This document shows positions 1-64,000 of a stretch of 64,000 bases of DNA, piece after piece. The position numbers were made by a program, and so were the translations under genes. Numbering within the stretch: the stretch's first letter is position 1; the number at the start of each line of letters is the position of its first letter. Source of the stretch: an uncultured delta proteobacterium (GTDB taxonomy: Bacteria > Desulfobacterota > Binatia > Binatales > Binataceae); NCBI GenBank assembly GCA_963765675.1, contig CAVXXK010000015.1, positions 64,039-128,038 on the forward strand. The letters are read 5' to 3'. A model generated the notes under the pieces. The model made no database searches and was not told where the DNA came from. It saw nothing but the letters and a program-made list of their open reading frames with translations.

Positions 1-1
1 A

Positions 2-565
2 ATAATCCGTTGCGATACGTACAATCCCCCATCAAATCCGTCGCTCGGCGACTTGCTTGCGGGCGCAGATATTTTGACCAGTTGCGCAGTGATGCGCCGG
101 GAGATCTACTTGCGATGCAACGGGTGCCGCGAGGATCTGAACTACGCGGAAGATATCTTCCTATGGTTGCAGGCGCGTGAATGCGGACCGTTCCGGTTCG
201 TTCCTGCCGCGCTTACCCGTTATCTATTCGTGCTGACATCCGGACGGGAAGAAAAATATCTGAACGCCACGGTCGTATATGAGCGGCTGGTACGTGAACG
301 CTACGGCGTCAAAGTCTCGAACGTCCGCAATCTTCTGGACTTATTTGGCTTGGTGCACATGGCGCGCGGCGAACGGGCACTGGCGCGCCAGCGCTACCTC
401 GGTGCCTTGCGTCACGGCCCTGCTGATCTGCGGATCCATGCCCGCCTGCTCTGGACCTTCGTGCCCCCGCCGATTGTGCGCGCCTCTGGTCTAATAATGC
501 CGCGGCGGATCGCTCGTGCGTTAAATGGTCCTCCGCGAGGATACCTGCAATGTATCGCGTTGTGA
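2..565 (+). CDS. Family 2 glycosyltransferase, 5'-truncated by window edge
   Basis: Frame open from position 2; YAEDIFLWLQARE motif; C-terminus parallels next gene (ERYG...ARQRYL vs ERYG...ARRRYL). Confidence 0.8.
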   Translation: MIRCDTYNPPSNPSLGDLLAGADILTSCAVMRREIYLRCNGCREDLNYAEDIFLWLQARECGPFRFVPAALTRYLFVLTSGREEKYLNATVVYERLVRERYGVKVSNVRNLLDLFGLVHMARGERALARQRYLGALRHGPADLRIHARLLWTFVPPPIVRASGLIMPRRIARALNGPPRGYLQCIAL

Positions 566-613
566 GCGGAATCGGCACGCGTCACTTGCAAAGCCGAGGG
601 AGAATCTCCGCAG

Positions 614-1558
614 TTGAGAAGTAATCCAAGCGTGTCTGTGATCATCCCGGTCTACAACGGCGCGGCAACGCTGGCGGGCGCAATCGATAGCGCACTTGCT
701 CAAACCTACGCCAACGGTGTCGAGATCATCGTCATCGACAACGGTTCGACCGATGGAACTGCGAAAGTGATCGAATCCTACAAGGATCGGATCATCGCGC
801 TGCAGGAACCGGCTCGGGGAGTGGCGCGGGCACGCAACACTGGTGTTGCCGCCGCGCACGGAAAATATCTCGCGTTCCTCGATGCGGACGACCAGTGGAT
901 GCCGGAAAAGCTCGCGCGAGTTGTGCCACTGCTTGATGACGATCCCGAATGCGTACTCGCCTATCACGACGGAATGGTGAGAGATACCGATGGAACGATT
1001 GTTCAAACCACGGCGTGGCCAGACGGTCAGTGCGCCGCACCATCGCTTGACTATCTGATCAGGTACTCGGGACCCGGTCTCCCGATTCTCTTCGATTCTG
1101 TCGTGCTACGGCGCGACATCTTCGACCGCGTGGGCGGATTTGATGCGCAGCTCGAGTCTGCCGAAGACGTGTGGCTTCAGATCAAGGCACGCGAGATCGG
1201 TCACTTTTGTTATTTGTCGGAGCCTCTGGTGATGCGCCAGCAGGGGAGCAGCCCCTCACGGGAAAATTGGTACATAGCGGGGGCGTACAGGCTCCGCACA
1301 TTGATTCGCGAACGCTATGGCTCAAAGGTTGACACCCGCCACCTGGAAGTTGTCCTGAAATGGGCCGCCCTGGAAGCACTTCGCCGCGATGAACGGTCGC
1401 TGGCGCGCCGTCGTTACTTGACCGCGGCGATCCAGCGCCCCCTGCAAATCAAGAGTTGGATCGGGCTCATCGCGACATTTTTTCCTTTGAGTTTGATCAA
1501 CGCTCTGGCGCCTTCCCGGGTTGCGCAGCCTCTTGCCGCCAGCCGCAGCGGTGACTAA
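614..1558 (+). CDS. Family 2 glycosyltransferase
   Basis: VSVIIPVYNG, IDNGSTD, ARNTG, FLDADD (DxD), SAED motifs. Confidence 0.93.
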   Translation: MRSNPSVSVIIPVYNGAATLAGAIDSALAQTYANGVEIIVIDNGSTDGTAKVIESYKDRIIALQEPARGVARARNTGVAAAHGKYLAFLDADDQWMPEKLARVVPLLDDDPECVLAYHDGMVRDTDGTIVQTTAWPDGQCAAPSLDYLIRYSGPGLPILFDSVVLRRDIFDRVGGFDAQLESAEDVWLQIKAREIGHFCYLSEPLVMRQQGSSPSRENWYIAGAYRLRTLIRERYGSKVDTRHLEVVLKWAALEALRRDERSLARRRYLTAAIQRPLQIKSWIGLIATFFPLSLINALAPSRVAQPLAASRSGD

Positions 1559-1616
1559 CAGCGGTCAAAGCGTAGTCGCCGCCGCCATTTCGGCAGCCAG
1601 CTTGGGTACTAACTGA

Positions 1617-3173
1617 GTGATAAATCGAGAATCGGTCATAGGCAGCGACGGTGGACTGGCCAGCGGCCGGCTTCTGGTGCGCAATGTTTTCTGGAACGGC
1701 GTCGGGGAGGTCGGTCCGCTCATCGCCGCATTCATTGCGATGCCGATCCTGATTAATCAACTCGGTACCGAACGCTTTGGAATGATCGCGCTGGCATGGA
1801 CCGTATTCAGTTATTTCAGCCTGTTCGATATCGGGATTTCTTCGGCCTTGACCAAGCTTGCGAGCGATCGACTCGCTGTACATGCCGACGACGCAATCCC
1901 GGAGCTGATCGGCACCTCGCTCTTCCTGATGACGGCGCTGGGCCTGCTCGGCTCGGTGTTATTGGGTTTGTTTACACCCATGCTGGTGGGGGATCTCTTC
2001 AAGGTTCCAGCCGGGCTGCAGATCGAGGCGACCGGCGCATTTCATCTGCTCGTAATCGCACTCCCGATTTGTCTGACTCTGACCGCATTCACGGCAACAT
2101 TGGCGGCTTATCAACGCTTCGACCTGATCAATCTGGTGCAGAGTCCAAATGCGATGTTCTCGTCACTGGGGCCGCTCGCGGTGCTGCCTTTCTCGCACAG
2201 TATCGTGCCGATTATCGGGATATTGGTGGTCGGCCACGCGGTTACGTGGTTTGTGTATTTCGCTATGTGTATTCGCGCGGTACCGCGAATGGTGTCGCGG
2301 ATGCGGATACGGGCGGCGATGATTCCGGAATTGATCGGCTTCGGCGCATGGGCGGCGGGCTCGAATATGATCGGCATGCTGGGGGGAAGCCTCGATCGTT
2401 TCGTCCTGGCCTCGATGGCCTCGATGACGGCACTGACCTACTACGTGGTGCCCGCGCGCATCCTGCACAAACTCCGCATTCTTCCCGGCATCGTCACGCG
2501 TGTGATGTTTCCGGCGCTAACCTACAGCCTGGCGCAAGATCGCCCGCAGAGCCGAATCCTGTTCGAGCGTGGTGCCAAGACTTTGTTCGTGATCATGTTC
2601 CCCATCGCTCTGGTTACGGTCGCGTTCGCGCACGAGCTTTTGAGTGTGTGGATCGGTCCGGGATTCGCGGGGCATACCGCGGTGCTGGTTCAATTGCTGG
2701 TGGTGGCCGCGCTGATCGAGTCGCTCGGCCGGATGCCCGGCTCCCTGCTGTGGGCGGCTCATCGTCCTGATCTGAGCGCGAAGATCCAGGTTGTCGAGCA
2801 GCCAATTTACTTTGTTTTCATGTTCGTGATGGTTTATCTGCACGGAGCCTTGGGCGCCGCGATTGCTTGCGCGGTCCGCTCCGGCGCGGGAACCGCGGCT
2901 TACTGGATTGTTGCGCGAACGGTTCTTCCTGACGTCGCTCGCGGCGGCCGGCGGCTTGGATGGTTCGCACTGGCGGCGGGAGTCGGATTGGCGATCGTCG
3001 CTGTGCCATCGCCGCTGGAAATACGCATCGGACTTGTTTGCGCCGAGCTTGTGATCCTGGCGGTGGCAGCGTGGCATGGCCTGCTTGACGGTGACGACCG
3101 CGCGGTGCTGATGCGGTCGATTTGGGGTTTGGCCGAACCCGCGCCAATTCGTTCCGGCGAGGCCGTGCAGTGA
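1617..3173 (+). CDS. wzx: Wzx-type polysaccharide flippase
   Basis: Many TM helices; LGTERFG...FDIGIS N-terminal motif; LDRFVL motif; polysaccharide locus context. Confidence 0.88.
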   Translation: MINRESVIGSDGGLASGRLLVRNVFWNGVGEVGPLIAAFIAMPILINQLGTERFGMIALAWTVFSYFSLFDIGISSALTKLASDRLAVHADDAIPELIGTSLFLMTALGLLGSVLLGLFTPMLVGDLFKVPAGLQIEATGAFHLLVIALPICLTLTAFTATLAAYQRFDLINLVQSPNAMFSSLGPLAVLPFSHSIVPIIGILVVGHAVTWFVYFAMCIRAVPRMVSRMRIRAAMIPELIGFGAWAAGSNMIGMLGGSLDRFVLASMASMTALTYYVVPARILHKLRILPGIVTRVMFPALTYSLAQDRPQSRILFERGAKTLFVIMFPIALVTVAFAHELLSVWIGPGFAGHTAVLVQLLVVAALIESLGRMPGSLLWAAHRPDLSAKIQVVEQPIYFVFMFVMVYLHGALGAAIACAVRSGAGTAAYWIVARTVLPDVARGGRRLGWFALAAGVGLAIVAVPSPLEIRIGLVCAELVILAVAAWHGLLDGDDRAVLMRSIWGLAEPAPIRSGEAVQ

Positions 3174-3256
3174 ATCCCGTCGTCTCGGTGATTATCCCGG
3201 TCCAAAGCGGCGTGCGCAGAGTTGGGGAAACTGGTCAATGGTGTTCTCGCTCGTAG
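3170..3256 (+). pseudogene. N-terminal stub of a lost GT2 gene
   Basis: GTG overlapping the wzx stop (GTGA) gives MNPVVSVIIPVQSG..., nearly matching NPSVSVIIPVYNG of the 614 gene; stops after 28 aa. Confidence 0.55.
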
Positions 3257-4143
3257 TTGCAACCACCGGACGAACCGCGGAGCTGGAGCGGCTCCTCGAT
3301 AGCCTGGCTCGCCAGACGCTGCGACAATTCGAATTGCTGGTGGTTGACCAAAATCCCGATGACCGTCTGGTTCCCATCCTGCACGCGCATCAGGGCGATT
3401 ACTCGATTCGTCACCTGCGTTCGGAGCTCGGCGTTTCGCGCGCCCGCAACGCCGGCTTGCGCGAGTGTTCAGGCCAGATCGTTGGGTTTCCGGACGACGA
3501 CTGCTGGTATCTGCCTCAGACTCTCGAGCGCATTGCTCGCGAGTTTGAAGCGCGCCCCGATGCCGATGGTCTGACCGGTCCGTGCATCGATGAGAACGGT
3601 GCGATCCTGCGCCGCGGCCCGCGCTCCAGCGGATGGCTCACAAAGTACAATCTGTTCCCGCGCACGCATGCGTTTTCAACCTTTTTGCGACGCGAACGAA
3701 TCTTACCGCTCGCCGGGTTCGATGAGACTTTGGGACCTGGAGCGGGAACCCCGTGGGGATCGGCTGAGGACCACGAGTACGTTGCCCGCGCACTGGAAGC
3801 TGGCTTGCGGATCTACTACGACCCGGCGCTCGGCGTCTGTCATCCCGATGCTCCGCATTCTTTTGACGACCGCGAGATCAGGAAGGAACGAGAATACTCG
3901 CGCGGCGGCGGAAGATTTATGCGAATGCATCGCTATTCGCGATGTTATTTCGGCTACCGGATTGCGCGTGCCCTTGGTGGCGCTGCGTTGGGCGCGATTC
4001 GCGCCGATGGTCCCAAGGTTCGCTACCACCTGAACGGTGTGCTGGGAAAGTTGGAAGGATGGCGCCAAAGCGTGACCCAGATCGCGCCCGGTCCGCGAAC
4101 GCAGCTCGCGGCGATGACGGCGAGACGAGGAACTGATCGATGA
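3238..4143 (+). CDS. Family 2 glycosyltransferase
   Basis: FSLVVAT, VVDQN, SRARN, FPDDDC motifs; paralog of next gene. Confidence 0.92.
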   Translation: MVFSLVVATTGRTAELERLLDSLARQTLRQFELLVVDQNPDDRLVPILHAHQGDYSIRHLRSELGVSRARNAGLRECSGQIVGFPDDDCWYLPQTLERIAREFEARPDADGLTGPCIDENGAILRRGPRSSGWLTKYNLFPRTHAFSTFLRRERILPLAGFDETLGPGAGTPWGSAEDHEYVARALEAGLRIYYDPALGVCHPDAPHSFDDREIRKEREYSRGGGRFMRMHRYSRCYFGYRIARALGGAALGAIRADGPKVRYHLNGVLGKLEGWRQSVTQIAPGPRTQLAAMTARRGTDR

Positions 4144-4976
4144 AATTCTCGCTCGTCGTAGCAACCGTCGGACGGGTAGAGGAGTTCGGGAGATTTCTCG
4201 AGAGTCTTGAACGCCAAACCTACCGCGACTTTACAGTGCTTGTCGTCGATCAAAACCTCGACGATCGGCTGGCGCCGTTGATTGCGCGCTTCGGAGAACG
4301 CTTCGATATCCGCCATCTGCGCTCCGAGCGCGGACTTTCGCGTGCGCGCAACGTCGCGCTTCCGCTCGCTACTGGAGAGGTCGTCGCGTTTCCCGATGAC
4401 GATTGTGTATATCCGCCGGACCTGCTCGATCAGGTAGCGAGCCTGTTTGCCTCACGCTCTGATCTCGACGGTGTTTCGGGGCGTTGTCTGACTCCGGAGG
4501 GCGCGCCGCGGGGCCGATGGCCATCGCGGCCCGTTCGGATCACCAAATACAACATCTTCGGGCGCTGTATCTCTTTTACGATGTTCCTGCGCCATGCCCT
4601 GGTCGATCAAATCGGACCGTTCGACGAGACGCTCGGGCTGGGCGCGAACACACCTTGGCTCGGCGCAGAAGACTACGACTATCTTCTTCGGGCCGCTCTG
4701 CAAGGTTCCGGAGTTTACTACGATCCCAGCATCGTCGTGGTTCATCCCGGCTTGACCACGGCGTACAGCGTTCTAGACCGGACCAAACGCTACGGAAACG
4801 CTCTCGGGTTCGGCCGTTTCCTCGCCAAGCATAAGTATCCATTGGCGTTTGTCACCTACTACTCGGGGCGTTACTTCGCCGACGCAGTATTCAATTTCGC
4901 GACTGGCAGGGTCGCCAAGGCATCTTACCGATGGAGCACGCTGGTAGGGAATTTCGAAGGGTGGTTCGCGACGTGA
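4140..4976 (+). CDS. Family 2 glycosyltransferase
   Basis: FSLVVAT, VVDQN, FPDDDC, GAED motifs; ATGA coupling with upstream gene. Confidence 0.92.
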   Translation: MKFSLVVATVGRVEEFGRFLESLERQTYRDFTVLVVDQNLDDRLAPLIARFGERFDIRHLRSERGLSRARNVALPLATGEVVAFPDDDCVYPPDLLDQVASLFASRSDLDGVSGRCLTPEGAPRGRWPSRPVRITKYNIFGRCISFTMFLRHALVDQIGPFDETLGLGANTPWLGAEDYDYLLRAALQGSGVYYDPSIVVVHPGLTTAYSVLDRTKRYGNALGFGRFLAKHKYPLAFVTYYSGRYFADAVFNFATGRVAKASYRWSTLVGNFEGWFAT

Positions 4977-5737
4977 TTTCGCGCGCGAACATCCTGGGCG
5001 TCGGCGTCAGCGCGATCAACTTGCCGATTGCGCTCGACACGATCGATGACTGGATCGCGCGCCGCGATCCTAATTACGTCTGCGTCACGGGCGTCCACGG
5101 CGTGATGGAGAGCCATCGCTCGCCCGAGCTGCGCGAAATTCACAATCGCGCCGGAATGGTGACCCCCGACGGGATGCCGCTGGTGTGGCTTTCCCGGCTG
5201 ATGGGATTTCCCGAAGTCGCGCGAGTTTACGGTCCTGACCTGATGCTCGCGATCTGCGAGCGCTCGATCGTGCGGGGTTGGCGTCATTTCCTTTATGGCG
5301 GTGCGCCGGGTGTTCCTGAGCTTCTGGCCAGAAAACTATCCGAGCGGTTTGCGAGGATCGAGATCGCCGGGATGTGCTCGCCGCCGTTTCGCCCGCTCAG
5401 CGCAGCCGAAGATCACGATATCGTCGGACGTATCAACGACTCCGGCGCCGATATCCTGTGGGTCGGGCTGAGCACGCCCAAGCAGGAGCGGTGGATGGCG
5501 GCACATCGTGAGTCGCTCAATGTTCCGGTGTTGGTCGGATGCGGCGCGGCTTTCGACTTCCATGCCGGACTGAAGGCGCAGGCACCGCGCTGGATTCAGC
5601 GCAGTGGGCTCGAATGGATGTTCCGGCTCCTGTCGGAACCGCGGCGGCTGGGCCCGCGTTACCTGGTCAATAATCCGTTGTTTGTGGGCCTGATCATTCG
5701 TCAGTTGCTTCGCCGCCGCGCGCTTCCGACCGAATAA
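4973..5737 (+). CDS. WecB/TagA/CpsF family glycosyltransferase
   Basis: TPDGMPLVW, RVYGPDLM, VGLSTPKQE, GAAFDF, GLEWMFRL...EPRRL motifs; GTG start overlaps previous stop. Confidence 0.93.
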   Translation: MISRANILGVGVSAINLPIALDTIDDWIARRDPNYVCVTGVHGVMESHRSPELREIHNRAGMVTPDGMPLVWLSRLMGFPEVARVYGPDLMLAICERSIVRGWRHFLYGGAPGVPELLARKLSERFARIEIAGMCSPPFRPLSAAEDHDIVGRINDSGADILWVGLSTPKQERWMAAHRESLNVPVLVGCGAAFDFHAGLKAQAPRWIQRSGLEWMFRLLSEPRRLGPRYLVNNPLFVGLIIRQLLRRRALPTE

Positions 5738-5768
5738 CGCAATCCGAACTCGACAGGTTAATTTATCT

Positions 5769-7301
5769 ATGACACCACCGGCTAAACCCCACCGGCGCGT
5801 TTCCCGCGCCGAGCGGGTCCATACTCTAAGCGCGGTGCCTCGCGCGGCGGCGCCGATTGTGTTGCCGCGTCCGAACCGCCAACTCTCGAGCTTGTTTCAG
5901 TTTGGCGCGTTGCTACTCGCCGACCTGTCCGCGCTTACGCTCTCCGCGCTCATTGCATACGCGGTGTGGGGCTTCGGCGAAGTCCGCCAGCCGTTCGATA
6001 TGTATGCGCGCCTGTTTCCGTTACTGGCGCTGTTCCCGTTTATCTATGCTGCCTTCGGACTTTATCCCGCCTTTGGACTTGGCGCCCCTGAGATAATCCG
6101 ACGTCTGGTTTCCGCGACCAGTCTTACTTATGTGCTGCTCGCGGGCGCGACTTTTATTGTGAAGTTGTCGCCCGAGTACTCGCGCGTCACGTTTGGGATC
6201 GCGTGGTTCTTAAGTCTGGCGATGCTTCCGCTGGTCCGCTTTCTCGTCTTGACGGTAGTGCGCAAGTTTTCATGGTGGGGCGAGCCGACGGTCGTGATCG
6301 GCAATCCCTCGCAGATCGAGTTGACGATGGATTTGCTGCGCGACGCGAAGTCACTCGGCTATCGGGTGGTCGGAGTGCTGTGCTCGGATCCGGAATTCCG
6401 CGGCAAGGAAATCGACGGTGTGCAAGTCCTTGGCGGACATGATCTTGCTCCGGAGATTGCGAGCGGCGGCGTCAGCACTGCGATCGTTTGGGGCGGTTCG
6501 CGCGGCGGCTATACCGGACGCAACGGGACCCTCGATCGCGCGAACCAAATTGGATGGCTCCAGCGCCAATTCCGGCATGTCGTTATCCTGCGCGGCGACG
6601 ACGGTTTGCCGGTCGAGCACGTTCAGGTGCGCAATCTCGGAACTGTGCTGGGTATCGAATTCTCCAACGAATTGCTCCGGCCGGAAAATCGCGTCGTCAA
6701 ACGCGCGATCGATCTCATTCTGGGAACGATGTTTCTAGCGGTCGCTGCTCCAATCATCTTCGTCTGCGGGGCGATCGTCAAAATAGTCAGCCCCGGACCG
6801 ATGTTCTATGGTCAGGACCGAGAGGGTTTGGACGGCAAGAAGATCAAGATGTGGAAGCTGCGCACGATGTACGTCGATGCAGAGCGCCGCCTGTCCGAGC
6901 ATCTGGCCGCCGATCCAGCGTTGCGCGCTGAATGGGAAGCCAAGCTCAAGCTCAAGCATGACCCGCGCGTGGTCAGGGGTATCGGCTCCTTCCTGCGCCG
7001 CTTCAGTATTGACGAGCTGCCGCAGCTCTTCTGCGTGCTTGGCGGCACGATGAGCCTCGTTGGGCCGCGTCCGTTGCCGGATTATCATCTTGGCATCTTC
7101 CCGCACGAATTTCGTGAGCTGCGCCGTACGGTGCGTCCGGGTCTGACCGGACTGTGGCAGGTAACCGTGCGCAACTCTGGTGGATTGGAAGAGCATCAGC
7201 GCTATGATTCCTATTATGTGCGTAACTGGTCGATGTGGCTGGATTTTTACGTGATGGCCAAAACGGCATTCGCCGTGCTAGCGGCCCGAGGCGCATACTA
7301 A
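5769..7301 (+). CDS. wbaP: Undecaprenyl-phosphate hexose-1-phosphate transferase (WbaP/WcaJ family)
   Basis: N-terminal TM helices; KRAIDL, KLRTM, DPRV, DELPQL, MSLVGPRP, PGLTGLWQV, YVRNWS motifs. Confidence 0.9.
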   Translation: MTPPAKPHRRVSRAERVHTLSAVPRAAAPIVLPRPNRQLSSLFQFGALLLADLSALTLSALIAYAVWGFGEVRQPFDMYARLFPLLALFPFIYAAFGLYPAFGLGAPEIIRRLVSATSLTYVLLAGATFIVKLSPEYSRVTFGIAWFLSLAMLPLVRFLVLTVVRKFSWWGEPTVVIGNPSQIELTMDLLRDAKSLGYRVVGVLCSDPEFRGKEIDGVQVLGGHDLAPEIASGGVSTAIVWGGSRGGYTGRNGTLDRANQIGWLQRQFRHVVILRGDDGLPVEHVQVRNLGTVLGIEFSNELLRPENRVVKRAIDLILGTMFLAVAAPIIFVCGAIVKIVSPGPMFYGQDREGLDGKKIKMWKLRTMYVDAERRLSEHLAADPALRAEWEAKLKLKHDPRVVRGIGSFLRRFSIDELPQLFCVLGGTMSLVGPRPLPDYHLGIFPHEFRELRRTVRPGLTGLWQVTVRNSGGLEEHQRYDSYYVRNWSMWLDFYVMAKTAFAVLAARGAY

Positions 7302-8810
7302 ATGGGAGTCGCACCAAATCGCATTGAAGTTGATAGCGCCGTCGCGGCAAACTCCCGATGGCGTACTTCGCCGACCTATCCGCCGGTACAGCGCGGGCGG
7401 ATCCGGCAGCCATCGCGGATGCGCAAGATTCTGTCGCTGCGTCCTTTCCGCCTGGAGATTCTGCTCATCATCGGATACCTGGTCGCAACGCGGCTGTTTT
7501 CACTCTCGGCGGCGAAGATAGGGATCAACCTTGGGCCGCTACCGCTGTTCCTCACCGACCTCACGCTCTTCGCGCTTATCGGCCTCGCACTGCTGAGGCG
7601 TCCGGGGAAATTGATGTTCTGGCTTTCCTCGGGACGTGGTGCGACTACCGCCGGCGTAGCCCTATGGCTGCTATGCGGGATCTCGGTGATCTATTTCATC
7701 ATTGCGTTCCCGGTTTACAAGGTTATGGCGGTGCGCGATCTCGCGATCTTCTGCTACAGCCTGTTCTTCCCGTTGACTTATTTTGCGATTGGCAATCGCG
7801 GATGGGCGATCCGCGTGACCCGCTATTGCGTTTACTCCGGCTTGGTCCTTGCGGTGATGATCCTCGTACAAAAGATGACGGGGCTTGACATGGGACTCGG
7901 CGAACTGTCGCGCAATATCAATGGATCGTGGGTGGCTTATGTCGGCGGTGACGATTACGGCGCGATCACTGCCAGTGCGATGATGGGGCTCATCGCATAC
8001 CTGATGCTGGAGCGGGATTATCGCCGCTTTCACGCTATCGGCGCTTTCGTGTGTCTTCTAGCTTTAGCCGCCAACGGCGCGCGTTCGGCGGTCGTCGGAG
8101 CGGCGGTGGCAGGCGCGGTATCCTTCGTGCTCCTCTCGACGCGCTACCGAATTATCTTTGGTGCCATCTGCGCCGCATTGATTTTCGTGGTCTTGGCCGG
8201 CGCGACTTTACCGGACACGATTCCCGGAGCGCCTGCGCTGCACAATCTGTCCATCGGGATCAGCAGCGCGGTCGGCGCAAGCAAGGATATGGATGCGCAG
8301 TTCCGAATCGGCCGCTGGCACGACGTGATCGGAACCTGGCTCACGGACCCAGTGTTCGGGGTAGGCTACGGAAAGGAAATTCTAAACAGCGCCTTTATCG
8401 GATCCGACGTGGTCGGCGAATTCAACGAGGGGATGCCGCACAACACCTATCTGTTCCTCCTTGCCCGTATGGGGCTGGTTGGATTCGGACTGGTGGTGTT
8501 GGCGATGCTGTTCGGGATTGGCAAGCTGATCGGGTCGGTACGCCGCTACCGGCAACCCGATGATCTCGCGGCGCTTAATGTCCTCGTCACGCTGGCAGCT
8601 TATGCGACCTTCGTGCTTTTCTTCGAACGCCCGATGAACAACGCGGGCTTCTGGATCATGCTCGCTGCCGGCTTGCGCCTCGCCGAGACCTCGCGCGCTG
8701 CGATGATGGCGCGGCTCTCGATGCCGCGCTTCATGCCTGCGCGCTTGCGCGCGCAGTCTTCCTGCCTGGCGGTGCCTGAACTTTCAGCTCAAATTGCGCC
8801 GCAGGCTTGA
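7302..8810 (+). CDS. O-antigen ligase/Wzy polymerase family membrane protein
   Basis: Polytopic membrane protein; ARSA, FRIGRW, PVFGVGYG, PHNTYL...MGLVG motifs; true start may be ~7419. Confidence 0.85.
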   Translation: MGVAPNRIEVDSAVAANSRWRTSPTYPPVQRGRIRQPSRMRKILSLRPFRLEILLIIGYLVATRLFSLSAAKIGINLGPLPLFLTDLTLFALIGLALLRRPGKLMFWLSSGRGATTAGVALWLLCGISVIYFIIAFPVYKVMAVRDLAIFCYSLFFPLTYFAIGNRGWAIRVTRYCVYSGLVLAVMILVQKMTGLDMGLGELSRNINGSWVAYVGGDDYGAITASAMMGLIAYLMLERDYRRFHAIGAFVCLLALAANGARSAVVGAAVAGAVSFVLLSTRYRIIFGAICAALIFVVLAGATLPDTIPGAPALHNLSIGISSAVGASKDMDAQFRIGRWHDVIGTWLTDPVFGVGYGKEILNSAFIGSDVVGEFNEGMPHNTYLFLLARMGLVGFGLVVLAMLFGIGKLIGSVRRYRQPDDLAALNVLVTLAAYATFVLFFERPMNNAGFWIMLAAGLRLAETSRAAMMARLSMPRFMPARLRAQSSCLAVPELSAQIAPQA

Positions 8811-9090
8811 TGCGCGCCTATGCACGCCGACAAGACCTGGAGGTGCCGGGTCACTTAGCACCAGATCGATATCGTCGCGGACCGTGGTCGCGGCGATTGC
8901 GTATTCCGCAGCGAGCGCGCCCGCGATCGCTGCCGGTCCGGTTCCGCTCGCCAGCATGTCCCAGATTTTCCCGCCCGTTTCGTCCAGCCGATTAACTGCC
9001 CCCACTCTTTAGATCGATCACGAGCATCTCGTCGCCGATGAGCCGCCATGCGATGGACGGCGGTATCGTTGCCTGCGATTGTCGCCGAAA
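8784..9090 (-). pseudogene. PqqD-family (RRE) protein, frameshifted
   Basis: IPPSIAWRLIGDEMLVIDLKSG in one frame joins AVNRLDETGGKIWDML...AIAGALAAEYAI...DDIDLVL...GLV in another across a C5 run at 8999-9003; start not identified. Confidence 0.7.
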
Positions 9091-9219
9091 TGCGCTCTCG
9101 CGCCTGCATGCGGACGCGAGGCGTCTCGCGGACGCCGCCGTATGCTCCAGCGAGAAACTTCGTTGCAATCCCCGACTTCCGTCGATACGATCCGTAGCGT
9201 TATGTGGCAGTTTAGCGCG

Positions 9220-9411
9220 ATGAAGCCGCTCGGAAGATTACTTGCGATTGCCGTGGTCATCTGCGCGCTTCCACTCATGACAGGATGTTCGAATCAGCAG
9301 AACTCGGACTCTACGCTGGAGCAGGCAGGGCAATCTGAGCCGCCCAACGCCGCCGCTCCAGCGACCGACGCGCCACCGCATCCGCAGGACAAACCGCGGT
9401 CACAGCAATAG
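9220..9411 (+). CDS. Small lipoprotein
   Basis: MKPLGR + hydrophobic stretch + lipobox-like LMTGC, then a Pro/Gln-rich tail. Confidence 0.65.
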   Translation: MKPLGRLLAIAVVICALPLMTGCSNQQNSDSTLEQAGQSEPPNAAAPATDAPPHPQDKPRSQQ

Positions 9412-9438
9412 AACCCGCGCAACTTGATGCGCCGCGAG

Positions 9439-10164
9439 CTAGCGCGGCGTGTGCGACTTCAGGAATTCGCGTACCCGCGTAACGGTCTGCGTAATCAAGT
9501 CGGGCGTTTTCCACTCGCGCACGAGGGTTGCGTTGGGAGCCAGTTTGGCAATCTCCTCAGATGTGGCGGTGGGATGATAGTCGTCGCTGCCCATCAGAAT
9601 CATCAGCGGTGTCTTGACCGTACGGACGAAGTCGCGCGAGACGTTGAACACGAAGTCGCCCGCGTACATGCGGTCGCGGAATTCGCGCAGTCCCGCGTCG
9701 TCAATCTCCGGATGCGAAGGCTTTAGCGCCTGCGCCCATCCGTCGAACATCGCGAAAAACAGCTCGCGATTCTTTGGCGATAGCCCGATCGGATTCTGCA
9801 GTACCGCGGCGCTTACGCGATCGGGCGCGGCCTGGATCATTCCGAGCGAGTACGAGCCGCCGATGCATCCGCCGAGCAGGTGGCATCGCTTGATCCCCAG
9901 ATGATCCAGCAGGGCGATATGGTCCTGCGTGTAGGTATGCCATCCGTCGGTGCGGCCCAGCGGCGCGCGCGATTGTCCGGCGTTTCGCTGGTCCATCGCG
10001 ATCACGCGAAAATCCTTTGCGAGTTCCATCGTCGGATCGAATGGACTCTTCGGCCAGAACTCGATGGCGGATCGCATTCCGCCGGGAGCGAACAGCAGGA
10101 TCGGGTAGCCCGTGCCGAATTCTTCGTAGTAGAGCGAAACCGGACCGCGTTCGAATGAGGGCAT
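9439..10164 (-). CDS. Alpha/beta hydrolase (Cys in nucleophile elbow)
   Basis: YYEEFGTG, DQRNAGQS, GGCIGG, GSDDYHP motifs. Confidence 0.88.
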   Translation of the reverse strand: MPSFERGPVSLYYEEFGTGYPILLFAPGGMRSAIEFWPKSPFDPTMELAKDFRVIAMDQRNAGQSRAPLGRTDGWHTYTQDHIALLDHLGIKRCHLLGGCIGGSYSLGMIQAAPDRVSAAVLQNPIGLSPKNRELFFAMFDGWAQALKPSHPEIDDAGLREFRDRMYAGDFVFNVSRDFVRTVKTPLMILMGSDDYHPTATSEEIAKLAPNATLVREWKTPDLITQTVTRVREFLKSHTPR

Positions 10165-10191
10165 CGAGTTAATCTCCGTTACGTGTTGGAC

Positions 10192-13100
10192 CTAGGACGC
10201 CATCCTGCGCCGCTGTCCCTCGGTATCGGAGCCGTTTCCGAAATCCGGCTCGGGCTCCGGCACGTACTTTTCGCCGGTGCGCCACGCGTGAACGATCCTG
10301 GTGGCCGATTCCATATATGTATAAACCACGGGCGTAATGTACAGCGTCAGAAACTGCGAGAAGAAGAGCCCGCCGACAACCGCGGCGCCGAGGGGGCGGC
10401 GCGACTCCGCGCCCGCACCGATTCCGATCGCGATCGGCAGCGTGCCCATCAGGGCCGCCGCAGTGGTCATCATGATCGGGCGGAAGCGGACGATCGCGCC
10501 TTCGAAGATCGCCTCGGTCGGCGACTTGCCCTCGGTGCGCTGCGCATCGAGCGCGAAATCGATCATCATGATGGCGTTTTTCTTGACCAGCCCGACCAGC
10601 ATCACGACGCCGACGAAGGCGAACAAGTCGAGTTCCATCCCGAAGATCCAGAGCGTCAATAGTGCGCCGAAACCGGCGGCGGGAAGACCGGACAGAATCG
10701 TGATCGGATGGATGAAACTTTCGTACAGGACTCCCAGCACCAGATAGATCACGAGGATCGTCATGATCAGCAGCATCCCGAGGTTGCCGAGCGAACTCTG
10801 AAAAGCCTGCGCGGTGCCTTGGAAGTTCGCGGTGATAGTGTCGGGGAGCGTGTCACGCGCGAGCGCCTGCACCTGGCCGAGCGCCTTGCCCAGCGAGACT
10901 CCGGGAGCGAGGTCGAACGAGATCGTGGCGGATGGCAACTGCCCGTAGTGATTGACCTGCAGCGCGCCGAGCGAGCGCGAGAACTTTACCACCGTGTCCA
11001 GCGGCACCAGCGAGCCGGAGGACGAGCGCACGTAGAGCAACGCAAGCGTGGCGGGATCCATCTGGTACTCCGGCAGCACCTGCATGATTACCCAGTACTC
11101 GTTGTTGGGTGCGTAGATGGTCGAGATCTGGCGCTCGCCGTATGCGTCGTCGAGCGCGTTCTCGATCGCACTTGCGGTGACGCCGAGTGCGTGTGCCTTG
11201 TCGCGATCGATCTTGATCGTCACCTGCGGATTCTGCACCTGCAAATCGCTGTTCACGCCGCGCAGATCTTTTAGCCCGCGCATCCGCGCCTCCAGGATCG
11301 GCGCGTATTTGTAGAGCGATTCGGTGTCGGGACTCTGCAGCGTCATCTGGTACATGCTGCGTGTGAATTGCGCCCCGATCCGGATCGGAGGCGGATTCTG
11401 AAGGAACACCATCAAGCCGGGCACCGAGTTCACGATCGGGCGCCATTTGTTGATCAGTTGGTCGGCGCTGAGCTTGCGCTCCGAGCGCGGCTTCAAATGG
11501 ACAAAGAGCATCCCGGAGTTAGTGCCGCCGGAGGGGCCGGCGCTGCCGACGCCGGCGAAGTATTGCCGGATGTTCGGATCGTTCTTGAGCAGGTTCACGA
11601 CCGCGAGCTGATGCTTCACCATCGAGTCATATGAGATTCCCTGCGCCGCCTGCGTGAACATGATCAATTCGTCGGTGTCTTCGCTCGGCAGAAAGCCTTT
11701 CGGAATCGCATAGAAGAAATAAATCGTTACGATCAGAATGAGTCCCGAAAAAGCCATCGTCGCCGGGCGATGGCGCATCACCCAGGCGAGGCTCCTCTGG
11801 TAGCCGTCGAGCAACACGTCGAAGTAATGCTCGGTGACCTGGTACATGCGGCCGTGTTTTTCGCTCTTCGGCGGCTTAAGAAAGCGCGAGCAGAGCATCG
11901 GGGTCAGTGTCAGTGACACGACTCCCGAGACCAGGATCGCGGCGCCGATTGTGACTGCGAATTCGTGCAGCAGGCGGCCGAGAATTCCGCCCATGAACAG
12001 GACCGGGATGAACACCGCCGCCAGCGAGAGCGTCATCGACAAGATCGTGAAGCCGATCTCGCGCGCACCGTCGAGCGACGCCGTCAGCGCGTCCTTGCCC
12101 ATCTCCATGTGCCGCACGACGTTCTCGAGCATGACGATCGCGTCGTCGACCACGAAGCCGACCCCCAGAACGATCGCCATCAGCGAAAGATTGTCGAGCG
12201 AGTAATCCAGCACCCACATGACGCCGAAGGTTCCGATGATCGACATCGGCAGCGCGAGGCTCGGGATGATCGTCGCCGACAGGTTGCGCAGGAACAGGAA
12301 GATCACCATCACAACCAGCGCCACCGTCAGGAGCAGCGTGAACTGCACGTCGTCGACCGAGGCGCGAATCGTCTCCGAACGGTCGCCCAGGACTTCGATA
12401 TGCAGTCCCGCGGGTGCCTGCTCGCGGAACGAGGGCAGCAGCTTGGTGACGTTGTCTACGACCTCGACGGTGTTGGTACCGGGCTGGCGCTGGATCGCGA
12501 GCACCACGGCCGGCTCGCCATTGGACCAACTGGCGGTTTTGTCGTCCTGCACGCTGTCGAGCACGCGCCCGATATCCTCAAGGCGCACGGGCGCACCGTT
12601 GGTATAGGCCACGACCAATGGCCGATAGGCCGCGGCGTTCATCAACTGGCCCCGGGTATCGACGGTGAAAGCCTGATGCGCTCCGTAGAGCGTGCCGGTT
12701 GGAAGATCGACATTGGCGTCTTGGATTGCCTGCGCAACCTCGTCGATTCCGATTCCGCGCGATGCGAGTTTCTTGGGATCCACCTGGATCCGCACCGCGT
12801 ACTTTTGCGCGCCGTACACCTGCACCTGCGCGACTCCCGACACCATCGAAATGCGTTCGCCAAGATAGGTCTCGGCGTACTCATCGACCTGGGAAATCGG
12901 CATCGTGGTCGAACTGAGCGAGAGATAGAGCACGGGAGAATCGGCAGGATTGACCTTTTTGAAGGTCGGCGGACTCGGCATCCCTTGCGGAAGCTGCGCG
13001 AGCGTCGCAGTGATTGCCGCCTGCACGTCCTGCGCTGCCGCATCGATATTGCGCGAAAGTGTGAATTGCAAAGTGATGTTGGTGCCGCCGAGGATGCTGG

Positions 13101-13347
13101 TCGAGGTCATCGAATCCAGCCCCGCGATAGTCGTGAATTGCTTTTCGAGCGGAGTCGCGATCGATGACGCTATAGTGTCCGGGCTAGCGCCGGGCAGGCT
13201 CGCGCTGACGACGATCGTCGGAAAGTCGACGTTGGGCAGATCGCTCACCGGCAGCAGCCGGTACGCCATCATTCCAAAGAAAACGATCGCCAGCGAAAGC
13301 AGCGTCGTCATCACCGGGCGGCGTATAAACAATTCGGCGATATTCAC
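10192..13347 (-). CDS. RND efflux permease, MdtB/MdtC-like
   Basis: FIRRPV, LPVSDLPNVDFPTI, VVDDAIVMLEN, VKKNAIMMIDFA, RFRPIMMTT motifs; 1051 aa. Confidence 0.95.
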   Translation of the reverse strand: MNIAELFIRRPVMTTLLSLAIVFFGMMAYRLLPVSDLPNVDFPTIVVSASLPGASPDTIASSIATPLEKQFTTIAGLDSMTSTSILGGTNITLQFTLSRNIDAAAQDVQAAITATLAQLPQGMPSPPTFKKVNPADSPVLYLSLSSTTMPISQVDEYAETYLGERISMVSGVAQVQVYGAQKYAVRIQVDPKKLASRGIGIDEVAQAIQDANVDLPTGTLYGAHQAFTVDTRGQLMNAAAYRPLVVAYTNGAPVRLEDIGRVLDSVQDDKTASWSNGEPAVVLAIQRQPGTNTVEVVDNVTKLLPSFREQAPAGLHIEVLGDRSETIRASVDDVQFTLLLTVALVVMVIFLFLRNLSATIIPSLALPMSIIGTFGVMWVLDYSLDNLSLMAIVLGVGFVVDDAIVMLENVVRHMEMGKDALTASLDGAREIGFTILSMTLSLAAVFIPVLFMGGILGRLLHEFAVTIGAAILVSGVVSLTLTPMLCSRFLKPPKSEKHGRMYQVTEHYFDVLLDGYQRSLAWVMRHRPATMAFSGLILIVTIYFFYAIPKGFLPSEDTDELIMFTQAAQGISYDSMVKHQLAVVNLLKNDPNIRQYFAGVGSAGPSGGTNSGMLFVHLKPRSERKLSADQLINKWRPIVNSVPGLMVFLQNPPPIRIGAQFTRSMYQMTLQSPDTESLYKYAPILEARMRGLKDLRGVNSDLQVQNPQVTIKIDRDKAHALGVTASAIENALDDAYGERQISTIYAPNNEYWVIMQVLPEYQMDPATLALLYVRSSSGSLVPLDTVVKFSRSLGALQVNHYGQLPSATISFDLAPGVSLGKALGQVQALARDTLPDTITANFQGTAQAFQSSLGNLGMLLIMTILVIYLVLGVLYESFIHPITILSGLPAAGFGALLTLWIFGMELDLFAFVGVVMLVGLVKKNAIMMIDFALDAQRTEGKSPTEAIFEGAIVRFRPIMMTTAAALMGTLPIAIGIGAGAESRRPLGAAVVGGLFFSQFLTLYITPVVYTYMESATRIVHAWRTGEKYVPEPEPDFGNGSDTEGQRRRMAS

Positions 13348-14534
13348 GAAGCCACTCCGCTGCTGCCGCTGACTCCCGACTTGATCGATACGCGCGCTCC
13401 GGGCACCAGGCGCAACTGGCCGTCGGTCACGACGGTTTCGCCGCTCGTCAACCCGCGCTCGACCACGGTTTGTCCGTTGTCGGATGAGCCGACCACCACC
13501 GGGCGGCTCTGCACTTTCATTTCATGATCCACCACGAATACATAGGAGCCATCCGCTCCGGTCTGGATCGCCTGTGACGGCACCACGACCGTGCCAGGCC
13601 GTTCATCCAGAATCAAATTCGCGTCTACGAACTGGCCCGGCCATAGTTTGCCGTCCTTATTGCTGAATAGACCCTTGAGCTCGATCGTGCCGGTCTTCAT
13701 GTCCACGGAATTGTCGATGAAACTGAGATCTCCTTTTTCGAGCGCGCCCTGCTGGCCGGGAATCGAAACTTCTACCGGCAACGTTCGCCGGGCCATGTCC
13801 TGGCGGACGTCGGAAAGGCTCTGCTCGGGAACCGAGAAATCGACGTACACGGGGCTAATCTGATTGATCACGACCATTGGGGTGTCCGCGTTGTTCTTGA
13901 CCAGATTCCCCTGATGCACCAGCAGGTTGCCGGTGCGGCCATCGATCGGCGCGCGGATCGTGGTGTAGGCGAGATTGAGTTTCGCGGTTTGGACTTCCGC
14001 TTGGTCGGCGGCAACCGCGGCCTTGTCGGCCGCGGCGGTCGCGTGGGCTTGATCGTATTGTTGCTGCGAACCGACTTTCTGCTTCAGCAGGTAGAAGTAG
14101 CGGCTCTCGTCGGCCGTGGATTGCGCTTCTTTCGCCTGGTCGCGGGCGAGGTTTGCCTGGGCCTGGAGCAGAGCGGCTTCAAACGGGCGCGGGTCGATCA
14201 CAAACAACAGATCGCCGCGTTTGACGTACTGCCCTTCCTTGAAATGGACTTCAGTGATCACGCCGTCGAGCTGCGCCTTGATGTTGACCGTCGAATACGC
14301 TTCGACGCGGCCGATCGCATGCAGCCGCGTCGCGACGGTTTTCTGCTCCGCCTTTGCGACCAGCACTGGCACGGTCTGCTGCCCGTATCCTGTCGCCTGC
14401 TGCCCACGGCACCCTGCCCCGGCGAGGGTCGCAACCAACGCGGCGACGCTCAGTATCGACAACGCGCGCGCGCGTCCGCCGAAGTCGAGCTTTGCGCCTG
14501 ATATCCATTGCATCCGAATCTTCCGCACCCGCAT
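13344..14534 (-). CDS. RND periplasmic adaptor (MdtA-like)
   Basis: Lipoyl-like FKEGQYVKRGDLLF, IRAPIDGRTG, LWPGQFV motifs; start uncertain (ORF extends to 14612). Confidence 0.92.
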   Translation of the reverse strand: MRVRKIRMQWISGAKLDFGGRARALSILSVAALVATLAGAGCRGQQATGYGQQTVPVLVAKAEQKTVATRLHAIGRVEAYSTVNIKAQLDGVITEVHFKEGQYVKRGDLLFVIDPRPFEAALLQAQANLARDQAKEAQSTADESRYFYLLKQKVGSQQQYDQAHATAAADKAAVAADQAEVQTAKLNLAYTTIRAPIDGRTGNLLVHQGNLVKNNADTPMVVINQISPVYVDFSVPEQSLSDVRQDMARRTLPVEVSIPGQQGALEKGDLSFIDNSVDMKTGTIELKGLFSNKDGKLWPGQFVDANLILDERPGTVVVPSQAIQTGADGSYVFVVDHEMKVQSRPVVVGSSDNGQTVVERGLTSGETVVTDGQLRLVPGARVSIKSGVSGSSGVAS

Positions 14535-14886
14535 CTTCAAGTCGATCGTGCCTTTCAAAATTCCATGCGCTGGCGATCGTCCGAAACGACGGGACTCGCG
14601 CTGCGCGGCCATTCGATCTGTGATCTTTTAAGCCAGCAAATCTTATCAGTGAGATGTTACACGAGGAAAAGGGGCGAATGACTGAACCACGCGCGCGCCG
14701 CCGGTCAGCGCTCCGCGTGTGCGCTCATAGCGGAAAAAGCGCCGACGCATCGCAGGTTGCCAGGCAGCGGCGCCGAAGCCGAAGCCGTCCAAATCGCGCG
14801 AGCGCAAGTGGATTGATGCTGACGTAAGAGTCCTGTGTGGAATTCCTACGCACGCAGCCTGTCGATGTCGCGCAGGACGCACTGCA

Positions 14887-15540
14887 TCATGGTCCGAACG
14901 CCCAGGCCACCATGAGCGGAAGCTCGGCGCGCCAGAACGCGCCGCCGTGCGATCCGCCCCGTTCGATCATCACAACATCCGCCCCGGCATCGCGCAGCGC
15001 TTGCGCCCACCGGGTCGCGTTCTCGAGAAACCAGGGCTCCTGCGTTCCGCCGACCAGGTAGGCGCGCGGAAGCGGCCTCGGGATCAGGCCGGGCGGCCGG
15101 TAACCCCCACCTGGCGAGGCGCAGAACACCGCACCGTAGACATCCGGATGCAGAAGCCCGATGGCGAGCGCCAGTTCCCCACTCGCCGAGACGCCGCACA
15201 CCGCCGTGCGTTCCTTGGGCAGGGCGACCCCGAAACGCGACCGCGTCCATGCGCGCACGTCCTCGACGAAGAACCTCTCGTGGGCCGCGAACCGGCCGGG
15301 ATCGAAGCCCGGTGAGTACTCATGCAGCCGCAGCGTCTCATCCGCCGACCGATGGACACCAACGATCATCGTGGACGGCCCGTCGGATGCCGCGACGACT
15401 TCGCCCCACTGCGAGATCAGCTGGCCGTCACCGGCGAACACCACCGCCTCAGGGGGATCCGGGGGGAGGTACACCGTGACCTGCCTGCCACCGTCGTACT
15501 CGAACCTCTCAGTGATGAGTTCTCCCTCGGTGGATGACAT
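14887..15540 (-). CDS. Putative esterase (alpha/beta fold)
   Basis: VYLPP, GVSASG nucleophile motif, GGSHGGAFW. Confidence 0.8.
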   Translation of the reverse strand: MSSTEGELITERFEYDGGRQVTVYLPPDPPEAVVFAGDGQLISQWGEVVAASDGPSTMIVGVHRSADETLRLHEYSPGFDPGRFAAHERFFVEDVRAWTRSRFGVALPKERTAVCGVSASGELALAIGLLHPDVYGAVFCASPGGGYRPPGLIPRPLPRAYLVGGTQEPWFLENATRWAQALRDAGADVVMIERGGSHGGAFWRAELPLMVAWAFGP

Positions 15541-15665
15541 CTTCGCGTTCCCTTGCCGTCGGCGGCGCCGGCGCTGACGATGAACGATCAGTCGCGGATT
15601 GGCGTCATGACCCTGTGTCGTTCTTCCATGACCTTGGGCGGGTACCAAGCGTCAGAGTCTATCTA

Positions 15666-16766
15666 CTAGATGCTCAGATGATAGAGCTCGGACACGTTGT
15701 CGTGCAGGATGAAATTCTTCTCATCCTCGGAGAGCTTCGCCGTCTGCTTCTTCAGGATTTCCTGCGACCACGGCCAGGTCGAGTCGCTATGCGGGAAGTC
15801 GTTGGCCCACATCAGGCGCCGCACGTTGCACATCTTCGTCATCTGGAACGCGACCCAGTCATCCTGAAATGTGACGTAGACATTTTCGCGAAAATACTCA
15901 CTCGGCATTTTTGACAGAGTTCCCGCCGGCAGCCAGTAGCGATGCCGATCGTATGCGTGATCCATCCGGTACATGTAGTGCGGTACCCATCCGGCGTCCG
16001 CCTCGACGCATACCAGCTTCAGCTTCGGATGGCGCTCGAACACGCCGCTCAACACGAACGTACCGATAATATCCTGGCATCCGCGGATGATCGCGAGAAA
16101 GCCGTTGAGACGCGGCCCGCGCGTCTGAAACATATTGTCGTTCCTGCTGGTCAGAATATGGAAACTCAGCGGCATCTCCAGGTCCACGGCGGCGCGATAA
16201 AAATCGTCGTACGCGGGACTGTCGTAGTCCTCGACCGCGGGATTCCCGGGCATCATCACGCCCTTGAATCCGAGATCCTTCATCCTGCGCAAATCCTCGA
16301 TGCCTTCGGCTGGCGAGCGCATCGCGGTCTGTCCGACTCCGATCAGGCGATTCGGATGATGCCCGCAATACTCTGCCATCCAGAGGTTGTAAGCGTCGAA
16401 GCAGGCCTTCTTGTAATCGACGTCCGCATGATTGCACAGCAGCATTCCTACGGTGGGATAAATGACCTCGGCGGAGACTCCATCGCGATCCTGATCGCCC
16501 AGGCGCGCTTCGGGATCCCATCCTCCCCGATGCATATCCTCGAACTTCACGCCGCCGACTGCGAGGTCCTTTGCGCTTTTACCGGCGGCTGCGAGCAGGC
16601 CCATCGGAATCGAGCGCTCCATGTCCTTGACCACGAACACGTCGCCCATTTTGTCGTCGCGAACGACGTGCGGGGCGGTGTCCCTATACTTGTGGTCGAT
16701 CCGATCGATGTAAGTATTGGGCGGCTCGGTGATATGCGAGTCTGCGGAGATGATTGGCTTTTGCAT
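15666..16766 (-). CDS. Amidohydrolase family 2 protein
   Basis: ISADSH, LSFH, FERHPKLK, WANDFPHSD motifs. Confidence 0.92.
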   Translation of the reverse strand: MQKPIISADSHITEPPNTYIDRIDHKYRDTAPHVVRDDKMGDVFVVKDMERSIPMGLLAAAGKSAKDLAVGGVKFEDMHRGGWDPEARLGDQDRDGVSAEVIYPTVGMLLCNHADVDYKKACFDAYNLWMAEYCGHHPNRLIGVGQTAMRSPAEGIEDLRRMKDLGFKGVMMPGNPAVEDYDSPAYDDFYRAAVDLEMPLSFHILTSRNDNMFQTRGPRLNGFLAIIRGCQDIIGTFVLSGVFERHPKLKLVCVEADAGWVPHYMYRMDHAYDRHRYWLPAGTLSKMPSEYFRENVYVTFQDDWVAFQMTKMCNVRRLMWANDFPHSDSTWPWSQEILKKQTAKLSEDEKNFILHDNVSELYHLSI

Positions 16767-16904
16767 CAGACGTACCTCGGATAATTCCGTGCGCGATGCG
16801 CTCTGGTCCTACCCTTATATCGAATCATTGAGGCGGCGTACATCAAACCGCGGTGACGCTCTCGCGTCGCCGGCAGCCGCATGGCAAAATGTTCGACTCG
16901 AACG

Positions 16905-17585
16905 ATGCAGGAATCAATCAAATACGCGTTCGATCGTACGGCTGAGACTTACGATCGCGCGCGGCGCAAACTCGTGCCCTGTTTCGACGAGTTCTATCGC
17001 GCCGCTATCGACACGATGCCGTTTGCGCGCGAGCGCGAAATCGACGTGCTCGATCTGGGGGCCGGCACCGGATTGCTCTCGGCGTTCGTCGCATTTTCCT
17101 ACCCGCGCGCGCGAATCGTGATGGTCGATATTTCGGACGAGATGCTGGCGCAGGCGCGCGATCGGTTCGCAGCCGGCGGCGCGCGTTTCAGCTTCGAGGT
17201 CGCGGACTACGGTCTGGGCCGGATTACCGGACGTTACGACGCGATCATTTCCGCGCTGTCGATTCATCATCTTTCCGACGAGCAAAAACGCGCCGTGTAT
17301 GCGCAGGCCTACGCCGCGCTGAACGACGGCGGCATCCTGATCAACGCCGACCAGGTGCGCGGCGAAACTCCCATGCTCGAAGCCCGCAATCACGCGATGT
17401 GGATTCGGCGCGCGCGCGAAATCGGCGCCTCGGAACCCGACCTCGCCGCTGCGCTCGAACGGATGAAGTTCGACCGCACCGCGACCGTGTCCGAACAGCT
17501 CGGATGGCTGAGCGCGATCGGCTTTCGCGAAGTCGGAGTCGCTTATCGCAACCTGATCTTCGCGGTCTATTCCGGGATTAAATAG
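16905..17585 (+). CDS. Class I SAM-dependent methyltransferase
   Basis: VLDLGAGTG; SALSIHHL. Confidence 0.9.
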   Translation: MQESIKYAFDRTAETYDRARRKLVPCFDEFYRAAIDTMPFAREREIDVLDLGAGTGLLSAFVAFSYPRARIVMVDISDEMLAQARDRFAAGGARFSFEVADYGLGRITGRYDAIISALSIHHLSDEQKRAVYAQAYAALNDGGILINADQVRGETPMLEARNHAMWIRRAREIGASEPDLAAALERMKFDRTATVSEQLGWLSAIGFREVGVAYRNLIFAVYSGIK

Positions 17586-17595
17586 CCGCGTGCGG

Positions 17596-17964
17596 TCAGA
17601 CCCGCGTGCGGATTTCCAGCAGATGCTGGTTGAGCTCGCGGAAGTACACGACTCGGCCGCCGAGCGAATTGCCGACTTGCATATCGTCGGATGAATGCGG
17701 CCCGCTGCCATACGCCAGCCCACCGACCTTGATCCGCCCAAAGATCGCGTCGAACTCTTCTTCGCCGACATGGAAGGCGTAATGATGCACTTCCCGCGGC
17801 TGCCATCGGTCGTCAAAGTCCATCGTGAAGGTTTCGTTCACTTTGACTGGCGCGAACGGACCCATCAGCCCGGTGTAGGACAGCCCGAACAGATCCGCAA
17901 AAAATTTCGCGGACGCCACCTTGTCTTTGGCCGGTACGATGGTGTGATTGAGGGTTATGCTCAT
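17596..17964 (-). CDS. VOC/glyoxalase family protein
   Basis: LNHTIV, HHYAF, GGRVVYF...HLLEI; GGAGG RBS. Confidence 0.9.
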   Translation of the reverse strand: MSITLNHTIVPAKDKVASAKFFADLFGLSYTGLMGPFAPVKVNETFTMDFDDRWQPREVHHYAFHVGEEEFDAIFGRIKVGGLAYGSGPHSSDDMQVGNSLGGRVVYFRELNQHLLEIRTRV

Positions 17965-18017
17965 GGCGCACCTCCGTCAGAAATAAATATCTTACTCGGG
18001 CGGGTATGCGGCAATGT

Positions 18018-19772
18018 CTATTCCTCGAACAACCTGTCGCCGCGAAATAGCCGCTCGGCGATTTGATATGTCTGCCCCTGCGCCCGCACCGTCGGCGAAT
18101 GCGCGGCCAGATAACGCGCCGTCGAGAGCATCACGTTGGCGCCCGCGCCGCGCGGTAGCATCGAATACTGGCGCACCGCCGCTTCAAGATCCTGGATCGT
18201 GTGGAAATCGCGATCCTCGCGCAGCATCGCGTGGCCGATGGCCGCGATAAGCTTGCTGCCGTCACTCGACGCTGAGGCGAAATATTCCGCGACGATCGCC
18301 GCTGCCTCGTTCACCTGTTGCTGCAAGTTGAGCAGCGAAGGAAGCGCCTCGATAAGCTCGGCGGGCGCCCGCGATGCGCCGTTGCCGCGCGGAATCCGCG
18401 CGGCTGGAACATTCAGGAACCGATCGAGATAGACGCTCATCGCGGCATCGAATGCGCCGCGAATCAGCTCGGCCGACGGTGCGCGCCGCAGCGCCTGATG
18501 TACAGCGTTCGAAAAGGTGTAGCTGTGATGCGCAGTGTCCCAGTCGCCGAATTCGTTACTGATATGGAACCGCGCGATTCGCAGCGATGCCGCATAGGCC
18601 GCCGCACCGCCCAGGTCCGCCGGACTGCATCCTTCGCGCAGTGCCGCCAGCGTCGAGTCCGCGATCGCTTGCGGGTCGTCGCCCAGAATCACCTCGGCCA
18701 ATGCCTCGCGCCCTGACCATGAGCCCTCGGCGCGGCGCTCGGTCGCGAGCGCATCATCGATACCCTCGAACGCGTGCTCGACTATCGCGACCAGGTCGAC
18801 GGGGCTGCGCCATGCATTGGCTTCTTCCATCCTGTCGGCCATCGCATAGCTGCGCGCCAAGCTCGCCAGGACCGCGTCCGCGCGATCCCATCCGGCGTGG
18901 TCGAGCGCCTCGAACGCTTTGTTGGTGAAATCGAGCACGTGGCCGCCGGTCAGGTAGCGATGGTCGGTTGCCGCCGCGAACATCATGTCGGCGATCTCGC
19001 GCGCGGGCACTCCTCCGCGCACCGCGCTGGTGATGCATCGTTCGGCGCCCTCGGCGTCTCGCACTTCGACGAAACTCCTGAGCCATCCCTTGAGCGTCGC
19101 GGCGTTGGCGCTCTGCGCACCGGGCAGCGGACGCACCATGAAGCGCGGAGGATTTCCGTCGCAATCAGCGGCGACGCTGGAGAGTCCCTGGTACAACGCG
19201 CGTTGCCGATCCTGCGCGTCGAGCGACGGCAGCAGATTCATCATGCAGGTCAGCGTCGTCAGCCCTGCGCCCCATCCTTCCCGGCGATGCGCCACGCCAA
19301 AATCGAGTCCTGCGCGAAACGTCGCAAGCGAGCCGCCTTCGTCGCGCGCGGAAAGAGCGATGACTGATTTCGCGATCACCAGCGGGATATCGCGTTCCAG
19401 TCCGTCGCCCAGGCGCGCGAGATAATGCCGGCGCAAATCGCGATGTTCGGCCAGATCGACCATGACTTCTCCGGCTTCGACCTTCACCGGAAACGCACGC
19501 ACGTCGTCAGCCCATTGGTCGAACGTGCCTCCGGTCGCGAGGTCGAAGCGCGCGTGATGCCAGTGGCAGGTCAGGATACAATCCTTCACCGTGCCGCGAT
19601 CGAGCGGGAAGCCCATGTGCGGGCATCGGTTGTCCACCGCAAAGATTTTGCCCCCCGAATTGAATAGCGCGATCACGTTGCCCTCGAGCGTGATCGTGTG
19701 GCTTGCACCGTCGGGAAGTTCGGCAAGACTGGCAGCTCTCACGAAACGGGTTTGATTGGTGGCTGGTTCCAT
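18018..19772 (-). CDS. Rieske [2Fe-2S] domain protein with large uncharacterised helical C-terminus
   Basis: NRCPHMGFPL...TCHWHHARF ferredoxin-type Rieske motif; His/Asp-rich C-terminal motifs. Confidence 0.88.
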   Translation of the reverse strand: MEPATNQTRFVRAASLAELPDGASHTITLEGNVIALFNSGGKIFAVDNRCPHMGFPLDRGTVKDCILTCHWHHARFDLATGGTFDQWADDVRAFPVKVEAGEVMVDLAEHRDLRRHYLARLGDGLERDIPLVIAKSVIALSARDEGGSLATFRAGLDFGVAHRREGWGAGLTTLTCMMNLLPSLDAQDRQRALYQGLSSVAADCDGNPPRFMVRPLPGAQSANAATLKGWLRSFVEVRDAEGAERCITSAVRGGVPAREIADMMFAAATDHRYLTGGHVLDFTNKAFEALDHAGWDRADAVLASLARSYAMADRMEEANAWRSPVDLVAIVEHAFEGIDDALATERRAEGSWSGREALAEVILGDDPQAIADSTLAALREGCSPADLGGAAAYAASLRIARFHISNEFGDWDTAHHSYTFSNAVHQALRRAPSAELIRGAFDAAMSVYLDRFLNVPAARIPRGNGASRAPAELIEALPSLLNLQQQVNEAAAIVAEYFASASSDGSKLIAAIGHAMLREDRDFHTIQDLEAAVRQYSMLPRGAGANVMLSTARYLAAHSPTVRAQGQTYQIAERLFRGDRLFEE

Positions 19773-19835
19773 CGCGGTTTCCTCCCGCTGAGCAGCGTCC
19801 GACTAATTAGTAAAGTACCCTCTATCGTAATTATG

Positions 19836-19851
19836 TCAAGTGATGTCTTGA
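19836..19851. promoter_or_regulatory. Candidate operator TCAAG-N6-CTTGA
   Basis: Perfect inverted repeat in the AT-rich gap between the Rieske gene and its divergent regulator. Confidence 0.4.
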
Positions 19852-19881
19852 TTAAAGATCCCGCTCCGGTAGGATCAGATA

Positions 19882-20535
19882 ATGCGTCCTACCACCAGCG
19901 AATCCGACACCCGCACCGGCGACCGAATCCTCTACATTCTGAAGACCAAGGGCCCCGAGACCGCCGCCGCGTTGGGGCGCCGCTTAAAGATTACCGCGAT
20001 GGCGGTGCGGCAGCATCTGTATCGTTTCCGCGCGGGAGGCCTGGTCGACTACAGCGATGAACGCCGCAGGGTAGGGCGGCCGGCGCGCATCTGGCGGATA
20101 ACGGACCGCGCGGCCGATCGCTTTCCCGAAAGTCACGCCGAGTTGACGCTTGAGATGATCGGCGCGGTTCGCGCTGCCTTCGGAGAAGCCGGACTCGAGA
20201 AGCTGCTCGCCGAGCGCACGCGCCAGCAGCTAAAGGATTATCGCGCGCGGATGAGCAAGGCCGGCGCGTCGATCACCGATCGCGCCCGCGCACTGGCCGA
20301 GATTCGGAAAGCGCAAGGCTACATGGCCGAGTGCGCGCCGCGCGCCGACGGCACGATCCTGCTTGCTGAAAATCACTGTCCGATCTGTGTTGCCGCCGCC
20401 GAATGCCAGGGGCTGTGCCGCGAAGAGCTGTCGCTGTTCCGCACGCTGTTTGGCAAAAGCGCGACGGTCGAGCGCACCGACCACATTCTCGCCGGCGCGC
20501 GCCGCTGCGCCTACGTCATCACGCCCGCGAGCTGA
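19882..20535 (+). CDS. SufR-like HTH transcriptional regulator
   Basis: N-terminal HTH (AMAVRQHL, VGRP); C-terminal ENHCPIC...C...LC...RRCAY Cys cluster. Confidence 0.88.
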   Translation: MRPTTSESDTRTGDRILYILKTKGPETAAALGRRLKITAMAVRQHLYRFRAGGLVDYSDERRRVGRPARIWRITDRAADRFPESHAELTLEMIGAVRAAFGEAGLEKLLAERTRQQLKDYRARMSKAGASITDRARALAEIRKAQGYMAECAPRADGTILLAENHCPICVAAAECQGLCREELSLFRTLFGKSATVERTDHILAGARRCAYVITPAS

Positions 20536-20539
20536 TGCC

Positions 20540-21424
20540 TCACGGAGCTTCGGTCGAGAATGCGATCTTCGGATCCTCGCTCGCGAACGGATAGACGTGG
20601 ATCATCCAGCCGAAAATCTGTGGATGAAAATTTCCGCCAACCGCGGCGCATTCCGCGGCGGTTGAGATCGTTCCAGCAAATCCAAAACGCGGATCAGCCA
20701 TATATCCATAGCGCATACGCGCTGCCTCGCCATCGGAGAGGCCCCGTCCTTGCGGCCGATCGATCGCCGAAGTGATGTCCGGCCGCATCCGCGCGCCAAT
20801 GTTACCGTTCAGGACGTCCTGTTTAGTGATGCCCGCAGGCAGGCAGATATTGGTATGCGCATGCCATCGTCCCACGCCGAGTGGGATCAGTTTGTCCAGT
20901 TGCTCGGGAGTGGAGTTCGGCGGCCCATCGTACATCGCACCGACCAGCTTCCATCCTCCAAACGGCTCCTTTTCATATAGAAGCGAGCCCGGATGCGCGA
21001 GATCAAAGTTACCCAGGTACTCGCCCACCGTCAGGTTGCGATTGGCGAAGTGGTAAACATCTTGCGGCAGAGTCGGCTGGAACGGTTTGTATCCGTCGGC
21101 TTCCGCGACCTTGTAGTCCTTATACTTGGAGAGCTCGCGGCGCATCGTCGCGATGATCTCCTGCGCCCGCGCCTGGTCGGCAGGCGTTTCAGGACGCCGC
21201 TGCGTCATCGTCATATGAGCGCCCATCATCAGATGCCCGCCCATCGCGTCCATCGCTGAGGTTTGCGACGCTCCGGAGCTGATGGCCGTGCCGCCTCCGC
21301 TCATGTCCATCCCGTCCATTCCCTGGGCGATCGCCGGAGCCGCGGCGACAATCAGGATCAACGCTGCGGCGATTGCGGAGCGAACCGCACCCGACAAATC
21401 CATCGTGATCGTTCGGAGCCCCAT
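20540..21424 (-). CDS. Secreted His/Met-rich hypothetical protein
   Basis: Signal peptide ending AIA-Q; GMDGMDM, HLMMGAHM, WHAHTNIC, FGWMIHVYP. Confidence 0.75.
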   Translation of the reverse strand: MGLRTITMDLSGAVRSAIAAALILIVAAAPAIAQGMDGMDMSGGGTAISSGASQTSAMDAMGGHLMMGAHMTMTQRRPETPADQARAQEIIATMRRELSKYKDYKVAEADGYKPFQPTLPQDVYHFANRNLTVGEYLGNFDLAHPGSLLYEKEPFGGWKLVGAMYDGPPNSTPEQLDKLIPLGVGRWHAHTNICLPAGITKQDVLNGNIGARMRPDITSAIDRPQGRGLSDGEAARMRYGYMADPRFGFAGTISTAAECAAVGGNFHPQIFGWMIHVYPFASEDPKIAFSTEAP

Positions 21425-21665
21425 CTGATGCGCTCCAGGGACCTCGCAAAATCCGCAAAATGAGCCTTGGAATACCCTTCCACTGTTCCATAAGCGACAC
21501 CGGCAGTTCAAATTCTTTCCCGCCGAGGGTCCGCGAGCACAACGTTCCACACGTCCGGGCTTCGATTGGAATCGAAGCCCGGACGGGGAGCGTAAAAAAA
21601 GATGTGAATCTGAGCCCGCCGCTTCCGCCGGCGAGCGAGGTATTTGGCTGAGGTCGAGCCGCTTC

Positions 21666-22124
21666 TCAGCGCACGGCAGTACTCGGTTCTGGCGGTGACG
21701 ATGTTGTTACCGATGGAACCTCGGCGTTTCCGCAGACTGCTCCGGAGATGCCGGTCAGAACACTAGATGATAAAACGCTACTTTCACTGATCTGTGCGTC
21801 GTCAGAACCTGTTAGCGATGGAAGTGACAACGCGATTCCGTCAACTTCGGAGAAGCCCGTCGAGGTGCTGCTGGTAATTGATAGCGTGAGCTCCGTTCCA
21901 TCGGTTGACGTACATCCCGTGCCGGTGGACGCGATCAGGGGCTCCTCCACGAAGCCAATCCACACCTTGCACTTGCCTTTTTTGGGAACGGTGAATCCCT
22001 GCCCCAACAGAATATAACTCGGATTCGGAAATCCACCGATACAAAAGTTCTTTGCGCTGGCAAGTCCCGGCGCCAGAAACAGAATCGTAGCAACCCCCGC
22101 CATTACAACTCTCAGTCGAGACAT
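21666..22124 (-). CDS. Secreted hypothetical protein
   Basis: Signal peptide ending ASA-K; 4 Cys; AGGAGG RBS upstream. Confidence 0.7.
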   Translation of the reverse strand: MSRLRVVMAGVATILFLAPGLASAKNFCIGGFPNPSYILLGQGFTVPKKGKCKVWIGFVEEPLIASTGTGCTSTDGTELTLSITSSTSTGFSEVDGIALSLPSLTGSDDAQISESSVLSSSVLTGISGAVCGNAEVPSVTTSSPPEPSTAVR

Positions 22125-22271
22125 ATCGTTTCCTCCTGTTTTTCGATCGTTTGGAGTGCCTTCTGCGCCGGTTGGATATTGGGTAAATTTACATCGTGTC
22201 GCAAGAGTCTACATTCTGTCATCAGAGTTAGCAGCAGCACTTTAGAGCCTAACGATTGACGCCAAAATGAT

Positions 22272-23447
22272 ATGGCGCAAATCTGCGCACGGATGGCGAT
22301 GGTATATCGAGCCAAAAAACACGTATTCCGCACACTCTGCGGCGGCGCCGCGCTAGTCGTGATTTCCACGATCGCTGGATGCGCGCTCGCGGCGTGGATG
22401 AGTCTGCCCGGACGCGCCGACTCGGCGGTGACTCAGTACGGAACTCCGTCGCGCGTACTCGCGCTTTCGCCGACGCCCAAAGGCGGCCCTCCGCTGACGA
22501 CGAAAAAAATCGCGGAGGGAGTAAGCGTCGCAGCCAAGGCAGGAGTCACCGGCGATCAGCTTTTCAATCTCTGGAACGCGCTCGAACCCTCACCCGGCCA
22601 GATTAACGTCTCCAATCCCGCCGGCGGGATAAGCTACCTGGGCGGAACGCTCGGATGGACCTTGGAACTGACGATCGGAATACTCAATACCTCGGTGAAC
22701 GTCGTCCCTTCGGATCTTCAGGGCGTTGCATTCGACGACCCGAGGATGATCGCGCGCTTTCACGCGCTACTCGATCAGATCTTTCCAATCCTCAATTCGC
22801 ACGTCGAGTATCTGTCGATCGGCAACGAGGTTGATGTCTATCTCGCCGCGCATCCCGACCAGTGGCCGCAGTACACTACTTTCTATGCCGACGCCGTCGC
22901 TTACGTTCACGCGCATGCGCCGGGCGTGAAGGTCGGAGTCGCGACAACCTGGAGCGGCACTAGTGGCGCGTCGAAGACCGCGGTCGCGGCGCTAAACGCC
23001 TCGAGCGATGTCTGGATCATCACCTACTATCCGCTCGGAGGCGATTTCATAGTCGATTCGCCCAGCGCGCCGCTCTCCGACTTCCCCGCGATGGTCAATC
23101 TCGCGGATGGGAAGGCCGTCGTCCTGCAAGAGGTTGGCTATCCAACTTCGCATAAGCTGAAAAGCTCGGACACGATGCAGGCAGAGTTCGTGCGCAACGT
23201 TTTCACCGCGTGGCAGGCCCAGGGGGATCGCATCCCATTTCTCAGCTACGTGATGGAGCACGATCTCAATCGCAAGTACTGCGACGAGCAATCCGCTTAC
23301 TACGGCGTCTCCGATCCCGACGGGCACTTCAGCGATTATTTTTGCACGCTCGGCTTGTTGACGGTTGAGGGCGAGCAAAAACCGGGATGGAAAATCTTTG
23401 TCGATCAGGCGGCCGCCCTTACCGGAGCATCCGCCACTGCCGATTAG
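22272..23447 (+). CDS. Secreted glycoside hydrolase, clan GH-A-like
   Basis: SIGNEVD (acid/base) and LQEVGYP (nucleophile) motifs; hydrophobic N-terminus; start uncertain. Confidence 0.72.
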   Translation: MAQICARMAMVYRAKKHVFRTLCGGAALVVISTIAGCALAAWMSLPGRADSAVTQYGTPSRVLALSPTPKGGPPLTTKKIAEGVSVAAKAGVTGDQLFNLWNALEPSPGQINVSNPAGGISYLGGTLGWTLELTIGILNTSVNVVPSDLQGVAFDDPRMIARFHALLDQIFPILNSHVEYLSIGNEVDVYLAAHPDQWPQYTTFYADAVAYVHAHAPGVKVGVATTWSGTSGASKTAVAALNASSDVWIITYYPLGGDFIVDSPSAPLSDFPAMVNLADGKAVVLQEVGYPTSHKLKSSDTMQAEFVRNVFTAWQAQGDRIPFLSYVMEHDLNRKYCDEQSAYYGVSDPDGHFSDYFCTLGLLTVEGEQKPGWKIFVDQAAALTGASATAD

Positions 23448-23511
23448 GACCGCCGACGCCCTGAACGATCGGTTTGTCCATTGCCCCGCGTCTCGGCTAC
23501 CTTGGGACGCG

Positions 23512-23961
23512 ATGAGTACGGCCCGCGAGCATCCGAGCGCCACTGACGAGCGCGCCTCCGCGCCACCCGCACGAAAGCGCGAAGTCCAAGTCGCAAGTAT
23601 CGCCGGAACGCTGCAGACCGAGGTCACCGCGGCATCCACGTCATGGAGCCTAGACGCTGAGGGCGCCGCCGGCGCCGATCCGGTCACCGCGTTTCTGGGC
23701 GCACTCGGCGGATGCCTGCTGATGTCGCTCAGAATTGCGGCGCGCGTGCGCAACGCGGAACTTGGCAGAGCGGCCGTCCGGCTCGGTGCAAATGAAAAGG
23801 GCCACGTCAAGGAAATTAAAGTGGAACTTGAAGTTCAAACCGCGCTCGACGACGAGCGCCTGGCGCGCCTGGTGGAAGTCGCCGAGCGCGGATGCCATAT
23901 AAAGGCGATGCTTCGCGAGGAGATCGCCTTCAGCCTGAGCGTGCGCCGAAGCGCCGCCTGA
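23512..23961 (+). CDS. OsmC family protein
   Basis: GADPVTAFLGALGGC and AERGCHI Cys pair. Confidence 0.85.
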   Translation: MSTAREHPSATDERASAPPARKREVQVASIAGTLQTEVTAASTSWSLDAEGAAGADPVTAFLGALGGCLLMSLRIAARVRNAELGRAAVRLGANEKGHVKEIKVELEVQTALDDERLARLVEVAERGCHIKAMLREEIAFSLSVRRSAA

Positions 23962-23980
23962 ACCCGGAGATCGAATCGAC

Positions 23981-24625
23981 ATGGCCGATATCAACCTCTA
24001 TCAATACCCCATCTCGCCCTTCACCGAGAAAGTCCGCCGCGTGCTCACCTACAAAGGGCTTGGCTGGAACCCGATCGATTGCCACTACGAGGACAAAACC
24101 AACCTGCTCGCGATCACCGGCGGCAAATGGACCCGCGTGCCGGTCGCGGAGTGGAACGGCGAAGTGGTCTGGAACTCCGCCGACATTATCAAATGGATCG
24201 ACGCCAAGGTTCCCGCGCATCGCGTGATTCCCGAGGGCGCGCTGGGATTGTGCGAAATAATCGATCACTTCGCCGACAACACTCTGTTCGTGCCGATCCT
24301 GACGCTGACGATTCCCGACCTGCTCGATGCGGCCGGCGATCCGAAGCTCAAGGCCAATCGCGAAAAGCTTATCGGCATGAGCACCGCGAAGATGCGCGAG
24401 GGTTCGGCGCCTGCGCGCGAGGCGCTGGCCGGATTCGCGCGGATGATCGACCATCAACTGGCGGGCAAGGATTATTTCCTGGGCGCGTCATTCACGATGG
24501 CGGATGCGTCGCTGTACCATCCGTTCTTTTTCCTGGCCCTCATTCCGGCGAATTTCGCGTTGGTGAAAGATTTCAAAAACCTGATGCGCTGGTACGAGCG
24601 TGTCCGCGATCTCAAGCACGCCTGA
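23981..24625 (+). CDS. Glutathione S-transferase family protein
   Basis: SPFTEKVR, RVPV, NSADI, FTMADA motifs. Confidence 0.88.
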   Translation: MADINLYQYPISPFTEKVRRVLTYKGLGWNPIDCHYEDKTNLLAITGGKWTRVPVAEWNGEVVWNSADIIKWIDAKVPAHRVIPEGALGLCEIIDHFADNTLFVPILTLTIPDLLDAAGDPKLKANREKLIGMSTAKMREGSAPAREALAGFARMIDHQLAGKDYFLGASFTMADASLYHPFFFLALIPANFALVKDFKNLMRWYERVRDLKHA

Positions 24626-24646
24626 TTTCACACGGAGGATTCCACG

Positions 24647-25645
24647 ATGGCTCGCAAGCTCACGATCGGCGTCAACTGGCAGGGCAAGCTCGACTATAAG
24701 GCGGCGGTCGAGCGCGCGAAGATCGCCGACGCCGCCGGCATCCATTCGATCTGGGTCGCCGAGGCTTGGGGCCGCGACGCGTTCACGCTGCTCACCTTGC
24801 TGGCCGAGCACACCACCAAGGCGCAGCTCGCAACCTCGATCGTCAATATCTATTCGCGCACGCCTGCCGCGCTGGCGCAGCATTTCGGCACCCTCGACGA
24901 ATTCTCCGGCGGCAGAATGATCATCGGTCTTGGCACCAGCGGACCGCAGGTGATCGAGCATTTCCACGGCGTGAAGTTCAATCCGCCGCTAACCCGGATG
25001 AAAGAGACCGTCGAGATCATCAACCTCCTAATAGCCGGAACGCCGCTCAACTATCAGGGCAAGCTGTTCAAGCTCGGACGCGGCTTCACGATGCGTTTCG
25101 AGCCGCCGCGCAAGCATATTCCGATCTTCATCGCCTCTCTCAACGCCAAGAGCGTCGAGTTCACCGCGCGCCAGGCTGACGGATGGATGCCGGTGATGAT
25201 CCCGATAAGCGCGCTCAAGAAATCGATCGATGATTTCCGCAAAATCGCCACCGACGCCGGCCGCGAGCCCGCTGCGGTCGCGGTCAAAGCGCCCGGCGGC
25301 GTGACCGTCACAAAAAATATCGACCGCGCCCGCGCTGGACACGCCGCCAATGTCGCCTTTTACGCGGCTCGGATGGGAACCTTCTATGCCGAGCAGCTAA
25401 CCAGGATGGGCTTCGGTGACGACGTCGCCAGGGTCAAGGAAGCCTGGAGCGCCGGCGGCTCGAAGGCTGGTACCGAGGCGGTATCGCCGAAGCTCCTGGC
25501 CGAGCTTGCCTATATCGGACCGGTCGAGGGCGCCGTCGAGCGCCTGCGCGCTCAGGACGAGGCTGGAGTCGATCTGCATCCGGTCGATATCGACGCGGGC
25601 GGCAGCGCGGCCGAGTTCGAGAAGATCGTCGCGCGCCTGCTGTAG
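24647..25645 (+). CDS. LLM-class (luciferase-like, possibly F420-dependent) oxidoreductase
   Basis: WVAEAWGRDA, RTPA, SGGRMIIGLGTSGPQVIE. Confidence 0.9.
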   Translation: MARKLTIGVNWQGKLDYKAAVERAKIADAAGIHSIWVAEAWGRDAFTLLTLLAEHTTKAQLATSIVNIYSRTPAALAQHFGTLDEFSGGRMIIGLGTSGPQVIEHFHGVKFNPPLTRMKETVEIINLLIAGTPLNYQGKLFKLGRGFTMRFEPPRKHIPIFIASLNAKSVEFTARQADGWMPVMIPISALKKSIDDFRKIATDAGREPAAVAVKAPGGVTVTKNIDRARAGHAANVAFYAARMGTFYAEQLTRMGFGDDVARVKEAWSAGGSKAGTEAVSPKLLAELAYIGPVEGAVERLRAQDEAGVDLHPVDIDAGGSAAEFEKIVARLL

Positions 25646-25719
25646 CATCCAAATCCAATAGCTGAATCGAAACGGAATAACTGAATTGAAAATGCAACCG
25701 AAATTGGAGGGCTAGTCCT

Positions 25720-26775
25720 ATGCGAGCTGCCGTATTTGAACAAACCAAGAAACCTCTGGTCGTCAAAGATGTTCCCGATCCCAAGTGCGCACCGAACGGC
25801 GCGATCATCCGCGTCGAGGCTAACGGCGTCTGCCGTTCCGATTGGCATGCATGGTCGGGCGACTGGACCTGGATGGGCCTGGCCGCGCAGCCGGGCGCGA
25901 TCCTCGGCCACGAGTTCGCCGGCGTCGTCGAAGAGACCGGCAAGGACGTGCACAGTTTCAAAAAGGGCGATCGCGTGGTCGTCCCGTTCAGCCAGGGCGA
26001 CGGCACCTGCGAGTATTGTCGCAACGGCCAATCCAACGTCTGCCTGAACGCGATGCTGCCGGGGTTCTCTTATCCCGGAGGCTTCGGCCACTTGGTCGCG
26101 GTGCCGGCGGCCGACATGAATCTCGTGAACCTTCCCGCGAAGATCGACTTCATCGAGGCGGCCTCGATGGGCTGCCGCTTCATGACCTCGTTCCACGGGA
26201 TCATCGATCGCGCCAAGGTGCAGCCCGGCGAATGGGTTGCGGTTTATGGATGCGGCGGAATCGGACTCGCCGCGATCAATGTCGCCAATGCCTGCGGCGC
26301 CAACGTCATTGGTATCGATCTCGACGGAGCCAAGCTCGAGCTCGCCAAGGGTGTCGGCGCAACGCACGTAGTAAATGGCAAGAAGACCGACGCGGTGCAG
26401 GCGGTCCTCGATCTGACCAAAGGCGGAGCACACGTCTCCGTCGATGCGCTCGGTATTGCGACCACCTGCCGCAACGCAATCATGAGCCTGCGCAAGCAGG
26501 GACGTCATCTGCAGATCGGACTCACCACCTCGGCCGAGAAGGGCGAAATCCCGCTGCCGATCGATCGGATGGTCACGATGGAGCTGCAAATCATCGCGTC
26601 GCTCGGGATGCAGGCATCGCACTACCCCGCGATGCTCCAGATGATCGAGTCGGGCCGCATCTCACCGAAATCGATGGTGACCGGCACTTGCGATCTCGCT
26701 GGAATCAACCAGGTCTTCCAGGAAATGAACACGTTCCAAAACGTCGGCGTCACGGTCTGCAACAAGTACAACTGA
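25720..26775 (+). CDS. Zinc-dependent alcohol dehydrogenase
   Basis: GVCRSDWH, GHEFAG, GCGGIG; structural Zn motif DxxCxxC...C. Confidence 0.93.
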   Translation: MRAAVFEQTKKPLVVKDVPDPKCAPNGAIIRVEANGVCRSDWHAWSGDWTWMGLAAQPGAILGHEFAGVVEETGKDVHSFKKGDRVVVPFSQGDGTCEYCRNGQSNVCLNAMLPGFSYPGGFGHLVAVPAADMNLVNLPAKIDFIEAASMGCRFMTSFHGIIDRAKVQPGEWVAVYGCGGIGLAAINVANACGANVIGIDLDGAKLELAKGVGATHVVNGKKTDAVQAVLDLTKGGAHVSVDALGIATTCRNAIMSLRKQGRHLQIGLTTSAEKGEIPLPIDRMVTMELQIIASLGMQASHYPAMLQMIESGRISPKSMVTGTCDLAGINQVFQEMNTFQNVGVTVCNKYN

Positions 26776-26796
26776 CGCGCGGTTCTCACGTCATCG

Positions 26797-26830
26797 AGAG
26801 GAGAGCCTCCACGGCTCTCCTCTTTTTTTT
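26797..26830 (+). terminator. Rho-independent terminator
   Basis: 11-bp stem AGAGGAGAGCC/GGCTCTCCTCT followed by a T run. Confidence 0.85.
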
Positions 26831-26847
26831 CCGCGCAACGAAGTGGT

Positions 26848-26877
26848 TGTCATCCTGAGCCGCAGGCGAAGGATCTC
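26848..26877. repeat. REP-like palindrome (GTCATCCTGAGC...GAAGGATCTC)
   Basis: Resembles GTC-tagged extragenic palindromes; related CCTGAGC...GAAGG core at 37762-37781. Confidence 0.5.
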
Positions 26878-26956
26878 CGCGAAGCGATTAGTGCGACCAA
26901 TCTCGGCCGTTCACTTCGCGCTTGCGCCAGGCGAGCACCTTCCCTATCTCGATCGT

Positions 26957-27796
26957 ATGAGATTCGGAATTCATGTTCCGCAGTTCGGCGACTACGGTGA
27001 TCCAAACAAGCTCGCTGCCTTCGCGCGCGAGGCCGAAGACTCCGGATGGGACGGGTTCTTCATCTGGGATCATATCCAGGTCAATTGGCCGGCCCCGGTT
27101 GCCGACACCACGGTCGCGCTCGCCGCGATCGCGCTTGCCACTCGTCGAATGCGGATCGGTCCGATCGTGACGCCACTGTTCCGCCGAAATCCGGTCAAGC
27201 TCGCGCGCGAGACGGTATCGCTCGATCACTTGAGCGGCGGGCGGCTGGTGCTGGGCGTGGGCCTCGGCGGTGATTGGTTTGGCGAGATCAGCACCTTTGC
27301 CGGTCCGCTGGAAGGTCGTGTTCGCGCCGCGATGCTCGACGAAGCGCTGGCGGTGATCATTGGGCTATGGAGCGGCGCGAAATTTTCGTTCGATGGTGAT
27401 CACTACCAGGTGCGCGAGGCGCAGTTCATCCCGGCGCCGCTCCAGCTTCCGCGAATTCCGATCTGGCTCGCGGGAACCTGGCCGAAGAAACCGCCGTTTC
27501 GCCGCGCGGCCCGTTTTGACGGCGCCGTGCCGGCGAGCGCCGATATCGAGAAGGTCCTTTCCCCCGATGACATTCGTGGAGTTCGCGATTTTATAGAGGC
27601 GAATCGCAGCGTCGCCTCGCCGTTCGATATCGTATGCACTGGCGAGACCTCCGGCGATCCCGCGCTGGCGCGAGAGAAAGTAGCGCCCTACGCCGAAGTG
27701 GGCGCCACCTGGTGGCTGGAAGGCAGGCTGCCATGGAAGGAATCGCTCGACGACTTCCGTCGCCGCGTGCTCGCTGGTCCGCCCGTGCTTGCTTGA
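26957..27796 (+). CDS. LLM-class flavin-dependent oxidoreductase
   Basis: WDGFFIWDH, LDHLSGGRLVLGVGLG, PIWLAG. Confidence 0.9.
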   Translation: MRFGIHVPQFGDYGDPNKLAAFAREAEDSGWDGFFIWDHIQVNWPAPVADTTVALAAIALATRRMRIGPIVTPLFRRNPVKLARETVSLDHLSGGRLVLGVGLGGDWFGEISTFAGPLEGRVRAAMLDEALAVIIGLWSGAKFSFDGDHYQVREAQFIPAPLQLPRIPIWLAGTWPKKPPFRRAARFDGAVPASADIEKVLSPDDIRGVRDFIEANRSVASPFDIVCTGETSGDPALAREKVAPYAEVGATWWLEGRLPWKESLDDFRRRVLAGPPVLA

Positions 27797-27838
27797 CGCT
27801 TTTGACTCTGCGGGCCGGCTCGTGCAGGTTCTATCTTC

Positions 27839-28819
27839 ATGAAGGCAGTCCTTATTGATCGACCCGGCGATGAGTCGGTAATGAAACTCGGCAACGCTCC
27901 TGATCCGATTCCGTCGGATGACGAAATTCTGATCAAGGTGCGATGCGCGGGAATTAATCGCGCCGATCTGATGCAGCGCCAGGGCTTCTATCCGCCGCCG
28001 CCCGGGGCGTCGGAGATCCTGGGCCTCGAGGTCGCCGGCGAAGTCGTCGCCGTAGGCCCGCATGCGCACGGATGGAAGCGCGGCGAACGCGCCATGGCGC
28101 TCCTGCCGGGCGGAGGCTACGCGGAGCTGGCGGTTGCGCACGCAGGTTCGGCGATGAAAATTCCCGCCGCGCTTTCCGATGAAGAAGCGGCAGGTCTTCC
28201 CGAAGTCTACCTGACCGCGTTCCTCAATTTGTTCGAGCTCGCGGGCGTCAAGCCCGGCGACAATGTGCTTATCCATGGCGGCGGCAGCGGAGTCGGCACC
28301 GCGTCGATCCAGCTCCTGCGCGAGGCCGAAGCGCGCTCGATCGTGACCGCGGGCAGCGACGCCAAGTGCGAGCAGTGCCTCAAGTTCGGCGCCGACGTCG
28401 CGATCAACTACAAGAAGGGGCCGTTCGCGCCGGCGGTGAAGACTGCCACCAGCGGACGCGGCGCCGACGTGATCCTCGACAGTATCGGCGCGTCATATCT
28501 GCCGCAAAATATCGAGGCGCTCGCCCAGGGCGGTCGCCTGGTGCTGATCGGCCTGATGACCGGAACCAAATCCGAAATCGATCTCGCCGCCGTCTTGCGG
28601 CGCCATCTGCGGATTTTCGGTTCGACCCTGCGCACCCGCCCCGCCGCGGAGAAGGCCGCGATTGTGAGCGCATTCCTGGCACGCTTCGGCACCGCGCTCA
28701 ACGCGGGCCGCCTGCGTCCGCCGGTCTACAAAACGCTCCCAGCGTCGGAAGCCCCGGCCGCCCATCGCATGATGCAAGCCTCCCAGCATTTCGGAAAAAT
28801 AATCCTGCGGTTATCGTAG
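27839..28819 (+). CDS. NAD(P)H-quinone oxidoreductase (PIG3 family)
   Basis: GINRADLMQRQGFYPPPPG, LGLEVAG, IHGGGSGVG, HFGKIIL. Confidence 0.92.
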   Translation: MKAVLIDRPGDESVMKLGNAPDPIPSDDEILIKVRCAGINRADLMQRQGFYPPPPGASEILGLEVAGEVVAVGPHAHGWKRGERAMALLPGGGYAELAVAHAGSAMKIPAALSDEEAAGLPEVYLTAFLNLFELAGVKPGDNVLIHGGGSGVGTASIQLLREAEARSIVTAGSDAKCEQCLKFGADVAINYKKGPFAPAVKTATSGRGADVILDSIGASYLPQNIEALAQGGRLVLIGLMTGTKSEIDLAAVLRRHLRIFGSTLRTRPAAEKAAIVSAFLARFGTALNAGRLRPPVYKTLPASEAPAAHRMMQASQHFGKIILRLS

Positions 28820-28846
28820 TCGCCTCGCCGGGTGAGCTGCCCGCGA

Positions 28847-28948
28847 AGACGGGCGGCTCCCGAGCCGTCCCTACGAAACCGAATTCAAGAAACCGGATTT
28901 GAAGGAACCGGATTTAGTTCGTAGGGGCGCGTCGCGACGCGCCCGTCT
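28847..28948. repeat. Inverted pair of GTAG-type REP elements
   Basis: AGACGGGCGGCTCCCGAGCCGTCCCTACGAA (28847-28877) inverted to TTCGTAGGGGCGCGTCGCGACGCGCCCGTCT (28918-28948). Confidence 0.7.
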
Positions 28949-29009
28949 GTGCGCGGCGATAATCGCGCGCGAGAGATTTTAGCAGTCGTCCTTCAAGTTA
29001 GAACGAGAG

Positions 29010-29045
29010 CGCGCCGCCGGAGCGAATCTTCGGCGGCGCGGTTTT
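29010..29045. terminator. Hairpin/terminator between convergent genes
   Basis: CGCGCCGCCG...CGGCGGCGCG followed by GTTTT. Confidence 0.55.
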
Positions 29046-29085
29046 GATGCGTAAAGTTCAGCGATGCTTCCGGTTCAGCGTCCCG

Positions 29086-31441
29086 TCACTGTTGATTTAC
29101 AAAACCTGCGAGGGTCACCGAGGCGCTTTGAGTATCACGCGCCGGGCACGCGCGTTTTTCAAAATGACCTGTGATGGTCATGGGCGTGCTCAACGAAGTA
29201 CCTGCCCGTTGCTTCTTGCCCTTGACCCTAACCTCGTAAGTGCAGCTTTCGCCGGGGAGCAACGATTTCTCCGATCGGCAGGTTCCACCAGTTATCGCAA
29301 AGCCGAGGGCTTTTGGATGCGTGATCTTGGCGTGCAGATTGAGCGTACCTGCCCGTTCGTTGTTGGTGACCGTCAGCGGCAGCGTAGTTGAGGCTCCGAC
29401 GTCAATGTTGCCAAATGCCAATGTGCCGGCCGGATTGGTGCTCAGGAAAACATCGGGGGAGCAGACCGGCGTCGCGCTCGGGCTCGGCGTCGGTGTTGGC
29501 GTCGCAGTCGCGGTGGCTGTGGCCGTAGCCGTGGCAGTCGCAGTTGCAGTCATCGTCGCCGTCGCTGTTGCCGTCGCGGTTGCGCTAGTCGTCGCGGTTG
29601 CGGTTGGCGTTGGAGTCGCCGACGACGTTGCGGTCGGAGTCGGAGTTGGAGTTGCGCTTGACGTCGGTGTCGGAGTCGGCGATGCCGCCGCCGGGCAGAA
29701 AGTGATGTTGTAAGAGGGTCCCGTCGAGCCTCCGCTGTTAGCGCATTGATAGCTCCCAGCCTCGTCGTCGTAGGGATAGGTGTATGCGGTGGGGCAGGAG
29801 TTGTGGAACGCGAGGAGGAAATCTCCGATCGAGGTGGTAGGAGCCGGAGAGGCGACTGGCGCGGTGCTTCCCGCAGGCACCTGCTCCCAGTTGATATTGT
29901 CGGCAAGGCACTCTCCGGTAGCCGACCATAACGGGCATCCGCACACTATCCCGGTGTCCTTAATTGACGTTGTCGATCCGTTATACGGAGAGAGGTTGTA
30001 ATAGTTATTGCATCCGTACAGATCGGCCCAGGTTGAGCTCGCGGCGCTGCTATTGGTGCAGGTGCCCGGCGTTCCGGTGCACGAAAAGCCGGAAGGGCAG
30101 TCGCTGTCGCCCTGGCATTCGCACTGGCCGTATGCCTGGCCCGTCGTGGTGGAGCACGTCATCGTTTGCGTGCCGCCAGCATTATATGGGCAATCGGTAT
30201 TCTGCGCGCACAGGAAAGGAACCTGGCTGGTGCAGCCAAGGTCGGTCTGTTGTGTCGAGGTTCCGCTACTGCAGGCCTGCGCGGGAGCCCAACATCCCAC
30301 ACTTCCCGATGAGTCCGTATAAAGGAGGTCGGTAGGGCAAGTACTTAGCAGGTTGAATGAGCAGTAGGTGGTGGGATTGCCGGATGAATCGACTGTTGCT
30401 ACGCCGACCGGTCCGCACTGTTTGGAATTCGAAGAAGAATATGGCGGCGAAAAACTGCCCGCTGCGGGTACGATCGAATAGCCAATATTGAAACCGTTGA
30501 CAGCGCTGGCGTCGTAAAAGTCGGCCGCGCCGGCATTGTAGGTACCGCTTAGCGTTAGCCGGCACCTCCATTGTGAACTCGCCCACATACGCAGGGTTTT
30601 GCGGCCCAACCGGTTGAGATGCGGTCGAGGCGTTACAATCAAGGTTTCCCTGTGACCCGTTGGCAGTACCGCAATTTCCCGTCTGACAAGTCAACTGGTT
30701 GTTGTTGGTGTCTGCGCCCGTACAGTCGGTGCGTCCCCAGAAGAGCCCGCCCCAGGTGAATACTGCTTGGCATTTGCAGTTGTTGTCCGACGAGGTGCAA
30801 AGCCGATTCAATGCAGCTCCGGCCGCGCATGTGTTGCTGACACAATCTGAGTTTTTGGTGCAGGCACCTCCGCTGGCTACGTTTCCTCCCGACGGTCCGG
30901 ACCCTGACTCCGGTCCCTCGGGAACGCAGATTACGGATTGCCCGCCGTTGGCCGGGAGTTGCCACGCGGAGCCGGAACTTGGCGTGGACAGAGATGTAGG
31001 CTCCAGATTTTCGAAATAGCATTCGTTGACGACAGTTCCGCTCGCGTTTTTCTGGGTTGTCGTATTGCAGGCCTGATTCGCTCCGCAATCCGCGGCGGTG
31101 GTACAGACCTCGGTGCAAACATTGTTTACGCAATCCAAATTGGCTGTTGGGTTGCAATCGTCGTCCGTTTTGCAAGCAGTAGTCGATTGCAGTTGCGGGC
31201 TACTTAGATTCTCGCCGAGGTAGATGTCGCTGCTGCAGTCATTGGTGAAACTCAACGTACGATAACCCGCAGGGCAGGCACCGCTGACCGATGGCTGAAC
31301 AGGAGGGGTCGCTGCGGCACTATTCGTCGATGACTTCGCGGCGGCGGTTCTCGTTTGGATAACGCCGATGCCCGTCATCATCGCCACCGCGATCAGCATC
31401 AACCAACCCTTCAACCAGAATTTATGCTTTAAGTTCCTCAC
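29086..31441 (-). pseudogene. Secreted thaumatin-like protein with Thr/Ala linker and Ig-like C-terminal domain; one frameshift at ~30549 (pseudogene or sequencing error)
   Basis: Frame 1: signal peptide, LSFTNDC, FWGRTDC, CQTGNCG, GEFTM. Frame 2: DFYDASAVNGFN, CPTAYTYPYDD, YNITFCP. Removing one base joins them as PANASGTYN. Confidence 0.82.
29465..29690 (-). repeat. Low-complexity Thr-Ala/Pro-Thr coding repeat
   Basis: Degenerate 6-bp repeats encoding PTPT...ATATAT...PTPSP. Confidence 0.85.
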
Positions 31442-31832
31442 AGCCTCTCCTCAGCCCCTCTGGTTTCCCAGGTTGCGCCTGCCCCGATGACAGTCGGTGG
31501 TGCGAATATCGCGCAGTTTTGCGAGAACGGACGAATCCGGACCGGACATCACGCGGCCCTAGAGCAATCGTCATGCCGCTCGGGAAATTGCCTGAAACGT
31601 TGAAGAAGTGCGCGTAGTTTGTTTTTCTTCGCGCTGATTTGCATCTGTTGTTGCGTGGACGCAACCGCGTTTATGTCCCGCGCGCCGGATTTTTGTCGCT
31701 AAGCTCTGTCTGGAACTCGTCACAATCTAGGTCGATCCGGCCTGGTCCGCGCCGAAGCGACAATCGCGTATGAAATGAACCACCGCGCGAAAGCGCCGCG
31801 CCGTTTTTTTCCCGAGCGGACGCTTGCGATTC

Positions 31833-31861
31833 TTGACCGTACATTCTGACAGGATTAATTT
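31833..31861 (+). promoter_or_regulatory. Sigma70-like promoter
   Basis: TTGACC-N17-TAATTT. Confidence 0.5.
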
Positions 31862-31866
31862 CATGT

Positions 31867-31992
31867 TGTTCAGCTTCCGGAGAATCCCATGTTGGTCACC
31901 GGAAAATTACGCCCCCCTTAATCCGGTGAGGGTACTTCGAAATCTGGCAAAAGAGGCCCCATGCTCAAAAAGCATGGGGCCTCTTCCGTTTT
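31867..31992 (+). ncRNA. Candidate small RNA (~125 nt)
   Basis: Promoter upstream; TCACCGGA/TCCGGTGA stem with a C6-containing loop; strong terminal hairpin; no ORF in the track. Confidence 0.4.
31951..31992 (+). terminator. Rho-independent terminator
   Basis: 15-bp perfect stem AAGAGGCCCCATGCT/AGCATGGGGCCTCTT followed by CCGTTTT. Confidence 0.7.
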
Positions 31993-32114
31993 GTGTGGCG
32001 TGATACACTGGCCGGATGAAGAATAATGCGGCGACGGTTCGGTTCGACGATGATCTGAAATCACTGCTCGATCTGAATTGACGCAGTTCTTTTGGGGATT
32101 CGTAACCTCTCGCG

Positions 32115-33134
32115 ATGAAGATCTTCGAACTCGACTACGAGCTCCCGCCCGAGCTGATCGCGCAGCATCCCCTGGCCGAGCGCGACCAGGCTCGGATGCT
32201 CGTGATCAAGCGGCGATCGGCGATGCGCACGCATTCGCGCTTCTACAAGCTTGCCGACCATCTGCGCGAGGGCGACTTGCTCGTCCTCAACGACACTCGC
32301 GTGCTGCCGGCTCGCCTTTACGCGCGCAAGGAATCGGGCGGACGCGTCGAGCTGCTGTTCGTCCGCCCGGTCGCCGATCCCAAGGGCGGATGGATCGCAC
32401 TCGCTCGTGCACCCCGCGGTCTCGGAGTCGGCACGCGGCTGACGGTGGCCGACGCACGCACCTTGAGCATCGCCGCGATTCTGCAAGATCATCGCCTGAT
32501 AATCGTCAGCGAAGACGGCACCCCCGTCGAAGAAGTGTTGAACACAGCCGGGATGCTCGCGCTGCCGCATTATATCCGGCGCGAAGTCGGAGCCTCCGAT
32601 CTTGACGACTATCAGACCGTCTATGCGCACGCGCCGGGCGCGATCGCGGCGCCGACGGCGGGGCTGCATTTCACCGAGCGCGTGTTCACCGATCTGGCGG
32701 CAGCCGGAATCCGCGTCGCGCGGATCACGCTGCATATCGGCCCCGGCACCTTCGCTCCGGTACGCGAAGCGATAGTCGAGGGGCATTCGATGGAAGCCGA
32801 ATGGTTCACGATCGACGCCGCCGCGCGCGAGGCGATCGAGCATACCAAGCGCATGGGCGGCCGGGTTATCGCGGTCGGCACCTCGAGCGTGCGCGCGCTG
32901 GAATCATGGGCAATCACCGGTGAGCCGGAAGGCGCCACCGGCCTCTTCATCATGCCGGGATTTCGCTTCAAACTGGTGGATGCGATGATCACCAACTTCC
33001 ACATGCCGCGGACTACGGTGCTGGCGCTGGTGATGGCACTGGCCGGCCGTGAGACGATCCTTCAGGCGTACGATGAGGCGATTCGCCACAAATACCGCTT
33101 CCTCAGCTACGGCGACGCGATGCTGATCCTCTGA
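32115..33134 (+). CDS. queA: S-adenosylmethionine:tRNA ribosyltransferase-isomerase
   Basis: LPPELIAQHP, NDTRVLPAR, AAPTAGLHFT, TLHIGPGTF, TNFH, FLSYGDAMLI. Confidence 0.97.
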   Translation: MKIFELDYELPPELIAQHPLAERDQARMLVIKRRSAMRTHSRFYKLADHLREGDLLVLNDTRVLPARLYARKESGGRVELLFVRPVADPKGGWIALARAPRGLGVGTRLTVADARTLSIAAILQDHRLIIVSEDGTPVEEVLNTAGMLALPHYIRREVGASDLDDYQTVYAHAPGAIAAPTAGLHFTERVFTDLAAAGIRVARITLHIGPGTFAPVREAIVEGHSMEAEWFTIDAAAREAIEHTKRMGGRVIAVGTSSVRALESWAITGEPEGATGLFIMPGFRFKLVDAMITNFHMPRTTVLALVMALAGRETILQAYDEAIRHKYRFLSYGDAMLIL

Positions 33135-34270
33135 TGAGCGGGCCGATCCAGTTCAGCGTCGCCGCGTCCGACGGTCTCGCTCGCATCGGCGAGATCGTCA
33201 CCGCGCACGGCGCGATTTCGACGCCCGTCTTCATGCCGGTCGGCACGCGTGCGGCCGTGAAGGCGATGGCGCCCGACGAATTGTGGGGGATGGGATTTCG
33301 GCTGGTGCTCGCCAATGCCTATCATCTGCTGGTGCGTCCCGGTCCCGAGCTGATTCACGAGTTGGGCGGCGTGGCACGCTTCATGGGATTTCCCGGTGCG
33401 ATCCTGACCGACTCCGGTGGCTTTCAAGCGATGAGCCTTGCGAAGATCAACTCGATCGACGAAGGCGGAATTCGCTTTCGCTCTCATCTCGACGGCGCCG
33501 CCGTGACGCTCACGCCCGAGAGCGCGGTCGCGCTGCAAGAGGCGCTCGGCTCGGACATCATGATGTCGCTCGACGAGTGCACGCCGTTTCCCGCCACGCA
33601 CGAACGCGCGCTCAGATCGCTCGAACTCACCGCTAGATGGGCCGAGCGTGGATTACGCGCGCGTCAAAGCGCGACCCAGGCGCTGTTCGGAATCGTGCAG
33701 GGAGGAGTCTATGCCGACTTGCGCCGCACCAGCGCCGCGCAGATCACCGCGCTCGAGTTCGACGGCTTTGCCGCGGGTGGATTGTCAGTCGGCGAGCCCA
33801 AGGATGCCATGTATGAGATGGCGGCGCTCTCCGCCTCGATGCTGCCGGCGGACCGGCCACGCTACCTGATGGGGGTCGGCACGCCGGCCGATCTGCTTGC
33901 CGCGATCGGCATGGGCTTCGATATGTTTGATTGTGTGCTGCCCACCCGCAACGCACGCAACGGGTCTGCCTTCACCAGTGCGGGGCCGCTTTCAATTAAG
34001 CGGGCCGCCTATGCGCGCGACGACCGCCCACTCGACGCCGGATGCGAATGCCGTCCATGCCGGACGCTTTCGCGCGCCTATTTGCGGCATCTATTTTTAT
34101 CCGGCGAGATACTCGCGGCGCGCGCGCTAACGGAGCATAATCTCCACTTCTACGCGCGCTTGATGCAGGGGGCCCAAGCTGCTATCGCATCTCGGACCTT
34201 TGCTGCTTACGCAAATTCAATGACTGCCGGCTTTGCCGCGGAAGAAGCCGCAACGCAAGCCGATGGATGA
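33134..34270 (+). CDS. tgt: tRNA-guanine transglycosylase
   Basis: TPVFMPVGT, TDSGGFQ, GIVQGG, PRYLMGVG, DMFDCVLPTRNARNG, CECRPC Zn site. Confidence 0.97.
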   Translation: MSGPIQFSVAASDGLARIGEIVTAHGAISTPVFMPVGTRAAVKAMAPDELWGMGFRLVLANAYHLLVRPGPELIHELGGVARFMGFPGAILTDSGGFQAMSLAKINSIDEGGIRFRSHLDGAAVTLTPESAVALQEALGSDIMMSLDECTPFPATHERALRSLELTARWAERGLRARQSATQALFGIVQGGVYADLRRTSAAQITALEFDGFAAGGLSVGEPKDAMYEMAALSASMLPADRPRYLMGVGTPADLLAAIGMGFDMFDCVLPTRNARNGSAFTSAGPLSIKRAAYARDDRPLDAGCECRPCRTLSRAYLRHLFLSGEILAARALTEHNLHFYARLMQGAQAAIASRTFAAYANSMTAGFAAEEAATQADG

Positions 34271-34276
34271 GGATTG

Positions 34277-34621
34277 ATGTTTTTCGAGGGAATTGCTTAC
34301 GCACAGACCGCCGCGGCCGGCTCGGGAAATCCCAGCCAGCAGGTCTTCCTGACCACCGTCATCCCGCTCGCGCTGCTGTTTGGAATTTTCTATTTCCTGC
34401 TCATCCGTCCCCAGACGCAGAAGGCCAAGGAGCATGACCGGATGCTCAAGGAGCTGAAGCGCAACGACGAAGTCGTGACCACCGGCGGGCTGATCGGACG
34501 GATCCACGAGCTAGGCGACCGCGTCGTGACCCTCGAGATCGCGAACAACGTGCGTGTACGCGTCGAGCGGCCGCAAATCGCGTCGCTTTCAACCACCGGC
34601 AAGACGGCAAAGAAAGACTAA
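34277..34621 (+). CDS. yajC: Preprotein translocase subunit YajC
   Basis: FYFLLIRPQ, DEVVTTGGLIG; synteny. Confidence 0.96.
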   Translation: MFFEGIAYAQTAAAGSGNPSQQVFLTTVIPLALLFGIFYFLLIRPQTQKAKEHDRMLKELKRNDEVVTTGGLIGRIHELGDRVVTLEIANNVRVRVERPQIASLSTTGKTAKKD

Positions 34622-34674
34622 ATCAAGCCCGCATTCTCATGCGGCGCTTTATCGCAAGGTGATAACCAAATTCC

Positions 34675-36330
34675 GTGGAAGCACAATCATTCGCACCGAT
34701 CCTGATTCTGCTCGCGATTAGCGTCGCGTTTCTCTACCTCCATTTCACTGGAGGCAGCGGACTTATGCGGCTGTACCTGGCCGCGCTGCTGGTCATCGTG
34801 GCGCTGGTCATCATGCTGCCCAGCTTCAATGTTTCGCTTCCGGATTGGTGGACCGGATGGCTCGGCGGCACCAAGATTCAGCTCGGACTCGATCTGCAGG
34901 GCGGGACGCATCTGCTGATGGAAGTGAAGCTGGATGACGCGGTCAAAACCCAACTCCGCCGCCGCACCGACGATATCAAGCGCGAGCTCAAGGACAACAA
35001 GCTCGATCTCGGCGGTATCTCGCAGGACGCCAGCGGCAACCCCGTAGTGAAGCTCAAGAGCAGCGACGAGCGCAGCGCGTTCCTGGACCTGATGTCGAAA
35101 TCGTTTCCCGACCTGCTCGTATCGAGCGTGCCCGATGCGAGCGGGCCAGCCTACAGCATCGCGTTCCGCCCGCGCGATTTGCAGCAGACCAGATCCAATG
35201 CGATGGACCAGGCGCTGGAAACGATTCGCAATCGAATCGATCAGCTGGGCGTGCGCGAGACCACCGTGCAGAAGGAGGGCGAGGACGAGATCCTGGTCCA
35301 GCTTCCCGGTATCCAGGATCCCGAACGCGCCAAGGAGCTGATCGGCAAGACCGCGGTGCTCGAGTTCAAGCTGGTCGACAATACCCACAGCGTGCAGGAC
35401 GCGATCCAGAACGGTCCTCCGCCCGGCGACGAGATTCTGTACGGACCGGTAGATCGCGGCGGAAGAACTCCATACCTGGTCGAGACTCCGGTGCTGGTCA
35501 GCGGCGACGTGGTGACCGACGCGAGCGTGCGTCCGGGCGGCCGCCTGGAGGGTCCTTACGTCTCGGTCGATCTCGACGCGCGCGGTGCGCAGATTTTCGA
35601 CACGATCACCGCGGAGAACGTCGGCCGCGAGCTGGCGATTATCCTCGATGGCACGGTCTACTCCGCGCCGGTGATCAAGGAAAGAATTCCCGGCGGACAC
35701 GTCCAGATAACCGGCCGCTTCTCGTTCGAGGAAGCACACGACCTCGAAATCGTGCTGCGCTCCGGCAGGCTGCCGGCGCCGGTCGAGATCCAAGAAGAGC
35801 GCACGGTGGGACCGTCGCTCGGACGCGACTCGATCAGGCAGGGCGAGATGAGCTTTGTGATCGGCGCGGCGGCCGTACTGATCTTCATGGCCTTCTATTA
35901 CAGCGGCGCGGGAATTCTGGCCGACTTCGGACTCTCGCTCAACATCCTGCTGCTGGTCTGCGTGATGGCTGCGATGCAGGCGACGCTCACGCTGCCCGGG
36001 ATCGCGGGAATCGTGCTGACGCTCGGGATGTCGGTCGACGCCAACGTCCTGGTCAACGAACGAATGCGCGAGGAGCTTCGCAACGGCAAGACCACTCGTG
36101 AAGCCGTCAAGCTAGGCTATCAGCGCGCGTGGTCGGCGATTCGCGATTCCAATATCTCGACCTTTGTCGCCGGGTTGATCCTGTTTCAGTTCGGCACCGG
36201 ACCGGTCAAAGGATTCGCGGTGACGCTGTGCGTCGGCGTTCTGACCGGACTCTTTTCGTGTATCGTCGTGACGCGGGCGTGGTACGACTACCTGATCTCG
36301 ATACGTCGGTTAAATACAATTAGCGTCTAA
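34675..36330 (+). CDS. secD: Protein translocase subunit SecD
   Basis: LGLDLQGG, RNRIDQLGV, ERTVGPSLG, TLTLPGIAG, DANVL, GTGPVKGFA. Confidence 0.96.
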   Translation: MEAQSFAPILILLAISVAFLYLHFTGGSGLMRLYLAALLVIVALVIMLPSFNVSLPDWWTGWLGGTKIQLGLDLQGGTHLLMEVKLDDAVKTQLRRRTDDIKRELKDNKLDLGGISQDASGNPVVKLKSSDERSAFLDLMSKSFPDLLVSSVPDASGPAYSIAFRPRDLQQTRSNAMDQALETIRNRIDQLGVRETTVQKEGEDEILVQLPGIQDPERAKELIGKTAVLEFKLVDNTHSVQDAIQNGPPPGDEILYGPVDRGGRTPYLVETPVLVSGDVVTDASVRPGGRLEGPYVSVDLDARGAQIFDTITAENVGRELAIILDGTVYSAPVIKERIPGGHVQITGRFSFEEAHDLEIVLRSGRLPAPVEIQEERTVGPSLGRDSIRQGEMSFVIGAAAVLIFMAFYYSGAGILADFGLSLNILLLVCVMAAMQATLTLPGIAGIVLTLGMSVDANVLVNERMREELRNGKTTREAVKLGYQRAWSAIRDSNISTFVAGLILFQFGTGPVKGFAVTLCVGVLTGLFSCIVVTRAWYDYLISIRRLNTISV

Positions 36331-36478
36331 TAGCATCATTAAGGATATTAAATCGTAAAACTATCAATCGAGCCCTCGCGGTTGCCGTAACCGAAGCGTA
36401 AACTTGACTTCATCAACCGGGCTGGGTTACAAAGGCCCGTTCCAATCCTAATCATGAAAGGCGTCTTGTTGGACTGAC

Positions 36479-36673
36479 ATGGCCGATAAAGACGACATAC
36501 TACTTAATTCGCGCGAGGTCGCATTCTTGCTCGACCTCAGTCCGGACACGGTAAATGAATTTGCGCGACGGAATATTATTCCGGCGTTCAAGAAGGGGCG
36601 GCAGTGGCGCTTTCGCCGCCGCGATATAGCATCGGTGAAGCGCCAGCTTCGGGGAGTCAACGCGGCCGCGTAA
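36479..36673 (+). CDS. Small excisionase-like HTH DNA-binding protein (HTH_17)
   Basis: LLNSREVAFLLDLSPDTV...IPAFKKGRQWRFRRRDI. Confidence 0.85.
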   Translation: MADKDDILLNSREVAFLLDLSPDTVNEFARRNIIPAFKKGRQWRFRRRDIASVKRQLRGVNAAA

Positions 36674-36771
36674 GCGCGCCGATCTCGTATCAACACGAGC
36701 GAGAGCAACGCCATCGCGTCCGGATCTTGCCATCCGTTTCGCCTCGGCCTGATCAAGGGAAAATTTCGCCA

Positions 36772-37389
36772 ATGGCTGAGCCTCACGAGAGTCGCATCTA
36801 TTCAGACTTCGCCCGTTTCTACGACGCGGTTTTCATCCGCGCTTTCCTGGTCCACGAGCACGAGGTGGTGGAGTCGCTTAATCTGCGGCCCGGCCAGCGC
36901 GTGCTCGAGGTCGGAGTCGGCACCGGGATGTCGCTCGACGCGTTTCCGCCCTACGTTCAGTTGGTCGGGATCGATCCGTCGCAAGCGATGCTCGCGCATG
37001 CGCACGAAAAAATCCGCGAGAACGGATGGCGTCATATCGAGGTCAAGCAGGGCGACGCGCTCAATCTCGAGTTTCCCGACAACAGCTTCGACGACGTGGT
37101 CTCGTTCCACGTAATCACGGTTGTCCCCGATCCAATCAAGATGATGAACGAGATGGTCCGGGTGTGTAAGCCCGGAGGGCGGATCGTGGTGGTCAATCAT
37201 TTTGCCAGTCCCAATCCGATTCTCTATTTTCTCAACACGCTGATAAATCCGCTGACCAAGCTGCTCGGATGGACCACGCGGTTGCGCGCCCGCGACGTGT
37301 TGCACGATCCGAACATCAAGGTGGAAAAGCTCGCCCCGGTCGCCCGCTTCTCGGTCCACGACCTGATAATCGCCCGCAAGCTCGCCTAG
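36772..37389 (+). CDS. SAM methyltransferase, PmtA-like phospholipid N-methyltransferase
   Basis: FYDAVF, VLEVGVGTG, VVPDP, RVCKPGGRIVVVNHF. Confidence 0.8.
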   Translation: MAEPHESRIYSDFARFYDAVFIRAFLVHEHEVVESLNLRPGQRVLEVGVGTGMSLDAFPPYVQLVGIDPSQAMLAHAHEKIRENGWRHIEVKQGDALNLEFPDNSFDDVVSFHVITVVPDPIKMMNEMVRVCKPGGRIVVVNHFASPNPILYFLNTLINPLTKLLGWTTRLRARDVLHDPNIKVEKLAPVARFSVHDLIIARKLA

Positions 37390-37659
37390 CGAGCTCCTTC
37401 GCGAAAGGAGTGCGCGCTTGTTCTTGTTTTGCCTGATTTTGGGCAAGGTAGTGCCTTTGATTTTTTGAAATCGGGCGTTTTGCGGTGGGTTCGTTTGGTA
37501 TCTTTTCTAGTCGCTCGAAAAATAAACTCCTTTAAACCTCTGCCGAATTCGCGACATTGGGTTCGTTTTGGCAGCTTTTTCGGTCATCAATTTTTGGACG
37601 TTCTGACGTGGCGATCCGACCTTGAGGTAGTGCCAACTCATGAGGCTAAGTCGCCGCTG

Positions 37660-37815
37660 GCAGAGCAGCACCCTCATCCGCCCTTCGGGCACCTTCTGGG
37701 GGCCCGGAGGGAGAAGGCATTCGGGCATGTTCTGATCCTTCTCCCTCCGGGAGAAGAGCCTGCCCTGAGCCTGTCGAAGGGTGGCGCGCAGCGCCGGATG
37801 AGGGTGCTGCTCTGC
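37660..37815. repeat. Inverted doublet of CCCTCA/GGGAGA palindromic repeat
   Basis: 21-bp perfect outer IR (37660-37680/37795-37815) and 14-bp inner IR (37704-37717/37737-37750). Confidence 0.8.
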
Positions 37816-38237
37816 TTCCGGGGAACGCGGCCGTCGCCGGTCCGTTCCACTGGCGAAAGGCCCAAACCGAAGCGGTGTAGTGGGCGGGATGCTTCCACGC
37901 GATCACTTTTGCACGAAGCGAATTCCGGCATAAGGCTGAACAGTTCAGCCATGAACAAATCTGGCAAAAACCCGAACGATCGTTAGGCACGGCGAACGCT
38001 TCGAAAAAAACGGCTTTATCCGCGCAAGTCGCTCTGCGCGTGCGCCAACCGACACGTCTGCCACGGCCGGCAGAACAGAGCGACGCCGCAAGGCCGCCCA
38101 CGGAGGCGTGTCACAATATTTGCGAAAAAGGCGGAGACATCGCGCCGCGGCACGCGAGGAACAGGGGGCAGCGAACCTCGCGCCCACCGGCTTTGGCCGG
38201 TGCGGGCCCTGTGCCACCTAGGACTCAATCAGATTTC

Positions 38238-38510
38238 TCAGTAGTGGTATCGCGCTTGCAGGAAATCGATCCGGCCGGTGCTGACCGCATAGACCAGGCG
38301 ATGTTCTTCGGTGATGCGGCGCGACCACGCACCGGCCAGAACGTATTTCAGCGGTTCCGGTTTCCCGACGCCCTGGAACGGATCCCGCATCACGGCTTCG
38401 ACCAGTTCGAGGACTCGCAAAGCCACACGGCGATTGGTATCCACCCAATAGCGCAGGTCCTGGCGAAATTCGGGATGAAAGATCGCGAGCCGCTCAGGCC
38501 TGTTTGCCAA
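38238..38510 (-). CDS. yoeB: Txe/YoeB family toxin
   Basis: PFQGVGKPEPLK, WSRRITEEHRLVY, ARYHY. Confidence 0.95.
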   Translation of the reverse strand: MANRPERLAIFHPEFRQDLRYWVDTNRRVALRVLELVEAVMRDPFQGVGKPEPLKYVLAGAWSRRITEEHRLVYAVSTGRIDFLQARYHY

Positions 38511-38781
38511 GTCCGAACTCGCGCCGGAGCTTATCTACCGTTAGCGGTTTGAGTCGCGTGCCACGCGCGCGCAGCAGCGCGGTTGTCAGCCTGCGGGCGT
38601 TCTTCGGAGAGCGGAGCAAATGCGCGGTTTCGGTCAAGGCTTCGAGCTCGTCAGCCGCGACGATCGCGACGTCCCGCGCGCCGCGCCGATGGATGATCAG
38701 AGCTTCGCGGCTCTCCGCCACTTCATCGCAGAGCGAGGCGAAGTTCGCGCGCGCCTCGGTGTAACTTGTCTCTTTGGACAT
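38494..38781 (-). CDS. yefM: Phd/YefM family antitoxin
   Basis: SYTEARANF, ETAHLLRSPKNARRL; overlaps toxin. Confidence 0.95.
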   Translation of the reverse strand: MSKETSYTEARANFASLCDEVAESREALIIHRRGARDVAIVAADELEALTETAHLLRSPKNARRLTTALLRARGTRLKPLTVDKLRREFGLGKQA

Positions 38782-38791
38782 GATTGTTTTC

Positions 38792-38810
38792 CGTACAGCT
38801 TTTCTGTACA
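38792..38810. promoter_or_regulatory. YefM-type operator (paired TGTACA-like hexamers)
   Basis: CGTACA at 38792 and TGTACA at 38805, just upstream of the yefM start. Confidence 0.65.
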
Positions 38811-38812
38811 TG

Positions 38813-39670
38813 TTAGCGCAAAATGGCGGGCTTGGCGAGGTTCAACACCAGCGCGCAGGGCGAGTCGAGGATCGCGATGCGGAAAATCTCCGGGTCGAGC
38901 GCTGATGACGTAAGCATCGCGATCTCGCGCTCGCTCCAGACCGGCTCGACACACTGACGAACCTCGAGTCCCGCGCTTATCGCCGCCATGATGTAGTCCG
39001 AGACGGTCTGCGACGGTCCGCGGATCATGCCGCGGCCTCCGTCGGCATCGCGATAGAAGGCGCCTCCGCCGAGTTGGCGGCCTATCGGATGAAGCGTGGA
39101 GATGATCACGAATCCACCGGGGCGCACGACGCGCGCCAGCTCCGCGATTGGCGTGCGCAGATCGTCGGTATGGTCGAGAGCGAGCGCGCAGAGCGCCAGA
39201 TCGAAGCTGCCGGATGCGAACGGAATCGCGGTCAGATCGCCGAGCTCGAACCGCGCCTGCGGAACCTTGGCGCGCGCCCGCTCGAGCATCTCGGGCGAGC
39301 AGTCGACGCCGATCGTGTCGAATCCTCTTTCGGCGAGATACTTCGTATGCCGCCCGGTGCCGCACGCCGCGTCGAGCGCGCGTCCCGGCGCAATCGAGTC
39401 GATCATCGCCTGAACGACGGGCTCTTCGGCGGAGACTAGCGGATTTCCCGGCAGGTCGTACGTTGCGGACCACGCGGCATATCCCTCGCGCACATCGGTT
39501 TCGTTGACTGTCACGGGCGCGTTGCCCGGATGCTGTTCCATCGCGGCGGCGAAATCAGTCAGTTTCCGCGCGATGGTCTGCGCGACCGGTTCGTTGTGCG
39601 CATAGATGCGCAGCAGCGCGAGTCCATGAATTCCGAGTGCGAGGTGGATTGGCCGAATCGTTTTGCGCAT
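38813..39670 (-). CDS. Class I SAM-dependent methyltransferase
   Basis: ALDAACGTGRH, ARVVRPGG. Confidence 0.88.
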   Translation of the reverse strand: MRKTIRPIHLALGIHGLALLRIYAHNEPVAQTIARKLTDFAAAMEQHPGNAPVTVNETDVREGYAAWSATYDLPGNPLVSAEEPVVQAMIDSIAPGRALDAACGTGRHTKYLAERGFDTIGVDCSPEMLERARAKVPQARFELGDLTAIPFASGSFDLALCALALDHTDDLRTPIAELARVVRPGGFVIISTLHPIGRQLGGGAFYRDADGGRGMIRGPSQTVSDYIMAAISAGLEVRQCVEPVWSEREIAMLTSSALDPEIFRIAILDSPCALVLNLAKPAILR

Positions 39671-39728
39671 GCGATCGTAATTACTCCGGCAGGATCGTCG
39701 AATCGAGCGGCGAGTGTTTCTCTGGATT

Positions 39729-40002
39729 GTCCCTCTCCTCTACAGAATTGGGAGAGGGTGCGCGGCGCGGCGATTGCTTCTTTTAGCAATCGCCGTGACG
39801 CGCGGGTGAGGGGCCGGCAGAAATAAGTCTTTGAACCTGTGAGCCCAGCTCGGGCGTGAATATACAGCCTAAGATTCTGCGCATCGCGATCGTGGTGCAG
39901 TCGTATCGAGTGAAGGTTCCTGTCTGTCTGTCCCTCACCCGTCGCGCACGGCGCGCGACACCCGCGTGCCAGTGGCACCTCCCAATCTCTTGGGAGAGGG
40001 AC
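39729..40002. repeat. Gene-less inverted pair of the DUF559-flanking repeat
   Basis: GTCCCTCTCC...CGGGTGAGGG, ~118-bp spacer, CCCTCACCCG...GGAGAGGGAC. Confidence 0.8.
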
Positions 40003-40020
40003 AGAAGGCGGTGCGGTGCT

Positions 40021-40797
40021 CTAGCGGCGGGTGGTCCCCAGATCGTCGGAGCGTCCGGCTTTCAGGCGAGACCACTGTGCCATGGGACGTCCATTGGTAC
40101 GGAAATTTTGCTTGCCTTCAAAACGTTGTGGCCAGCCGGTCGGCGAGTCCTCCCACTTCTCCTGCCGCCCATAGACGGTCAAGTCGAGCAACCGGTAACT
40201 GTTATCCATCGCCTCGACGCCGCGCATCGTCGTCCAGTAGGTCTCGAAGACCTTGGATCCTTCTCGCAGGTAGCAAACGATGTACATCATGCTCAGCCGG
40301 CGTCCGACCAGGAGCTTGTCGAGCGATCCGAGGGCCGAGTACCAAGGCATCTCCCAGCCCATGAAGTCGCGGTAGCGGGCGCTCTCTTCGTACGGGCCTT
40401 TGCAAAACGTGGCGTAGGTGACGTCGCGAGAATGAATATAGGACAGCTCGCGCACCTGCGATGTAACCCACGTGCATCCCTCGCACTGCTCCGGCGCAGG
40501 CTGGCCGGCGTGCCACATGAAGTAGTAGGCGATGAGCTGGCGACGGCCCTCGAACACCTCGAGAAGCGTCACCGGGCCGTTCGGACCAATCAGCGTGATG
40601 GTGGGGTCGACCTCGACCATCGGCAGCCGCCGGCGGGATGCCGCGATCGCGTCACCCTCGCGCATGTGCGCCTTCTCCCGAACGCGCAGCGCATCCAGTT
40701 CGGCCTGAAAGGTGCTCCGGTCGACCACGGCAGGCTGCGCCGGAGTGTCGATGCCGCCGGAAGCCGAAACGTTCTTCGACTCTTGTTTCGTCTTCAT
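40021..40797 (-). CDS. DUF899 family (thioredoxin-like) protein
   Basis: RRRLPMVEV, FEGRRQLIAYYFMW, CEGC, LLDLTVYGRQE. Confidence 0.9.
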   Translation of the reverse strand: MKTKQESKNVSASGGIDTPAQPAVVDRSTFQAELDALRVREKAHMREGDAIAASRRRLPMVEVDPTITLIGPNGPVTLLEVFEGRRQLIAYYFMWHAGQPAPEQCEGCTWVTSQVRELSYIHSRDVTYATFCKGPYEESARYRDFMGWEMPWYSALGSLDKLLVGRRLSMMYIVCYLREGSKVFETYWTTMRGVEAMDNSYRLLDLTVYGRQEKWEDSPTGWPQRFEGKQNFRTNGRPMAQWSRLKAGRSDDLGTTRR

Positions 40798-40819
40798 CGA
40801 TTGGACACCGAGGCGCCGA

Positions 40820-41518
40820 TTACGCGGCGCGGGTCTTTGGTACCATTACCGGCGGGATCGGCTCGCTCATCGTGCGCGTGACCTCTTCGTCGCTCATGGT
40901 CCAGATCTTCGCGTCCGGCGGGTAATCCATCAGCGGCTTCGACGGATCGGGAGCGGGCTGCGGAACTTTTCCGCCCTTCGATTCGAATGCGGCCGGATGC
41001 TTGTAGCGCTCGAGCTCTTGCGCGTTGATTCCGGCGAGTTCCATCACTTCGGGATCGATCCACGCTTGCGCGTCGATCGCCTTTCCTTCCGAGGTCGCGA
41101 ATTCGAGCATCAGGCCCTCGGGCCCGGCAAAATAGATCGATTTGCACAGACCGTGGTCGAGCGGGCCCATGATCCATACGCCGTGGGCGCGCACGCGATC
41201 GCGAATCGCCAGCAGGTCGGCTTCCGTATCGACGTTCATCGCGACGTGCTGCATCACACCGGGCGCGACGTTTTGAGTGGTGTGGCCGGCGTTCGAGACA
41301 CCCTTGATTGGCTTGATGTTCGCGATGTCGGGATGCTGCACGAACGCGATCGAGGAGCTGTCGCTCATCCGCAGAAAGCCGTGGAAGGTGTTGTCCACGC
41401 CGTGCATCCAATAGAGCGCGACCAGTTCCATCCCGACTACCTCGGTGAAGAACTCGATCTGCTTCTTGATGTCCTTGGTGCAGATGGCGAGATGATGGAT
41501 TCCGTTTGGCAGACCCAT
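40820..41518 (-). CDS. VOC family protein
   Basis: GIHHLA, MQHVAM, DHGLCKSIYFAGPEGLMLE; GGAGG RBS. Confidence 0.9.
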   Translation of the reverse strand: MGLPNGIHHLAICTKDIKKQIEFFTEVVGMELVALYWMHGVDNTFHGFLRMSDSSSIAFVQHPDIANIKPIKGVSNAGHTTQNVAPGVMQHVAMNVDTEADLLAIRDRVRAHGVWIMGPLDHGLCKSIYFAGPEGLMLEFATSEGKAIDAQAWIDPEVMELAGINAQELERYKHPAAFESKGGKVPQPAPDPSKPLMDYPPDAKIWTMSDEEVTRTMSEPIPPVMVPKTRAA

Positions 41519-41666
41519 AATGGCACCTCCGATTACGGCGAGCTGCGTCGTTGATCGAACATCTATCATTGGCACTTGCGGATTTCTATCAGTGCCGGCG
41601 CGTGCGGGGCTTTGACAGCATGCCACTGGTGCGATACGTGTGGCTCGCCGATCGCGGGCGAATAAT

Positions 41667-42101
41667 ATGTCTGACGAATCCGATCGCGATTCCAAATCGC
41701 CGCAATCTCCGGACACGCCGTTGCCGGGACAATCCACCGCCAACGATCGCGCGGTCGAGGATCTGGCGCGCGAGCTCTCCGAACGGCTGCGCGAGATGCC
41801 GAATCGGCAGGAGATGACCGACTATGCGGTCTCGCTGCTGAAGGACAGCAACGAGGAAGCCGACCAGGCCGACCTCGCGCGCGATTCCAAGGTCAAGGCG
41901 GCGCGCGGCGATCCGTTCAATCCGATAGCGTTTGCGATTCCGCTGCTGGTGGTCGGGGCGGTGCTGATGGCGACGGGGCTTCTGACCGGGATGGGGATTC
42001 TGGTGGTGCGATCGCGATCGTGATGTTCGCGTATGGATTGATAGTTCCGTTTTTTTCGCGCGAGCGGCGGCGGTGGAAAGTCGTCCGGGGACGAGAGTTA
42101 G
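41667..42101 (+). CDS. Hypothetical membrane protein with apparent indel(s) near 42008/42050
   Basis: ORF stops at 42023, but hydrophobic AIAIVMFAYGLIVPFF continues in a shifted frame. Confidence 0.55.
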
Positions 42102-42275
42102 CGATGATCGCGTGGCAAATCAGCGGTTCTTCTTGCAGAGTTGCCTCATAATTAGGTAGCCTTACGCGCGGCGATAGATTGGGTTTTGGAATCGAGGGGT
42201 TGGAAGCGCATCGCGTTTTAGGGTAAGCATCGGGTTTATGCGGAGGCGGGCGTTCGTGCCCGGGTAGTGGCTTAG

Positions 42276-43049
42276 ATGGCGAAGTTGGACTGGAAAGAGG
42301 TCAGGCGCCAGATCACCGATTCTCAGGCGTGGCAGTCGATTTTCCGCCACGGCTACGAAGATACGCCACGAAACCGGATCCTGATGGTTTCGGGCAACGT
42401 CTGGCTGCATCTTCATCCTTCAAAAGTGCAAAAGCATGCCGTCCGATTGCGCTTCACCTGGTGCATGGGCGGAATCACCTTTCTGCTGTTTCTGGTCACG
42501 GTCATCACCGGCGTGTACCTGATGTTCTATTACCGGCCGACTGCGGAATACGCGTACGCCGACATGAAGTATCTCGAATTCGACATGCCGTTCGGGATGC
42601 TGATGCGCAATATGCATCGATGGGCCGCGCACGGGATGGTGATCGCGGTGTGGCTGCATATGTTCCGGGTGTTCATGACCGGATCGTACAAACCGCCGCG
42701 AGAATTCAATTGGGTGGTCGGCGTTATCCTGCTGGTGCTGACGCTGTTGCTCTCTTTCACCGGATATCTGCTGCCGTGGGATCAGCTCTCGATCTGGGCG
42801 GTGACCGTCGGCTCGAACATGGCGCGCGCCACTCCGCTGTTAGGCCACGGCGGGCCGTTCCACGAGGTGCTGGGGGTCAACCCGATCTACGATGCGCGGG
42901 CGTTTATTTTCGGCGGCGCCGAAATCGGGCCGCATACGCTGCTCCGGTTCTACATCCTGCACTGCATCTTCTTTCCGCTGGTCGCAACCATCTTTATGGC
43001 GGTGCATTTCTGGCGGATCCGGCGTGACGGAATGTCAGGCCCGCTCTAG
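42276..43049 (+). CDS. Cytochrome b6-like subunit (split cytochrome b, N-terminal part)
   Basis: WCMGGITF (heme ci-type Cys), HRWAAH...WLHMFRVF, PREFNW, TGYLLPWDQ, LHC...VHFW heme b ligands. Confidence 0.95.
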   Translation: MAKLDWKEVRRQITDSQAWQSIFRHGYEDTPRNRILMVSGNVWLHLHPSKVQKHAVRLRFTWCMGGITFLLFLVTVITGVYLMFYYRPTAEYAYADMKYLEFDMPFGMLMRNMHRWAAHGMVIAVWLHMFRVFMTGSYKPPREFNWVVGVILLVLTLLLSFTGYLLPWDQLSIWAVTVGSNMARATPLLGHGGPFHEVLGVNPIYDARAFIFGGAEIGPHTLLRFYILHCIFFPLVATIFMAVHFWRIRRDGMSGPL

Positions 43050-43067
43050 GAAGCGCGAGGATCTCCG

Positions 43068-43220
43068 ATGGGTGACGTAATTTCCTATATCGCGCATCTG
43101 GGGATAGTGCGTGTTCTCACGGTGCCGGGCTCGATGGTGATCGCGCTGTTGCTGATCTGGCGCGCCGCGGCGCCCGCTCCATGGAAGGAAGACGATGACG
43201 CCGATACAGATCGGGCCTGA
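43068..43220 (+). CDS. 50-aa membrane protein in the cytochrome operon (below ORF track cutoff)
   Basis: GAGG RBS, then MGDVISYIAHLGIVRVLTVPGSMVIALLLIWRAAAPAPWKEDDDADTDRA. Confidence 0.55.
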   Translation: MGDVISYIAHLGIVRVLTVPGSMVIALLLIWRAAAPAPWKEDDDADTDRA

Positions 43221-43341
43221 GCGCGTGCGAGTCAATCTGCGCGGATGCAGGAGGACGCGCGAGCTTTCGCCGATGGAATCAACAAGGGTTTAATCATGGC
43301 GAGCCACGAAGGAAATTCTCCGGGCAACGCACCAAAATCCA

Positions 43342-44220
43342 ATGATGATGGCGGCCGCCGGTGGCGCGGGTGCTCCCGTGCGTGCACCGGCGGGTGGTGC
43401 GCCGCCGGGCGGCAAGCGGATCGAAGTCCCGATCAAGAAGGCCGGCGGCGGGGTCGAAGAGAAGCTTCACACCTGGCCGTTTTTGGTGCGCAGCGAATTC
43501 CTGATGACGCTGCTCATAGTCGTGGTGCTGACCATCTGGTCGCTCACGATCAACGCTCCGCTCGAAGAGCCGTCCAATCCGACCCGCACCCCGAATCCTT
43601 CCAAGGCGCCGTGGTACTTCCTGGGCCTGCAGGAGATGCTGGTCTTTTTCGATCCGTGGTACGCGGGGGTCGTGCTGCCGAGCTTCATTATCGTCGGCTT
43701 GATGCTGATTCCGTATCTGGACATCAATCCGAAGGGCAATGGCTACTACACCTTCAAAGAGCGGAAGTTCGAGATCCTGACGTTCTTTGTTGGCTTTCAG
43801 ATGCTGTGGGTCTCGTTCATCATTATCGGGACCTTCTTCCGCGGCCCCGGATGGAACTGGTTCTGGCCGGGACAGGTCTGGGATCCGCATCTGGTCGAGG
43901 CGCTGACCAACGTCGATCTGCCGTACCTGTTCGGGTTCCGCGACTATCTGGCTTCGGCGATCTTCGGACTGTCGCTTATCGTCGGCTACTTCGTGGTCGG
44001 GTATTTCCTGTTTTATATGTGGGTTCGCGGGAGGCCGGCCAACGATCGATGGTCGGCGTTCCCCGGCGGCGGACGCGAGATTTTGCAGAAATGGGGACCG
44101 GTGCGTTTCGGGATCACCGGCTTTCTGCTGCTGGCGATGGTTGGGGTGTTGATCAAGATGTCGCTGCGGCACGCCTTCAATATTAAATACATCCTCGTCA
44201 CGCCGTGGCTAAACATCTGA
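43342..44220 (+). CDS. Cytochrome b subunit IV-like protein
   Basis: HTWPFLV, EEPSNPTRTPNPSKAPWYFLGLQE (PEWY-equivalent), PYLD; possible true start at 43296 with a 1-bp indel. Confidence 0.88.
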   Translation: MMMAAAGGAGAPVRAPAGGAPPGGKRIEVPIKKAGGGVEEKLHTWPFLVRSEFLMTLLIVVVLTIWSLTINAPLEEPSNPTRTPNPSKAPWYFLGLQEMLVFFDPWYAGVVLPSFIIVGLMLIPYLDINPKGNGYYTFKERKFEILTFFVGFQMLWVSFIIIGTFFRGPGWNWFWPGQVWDPHLVEALTNVDLPYLFGFRDYLASAIFGLSLIVGYFVVGYFLFYMWVRGRPANDRWSAFPGGGREILQKWGPVRFGITGFLLLAMVGVLIKMSLRHAFNIKYILVTPWLNI

Positions 44221-44235
44221 GGCGGGCGTGGCCAC

Positions 44236-44409
44236 GTGTATCTGCTGGGCAAGATACTGGAGGCGCTCGGATGCGCCGATGTGGGGTTCGCCCTGTTCGT
44301 GGGGATTACGCAGACGCACGGAATGGGTAATGAGTACAAGTTGACCGGGATCGGAATCCTGGTCTTTCTGGTGGGCTATATCGCCGAGAGTTTTGGCGCG
44401 GATTCCTGA
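44236..44409 (+). CDS. 57-aa two-helix membrane protein (below ORF track cutoff)
   Basis: GTG start: MYLLGKILEALGCADVGFALFVGITQTHGMGNEYKLTGIGILVFLVGYIAESFGADS. Confidence 0.6.
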   Translation: MYLLGKILEALGCADVGFALFVGITQTHGMGNEYKLTGIGILVFLVGYIAESFGADS

Positions 44410-44477
44410 GTGCGATGAACCAAGCGGCTGCGGCATGCGGCGCGATCAACTGATTCGAGGGCGGGTAGGTAGGATAG

Positions 44478-47258
44478 ATGGCTGGCAGACCGGGGCTTGA
44501 TCCCACTGAGGAAGGCAAGTCGTACAGCGCGCTGTTTGTCCTGATGGTCGCGCTGCTGCTCGTGGTCGCGGTATGGTCGATTTGGGACGATAATGTCTCG
44601 CGCCGTCCATGGAAAGAGTACCAGGTCGAGTTCGACAAGCTCGCCTACGACAAGTACATGCAGGACGCCGCCGTTGAGCAGAAGAAGCTCGACGCGAATC
44701 CCGAATACGTAAAGCTGATCAAGGACCTTGCCGCCAACCAGCGCGAGCTCAAATCCGGCGCGACCGCCGACAAGCTGGCCGCCTTGAACGAGAAGCTGGT
44801 AGCCCTGAAGGTCACCGCCGACGAAAAGGAACAGGCGGCGCGCTTCACCAAGTCATACATGACCGAGAGCTGGTACGACTATAATCACGCGATCCAGACC
44901 AAGCAGGATCCGACCGAGTACAAAAATCAGCTCGATCAGTTGAACAAGGACTTGGAGTCGGAGACCAAGGTTTCCGACGCGGCCAAGGCGGCGGTCCAGA
45001 AGGTCAAGGATCAGATCGACGCGATCAACTCGCAGGTCGATACGATTACCGACCGGCTCAAGGTCCTGACCAAGACCCGCGACGACCTTTTCGACAAGGC
45101 CGACGGCTACATGATTCCGATCAAATTCGCTGGCCGGGTCATCCTGCGCTATCCGAAGATTCCCAAGATTCAGCAGACCGCGATCGATGATTTCGATCGC
45201 AACGGTTTCGACGAGGCGATCGCGCGCGTAGATCGCTGCCAATCCTGCCACATGGGGATCGACAAGAAGGGCTTCGAGAACGCGCCGCAGCCGTTTCGCA
45301 CCCACTCCAATTTCGACGCGATTATCGGCAAGCATCCGCCGGACAAGCTCGGATGCACTCCGTGCCACGAAGGACAGGGGCCTGCGGTCAATTCGATCGC
45401 GATGGCGCACGGCGACGTCGAGCACTGGGACCATCCGCTGCTCCGGGGTCACCAGATGCAGTCGCGATGCGTCAAGTGCCATGTCGATGTCGGCTCGCTG
45501 CGCAACAAGGACGGCAAGCAGATCGCGATCAACTGGGTCCAGGGCGAGCGCCTGTTCCAGCAGATGGGATGCACCGGATGCCATCTGGCGTTGGGTTATG
45601 AGGACATGCCCAAAATCGGTCCGTACCTGAAACTCGCGTCGGCGAAGCTCGACCCGTCGTGGACCGTGCGCTGGATCACCAATCCGCATCTGATTCATCC
45701 GCATACGCGGATGCCGAACTTCATGTTCACGCGCGAGCAGGCGACCCAGATCGCGTCGTATATCCTGTCGAGCTCGGCCAAGAATTCCGCCGAGTGGCTG
45801 GCCGCGCATCCGGAGCCGCCGACGCTCGAGGCCGATATTGCGAACCCCGCCTTTGTCGAAGAGGGCAAGGGGCTGTTCGAATCGGTCGGCTGCAAAGCCT
45901 GCCATTCGATCGAGCCGAACCAGATCGGCACCCCGGTTGGTGACGACGCGCATTTCATCCCGACCGCAACGCGCACGACCAAGGACTTCGCGCCGAACCT
46001 CGACGGAATCGCGGCCAAGACCAGCCCGCAATGGATTTACGCCTGGCTCAAGAATCCACGCGATTTCTCTCCGCACACCGCGATGCCGTCGCTGCGGCTG
46101 TCCGACCATGAGGCCGAGGCGCTCACCGCCTTCCTGATGACGCACGGCAAGAAGCAGGAAGATCCCGGCATCGAGACCGCACTCAAGGATCCTGAAAATA
46201 TCAAAGCCGGCGAGTCGCTGGTGCGTAAGTACGGATGCTTCGGATGCCACGAAGTCGAGGGGATGGACAAAGAGTCCAGAATCGGCGTCGAGCTGACCTC
46301 GTTTGGCACCAAGCACGTCGACGAGCTGTTTTTCGGAGATCGTCCCGAGATCCCGCAGACCTGGAATGACTGGACCTTCCACAAGCTGCAGAATCCGCGC
46401 ATCTACGCGACCAAGGATGTCGAGCAGTTGATGCCCAACTTCGATTTCCAGGACGCGGATATCGAGACTCTGCGCGTGTTCCTCGCGAGCCGCACCGACA
46501 CCAAGGTGCCCGAGCGCTACCGCGATCCCGCGACCCAGCCGCAGGACAATATCGTCGCCGGGCGCAATCTGGTGAATTATTACAACTGCGTCGGATGCCA
46601 CATTATCGAGAACCGCGGCGGTTATATCCGGCGCTTTTACTCAGAAGACGAAATCAACTTCGCTCCGCCAATACTCAATGGCGAAGGGCTCAAGGTGCAG
46701 CCCGACTGGCTATTCACCTTCCTGCAGGGGCCGACGCCGATCCGTCCGTGGCTGAAGATCCGGATGCCGACGTTCCATTTCACCAATGCCGAAGATGACA
46801 CGGTGGTGAACTATTTCACGTCGCTCTCCGACGTCGGGGTGCCGTTCGAGTATCTGAACGTGAACCTGATCCCGTCCGATATGCTGCAGGCGGGCCAGAA
46901 GCTCACGACCAAGGATTACTTCAACTGCTTCAGTTGCCATCAGCAGGGCGACAAGAAGCCCGAGGGTCCGCCTTCGGGATGGGCTCCCGATCTTGCGATG
47001 GCGCATGACCGGCTGAATCCGCAGTGGATACTCCTGTGGCTCAAGAATCCGCAGGCGGTGCAGCCCGGCACCAAGATGCCGTCATTCTATCCGGGCGGCC
47101 CCGACGATATCTTGAAGGGCAACGAGCCCGAGCAGATCAAGGCGCTGCGCGACTATATATTCTGGTTCGGAACATATCCGGGAAAAACTCTGCCAGCGCA
47201 GGTTGCGCAAGCCGCGCCAGTGAAACCGGTCAAGGCAAGCAAAAAGAAAGGTTCCTGA
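44478..47258 (+). CDS. Membrane-anchored octaheme cytochrome c
   Basis: 8 CxxCH motifs (CQSCH, CTPCH, CVKCH, CTGCH, CKACH, CFGCH, CVGCH, CFSCH); N-terminal TM and coiled coil; five MP distal-Met motifs. Confidence 0.93.
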   Translation: MAGRPGLDPTEEGKSYSALFVLMVALLLVVAVWSIWDDNVSRRPWKEYQVEFDKLAYDKYMQDAAVEQKKLDANPEYVKLIKDLAANQRELKSGATADKLAALNEKLVALKVTADEKEQAARFTKSYMTESWYDYNHAIQTKQDPTEYKNQLDQLNKDLESETKVSDAAKAAVQKVKDQIDAINSQVDTITDRLKVLTKTRDDLFDKADGYMIPIKFAGRVILRYPKIPKIQQTAIDDFDRNGFDEAIARVDRCQSCHMGIDKKGFENAPQPFRTHSNFDAIIGKHPPDKLGCTPCHEGQGPAVNSIAMAHGDVEHWDHPLLRGHQMQSRCVKCHVDVGSLRNKDGKQIAINWVQGERLFQQMGCTGCHLALGYEDMPKIGPYLKLASAKLDPSWTVRWITNPHLIHPHTRMPNFMFTREQATQIASYILSSSAKNSAEWLAAHPEPPTLEADIANPAFVEEGKGLFESVGCKACHSIEPNQIGTPVGDDAHFIPTATRTTKDFAPNLDGIAAKTSPQWIYAWLKNPRDFSPHTAMPSLRLSDHEAEALTAFLMTHGKKQEDPGIETALKDPENIKAGESLVRKYGCFGCHEVEGMDKESRIGVELTSFGTKHVDELFFGDRPEIPQTWNDWTFHKLQNPRIYATKDVEQLMPNFDFQDADIETLRVFLASRTDTKVPERYRDPATQPQDNIVAGRNLVNYYNCVGCHIIENRGGYIRRFYSEDEINFAPPILNGEGLKVQPDWLFTFLQGPTPIRPWLKIRMPTFHFTNAEDDTVVNYFTSLSDVGVPFEYLNVNLIPSDMLQAGQKLTTKDYFNCFSCHQQGDKKPEGPPSGWAPDLAMAHDRLNPQWILLWLKNPQAVQPGTKMPSFYPGGPDDILKGNEPEQIKALRDYIFWFGTYPGKTLPAQVAQAAPVKPVKASKKKGS

Positions 47259-47296
47259 GGACCAGGGCCAAGACGAATTTTTCAGGAGGAAAATAG

Positions 47297-47998
47297 ATGA
47301 ACAAGCTTTCAATTTTTGTTGCAACGTGCGCTGCCGTCGTCGCCGTAGGGATGAGCAGCTATCCTGCGGCCGCGGCCGGCGGAACGATTTCCGGGACCGT
47401 CAAGTATGACGGCACCGCGCCCGCGCCAAAGAAGGTCGAGATCACGAAGGACAAGGACGTGTGCGGGCTCAAGCCGCATTTCGACGAATCGCTGATCGTC
47501 GGCAGCAACGGCGGGATCGCCAACGCGGTCGTGATCGTCAAGGGCGCCAAGGGCGAGCTCAAGCCGCAGAATGTCGAGTTTGATCAAAAAGGATGCGACT
47601 ACGTGCCCCACGTGCTCGCGTTCCCCGCGGGCTCAACCGTCGATATCATCAACTCCGACGGAATCCTGCACAATATCCATACCTACTCGACCGTGAATCC
47701 TTCCTTCAACATGGCGCAGCCCAAGTTCAAGAAGAAGATCGAAGAGAAGGTCGAGAAGCCCGAAGTGATCAAGGTCACCTGCGACGCGCACGGCTGGATG
47801 AAAGGATGGTGGGTCGCAACCGACACGCCGTACTACGCCGTGACTGACGACAGCGGCAACTTCACGATCAAGGACGTTCCCCCGGGCAATTACACTGTCC
47901 AGGTCTGGCAGGAAAAGCTCGGAACGGAAGATCAGAAAGTCGACGTGAAAGACGGCGCGACCGCCAACGCGAATTTCTCGCTCAAGCCGAAGAGCTGA
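47297..47998 (+). CDS. Secreted cupredoxin-like protein with carboxypeptidase-regulatory-like domain
   Basis: Signal peptide; HNIH and CDAHGWM type-1 Cu-like ligands; AGGAGG RBS. Confidence 0.85.
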   Translation: MNKLSIFVATCAAVVAVGMSSYPAAAAGGTISGTVKYDGTAPAPKKVEITKDKDVCGLKPHFDESLIVGSNGGIANAVVIVKGAKGELKPQNVEFDQKGCDYVPHVLAFPAGSTVDIINSDGILHNIHTYSTVNPSFNMAQPKFKKKIEEKVEKPEVIKVTCDAHGWMKGWWVATDTPYYAVTDDSGNFTIKDVPPGNYTVQVWQEKLGTEDQKVDVKDGATANANFSLKPKS

Positions 47999-48024
47999 TT
48001 CGCGAACTATAGTTTCGCTCGCGC

Positions 48025-48065
48025 GCGGGGCCGGATGGAAGATCATTCGGCCCCGCCGCCTTTTG
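48025..48065 (+). terminator. Rho-independent terminator
   Basis: GCGGGGCCG...CGGCCCCGC stem followed by TTTTG. Confidence 0.6.
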
Positions 48066-48089
48066 TGCTAAACCCATGAGCGAATTCGC

Positions 48090-48464
48090 ATGAGCAATAT
48101 GAAAAGGCTCGATCGCCTGGATGTCGCGACAACAGACCTGGCCGACGCGGCGTCGATCTATCAGAAGAATTTCGGCTTTGCGGTCTCACGCGACGCGGCC
48201 GGCAACCTCGCGACGGTGAAGGTAGGCGACGCCGAGATTCGCCTCGCCGCCGGAGAATCGGTAGCGGCGCAACTCGCGGCGAACGGCGAAGGGATGTACG
48301 CGCTATGGCTGGAAGCCGAAGACCTCGACGCCGTAGTCACCGCGCTGCGCAACGCGGGAATAGCTCCCGGCGCAATCAAGCTCGAGGCAAACCGCCGAGT
48401 CCTGTCGATAGATCCAAAACACGCAAACCAGGTGCCTCTGTACATTTTCGATCGCAAGCACTGA
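48090..48464 (+). CDS. VOC family protein
   Basis: Glyoxalase-like pattern: DVATTDL...YQKNFGF, GEGMYALWLEAEDLD. Confidence 0.8.
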   Translation: MSNMKRLDRLDVATTDLADAASIYQKNFGFAVSRDAAGNLATVKVGDAEIRLAAGESVAAQLAANGEGMYALWLEAEDLDAVVTALRNAGIAPGAIKLEANRRVLSIDPKHANQVPLYIFDRKH

Positions 48465-48494
48465 CCCGCGCCGCTCCGCTGTCCGCGCCTCGAC

Positions 48495-48782
48495 GTATGC
48501 GCCTCTCCCCCGGGAGAGCTTTGGGTAGCCAATCGAAAGAGCTGCTGCTGCGCGAGAGTTCTTCGCGACCTCGCCGCGCCAGCTGATACGCACGGCCCCA
48601 TCCGCATTGCATGGCGCATCGAATGACAATTTCTCCTGGCTTTGTGTCACCGAGCGCGATCAGGCCACCCTGCATAGTTCGTATGCTTCATGTTGCGCGG
48701 CAGAGGTCGCGAGAAGTCAAGCCCATGCGCACCGGCGCACCCGTCCGATTGGTTACGCAAAGCCCTCCCGGAGGGAGAGGGA
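48495..48782. repeat. Partial copies of the DUF559-flanking repeat
   Basis: GTATGCGCCTCTCCCCCGGGAGAG (48495-48518) matches 48936-48960; TCCCGGAGGGAGAGGGA (48766-48782) matches 49461-49477. Confidence 0.7.
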
Positions 48783-48940
48783 ATCCTAGTGGCGGTGCTT
48801 GGGGTAACTGAGAAACAAAGGGTATTTCAGAATTCGGCTGTGGCTGCGGCGGCGGCAGCCGTTGGTGAGCGAGTATCTGCAATCCGCGACATTGTATATT
48901 TCCTGCGGCGGCGATGTGTTTCCGCGCGCCGCTTTGTATG

Positions 48941-49478
48941 CGCCTCTCCCTCCGGGAGAGGCCGCGGAGGATTTCGCTGCGCGAAGTCCTCCGCGGGTGA
49001 GGGCGGCCTACTGCAGTCCCAACGCGTCAAGGATCCGCGCGATCACCGATTCAGTTTCGGCGAGGACCTCGTTATTCCAGAAGCGAATTACCCGGTAGCC
49101 TTCGCGCTGCAGATATTTGGAACGCTCATCGTCATACGCGATATCCTCGGCGTGTTGCCCGCCATCGAGTTCGATCACGAGCATATGCTCGACTGAGCAG
49201 AAATCGGCAAAGAACGGTCCTACGGGATATTGACGGCGAAACTTCACGCCACCGAGCTTTCGTCCGCACAGGAGCTTCCAGATCTTCCGCTCCGCGTCGG
49301 TCATATCTCGGCGGAGCTTGCGCGCGGTGCTGAGCTTATCCGCGTCTGCTGGCGGATTGCGTGGACGAAGCATTTCGAATCAGGAGTTTGTGCCGGGCCG
49401 CCCTCACCCGAGCGTCACGATGCTTGCGAAAAAGCCGCAAGCATCGCGCCGCTCGCCCTCTCCCGGAGGGAGAGGGAG
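48941..49478. mobile_element. Putative DUF559 nuclease element bounded by structured inverted repeats
   Basis: 15-bp perfect IR CGGGTGAGGGCGGCC (48994-49008)/GGCCGCCCTCACCCG (49396-49410), plus outer CCTCTCCC-GGGAGAGG hairpins. Confidence 0.6.
49008..49373 (-). CDS. DUF559 (Vsr-like PD-(D/E)xK) endonuclease domain protein
   Basis: ARKLRRDMTDAE, KFRRQYP, ADF, IELDGGQH, GYRVIRFWNNEV. Confidence 0.93.
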   Translation of the reverse strand: MLRPRNPPADADKLSTARKLRRDMTDAERKIWKLLCGRKLGGVKFRRQYPVGPFFADFCSVEHMLVIELDGGQHAEDIAYDDERSKYLQREGYRVIRFWNNEVLAETESVIARILDALGLQ

Positions 49479-49516
49479 TTTCTATGCTTGCTATTCACCA
49501 CCAAGTTAGCCGTTCC

Positions 49517-50275
49517 TCAAACTTCCTCGGTGAACATCGCTTTCACCGATTCTTCCAGCTTGCGCGTCATCTCCACCCGATCGGCGCTGCGCATCCCCTC
49601 GGTCGCGATCGGCTTGCCTATGCGCATGCGCATCGTGCCGCCTGGTACTACGATCATCGCGCGGCGCGGAAAGAACAGGCCCGAGCCGCTAACCGCCATC
49701 GGCACTGCAGGCAGCTTGGTCAGGATCGCGAGCCATGCGGCGCCGTCCTCGAACTCGTGCACGCGATTGTCGTTGAAGCGATGGCCCTCAGCGAAGACGC
49801 AGATACTGTAGCCGAGCCGCGTTACCTTGATCGCGTGGCGGATTGCTTTTCCGCCTCCTTGACGATCGATCACGATGTGGCAGGAGTTATTGAGCGCGTA
49901 TCCGAGGATCGGAATCTTCAGCAGCTCTTTCTTGGCGACGAAGCGAACTGCGCCCGGCATGTAGGCGGCCACCGCGAAAATATCGAAGAAGCTCTGATGG
50001 TTACTGACCAGAATGTAGGATTTGAGTCCTGCGAGGTTTTCCAATCCTTCGATCTCGACGCGGATGCCGCTGGTTTTTATGATGAGCCATCCCCAGAGCC
50101 GCGTGAGTTGCGTCACTGGGCCGGGGCGACCGACCAGCGCGCACAGCGCAGCTATCGGCGCGAGGATCGCGGTATAGACCACGCCCATCACGGTGGCCAC
50201 GGTGCCCCAGACGATTTTGAGCGGTCCGCGTGAGGCGGCAGGTACGAAGGTGGAGGCCCGTGCGTCGTTCGCCAT
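49517..50275 (-). CDS. plsC: 1-acyl-sn-glycerol-3-phosphate acyltransferase family
   Basis: NHQSFFD, FVAKKEL, IDR, FAEGHR. Confidence 0.88.
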   Translation of the reverse strand: MANDARASTFVPAASRGPLKIVWGTVATVMGVVYTAILAPIAALCALVGRPGPVTQLTRLWGWLIIKTSGIRVEIEGLENLAGLKSYILVSNHQSFFDIFAVAAYMPGAVRFVAKKELLKIPILGYALNNSCHIVIDRQGGGKAIRHAIKVTRLGYSICVFAEGHRFNDNRVHEFEDGAAWLAILTKLPAVPMAVSGSGLFFPRRAMIVVPGGTMRMRIGKPIATEGMRSADRVEMTRKLEESVKAMFTEEV

Positions 50276-50476
50276 CGTCGGCATTATAACCATAACCGTC
50301 GCGGGTAGAGCCATCGCGAGCGTCGGCGCGGCCGGGACTCGTGCGCCTAAACGCTCGCATTCATTGGCAATTCCACCCCGGGTCGACTTAAGTTTCATTG
50401 ACTTTTTCTAATCTGGTTGCTACATGAAAATCAGTTGCCCCAATGCGTCCGCGCGGGCGATTTGAGGGAGATCTCG

Positions 50477-50662
50477 ATGGAACAACTGACCGGCCTGCAG
50501 CAATTTTTATTAATTCTGACTGAGCCCGATAACATCCCGATCATGGGGATGATGGTGCTGGTCCTGTTCTTTACCTGGATGGCGCTCAAGCAGGCGCGGC
50601 GCAACGATCAGCTTATCGAGCACGGGCATCGCGATCGGATTATCGACGAGATGCGCAAGTAG
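50477..50662 (+). CDS. Small membrane protein resembling the N-terminal extension of subunit IV-like proteins
   Basis: GAGGGAG RBS; PDNIPIMGMMVLVLFFTWMALKQARRND. Confidence 0.75.
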   Translation: MEQLTGLQQFLLILTEPDNIPIMGMMVLVLFFTWMALKQARRNDQLIEHGHRDRIIDEMRK

Positions 50663-50692
50663 CAGCGTCTCGCGCACGGAAGGGAATCGATC

Positions 50693-51166
50693 ATGCCGTT
50701 TACGATTGTCGCCGAGAATTGCACCGGATGCAGCGCGTGCGAGAAACGCTGCCCGACCGGCGCGATCTCGGGCGAGTCCAAGCGAGTTTATTTTATCGAG
50801 CCCGCGCTATGCATCGACTGCGGCGCATGCGGCGTTATCTGCCCCGACGACGCGATCATGAACAACAAGGGCGCGATGACCCACGTGCTCAAGCGCGCCG
50901 AGCGTCCGGTCGCGGTGGTCCATCCGGACAACTGCAACGGATGCGGCGTATGCGTCGACGTGTGCCCGTTCGAGTGTATCTCGCCGTCGCCGGCCAACAC
51001 CGCCAATTATCTCGGCCTGGTGCAGGTCAACGAGAAGACCTGCGTGGGCTGCCTGTTGTGTGAAGAAGTATGCGGATGGGACGGGATTTACATCATGCCG
51101 TCCGGCGAGAAGGAAGCCTTCCTGAACGAGCTCGGCTATTCGGCCGCGGGCGAGGACGCCGTTTAG
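50693..51166 (+). CDS. Polyferredoxin with four [4Fe-4S] motifs
   Basis: Four CxxCxxCxxxC motifs. Confidence 0.92.
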   Translation: MPFTIVAENCTGCSACEKRCPTGAISGESKRVYFIEPALCIDCGACGVICPDDAIMNNKGAMTHVLKRAERPVAVVHPDNCNGCGVCVDVCPFECISPSPANTANYLGLVQVNEKTCVGCLLCEEVCGWDGIYIMPSGEKEAFLNELGYSAAGEDAV

Positions 51167-51176
51167 CAGCGCGTGC

Positions 51177-51627
51177 ATGCGCAATTCTGATTGCGATCCT
51201 CTTCTGGTCTGCTTCCGTCGCCCGCGCCGAACCTGAGTCGGCGGCCACGGCCGCGCGGACCACGCTTACGGCGGAACAGGCCTGCGACACCATTCGTTTC
51301 TCTCTTCACAAGCTTGCCCACGCCGAACACGAACAGGCTTTCGCGCTGGACTTGTCCGCAGGCGAGGGTGGATCGACTCCGATGGTCGCGGCTCGGTTGT
51401 CCAAGCTGCTCCAATGCAGCAGCGACCTGCGCGACACGCTGCGCAGCGTTCGCGCGCGCACCACGCCCGGCGATCCGCGCGTCGAGGAATGCATGAAGAT
51501 GGGCTTTCATGCGCTGGCCGAGGCGGAGCGCCTCACCACCACGGTGGAAGAAGTTTTGTACGGGAACGAACCGGGCGCGCAGGTCAAATCTGACGCGATG
51601 CAGATGGCGCCCGCGCCTACGCCTTGA
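51177..51627 (+). CDS. Secreted helical hypothetical protein (probable 1-bp insertion near start)
   Basis: Removing one A at 51183-51184 gives signal peptide MRILIAILFWSASVARA-E in frame with the ORF. Confidence 0.55.
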
Positions 51628-52465
51628 TGGTGGTTTGCTTGATCGTGCTCTGCTTGACGGCGGTTTGAACTCTTCCGCGCGGCATGAAGTACGACAGGAT
51701 CGCGACCACGATCAGAATCAACTGCGCGCCGATCGATTGCACGGTAGGAAAAATCCCGAGCGCGGTAATCTGCGGGACATGATCGATAAAGGTCGCGCTC
51801 AGCATCCCCGACTCCTGCCAGCTCGCAACGCCCTGTCCGATGAACACGACTGCGAGCGCGTAGAGCATTATCGACGTGACCGAGAACACCGCGCGAAGCG
51901 GAATCTTGTAAGCGGCACGGGTCAGCACCCAGAAGATTATCGCGAGTCCGATAGAACCGGCGACGATCCCAAGCATCACGGCGTGCCGCTCAGTCGCAAG
52001 CGTCGCGCCCGCGGTCAGCGCCTGGAAGAAGACTATCGTCTCGCCGCCTTCGCGAATCACTGCAAGAAAGGCGGTCAGCCCGAGCGCGATCGATGGCGCT
52101 GCGCTGTGCCGCGCGCTCTCGACCTTGCCCCGGATAAATTTATTCCATTGGTCAGCCTGCGCTTTCGAAGTGAGCCACGAGCTGACATAGAAGAGCGTCG
52201 CCGCCGCGAGGAACTGGAACACACCCTCCAGGGTGTCGCTGGCGTCGTCACCGATAACGTGGTTCACCGCCCATGCGAGCGCGACGCTGGCGATAACCGC
52301 GAGCATCGCTCCGCCATAGACGTCGCGCGAGCGATCCTGCCCCGCGATGCTGCGGGTGCCGGCGGCCAGCGCGATGATCACGAGAATCGCCTCGAGTCCT
52401 TCGCGCAGGATGATCCCGAAGGCGTACAGAAAGTAGGGGACAGCGGTGCCGGTCAATGTGAACAT
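51617..52465 (-). CDS. FTR1/EfeU family iron permease
   Basis: Two RExxE motifs (REGLE, REGGE); multiple TM helices. Confidence 0.93.
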   Translation of the reverse strand: MFTLTGTAVPYFLYAFGIILREGLEAILVIIALAAGTRSIAGQDRSRDVYGGAMLAVIASVALAWAVNHVIGDDASDTLEGVFQFLAAATLFYVSSWLTSKAQADQWNKFIRGKVESARHSAAPSIALGLTAFLAVIREGGETIVFFQALTAGATLATERHAVMLGIVAGSIGLAIIFWVLTRAAYKIPLRAVFSVTSIMLYALAVVFIGQGVASWQESGMLSATFIDHVPQITALGIFPTVQSIGAQLILIVVAILSYFMPRGRVQTAVKQSTIKQTTIKA

Positions 52466-52479
52466 CTCGTGAAGATTAT

Positions 52480-52498
52480 GATAATGACTCTCAATTCC
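52480..52498. promoter_or_regulatory. Fur-box-like site
   Basis: GATAATGACTCTCAATTCC, 13/19 match to GATAATGATAATCATTATC, just upstream of FTR1. Confidence 0.65.
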
Positions 52499-52673
52499 AA
52501 CCTATCGGCTGTTCCCTGGATTGTCAATTGCGCCCAAGCCTCCAGCCGCTGTTCGCGCACTTGCCTTGCGGCCCTTCCAATCCGAGTGTAACGTCTGAAT
52601 TGAAGCAGGCCGCCCCGTGGCGAACGCCCGCTTCATGTGTTTTTTGGGGCGCAAACAACCTATCGGGTCCCCG

Positions 52674-53042
52674 ATGCGCTGTAATTACTGCCGAAAACGA
52701 GCCGGACTTATCCGCAGAGTATGCGCGCCCTGCGCCAAGGTGATTGCGGTGGTCGAGCGCTCGGGCGGCGAAATCGGAATCGCGGGGCTGGTAGACCTTT
52801 TTATCGCCGAGGGTCTGGAGCGCGAGCAGGTCGACGCGGTGCTCGACGCGAAGATCGGCGACCAGCCTACTATCCGCGATCGCCTGACCTCGAACCTCAC
52901 CAACGCGCTGATGCAGGGGCTCGGGATGCCCGGACGGCAGACTCCCGAGGACGTCAGGCGCGTGCGCGAGTCGATGAATTCCGGCGCGGACACAGATAGA
53001 TGGTCGAGCGGCGACACGCCGTCCGGATTCTCGCACGGGTAG
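52674..53042 (+). CDS. Hypothetical protein with N-terminal CxxC...CxxC
   Basis: MRCNYC...VCAPC. Confidence 0.7.
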   Translation: MRCNYCRKRAGLIRRVCAPCAKVIAVVERSGGEIGIAGLVDLFIAEGLEREQVDAVLDAKIGDQPTIRDRLTSNLTNALMQGLGMPGRQTPEDVRRVRESMNSGADTDRWSSGDTPSGFSHG

Positions 53043-53065
53043 CCGCGGGCGATTGCGAACGAATC

Positions 53066-53347
53066 ATGGCGGCGCAAAAGGATCGCAGCGACTTCGCGGT
53101 GATGAACCGGATGATCGATCATATCCGGCTCCTGATTGCGGTCGATGACGAAGCGATTCCGGTCAAAAAGAAGCTCGAGACGCAGGCGATTCTCAAGGAC
53201 TTCCAGGCGTTGCTGGCCGAGCCGCCTGAGTCGCAGGAGCGCGGGCGGATCAAAGCGTACTATGAAATCCTGTGCCGCGACCTTGGCGCGGAGGCGGACG
53301 TTGCCGCGCTCTTGAGCTCGCTCAAGAATTATATTCCATACCTCTAG
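53066..53347 (+). CDS. Hypothetical protein
   Basis: Operon-like spacing with flanking genes; globular composition. Confidence 0.7.
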   Translation: MAAQKDRSDFAVMNRMIDHIRLLIAVDDEAIPVKKKLETQAILKDFQALLAEPPESQERGRIKAYYEILCRDLGAEADVAALLSSLKNYIPYL

Positions 53348-53367
53348 GTGAATTTCGGGAGCATACG

Positions 53368-54261
53368 ATGGCGATAAGCACGGTGGGGATTATTGGTGCG
53401 GGGCAGATGGGCGCGGGTATCGCGCAGGTGACGGCGCAGGCGGGAATCAGCGTGGTCATGCACGACGTGACGCCGGAGCTGACCCAGCGCGGGGTCGATT
53501 CGATCACGCGCAACCTCGATCGGATGATCCAGCGCGGACGCTTCAAGCCCGAGGAGCGCGACAAAGTGATGGCGCGCGTCTCGACCTCCGCGCGGCTCGA
53601 AGACCTGGCGGCGGTTGATTTCGTGATCGAGGCGGTGATCGAAAACGAGGACGCCAAGATCGCGTTGTTACAGCGCCTCGACAAGATCTGCCCGCCCGAG
53701 GTGATCTTCGCCTCGAACACTTCATCGATTTCGATCACCCGGATGGGGGCGCGCACCAGCCGCGCCGACCGCGTGATCGGGATGCATTTCATGAATCCGG
53801 TTCCGGCGATGAAGCTGGTCGAGATTATCCGCGGCCTTGCGACCTCTGACGAAACCTTTCAGGCGACGCGCACGCTCGCCGGTCGGGTCGGCAAGATGAC
53901 GATGACCGCGCAGGATTTCCCGGGCTTTATCGTCAACCGCGTCCTGCTCCCGATGATCAATGAGGCGATCTACACGCTCTACGAGGGCGTCGGCGGCGTG
54001 ACCGATATCGATACCGCGATGAAGCTCGGCACCAATCAGCCGATGGGACCGCTCGAGCTCGCCGATCTCATCGGGCTCGACACCTGTCTCGCGATAATGG
54101 AAGTGATGCATCGCGTGCTGGGTGACGACAAATATCGGCCCTGCCCCTTGCTCAAAAAGTACGTTGATGCTGGTTATCTTGGGCGCAAAGCGGGGCGCGG
54201 GTTTTACAAATACGACACGCAGGGCAATCCGGTCGCGCCGCAAGGTCCGCAGGGCCAATGA
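53368..54261 (+). CDS. hbd: 3-hydroxybutyryl-CoA dehydrogenase
   Basis: GAGQMGAGIAQ, ASNTSS, GMHFMNPVP, PMGPLELADLIGLD, GRGFY. Confidence 0.93.
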   Translation: MAISTVGIIGAGQMGAGIAQVTAQAGISVVMHDVTPELTQRGVDSITRNLDRMIQRGRFKPEERDKVMARVSTSARLEDLAAVDFVIEAVIENEDAKIALLQRLDKICPPEVIFASNTSSISITRMGARTSRADRVIGMHFMNPVPAMKLVEIIRGLATSDETFQATRTLAGRVGKMTMTAQDFPGFIVNRVLLPMINEAIYTLYEGVGGVTDIDTAMKLGTNQPMGPLELADLIGLDTCLAIMEVMHRVLGDDKYRPCPLLKKYVDAGYLGRKAGRGFYKYDTQGNPVAPQGPQGQ

Positions 54262-54315
54262 GCGACTGCGTGAAATGCTGGCTGGCCGCTGACGGCGGCA
54301 TTCGGAGGTGAGTCT

Positions 54316-54549
54316 ATGGCGGTCAAAGCTTTCATCCTGATTGATACTTCCCCCGGCAAAGCCCGCGAGGTCGCGAGCAAGCTCAGACAGGTCGAGGGCG
54401 TTTCGGTTGCGCATGCGGTCACCGGACCGCACGACATTATCGCAATCGCAGAGGCTCACGATGTCACCGCTCTCGGCGAGCTGGTGGTGCAGAGAATTCA
54501 AAGCGTGACCGGCGTGAATCGCAGCCTCACCTCGATCGTGGCGGACTAG
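54316..54549 (+). CDS. Stand-alone Lrp/AsnC ligand-binding domain protein
   Basis: KAFILI...VTGPHDII...IQSVTGVNRSLT; GGAGG RBS. Confidence 0.9.
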   Translation: MAVKAFILIDTSPGKAREVASKLRQVEGVSVAHAVTGPHDIIAIAEAHDVTALGELVVQRIQSVTGVNRSLTSIVAD

Positions 54550-54587
54550 GCGCTGCGAGTTTAAGGGAGACAGCGGGAGATATCGCG

Positions 54588-55013
54588 ATGCCGCGCGGAG
54601 CGATGAGCCATCTGGCGCTGGTGGTGACCGACCTGGCGGCCGCAACCGCGTTCTACGACGCGGTGCTTGCCTTCATGGGCTACGCCCGGGTGCCTGTACC
54701 CGAGGCGACGCAGACTCTGATGAAGACCGTGCTGATCGCTTATTCGAGTCCGCATGGCTCGATTACGGTTCGTCCGGCAAAGCCTGAATTCGCCGCGATG
54801 AAGTTTCATCGCGAGGCAGCGGGGCTCAACCATTTCGCTTTCGCCGCAGCCTCGCGCGCGGACGTGGACGCGATGTATGAGAAGCTCAAGGAGATAGGAG
54901 CCACCGTGCTCGATCCTCCGGCTGACTACGCATATTTCCCGGAATATTACGCGGTCTACTTCACCGATCCCGACGGGATCAAATTCGAGTTCGCCTACGC
55001 ACCCGCGCTGTAG
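54588..55013 (+). CDS. VOC family protein
   Basis: SHLALVV, GLNHFAF, YYAVYFTDPDGIKFE. Confidence 0.9.
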   Translation: MPRGAMSHLALVVTDLAAATAFYDAVLAFMGYARVPVPEATQTLMKTVLIAYSSPHGSITVRPAKPEFAAMKFHREAAGLNHFAFAAASRADVDAMYEKLKEIGATVLDPPADYAYFPEYYAVYFTDPDGIKFEFAYAPAL

Positions 55014-55050
55014 CGGGCGTGCTGGGGATCAAGGCAGGAAGAAGCAGTCG

Positions 55051-55548
55051 ATGGCTGAATTACCGGTAATCAAGCGGCTCAAAAAAGATCTTGACGTGAT
55101 GAAGCGCGAGCTCACCGTGGATCTGCCCAAGGAGCTCGAGCGCGCCCGCGCCCACGGCGATTTGTCCGAGAACGCGGAATGGGCGATGGCCAAGCAGCGG
55201 CAGGAGTTCCTGCGTGCGCGGGTCAACAACATGGAAGCGCGTATCGCGGAGCTGACCACGATCGATCTCGAATCGATTCCGCACGACACGGTCGGCCTGG
55301 GCAGCCGCGTGAAACTCGAAGACCTAGACGAAGGCGGCACCGCCGAGTACGAGATCGTCGTGCCCGAAGAAGTCGACGGCGCCCAGCACAAGATCTCGTT
55401 GTCGTCGCCGCTCGGACGAGCGCTAATCGGCAAGTCCACGGACGACGATATCGAGGTAGTAACCCCCAAAGGCAAACGCTCCTATCTCGTGAAGCAGCTA
55501 ATAACGATCCACAAACTCCTCGCCGCAGAAAACTCCGGCGGCAACTGA
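55051..55548 (+). CDS. greA: Transcription elongation factor GreA family
   Basis: ARAHGDLSENAE, ISLSSPLGRALIGK. Confidence 0.92.
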   Translation: MAELPVIKRLKKDLDVMKRELTVDLPKELERARAHGDLSENAEWAMAKQRQEFLRARVNNMEARIAELTTIDLESIPHDTVGLGSRVKLEDLDEGGTAEYEIVVPEEVDGAQHKISLSSPLGRALIGKSTDDDIEVVTPKGKRSYLVKQLITIHKLLAAENSGGN

Positions 55549-55770
55549 AAGTCCTCTTTGGTCCCTCGCGCTTCGAAGGTTCGGTTGGGGGAGGGGATTA
55601 TCAGAACGGAAGTTCCGGGTTAAGAAGTAGGTTCGGATTGGCAGGCGGATGAGATGGAAGTCACCGCCGTACAACTCGCACCGGGGCTTCTCGTCACGCT
55701 GATGCGCTTGAATGCTGTCGCTAGTTCCTATTTAGTCGAGCGAATCTCGAGCTAAGGTGAGGCGACCGCA

Positions 55771-58700
55771 TTGACTGCGACATCTCGAATTCATCAACCC
55801 GGTAGAATTTTGCCCCTGTTTGCCAGCCTGCTGCTGGTGATGATGATCTTTTCCGGACGGGCCCTGGCCACGGTCGCAACGTGTAATGGCGGGACTTTGA
55901 CCTCGGGCGATGCGACCACGGATCTTCAGGTGACAGGACCCTGCGAAGTGCCGGCCGGCACGTACGTTTTCCACAGCGTGAACATCTACAGCACGAACCC
56001 CGGCGTCACCCCCGGCGGAACTCTCACCTTTGATGACGCGGTCACCAACTTTTATGCCGAGAATATCGTCATCGAGAATGGCGGCAGTCTGATCGCAGGA
56101 TCAACGACGACCCCGATCGGCACGGCCGGCGGAGCTGTGACGATTCATTTGTGGGGTGCCGCGACGGATCCTGGAGTTACCTGCGTATCCGCCAATTGTG
56201 GCGTTCCAAGTCCGATCTGGAATTCCAACCCGCGCACGATGCCGCCAATGCTGCGGCCAACTGCCGACTGCGCCTTTAATCCGCTGCCGGGCAACGTCAA
56301 TGACTGCTTCTACTCCTACGAGGCTCTCGATCCGTCGGACCAAAGCAGTAACCCCACCGCCTACTTCGGCCACAAGGTCCTGGCGTTGTCCTATGGCGGC
56401 ACAATGCAACTCTTCGGAAAGAAGGGCGCCTCCTACACCGGCCAACCAGGGGCTTGTTCAACTACCGATAATTCTTGTACCGGAACGAGTTGGGTCCGGT
56501 TGCAGGGCAGCGTAAAGCCCAATGCCACCAGCATCGTGGTCGCTGGCGCGGTGGATTGGCAGCATTACGATAATATCGTCATCACCTCGACCGATTATCT
56601 GCCCGGTCATGCTGAGCAGCTGGTTATCAGCAAACCGCCGGTGGTCACTGGCAATACGACGACCATTACGTTCACCAACGCCGCTCCCGGCGTCACCGGC
56701 CTGCAATGGCCGCATAACGGGGCGATACTCGACCTGTCCAATACAGCGTACCCGGGCATTTCACGCCTTGGGCGCAACGTCAGCTCCGCCGACACGCGCG
56801 CCGCAGTGGGATTGCTGACACATAGCATTCGCATCATTTCTGAAGGCGATACGCCACCGGTGGCGCCAGCTTACGCGACCACCTTCCCTCCGGCACCGAC
56901 CGACGGCTCGACCGGCTACTTTTTCGGCGGCCACACGATCGTTCGCCAAGGCTTTCAGAGCTACCAGGTGCAGGGCGTGGAGTTTTATCACCTGGGGCAG
57001 GGCGGCGAGATCATGCACTATCCGGTGCATTTCCACATGGCGCGGCAGACGCCCAGCGGGACGCAACCGGTGACCTTCGTCGAGGACAGTTCGGTGTGGG
57101 CCTCGATGACGCGGTGGATGGTGATCCATGCGACCCAGGGTGTGCGGCTGGCGCGTAACGTGGGCTATGAATCGATCGGGCACGGCTACTATCTGGAGGA
57201 TGGAACCGAGACCGGAAACCAACTTTACGCCAACCTGGGAGTCCTCGCGCGAGCAGCGGTGGCGAATGCTCAGAATCCGCGGCGGATCCCGGGTATCCTG
57301 AGCGCCACCGATACGAGCTGTACGAAGCACGACGCCAGCTGTGCGCAGGGCTACGACGACTTCCCTTACTACTCGGACGCGAACCATCCCGCGGTGTTCT
57401 GGATCATGAACGGGATGAACGACTTCGAGTACAACATGGCCGCCGGGGCGGCCACGTGCGGCACCTGCTACTGGTTCGTGCCCGGCGCGGTCAGCGGCCT
57501 GTCGCAAACCGAGAAATGGTACGGTTACGCCGGCGAACAATTGGGGAGCCAGCCCGGCACCCTTCCGCCCTTTAGCGATCGTGGGGGAACGACCCCGCTT
57601 GAGACTTTCCTGGGCAACTCGTGCAGCTCGGCGATGGAAGCGTTCATGGAGATCGGTAACAGCGCAGTATGCAACGGCGTCAACCAGATGGATCCGGCCA
57701 ACCTGACCTCCAAAGTCTCGACGCTGCAGATGTTACCGTCGAAGCAGGCGACGCAAAATTTTCCGGTTCCAAATCCATCGGACGACCTCTATTGGCCGAG
57801 GGTAGCCGGCGGCGGACGTCTGGCCACGCGTTGCGCGGACGCCGATATGGGCAAGACGAACCCGGACTGTACCTCGGTCCCGATGTGCAGCGATGGGACC
57901 AGGGGAAACTGCGACGTGGTCGTGCTCGACCAGTTCGTTACCAATTTTAATTGGGCGCAGAATAACTTCTCGGCGATCTGGGTGCGCCCATTCTGGTCAT
58001 TGGTGATCGACAGCGAAATCGGCGACGTGCAGGGTGGCGGGCTGAATTTCGTCACCAGCGGCGACTACAGCAAATCTTCGGTGATCAGCGGCTTCTGGGC
58101 CCTGGCGCGCAAAACCGCCTTCGTCGGTGGCAGCCAATGGCAGAATCCAAAAAGCGCTCTTTCCGATAATCCGTATGCCTCGAACGCGGGTCCTTTTAAC
58201 CCATTCGTCAGCAAGGATGGCCTTTCCAAAGGCTTGCAATGCGCGCCAGACATCAACGGTAATCCCAACAATTCATACTGTCTGTCGCAGGCCGACGGTA
58301 TCAGTATGCAGCTAACGAACTTTGGGGGCTTTCAACGCATGTTCAGCGTCTATGACGGCCCCACCTATCAGGATTCCAACGCCTTTATCAACATCCATCC
58401 GACTTTCCTGACCACGGACGGAACCGTGACCGGCAAGGTGATCGATAAAAACGGCAAATGCCAACCCAGCGACCTCACGGGCAATCCTTGCCAATTTGCC
58501 GGTTTCATGAATGGCGGCGTGTCCGGACTCCGGGCTTATCGAGTATCGGACGACGCGGCCAAGAACCGGTGCTATCTGCCCAACGCGGCAATCGGATGGA
58601 AACAGCCCAACGGATTTTATTATGCTCCAGCCTTCCACTCCACAAATCTCTTCTTCAGCGGCGTCGACATCCGCCATTTCGTCACCGAACCTCTGTTCAA

Positions 58701-60075
58701 GGGCGGCCTTTTGAATTTCGATACCAGTCTAAGCGAGACAAAAGCGCAGTGGTGCTCGTGGAATGATCGCTACTTCGCCGGCTTCACCGACATCGATCGA
58801 GAGACCGTGCTGAACGATGACGACGGCAGCCTGACCGGCGTGGCTGGCCCGGTTCCTTCGGCCACGCCAACCCCGGCAGTGCCGAGCGAAACGATCTCCG
58901 TCAATCAGGAGAAGTTCTTTGACGCTCCAATCCAGACCACCGAATGCGCTACCGACGTGGCTGCCAACAAAGCGAGCGATGCGATGTGTCCGCCGGCTAC
59001 GGCGAAGACGAGTCCCTACGAATATTTGACTGCGGCGCTTTATCCTGAATGCGCTCTGACCGTCCCGCTTCCTCCTCCGGGTATTCAGCCACCGTTACTT
59101 CAGTGCGCCGACCAAAGCTGGGGCAGCACCTGCAGCAATCCTCCGGGTTCCGGCCCTGGCTCCGGCTCCTGCGTTGGGGTTCCGCTCTATCGCCAGCTTC
59201 TCGTCTCCGGAGAAACCGGCGGATTGGATCAGGCCAAGCGCATGATGGGTCAAAATACGTTCCAGAGGAGCGGCCTCACTGTCAACCACGGTGTTTATTA
59301 CGTCGACACTACCGTCTCCAAGAGTACTCAGACAAAGGCGGGTGCCGAAAGCGTTAATACCTTTGTACCCGGTGGAGTCTACGACCTGTTTTTTCTTTAC
59401 TCCAAGCCGGATACCCAGCAGATATATAAATTTTATGTAGGCAAAAATATTCCCGACTCGGGCGGAAAAACCTTCGCTCAAGAAAATGTAAAATTCGGCT
59501 ACGTCGATATCAGCACCTCCAAGTACAAATTCTCGATCGCAAACGGTGGCGCATTACCGAAAGGCTGGGGCAGTCAATACAATCCCGGTAGCGGAATTCT
59601 TACTCTGACGACCAATATGTCGGGGCTGGCGGCCGACTACAACTTCAATACCGTAGTTTCCGGTTCAGAGCCGCCAGTAACTCTCGGTCAGCAGCAGTGC
59701 GAGCCGCCCACGATGTGCCAATGGACCTCGAACTCGAACGGAGGTGCCTGCCAGTGCAATCCCGACGGTCCTTATTACTCTTTGTGCAGTCAGAAGAATC
59801 CCGTTGGTCAGACGGTTTGTGATTGGTCGGTCAAAGACCTTGATTGCGGAGCGAACGGATGTCCGGCCTTCCAGGTGACATTTCCATCGGCCACTTATTT
59901 CGCCGCTAACGACAAGAGTCGTCGGCCGACTCCGGTAAAGTTTGGCTCCGCGGAAGATCCTTCGGGATTCGACTGGAAAGTAAAATACAATCTGGTCGGG
60001 AAAGCGATCTCGGGCGCGCAGTGTAACTATACGACGCAGCCGCAAGACCTGCTCTGCCAAAAGATGTCCCAGTGA
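55771..60075 (+). CDS. Large secreted G8-domain/beta-helix protein (TMEM2/CEMIP-like)
   Basis: Signal peptide; G8-like N-terminus; FFGGHT, HYPVHFH, IGHGYYLEDGTETGN motifs; many Cys. Confidence 0.85.
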   Translation: MTATSRIHQPGRILPLFASLLLVMMIFSGRALATVATCNGGTLTSGDATTDLQVTGPCEVPAGTYVFHSVNIYSTNPGVTPGGTLTFDDAVTNFYAENIVIENGGSLIAGSTTTPIGTAGGAVTIHLWGAATDPGVTCVSANCGVPSPIWNSNPRTMPPMLRPTADCAFNPLPGNVNDCFYSYEALDPSDQSSNPTAYFGHKVLALSYGGTMQLFGKKGASYTGQPGACSTTDNSCTGTSWVRLQGSVKPNATSIVVAGAVDWQHYDNIVITSTDYLPGHAEQLVISKPPVVTGNTTTITFTNAAPGVTGLQWPHNGAILDLSNTAYPGISRLGRNVSSADTRAAVGLLTHSIRIISEGDTPPVAPAYATTFPPAPTDGSTGYFFGGHTIVRQGFQSYQVQGVEFYHLGQGGEIMHYPVHFHMARQTPSGTQPVTFVEDSSVWASMTRWMVIHATQGVRLARNVGYESIGHGYYLEDGTETGNQLYANLGVLARAAVANAQNPRRIPGILSATDTSCTKHDASCAQGYDDFPYYSDANHPAVFWIMNGMNDFEYNMAAGAATCGTCYWFVPGAVSGLSQTEKWYGYAGEQLGSQPGTLPPFSDRGGTTPLETFLGNSCSSAMEAFMEIGNSAVCNGVNQMDPANLTSKVSTLQMLPSKQATQNFPVPNPSDDLYWPRVAGGGRLATRCADADMGKTNPDCTSVPMCSDGTRGNCDVVVLDQFVTNFNWAQNNFSAIWVRPFWSLVIDSEIGDVQGGGLNFVTSGDYSKSSVISGFWALARKTAFVGGSQWQNPKSALSDNPYASNAGPFNPFVSKDGLSKGLQCAPDINGNPNNSYCLSQADGISMQLTNFGGFQRMFSVYDGPTYQDSNAFINIHPTFLTTDGTVTGKVIDKNGKCQPSDLTGNPCQFAGFMNGGVSGLRAYRVSDDAAKNRCYLPNAAIGWKQPNGFYYAPAFHSTNLFFSGVDIRHFVTEPLFKGGLLNFDTSLSETKAQWCSWNDRYFAGFTDIDRETVLNDDDGSLTGVAGPVPSATPTPAVPSETISVNQEKFFDAPIQTTECATDVAANKASDAMCPPATAKTSPYEYLTAALYPECALTVPLPPPGIQPPLLQCADQSWGSTCSNPPGSGPGSGSCVGVPLYRQLLVSGETGGLDQAKRMMGQNTFQRSGLTVNHGVYYVDTTVSKSTQTKAGAESVNTFVPGGVYDLFFLYSKPDTQQIYKFYVGKNIPDSGGKTFAQENVKFGYVDISTSKYKFSIANGGALPKGWGSQYNPGSGILTLTTNMSGLAADYNFNTVVSGSEPPVTLGQQQCEPPTMCQWTSNSNGGACQCNPDGPYYSLCSQKNPVGQTVCDWSVKDLDCGANGCPAFQVTFPSATYFAANDKSRRPTPVKFGSAEDPSGFDWKVKYNLVGKAISGAQCNYTTQPQDLLCQKMSQ

Positions 60076-60136
60076 TAGACGCCGGGCGCGACCGATGGAT
60101 CGGCCGCGCCCGGCGGTGAGATGCCGGCACCGCAAA

Positions 60137-60172
60137 CGAATGAGCCGCATGGGGTGCCATGCGGCTCATTCG
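60137..60172. terminator. Hairpin between convergent genes
   Basis: 16-bp perfect stem CGAATGAGCCGCATGG/CCATGCGGCTCATTCG preceded by AAA. Confidence 0.7.
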
Positions 60173-60234
60173 GTGAAAATGGAGTATCCGGATCTGGTGA
60201 CGGTTGCCGGAGTCTATCCGATTCCCGGATGAAG

Positions 60235-60294
60235 CTTAATAGCGGGTGTCGCCGAACAAATCTCCTTAATAGCGGCTGTCGCCGAACAGGTCTT
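60235..60294. repeat. 30-bp imperfect tandem repeat duplicating a gene 3' end
   Basis: CTTAATAGCGG(G/C)TGTCGCCGAACA at 60235 and 60265. Confidence 0.85.
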
Positions 60295-60565
60295 CGTCCT
60301 CGCGGACGCTTGGGCCGACGCCGGTTACTCGGAACATCAGCTTGGCGGCGAATAGTTTGTCGCCGATTCGCCCTTGCGACTTCAAAAACCCGCCGTGACG
60401 GCGGCATTTCGGACACGGCATCGATCCGCTCAAAAGACTCGCGTTGGCCGACGTGATTCGCAGGTCGAAGGTAGCACCGCATCCAGGGTTCTGGCAGGTC
60501 GTCTGATAGACAATGCCGCGTAGGTTTCCGGAGTTGGTTTCATTCCTGGTGGTAGCTGTTTGCAT
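60266..60565 (-). CDS. Small zinc-ribbon-like hypothetical protein
   Basis: CQNPGC...CPKC; GGGAGG RBS. Confidence 0.75.
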   Translation of the reverse strand: MQTATTRNETNSGNLRGIVYQTTCQNPGCGATFDLRITSANASLLSGSMPCPKCRRHGGFLKSQGRIGDKLFAAKLMFRVTGVGPSVREDEDLFGDSRY

Positions 60566-60671
60566 CGTATTTTCCTCCCTTCCTGAGGAGGTTTGTTGGG
60601 GCCTTTATGACCCTCTCGGCTTCTTAGACGTATCAACCTCGCAAACGTTTCAAGTAACGCAGAGCAAGCGA

Positions 60672-60687
60672 AGCAATCGGCGTGCCT
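60672..60687 (-). promoter_or_regulatory. Sigma54 -24/-12 promoter
   Basis: Minus strand AGGCACGCCGATTGCT fits GGCACG-N4-TTGCW. Confidence 0.65.
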
Positions 60688-60975
60688 CGTTCGCTAATAA
60701 GTCGCGCTCCAGAAGAAAACCCTGTAAAATCGGAGCGATCGCGCCGTCGTGTTTGATTAAACTACGTCGAAGGTGGCTCGATGGACGTGAAATATGCCCC
60801 TTTTGCTACAGATCGTGCTACAGCGGCGACAGTACGTGGGCCGCAGTCGCGCGCATCATAAGGTATCCAAATGTTCATGCTGCTTTATCGCAAGTGCCGC
60901 CGATTCCTGCGGCCCTGATGCTTGCTATTTTGCGCCGAGTAGTAGGTTAATGCGCCCCAACAGGGCAAATCTGGG

Positions 60976-62214
60976 ATGAGAACACTTGCGCTCGTTATGG
61001 CCGGAGGACAGGGTACGCGGCTGCATCCCCTCACCCGGGATCGGGCCAAGCCTGCGGTGCCCTTTGGCGGCAAATACCGCATCGTCGACTTTGTTCTGTC
61101 CAATCTCGTCAATTCGGGTATCTACGCTATCTACGTGCTGGTCCAATGGCGCTCGCAGTCGCTGATTGAGCATCTGAAGGACGGATGGCAATTCGGCGGG
61201 ATGCTGCCGGACCATTTCGTGGTTCCGGTTCCGGCGCAGATGCGTCTGGGCGAGTCGTGGTATCAAGGCACCGCTGATGCGATCTTCCAGAACCTCAACC
61301 TTATCGACGATGTCAAACCGGACCTGATCGCGGTGTTCGGCGCCGATCATATCTACCGGATGGATATCCAGCAGATGATCGATTTCCATATCGAGCGCAA
61401 GGCCGCGGTCTCGGTCGCCACGCTGCCGGTCACGCTCGACCAGGCCGACCAATTCGGAATCATAACAGTTGATTCGGGTTTGCGAGTGCTGAACTTCGAC
61501 GAAAAGCCAAAAACGCCGCCGCCCGCGATGCCCGGAGCGCCCGGCAAGTGCCTGGCCTCGATGGGGAATTACCTGTTCGATCCGACGGTCCTGCGCAACG
61601 CGCTGATCGAGGACTCGACGCATCCTGCGAGCCGTCATGATTTCGGCCACGACTTGATTCCGGCGCTGATCAACAAGGTGCCGGTGTATGCGTACAACTT
61701 CATGACCAATCACATCCGCGGCGACTCGGAACAGAATCCCAGTTACTGGCGCGACGTCGGAACGCTCGAGGCCTACTACGAAGCCAACATGGATTTGCGC
61801 GACGCGCGGCCGCTGCTCAACCTCTACAATCCATACTGGCCGCTGCGCAGTTCCTACTACGACCAGCCTCCGGCGAAATTCGTGTTCGACGAAGACGGGC
61901 GGCGCGGCGTGGCGACCCATTCGGTGGTCTCGGAGGGATGTATCGTGTCGGGCGGCACAGTGCGCAATTCAGTATTGGGGCGCAGCGTGTTCGTACATTC
62001 GTACAGCCTGGTCGAGGATTCGGTGCTGATGGACTACGTCGAAATCGGACGAGGGGCGAAAATCCGCCGCGCGATTATCGACAAAAATGTGTTCGTGCCT
62101 GAGGGTGAGGAAATCGGCTACGACCTCGAACGCGACCGCCAGCGCTTTTTCGTGACCGACGACGGCTTGATCGTGATTCCCAAGGCGCCCAAACGCGACC
62201 GCACGGTGACCTGA
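60976..62214 (+). CDS. glgC: Glucose-1-phosphate adenylyltransferase
   Basis: AGGQGTRL, RAKPAVPFGGKYR, WYQGTADA, ASMGNY, YWRDVGT. Confidence 0.97.
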   Translation: MRTLALVMAGGQGTRLHPLTRDRAKPAVPFGGKYRIVDFVLSNLVNSGIYAIYVLVQWRSQSLIEHLKDGWQFGGMLPDHFVVPVPAQMRLGESWYQGTADAIFQNLNLIDDVKPDLIAVFGADHIYRMDIQQMIDFHIERKAAVSVATLPVTLDQADQFGIITVDSGLRVLNFDEKPKTPPPAMPGAPGKCLASMGNYLFDPTVLRNALIEDSTHPASRHDFGHDLIPALINKVPVYAYNFMTNHIRGDSEQNPSYWRDVGTLEAYYEANMDLRDARPLLNLYNPYWPLRSSYYDQPPAKFVFDEDGRRGVATHSVVSEGCIVSGGTVRNSVLGRSVFVHSYSLVEDSVLMDYVEIGRGAKIRRAIIDKNVFVPEGEEIGYDLERDRQRFFVTDDGLIVIPKAPKRDRTVT

Positions 62215-62218
62215 CGCG

Positions 62219-63310
62219 ATGGATTCCGCACCGCACGCTGAAGGACTGCGGGCTGGCCAGCCTCGCGCCGCGGTCGCAGGGTCGAACGGAAAGGCCGTTC
62301 CGCACGGGCTGCCGCTAAAACGTTCGATTCGTCCGGCACGTCTTCAGCTAACTGCGCGCCAGCGGCTGATATACTGGCTGATGGTCGGGACGCTGCACGT
62401 GCTCAGCCTGATTCCCGATTTCATCCTGCTGCCGCTCGGCGCGTTGGGTGGACTCATCGGCTACATCCTCGATCGCCGCCACGTGCGGATCGGGATGAAA
62501 AACCTCGAGATTGCGTTTCCCGAAAAGAGCGTCGCCGATCGCCGCCGGATCCTGCGAGCCTCGTACGTCAACCTGGGCCGCGCCGGCGCCGAGTACATCC
62601 GGCTCGGCGGATTTTTTCATACGCGCCTGGCGCGCAGAGTCCGCTACCACAATCTCGAATATTGGAACGAAGTCGCCGATCGCTATCCCGGCAAAGGACT
62701 GCTGGTGCTGAGCGCGCATTTCGGCAACTTCGAGCTGGTTGCCGCGGCGCATGCGATGCACGGTTATCAGATAAGCCTGGTGCATCATACGCAGCGCTTT
62801 CTGGCTGGCGACGCGATGGCGACGTTTGTGCGCGAGCGCGCGGGGGTCGAGATAATCCGCAAGCATTCGGCCGCCCGCGCGGTCCTGCGCGCGCTCAAGG
62901 CGGGCGACCTGGTGGCGATCCCGTTCGATCAGAACGCCAAGCGCAGCGAGGCGGTGTTCGTGCCGTTCTTCGGCGAGATGGCGGCGACCACCAGCGGGCT
63001 TGCGCGCCTTGCGATGATCTCCGGCGCGCCGATCGTCCCGGCGTTTATCGTGCGCGATCCAAATCATCGCACCCACTTCATCGAAATAATGGAAGAGATT
63101 CCCGTCCAGCGCACTGGCGACCTCGACGCCGACGTGCTCGAGAACACCCGCCGATTCGTCGGCGCGGTCGAAGCGATCGTCCGTCGCTACCCCGAGCAAT
63201 TTCTATGGACCCATCGCCGCTTCCGCACCCGTCCACGCGGCACGCCGCCGATCTACGATTGGGAGACGCGCCGCTCAAGCGCGCCGTCAGGACGCCCGCA
63301 GAAAGCCTGA
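62219..63310 (+). CDS. Lipid A late acyltransferase (LpxL/HtrB family)
   Basis: SAHFGNFE, DQN, FVPFFG, PEQFLWTHRRFRTRP; start uncertain. Confidence 0.9.
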   Translation: MDSAPHAEGLRAGQPRAAVAGSNGKAVPHGLPLKRSIRPARLQLTARQRLIYWLMVGTLHVLSLIPDFILLPLGALGGLIGYILDRRHVRIGMKNLEIAFPEKSVADRRRILRASYVNLGRAGAEYIRLGGFFHTRLARRVRYHNLEYWNEVADRYPGKGLLVLSAHFGNFELVAAAHAMHGYQISLVHHTQRFLAGDAMATFVRERAGVEIIRKHSAARAVLRALKAGDLVAIPFDQNAKRSEAVFVPFFGEMAATTSGLARLAMISGAPIVPAFIVRDPNHRTHFIEIMEEIPVQRTGDLDADVLENTRRFVGAVEAIVRRYPEQFLWTHRRFRTRPRGTPPIYDWETRRSSAPSGRPQKA

Positions 63311-63377
63311 AGGACAAAAATCGCGGATCGACCCTTCATCGCGCAGCCCAATGCCCGACCGGAATGCTTCTGACGAT

Positions 63378-64000
63378 TTACTCATCGTATTGAGTATTTT
63401 TACTCAATGTCCTGAGCAAACTCAGAATCGCAAAGATTATCAGCGCGGCGAGCCAGGCGGCGGCGCCGCTGATTAGGGGTTGATGACCCCATCCTGCCAG
63501 CCATCCGGGCAGGAGCGCGCGCTCGGCGATCATCTTGGGCCAGAGCTTCGAGCCGAGCACGAAGCCCGAGTGAAGACCGATCGAGAAATAGACCGAGCCG
63601 GTCACGATATACGCCTGCACCAGCACGATCCCGAGCAGGAATAGTCCAAAGAGAGTCGGAAGCGCGGTTGCGGGATGCGCGAAATGCGCGCCCGAGCCGG
63701 CGAGTGTGCGAATTCCGGCGGTCAAATCGAGTCCGGTGACATAGAAATGCGCGGGCGAGCGCACCAGATGCGCGAGCGCGTAGATCGCCGAGCTGGCGAG
63801 GAGCGCGCCGGTGCGTCCGAAGTCCTCGCACATCCCGCCGAACAGGAACGCGCGAAAAAAAGCCTCTTCAAGAATTCCGATCACGATTGCGGCGGCGAGA
63901 TACTTGGGCAGCAGACCACCGGCGCGCGCGAAGGCTCCGTCGCGCGCCGCTCCCAGAGCGAACGCGGCGGCAAACAGGATCGCCATCACGGCGATCGCGA
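63378..64000 (-). CDS. CPBP (CAAX/Abi) intramembrane metalloprotease, 5'-truncated by window edge
   Basis: EEAFFR, YALAH, SIGLH motifs. Confidence 0.88.
   Translation of the reverse strand, partial: AIAVMAILFAAAFALGAARDGAFARAGGLLPKYLAAAIVIGILEEAFFRAFLFGGMCEDFGRTGALLASSAIYALAHLVRSPAHFYVTGLDLTAGIRTLAGSGAHFAHPATALPTLFGLFLLGIVLVQAYIVTGSVYFSIGLHSGFVLGSKLWPKMIAERALLPGWLAGWGHQPLISGAAAWLAALIIFAILSLLRTLSKNTQYDE

What the first reader, a model, noticed from the sequence alone, without database searches (positions are those of the whole stretch)
48941..49478. DUF559 nuclease enclosed by structured inverted repeats: a REP/RAYT-like system with a Vsr-type nuclease
Seen: an intact 121-aa DUF559 gene is tightly bracketed by two ~70-80-bp inverted units. 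Each unit reads CCCTCACCCG, a long variable hairpin, then a CCTCTCCC-GGGAGAGG hairpin. The inner ends form a perfect 15-bp IR (48994-49008/49396-49410), and the left arm touches the stop codon. Further copies lie at 48495, 48766, 39729-40002 and 37660-37815. Established: REP palindromes cluster in this way around RAYT HUH transposases; DUF559 is a PD-(D/E)xK nuclease fold with no function I can assign. Inference: the nuclease recognises these hairpins (ssDNA or RNA) and maintains or spreads the family. I know of no characterised system of this type, but I cannot search the literature.
Basis: partly seen in the sequence, partly recalled or inferred. Interest (0 to 1): 0.85.

Follow-up and report, generated by a model that had tools for sequence, protein, structure and literature searches.

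The report
Nuclease gene inside triplex-forming repeats
A small DUF559 nuclease gene sits between two inverted copies of a known bacterial triplex-forming DNA repeat, and the same pairing recurs across many bacteria, so this orphan repeat may at last have a partner enzyme.

Summary
A 121-aa DUF559 (Vsr-like) nuclease gene (49008-49373, minus strand) lies between two inverted structured units.

The units are more than hairpins. Each has a pyrimidine arm, a loop, a purine arm, a linker and a mirror-image G-rich segment. This is the known bacterial intrastrand triplex motif (TM_ECO/PIT, Holder 2015), here with an extra stem-loop in the linker. Both units give sub-threshold matches to Rfam whalefall-1.

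The pairing recurs:
- 3 of 5 DUF559 loci in this genome are bracketed the same way, with inner distances of 397/397/398 bp.
- 25 of 31 loci in relatives have an upstream motif.
- 67 of 79 diverse loci across phyla have one, against 0 of 75 control stretches.

DUF559 is the only gene found in tight brackets. Most of the 116 typed units form gene-less, MITE-like pairs.

Multi-copy repeat families occur only in genomes that have DUF559: 11 of 11 in the window's lineage and 7 of 7 in an Enterobacterales sample.

The papers I searched describe the repeat but no partner gene.

Best reading (0.5): a selfish mini-element whose nuclease acts on its own folded ends, as in REP/RAYT. Nuclease action on the repeats, triplex folding in cells and the way the units spread are all untested.

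The parts
48943..49008 (+). End unit on the gene's 3' side, read here on its G-rich (+) strand. It holds the hairpin CCTCTCCC-tcc-GGGAGAGG (48943-48961), a linker stem-loop (48962-48996) and the third segment GGGTGAGGG (48995-49003). Its inner edge is shared with the stop codon.
   Evidence: sequence; I1, I4, I5; (z -4.85); whalefall-1 match of 26.2 bits against a gathering score of 37; (L003 downstream unit, 8 of 8 canonical triads).
49008..49373 (-). DUF559 ORF, 121 aa, a Vsr / I-Bth0305I-like PD-(D/E)xK nuclease.
   Evidence: PF04480, E 6e-39. D57, E68, D70 and H74 are invariant in 15 sequences. PDB 3HRL, E 1e-26. AF2 model with pLDDT 85.8; Foldseek hits 3HRL 3e-8, 3R3P 3e-4, 1CW0 4e-3.
49374..49400 (-). 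A 27-nt leader between the third segment of the 5' unit and the ATG.
   Evidence: No sigma-70-like promoter was found in 48400-49700.
49401..49476 (-). End unit on the gene's 5' side; its G-rich strand is the gene's sense strand. It holds the hairpin CCCTCTCCC-tcc-GGGAGAGGG (49476-49456), a linker stem-loop of type A (49455-49409) and the third segment GGGTGAGGG (49409-49401).
   Evidence: I1, I2, I5; (z -6.80); whalefall-1 match of 21 bits; (L003 upstream unit, 9 of 9 canonical triads, linker 46 nt).
39729..40002 (.). Gene-less bracket of the same family (B-type and D-type units). 119 bp separate GGGTGAGGG (39804) from CCCTCACCC (39932).
   Evidence: The ends, plus about 20 bp inside them, are shared with the gene-bearing element at C1:1606k. 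The core is unique.
37671..37804 (.). Variant pair (CCCTCATCC ... GGATGAGGG) with the third segments on the outside. It is part of a larger repeat of about 550 bp.
48499..48782 (.). Two hairpin-only copies (about 48502 and about 48765-48782). They form the ends of another inverted repeat, inside a 441-bp stretch that the closest relative G009 lacks.
   Evidence: D1, I3, I10.

Best explanation
WHAT IT IS. The locus is the gene-bearing member of a repeat family: a mini-element of about 540 bp. A Vsr / homing-endonuclease-like DUF559 nuclease gene fills the space between two inverted copies of the bacterial intrastrand triplex motif. That motif reads pyrimidine arm, loop, purine arm, linker, then a mirror-image G-rich segment. 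Here an extra stem-loop sits in the linker. The G-rich strand is the sense strand upstream of the gene.

MOST LIKELY MECHANISM. The nuclease is the family's own trans-acting enzyme. It recognises the folded ends by shape (hairpin or triplex) more than by exact sequence and nicks or cuts there. Host repair and recombination then copy units, with or without the gene, into breaks. This spreads and homogenises the family and leaves many gene-less, MITE-like pairs. It works like REP/RAYT, but with a different enzyme class and a different DNA structure.

SHOWN: the anatomy; the recurrent gene-repeat linkage across phyla; genome-level co-occurrence; gene-less derivatives that share junctions; in-situ gene loss.

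INFERRED: that the nuclease acts on the repeats; that the triplex forms in cells; how the units reach new sites.
For: 1. Same bracket, same orientation. 3 of 5 DUF559 loci in G000 are bracketed alike, with inner distances of 397, 397 and 398 bp, although the proteins are only 53-58% identical.

2. DUF559 is the only gene in tight brackets. The other pairs are 58-213 bp apart. The three wide pairs (1639, 3341 and 4900 bp) enclose housekeeping genes, not a transposase.

3. Relatives: upstream motif in 25, downstream inverted motif in 24, and both in 19, of 31 loci.

4. Diverse phyla (80 loci found):
- upstream sense-strand motif in 67 of 79, or 52 of 79 with a linker of 6 nt or less;
- downstream inverted motif in 37 of 74;
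- far controls 0 of 75, 0 of 75, 0 of 64 and 0 of 64.

5. Mirror symmetry. With asymmetric purine arms, the antiparallel-triad fit beats the direct-repeat fit in 26 of 31 distinct combinations (2 the other way, 3 ties). The triplex was shown in vitro by Holder 2015 (PMC4666352, sections read).

6. Co-occurrence.
- Window's lineage, 41 genomes: 18 have the strict pattern, and 17 of those have DUF559. All 11 genomes with 9 or more copies have it. Of 18 genomes without DUF559, 17 have no copies and one has 2.
- Enterobacterales sample, 121 genomes: all 7 genomes with 7 or more TM_ECO copies have a strong DUF559 hit (6 of 6 without the seed genome). Of 101 genomes with no hit, 98 have 0 copies and 3 have 1-3.
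- E. coli chromosomes: ycjD present 23, 26, 13, 15, 23 copies; ycjD not found 11, 3, 2, 7, 7.

7. Gene-less elements share internal junctions. Nine pairs have an inner length of 58-63 bp and six have 81-84 bp. Their inner part matches the 5' leader of DUF559 elements in G001 and G004. They therefore multiplied after losing the gene.

8. In-situ gene loss. G009 keeps both outer ends, the leader and about the first 20 nt of the ORF.

9. Fold. The nearest characterised structures are a homing endonuclease (3R3P) and Vsr. Steczkiewicz 2012 places VSR, DUF559 and I-Bth0305I in one clade.

10. Milman 2023 lists 'DUF559 domain-containing protein' as 14.3-fold enriched among predicted inversion targets, which fits genes flanked by inverted repeats (one table passage seen).
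Against: - No biochemical or expression data bear on the claim.
- Repeats persist without the gene.
  - G000 has 16 CCCCTTCCC-variant units but no DUF559 of the clade that carries that variant elsewhere.
  - G000 has 7 CCTCCCCC-variant units whose only matching gene is broken by a TAA stop.
  - E. coli strains without ycjD keep 2-11 units.
  - 3 Enterobacterales genomes and G006 hold 1-3 units with no DUF559 hit.
- DUF559 occurs without the canonical pattern in 6 of 23 genomes (window's lineage) and 6 of 13 (Enterobacterales). G007 and G013 do have variant motifs of their own.
- In Serratia and E. coli the gene is not bracketed. There is no upstream motif. The 3' hairpin is degenerate. A sense-oriented motif lies about 170-330 bp downstream.
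- Motif class tracks the protein tree only loosely: 16 changes against 24.9 for shuffles, on a poorly resolved tree. Three sister Dehalococcoidia proteins carry three different classes.
- No clean empty site or target-site duplication was found, so transposition is not shown.
- Units show no replication-strand bias (64 against 52), unlike single-strand-DNA elements.
- The E. coli contrast is confounded by phylogroup: ycjD replaces eefRABCD in phylogroups A, B1 and C.
- A small PD-(D/E)xK nuclease cannot carry out strand transfer by itself.
Confidence: 0.5

Rival explanations
1. Homing-type parasite of a repeat that already existed. The DUF559 gene is a free-standing homing endonuclease gene. 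It cuts uninterrupted pairs of repeat units and is copied into them by repair, with the units serving as homology arms. The repeats themselves arise and spread by some other, unknown route. So the gene depends on the repeats, not the other way round.
For: - The closest characterised fold is the homing endonuclease I-Bth0305I.
- The gene sits exactly at the centre of a palindromic pair, and its insertion splits GGGTGAGGG from CCCTCACCC.
- Linker stem-loop types are swapped between near-identical elements: B-type in G000 and G009, A-type in G002 and G005. End types are also mixed (A/E, B/A, B/D). Both point to recombination among copies.
- Different paralogs occupy the same VOC-plsC site in G000 and G001.
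- Repeats exist without the gene.
Against: - No repeat-rich genome lacks DUF559: 0 of 18 and 0 of 101 genomes without the gene hold more than 3 copies. This is unexpected if the repeats spread on their own.
- No abutting, uninterrupted target pair exists in G000; the smallest inner distance is 58 bp.
- Homing does not explain how gene-less units that share junctions reach new loci.
Confidence: 0.22
2. Cis-acting expression signals. The upstream unit is a structured 5' leader, with its G-rich third segment doubling as the ribosome-binding site. The downstream unit is a terminator or stabiliser of the nuclease mRNA. Gene-less copies are simply decayed remnants of whole-element insertions.
For: - The G-rich strand is always the sense strand upstream, 1-60 nt from the start codon.
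- Weinberg 2010 rated whalefall-1 as a likely RNA.
- The 3' hairpin of the window's upstream unit also fits a terminator-like pattern.
- In-situ gene loss does occur, as in G009.
Against: - 124 units stand against 1 gene in Serratia fonticola, 23 against 1 in E. coli K-12-like strains, and 116 typed units against 5 gene loci in G000.
- Gene-less elements share deletion junctions, so they multiplied without the gene.
- Holder 2015 reports that earlier work found no promoter or terminator activity for these motifs (passage).
- Mirror symmetry fits a purine-motif DNA triplex. My recollection, which comes from no call, is that such triplexes are weak in RNA.
Confidence: 0.1
3. Host-beneficial caretaker. 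DUF559 is a repair nuclease that removes or processes hairpin and triplex structures. It is kept by selection in genomes burdened with these unstable repeats. The adjacency arises because the repeats insert around it.
For: - The family is related to the repair enzyme Vsr.
- Holder 2015 links the motifs to genomic instability (abstract).
- ycjD is a single-copy chromosomal gene in 3378 of 5426 E. coli genomes.
Against: - The tight, oriented bracket with a constant inner length, and ORF ends that read into the repeat, are hard to get from chance insertions.
- The gene has a patchy, multi-copy distribution (up to 15 matches in G014), and copies are broken in G000, G013 and G010-type loci.
- The same element occurs in distant phyla, which argues for horizontal spread as one unit.
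Confidence: 0.1

Closest known systems
Intrastrand triplex motif TM_ECO / 'PIT' elements (Holder et al. 2015, PMC4666352; the earlier Hoyne/Maher work is known to me only through that paper)
   Same: The three-block design is the same: CCCTCNCCC, loop, GGGNGAGGG, loop, GGGNGAGGG. It fits a purine-motif (class II) triplex. The motifs are intergenic, many per genome, and often occur in inverted pairs. Copy number is patchy between close relatives.
   Different: - In the window the second loop is a 33-46-nt stem-loop instead of 3 nt.
- Holder found no function and 'never found' mobility genes near the motifs. The paper does not mention DUF559 or endonucleases (0 occurrences).
- Here the motif brackets a nuclease gene and tracks that gene's presence.
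Rfam RF01762 whalefall-1 RNA motif (Weinberg et al. 2010, PMC2864571)
   Same: The model consensus reads CUCUCC-loop-GGAGAG, then a second hairpin, then GGGUGAGG. This is the same order of parts as the window's units. Both units match it.
   Different: The scores of 26.2 and 21 bits are below the gathering score of 37. The family was described as a non-coding RNA seen only in a whale-fall metagenome, with no link to a gene or to DNA repeats.
REP / REPIN repeats with RAYT transposases
   Same: A single small gene is flanked by inverted copies of a structured repeat. That repeat is scattered in tens to hundreds of gene-less copies, often as inverted pairs. Abundance depends on the gene being present, and the repeats decay slowly after the gene is lost.
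   Different: The enzyme is a Vsr-like PD-(D/E)xK nuclease, not an HUH/Y1 transposase. The repeat is a triplex-capable three-block motif, not a simple palindrome. No strand bias was seen.
I-Bth0305I homing endonuclease (PDB 3R3P) and Vsr (1CW0, 1VSR)
   Same: Same fold and the same clade as DUF559. In the homing case a small nuclease gene spreads by cutting DNA.
   Different: - I-Bth0305I sits in a phage group I intron. Vsr works with a cytosine methyltransferase on T:G mismatches.
- Here there is no intron or intein, and no methyltransferase gene next door (the neighbours are a glyoxalase-family gene and an acyltransferase gene).
- Pfam gives PF04480 and no Vsr family hit.
MITEs and their parent insertion sequences
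   Same: Short gene-less copies share their ends, and part of the interior, with a longer gene-bearing element.
   Different: There is no transposase of any known family, and no target-site duplication was found.
E. coli YcjD (DUF559)
   Same: Same family. [quoted passage not shown]
   Different: ycjD is single-copy and not fully bracketed. It lies at the sapF-fabI site, where other phylogroups carry eefRABCD.

Membership tests
Pfam PF04480 (DUF559) | Profile match above the curated cut-off. | tested here: met
   E 6e-39, 132.7 bits against 20.6; residues 14-118 cover profile positions 4-108 of 109.
Vsr-like PD-(D/E)xK nuclease fold (clade of VSR, DUF559, DUF2726) | Fold similarity to solved members, and conserved acidic and histidine residues. 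| tested here: met
   AF2 model with pLDDT 85.8. Foldseek: 3HRL 3e-8, 3R3P 3e-4, 1CW0 4e-3. D57, E68, D70 and H74 are invariant in 15 sequences. I did not map these residues one-to-one onto the Vsr catalytic residues.
Vsr very-short-patch repair enzyme proper | Vsr family profile (PF03852) and partnership with a cytosine methyltransferase gene. | tested here: not met
   Only PF04480 and a sub-threshold PF18741 hit were found. The neighbours are a glyoxalase-family gene and an acyltransferase gene.
TM_ECO intrastrand triplex motif (Holder 2015) | 9-nt C-rich stem, loop of 3-6 nt, 9-nt G-rich stem, loop of 3 nt, second 9-nt G-rich stem. | tested here: not met
   The stems and first loop fit (CCCTCTCCC / GGGAGAGGG / GGGTGAGGG, loop 3 nt). 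The second loop is 34-46 nt with its own stem. This makes it a long-linker variant. Many DUF559 loci in other phyla meet the strict form: 52 of 79 have a linker of 6 nt or less.
TM_ECO intrastrand triplex motif (Holder 2015) | The third block can lie antiparallel on the purine arm using only G*G:C, A*A:T and T*A:T triads. | tested here: met
   9 of 9 and 8 of 8 canonical triads in the window's two units (L003). The mirror fit beats the direct fit in 26 of 31 asymmetric combinations.
TM_ECO intrastrand triplex motif (Holder 2015) | The triplex actually forms. | not testable with these tools
   The folding tool models Watson-Crick pairs only. In-vitro formation for the E. coli motif is reported in PMC4666352 (abstract).
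Rfam RF01762 whalefall-1 | Covariance-model score at or above the gathering score of 37 bits. | tested here: not met
   26.2 bits (48940-49004, + strand) and 21 bits (49400-49478, - strand). Model positions 1-56 of 56 are aligned.
REP/RAYT system | An HUH / Y1 tyrosine transposase gene. | tested here: not met
   The enclosed gene is DUF559. It is the only gene type found in tight brackets.
REP/RAYT system | The gene is flanked by inverted repeat units, and gene-less copies are abundant only where the gene is present. | tested here: met
Insertion sequence / MITE pair | Target-site duplication and clean filled-against-empty sites. | tested here: inconclusive
   A 128-kb comparison of G000 with G009 gave only complex indels at repeat loci.
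Homing endonuclease gene | It cleaves the uninterrupted target and is copied into it. | not testable with these tools
   The only evidence is fold likeness to I-Bth0305I and the gene's position at the centre of the palindrome.

The most novel reading that the evidence does not exclude
DUF559 genes with their triplex-motif ends form a previously unrecognised, cross-phylum class of mobile DNA. The only element-encoded protein is a Vsr-like nuclease that reads a folded three-stranded DNA structure, not a sequence, and drives copying of the ends by break repair. On this reading the thousands of orphan TM_ECO/PIT repeats in proteobacteria (23 in E. coli K-12), the whalefall-1 'RNA' and the uncharacterised YcjD/DUF559 family would be parts of one system.
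Probability: 0.35. Interest if true: 0.9.

Novelty: new variant of a known kind. Interest (0 to 1): 0.8.

Why it matters
Two long-standing orphans would explain each other.

- **The repeat.** The G/C-rich intrastrand triplex repeats of bacteria were reported in 3610 copies across 262 proteobacterial genomes. They are linked to local genome instability, and no function or mobility gene is known for them (PMC4666352).
- **The gene.** The DUF559/YcjD nuclease family is widespread. A structure has been solved (3HRL), but I found no assigned function.

If the nuclease acts on the folded repeat, this would be a natural enzyme that targets a DNA triplex or hairpin. It would also be a REP/RAYT-like selfish system built from different parts.

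The idea can be tested directly in E. coli K-12, which has one ycjD gene and 23 repeats.

It would also change how these intergenic repeats, and the Rfam whalefall-1 family, should be annotated.

Tried and rejected
**Leads that gave nothing**

1. Are the unique 56-89-bp cores of the six gene-less B/D brackets decayed DUF559 sequence? No. Their local alignment scores lie within the shuffle range.
2. I looked for target-site duplications and clean empty sites by aligning contig C15 (128 kb) with 160 kb of G009. Only complex indels turned up at repeat loci.
3. Replication-strand bias of the units: 64 against 52, so none.
4. Co-evolution of motif class with the protein tree: clustering is weak and the tree is poorly resolved.
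5. Expression: no RNA holder is listed for the window. Laying four soil DNA runs gave fragmentary contigs and pile-ups on the repeats. The only joints were two single low-depth contigs in one run (skips of 189 and 28 bases), and neither spans the element.
6. The promoter scan found no sigma-70-like site.
7. The three wide brackets (1.6-4.9 kb) hold housekeeping genes, not cargo or a transposase.

**Readings I considered and dropped**

- Alternative Watson-Crick pairing of the third segment with the pyrimidine arm. Asymmetric variants rule it out, because the third segment is a mirror repeat, not an inverted one.
- A chance or assembly artefact. The recurrence across genomes rules this out.

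**Literature**

Within the held library I found no paper that links DUF559 or ycjD to these repeats.

- 'DUF559': 25 papers, listing seen.
- Motif strings: 6 papers.
- 'intrastrand triplex' + bacteria + endonuclease: 4 papers.
- 'ycjD': 21 papers.
- Triplex terms from 2015 on: 37 papers.

Subscription journals and supplementary files were not visible. Holder's Table 1 and Supplementary Table S2 (flanking genes) may list ycjD as a neighbour.

**Failed or empty calls**

- The script crashed; I fixed it.
- One search printed nothing.
Full report
**1.

The window carries an intact 121-aa ORF at 49008-49373 on the minus strand. It matches Pfam DUF559 at E 6e-39. Two inverted units flank it.

Read on its G-rich strand, each unit has three parts:
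- a CCTCTCCC-loop-GGGAGAGG hairpin (48943-48961 and 49457-49475). That is 2 matches in the window against 0 in 100 shuffles;
- a second, variable stem-loop (48962-48996 and 49409-49455, I4 and I2);
- the segment GGGTGAGGG (48995-49003; its complement lies at 49401-49409).

The inner ends form a perfect 15-bp inverted repeat. Its left arm ends on the first base of the stop codon (I5). As single-stranded DNA, the G-rich strands fold far better than shuffles (z -4.85 and -6.80).

- 39729-40002 is a true gene-less bracket;
- 37660-37815 is a sequence variant with the units facing outwards;
- 48495 and 48766 hold only the hairpin part, inside another repeat.

**2. The bracket recurs in this genome and DUF559 is its only gene**

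The window's genome is 4.5 Mb in 16 contigs and has five DUF559 loci.
- Three carry the same bracket in the same orientation relative to the gene. The distance between GGGTGAGGG and CCCTCACCC is 397, 397 and 398 bp, although the proteins are only 53-58% identical.
- A fourth copy is truncated and has only hairpins.
- The fifth is broken by a TAA stop and carries a sequence variant of the motif (CCTCCCCC / GGGGGAGG / GGAGGGGG).

A regex census finds 116 typed units plus 40 untyped hits. Five linker types occur: A 50, B 45, C 11, D 6, E 4.

I then paired left and right ends. Inner distances cluster at 58-63 bp (9 pairs), 81-84 (6), 97-98 (3) and 119-129 (4). The three DUF559 genes come next, at about 397 bp. 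The only wider pairs (1.6, 3.3 and 4.9 kb) enclose housekeeping genes and are chance neighbours. These genes include a peptidase M23, a P450, an acyl-CoA dehydrogenase and parB/parA/gidB/gidA. No transposase lies in any bracket.

**3. Gene-less copies derive from gene-bearing elements**

The six B/D brackets share their ends with the gene-bearing element at C1:1606k. They also share about 20 bp inside the ends, including what correspond to the last codons. Their cores are unique and unlike the gene.

About 30 units belong to a composite gene-less element of 190-230 bp. Its inner part (a GC hairpin followed by ...gcgcgattataaag) equals the 5' leader of DUF559 genes in two relatives, G001 and G004. 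These copies share the same internal junction. They therefore multiplied after losing the gene, as MITEs do.

**4. The VOC-plsC site in relatives**

- The closest relative, G009 (plsC about 93% identical), keeps both outer ends, the leader and about the first 20 nt of the ORF, but not the gene. This is an in-situ deletion.
- G006 and G008 have no DUF559 at this site.
- G001 has a different paralog there (50% identity) with short-linker ends.

The site is therefore a recurrent target, or the cassette has been exchanged there.

**5. The units are the known intrastrand triplex motif**

Rfam gives sub-threshold matches of both units to whalefall-1 (26.2 and 21 bits; gathering score 37). The model consensus has the same order of parts.

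A protein-based scan of species genomes returned 80 diverse DUF559 loci. They come from Beta-, Gamma- and Alphaproteobacteria, Neisseria, Serratia, Pseudomonas, Chloroflexi and Candidatus Binataceae. The Binataceae titles suggest the window's lineage. Most of these loci carry CCCTCTCCC-loop-GGGAGAGGG-TTA-GGGTGAGGG just upstream of the gene.

In variants with asymmetric arms, the third segment is the mirror image of the purine arm. It is neither a direct nor an inverted repeat. Examples:
- GGGGGAAGG then GGATGGGGG;
- GGAGGAGGG then GGGTGGAGG;
- GGGAGGGG then GGGGAGGG.

Folded back antiparallel, such a segment gives only G*G:C, A*A:T and T*A:T triads. The mirror fit beats the direct fit in 26 of 31 distinct combinations, with 2 the other way and 3 ties.

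Searching papers for the motif string led to Holder et al. 2015 (PMC4666352; outline, passages and sections 15, 16 and 18 read). That paper:
- defines this motif as TM_ECO;
- shows the triplex in vitro;
- counts 3610 copies in 262 proteobacterial genomes and 23 in E. coli K-12;
- links the motifs to local instability;
- reports that no transposase or integrase was ever found nearby.

The words DUF559 and endonuclease do not occur in it. In the window the usual 3-nt second loop is replaced by a 34-46-nt stem-loop.

**6. Linkage statistics**

With one detector (purine core of 8-9 nt, hairpin with at most 1 mismatch, third segment within 80 nt, at most one non-canonical triad):

| Set | Upstream, sense strand | Downstream, inverted | Both |
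|---|---|---|---|
| 31 loci, own genome and relatives | 25 | 24 | 19 |
| Diverse loci | 67 of 79 | 37 of 74 | not counted in this call |

Control stretches of the same length, 735-1000 bp upstream and 700-970 bp downstream of the gene, give 0 of 75, 0 of 75, 0 of 64 and 0 of 64. With a linker of 6 nt or less the diverse-locus figures are 52 of 79 and 23 of 74, and the controls stay at 0.

Motifs in the opposite orientation also occur near the genes: 17 of 79 upstream and 16 of 74 downstream. So the genes sit in repeat clusters, with a preferred but not exclusive orientation.

**7. Co-occurrence across genomes**

*Window's lineage, 41 genomes.* The strict long-linker pattern occurs in 18 genomes, and 17 of them have DUF559. 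The exception is G006 (2 copies, 86% complete). All 11 genomes with 9 or more copies have the gene. Of the 23 genomes without the pattern, 6 have DUF559. Two of those, G007 and G013, hold their own variant motifs.

*Second lineage, 121 genomes of the order around Serratia fonticola.* TM_ECO occurs 7 or more times in 7 genomes (124, 37, 36, 32, 15, 10 and 7 copies). All 7 have a strong DUF559 hit. Without the seed genome, which I chose because it carries the gene, the count is 6 of 6. Three genomes with 1-3 copies have no hit. Six genomes with a strong hit lack the exact pattern.

*Within E. coli.* ycjD is found in 3378 of 5426 complete genomes.
- Five ycjD-positive chromosomes hold 23, 26, 13, 15 and 23 motifs.
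- Five without ycjD hold 11, 3, 2, 7 and 7.

This contrast is confounded by phylogroup, because ycjD replaces the eefRABCD operon in phylogroups A, B1 and C (PMC12817139, passages). Two of the positive strains are K-12-like. I tested only for ycjD-like DNA, not for other DUF559 genes.

**8. Results that cut the other way**

- Repeats outlast the gene.
  - G000 has 16 CCCCTTCCC-variant units but no DUF559 of the clade that carries that variant in G007, G009 and G023.
  - G000 has 7 CCTCCCCC-variant units, and its only matching gene is broken.
- In E. coli and Serratia the gene is not bracketed.
- Motif class follows the protein tree only loosely. Three sister Dehalococcoidia proteins have three different classes. 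If the enzyme reads the repeat, it probably reads shape more than sequence.
- I found no target-site duplication or clean empty site.
- Units show no strand bias.
- I found no RNA data.

**9. The protein**

An AF2 model (pLDDT 85.8) is closest to three solved structures:
- the uncharacterised Neisseria protein 3HRL;
- the homing endonuclease I-Bth0305I (3R3P);
- Vsr (1CW0).

Steczkiewicz 2012 puts VSR, DUF559 and that homing endonuclease in one clade. D57, E68, D70 and H74 are invariant in 15 sequences.

Milman 2023 lists 'DUF559 domain-containing protein' as 14.3-fold enriched among predicted programmed-inversion targets. This fits genes flanked by inverted repeats.

**10. Reading**

- *Settled:* this is a recurrent, cross-phylum genetic unit, a DUF559 gene packed between inverted triplex-motif ends, with gene-less derivatives.
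- *Best-supported mechanism (0.5):* a REP/RAYT-like arrangement in which the nuclease acts on its own folded ends and host repair copies the units.
- *Main rival (0.22):* a homing-type gene that parasitises repeats which spread by other means.
- *Less likely (about 0.1 each):* cis-regulatory ends, or a caretaker repair enzyme.

The repeat and the protein family are each known. In the library I could search, the link between them is not.

Noticed in passing
L036/L127 region (G009 stretch, about 122.6 kb and 137.9 kb of the reversed stretch); L040 (G006 VOC-plsC interval): A second MITE-like family of about 190 bp, with ends GAGGCTGTCGAT...ATCGACAGCCTC, sits exactly inside the loop of the triplex-motif hairpins. 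The loop letters ('tttt', 'tgaaa') appear on both sides. The hairpin loops therefore seem to be a preferred insertion target for another element.
   Followed up: partly
window 37435-37988: A repeat of about 550 bp with conserved ends (about 178 and 110 bp) and a variable middle. It is present in many copies in all four relatives searched. It contains the outward-facing CCCTCATCC units. G009 lacks about 1.3 kb at this site.
   Followed up: no
window 48484-48955: A 441-bp stretch that G009 lacks is bounded by 31-nt direct repeats (81% identical). It contains another inverted repeat (CCTCTCCC..GGGAGAGCTTTGGGTAGCCAATCG / CGATTGGTTACGCAAAGCC..GGGAGAGG).
   Followed up: partly
L125 870-1060 (E. coli, downstream of ycjD): A second, partial copy of the 3' end of a DUF559 gene lies between ycjD and a TM_ECO motif. 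This suggests an older, decayed element at the sapF-fabI site.
   Followed up: no
L051, L054 (Neisseria): The upstream and downstream units of one DUF559 gene are different motif variants (GGGGGAGGG/GGGTGGGGG against GGGGGAAGG/GGATGGGGG). The two ends therefore need not match in sequence.
   Followed up: no
L008, L018, L022, L030, L032, L033: Several DUF559 ORFs read through into the downstream unit and end in Pro/Ser-rich tails (for example ...SPSPSPSP). The stop codon often lies inside the repeat.
   Followed up: no
G014: One relative has 15 DUF559 matches but only 1 copy of the strict long-linker pattern. Its repeat variants were not surveyed.
   Followed up: no
G041 (Serratia fonticola) and G045 (Variovorax): Pairs of motifs differ in geometry between taxa. 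In Variovorax they are mostly inward-facing, about 40 bp apart. In Serratia they are mostly outward-facing, about 130-350 bp apart.
   Followed up: no
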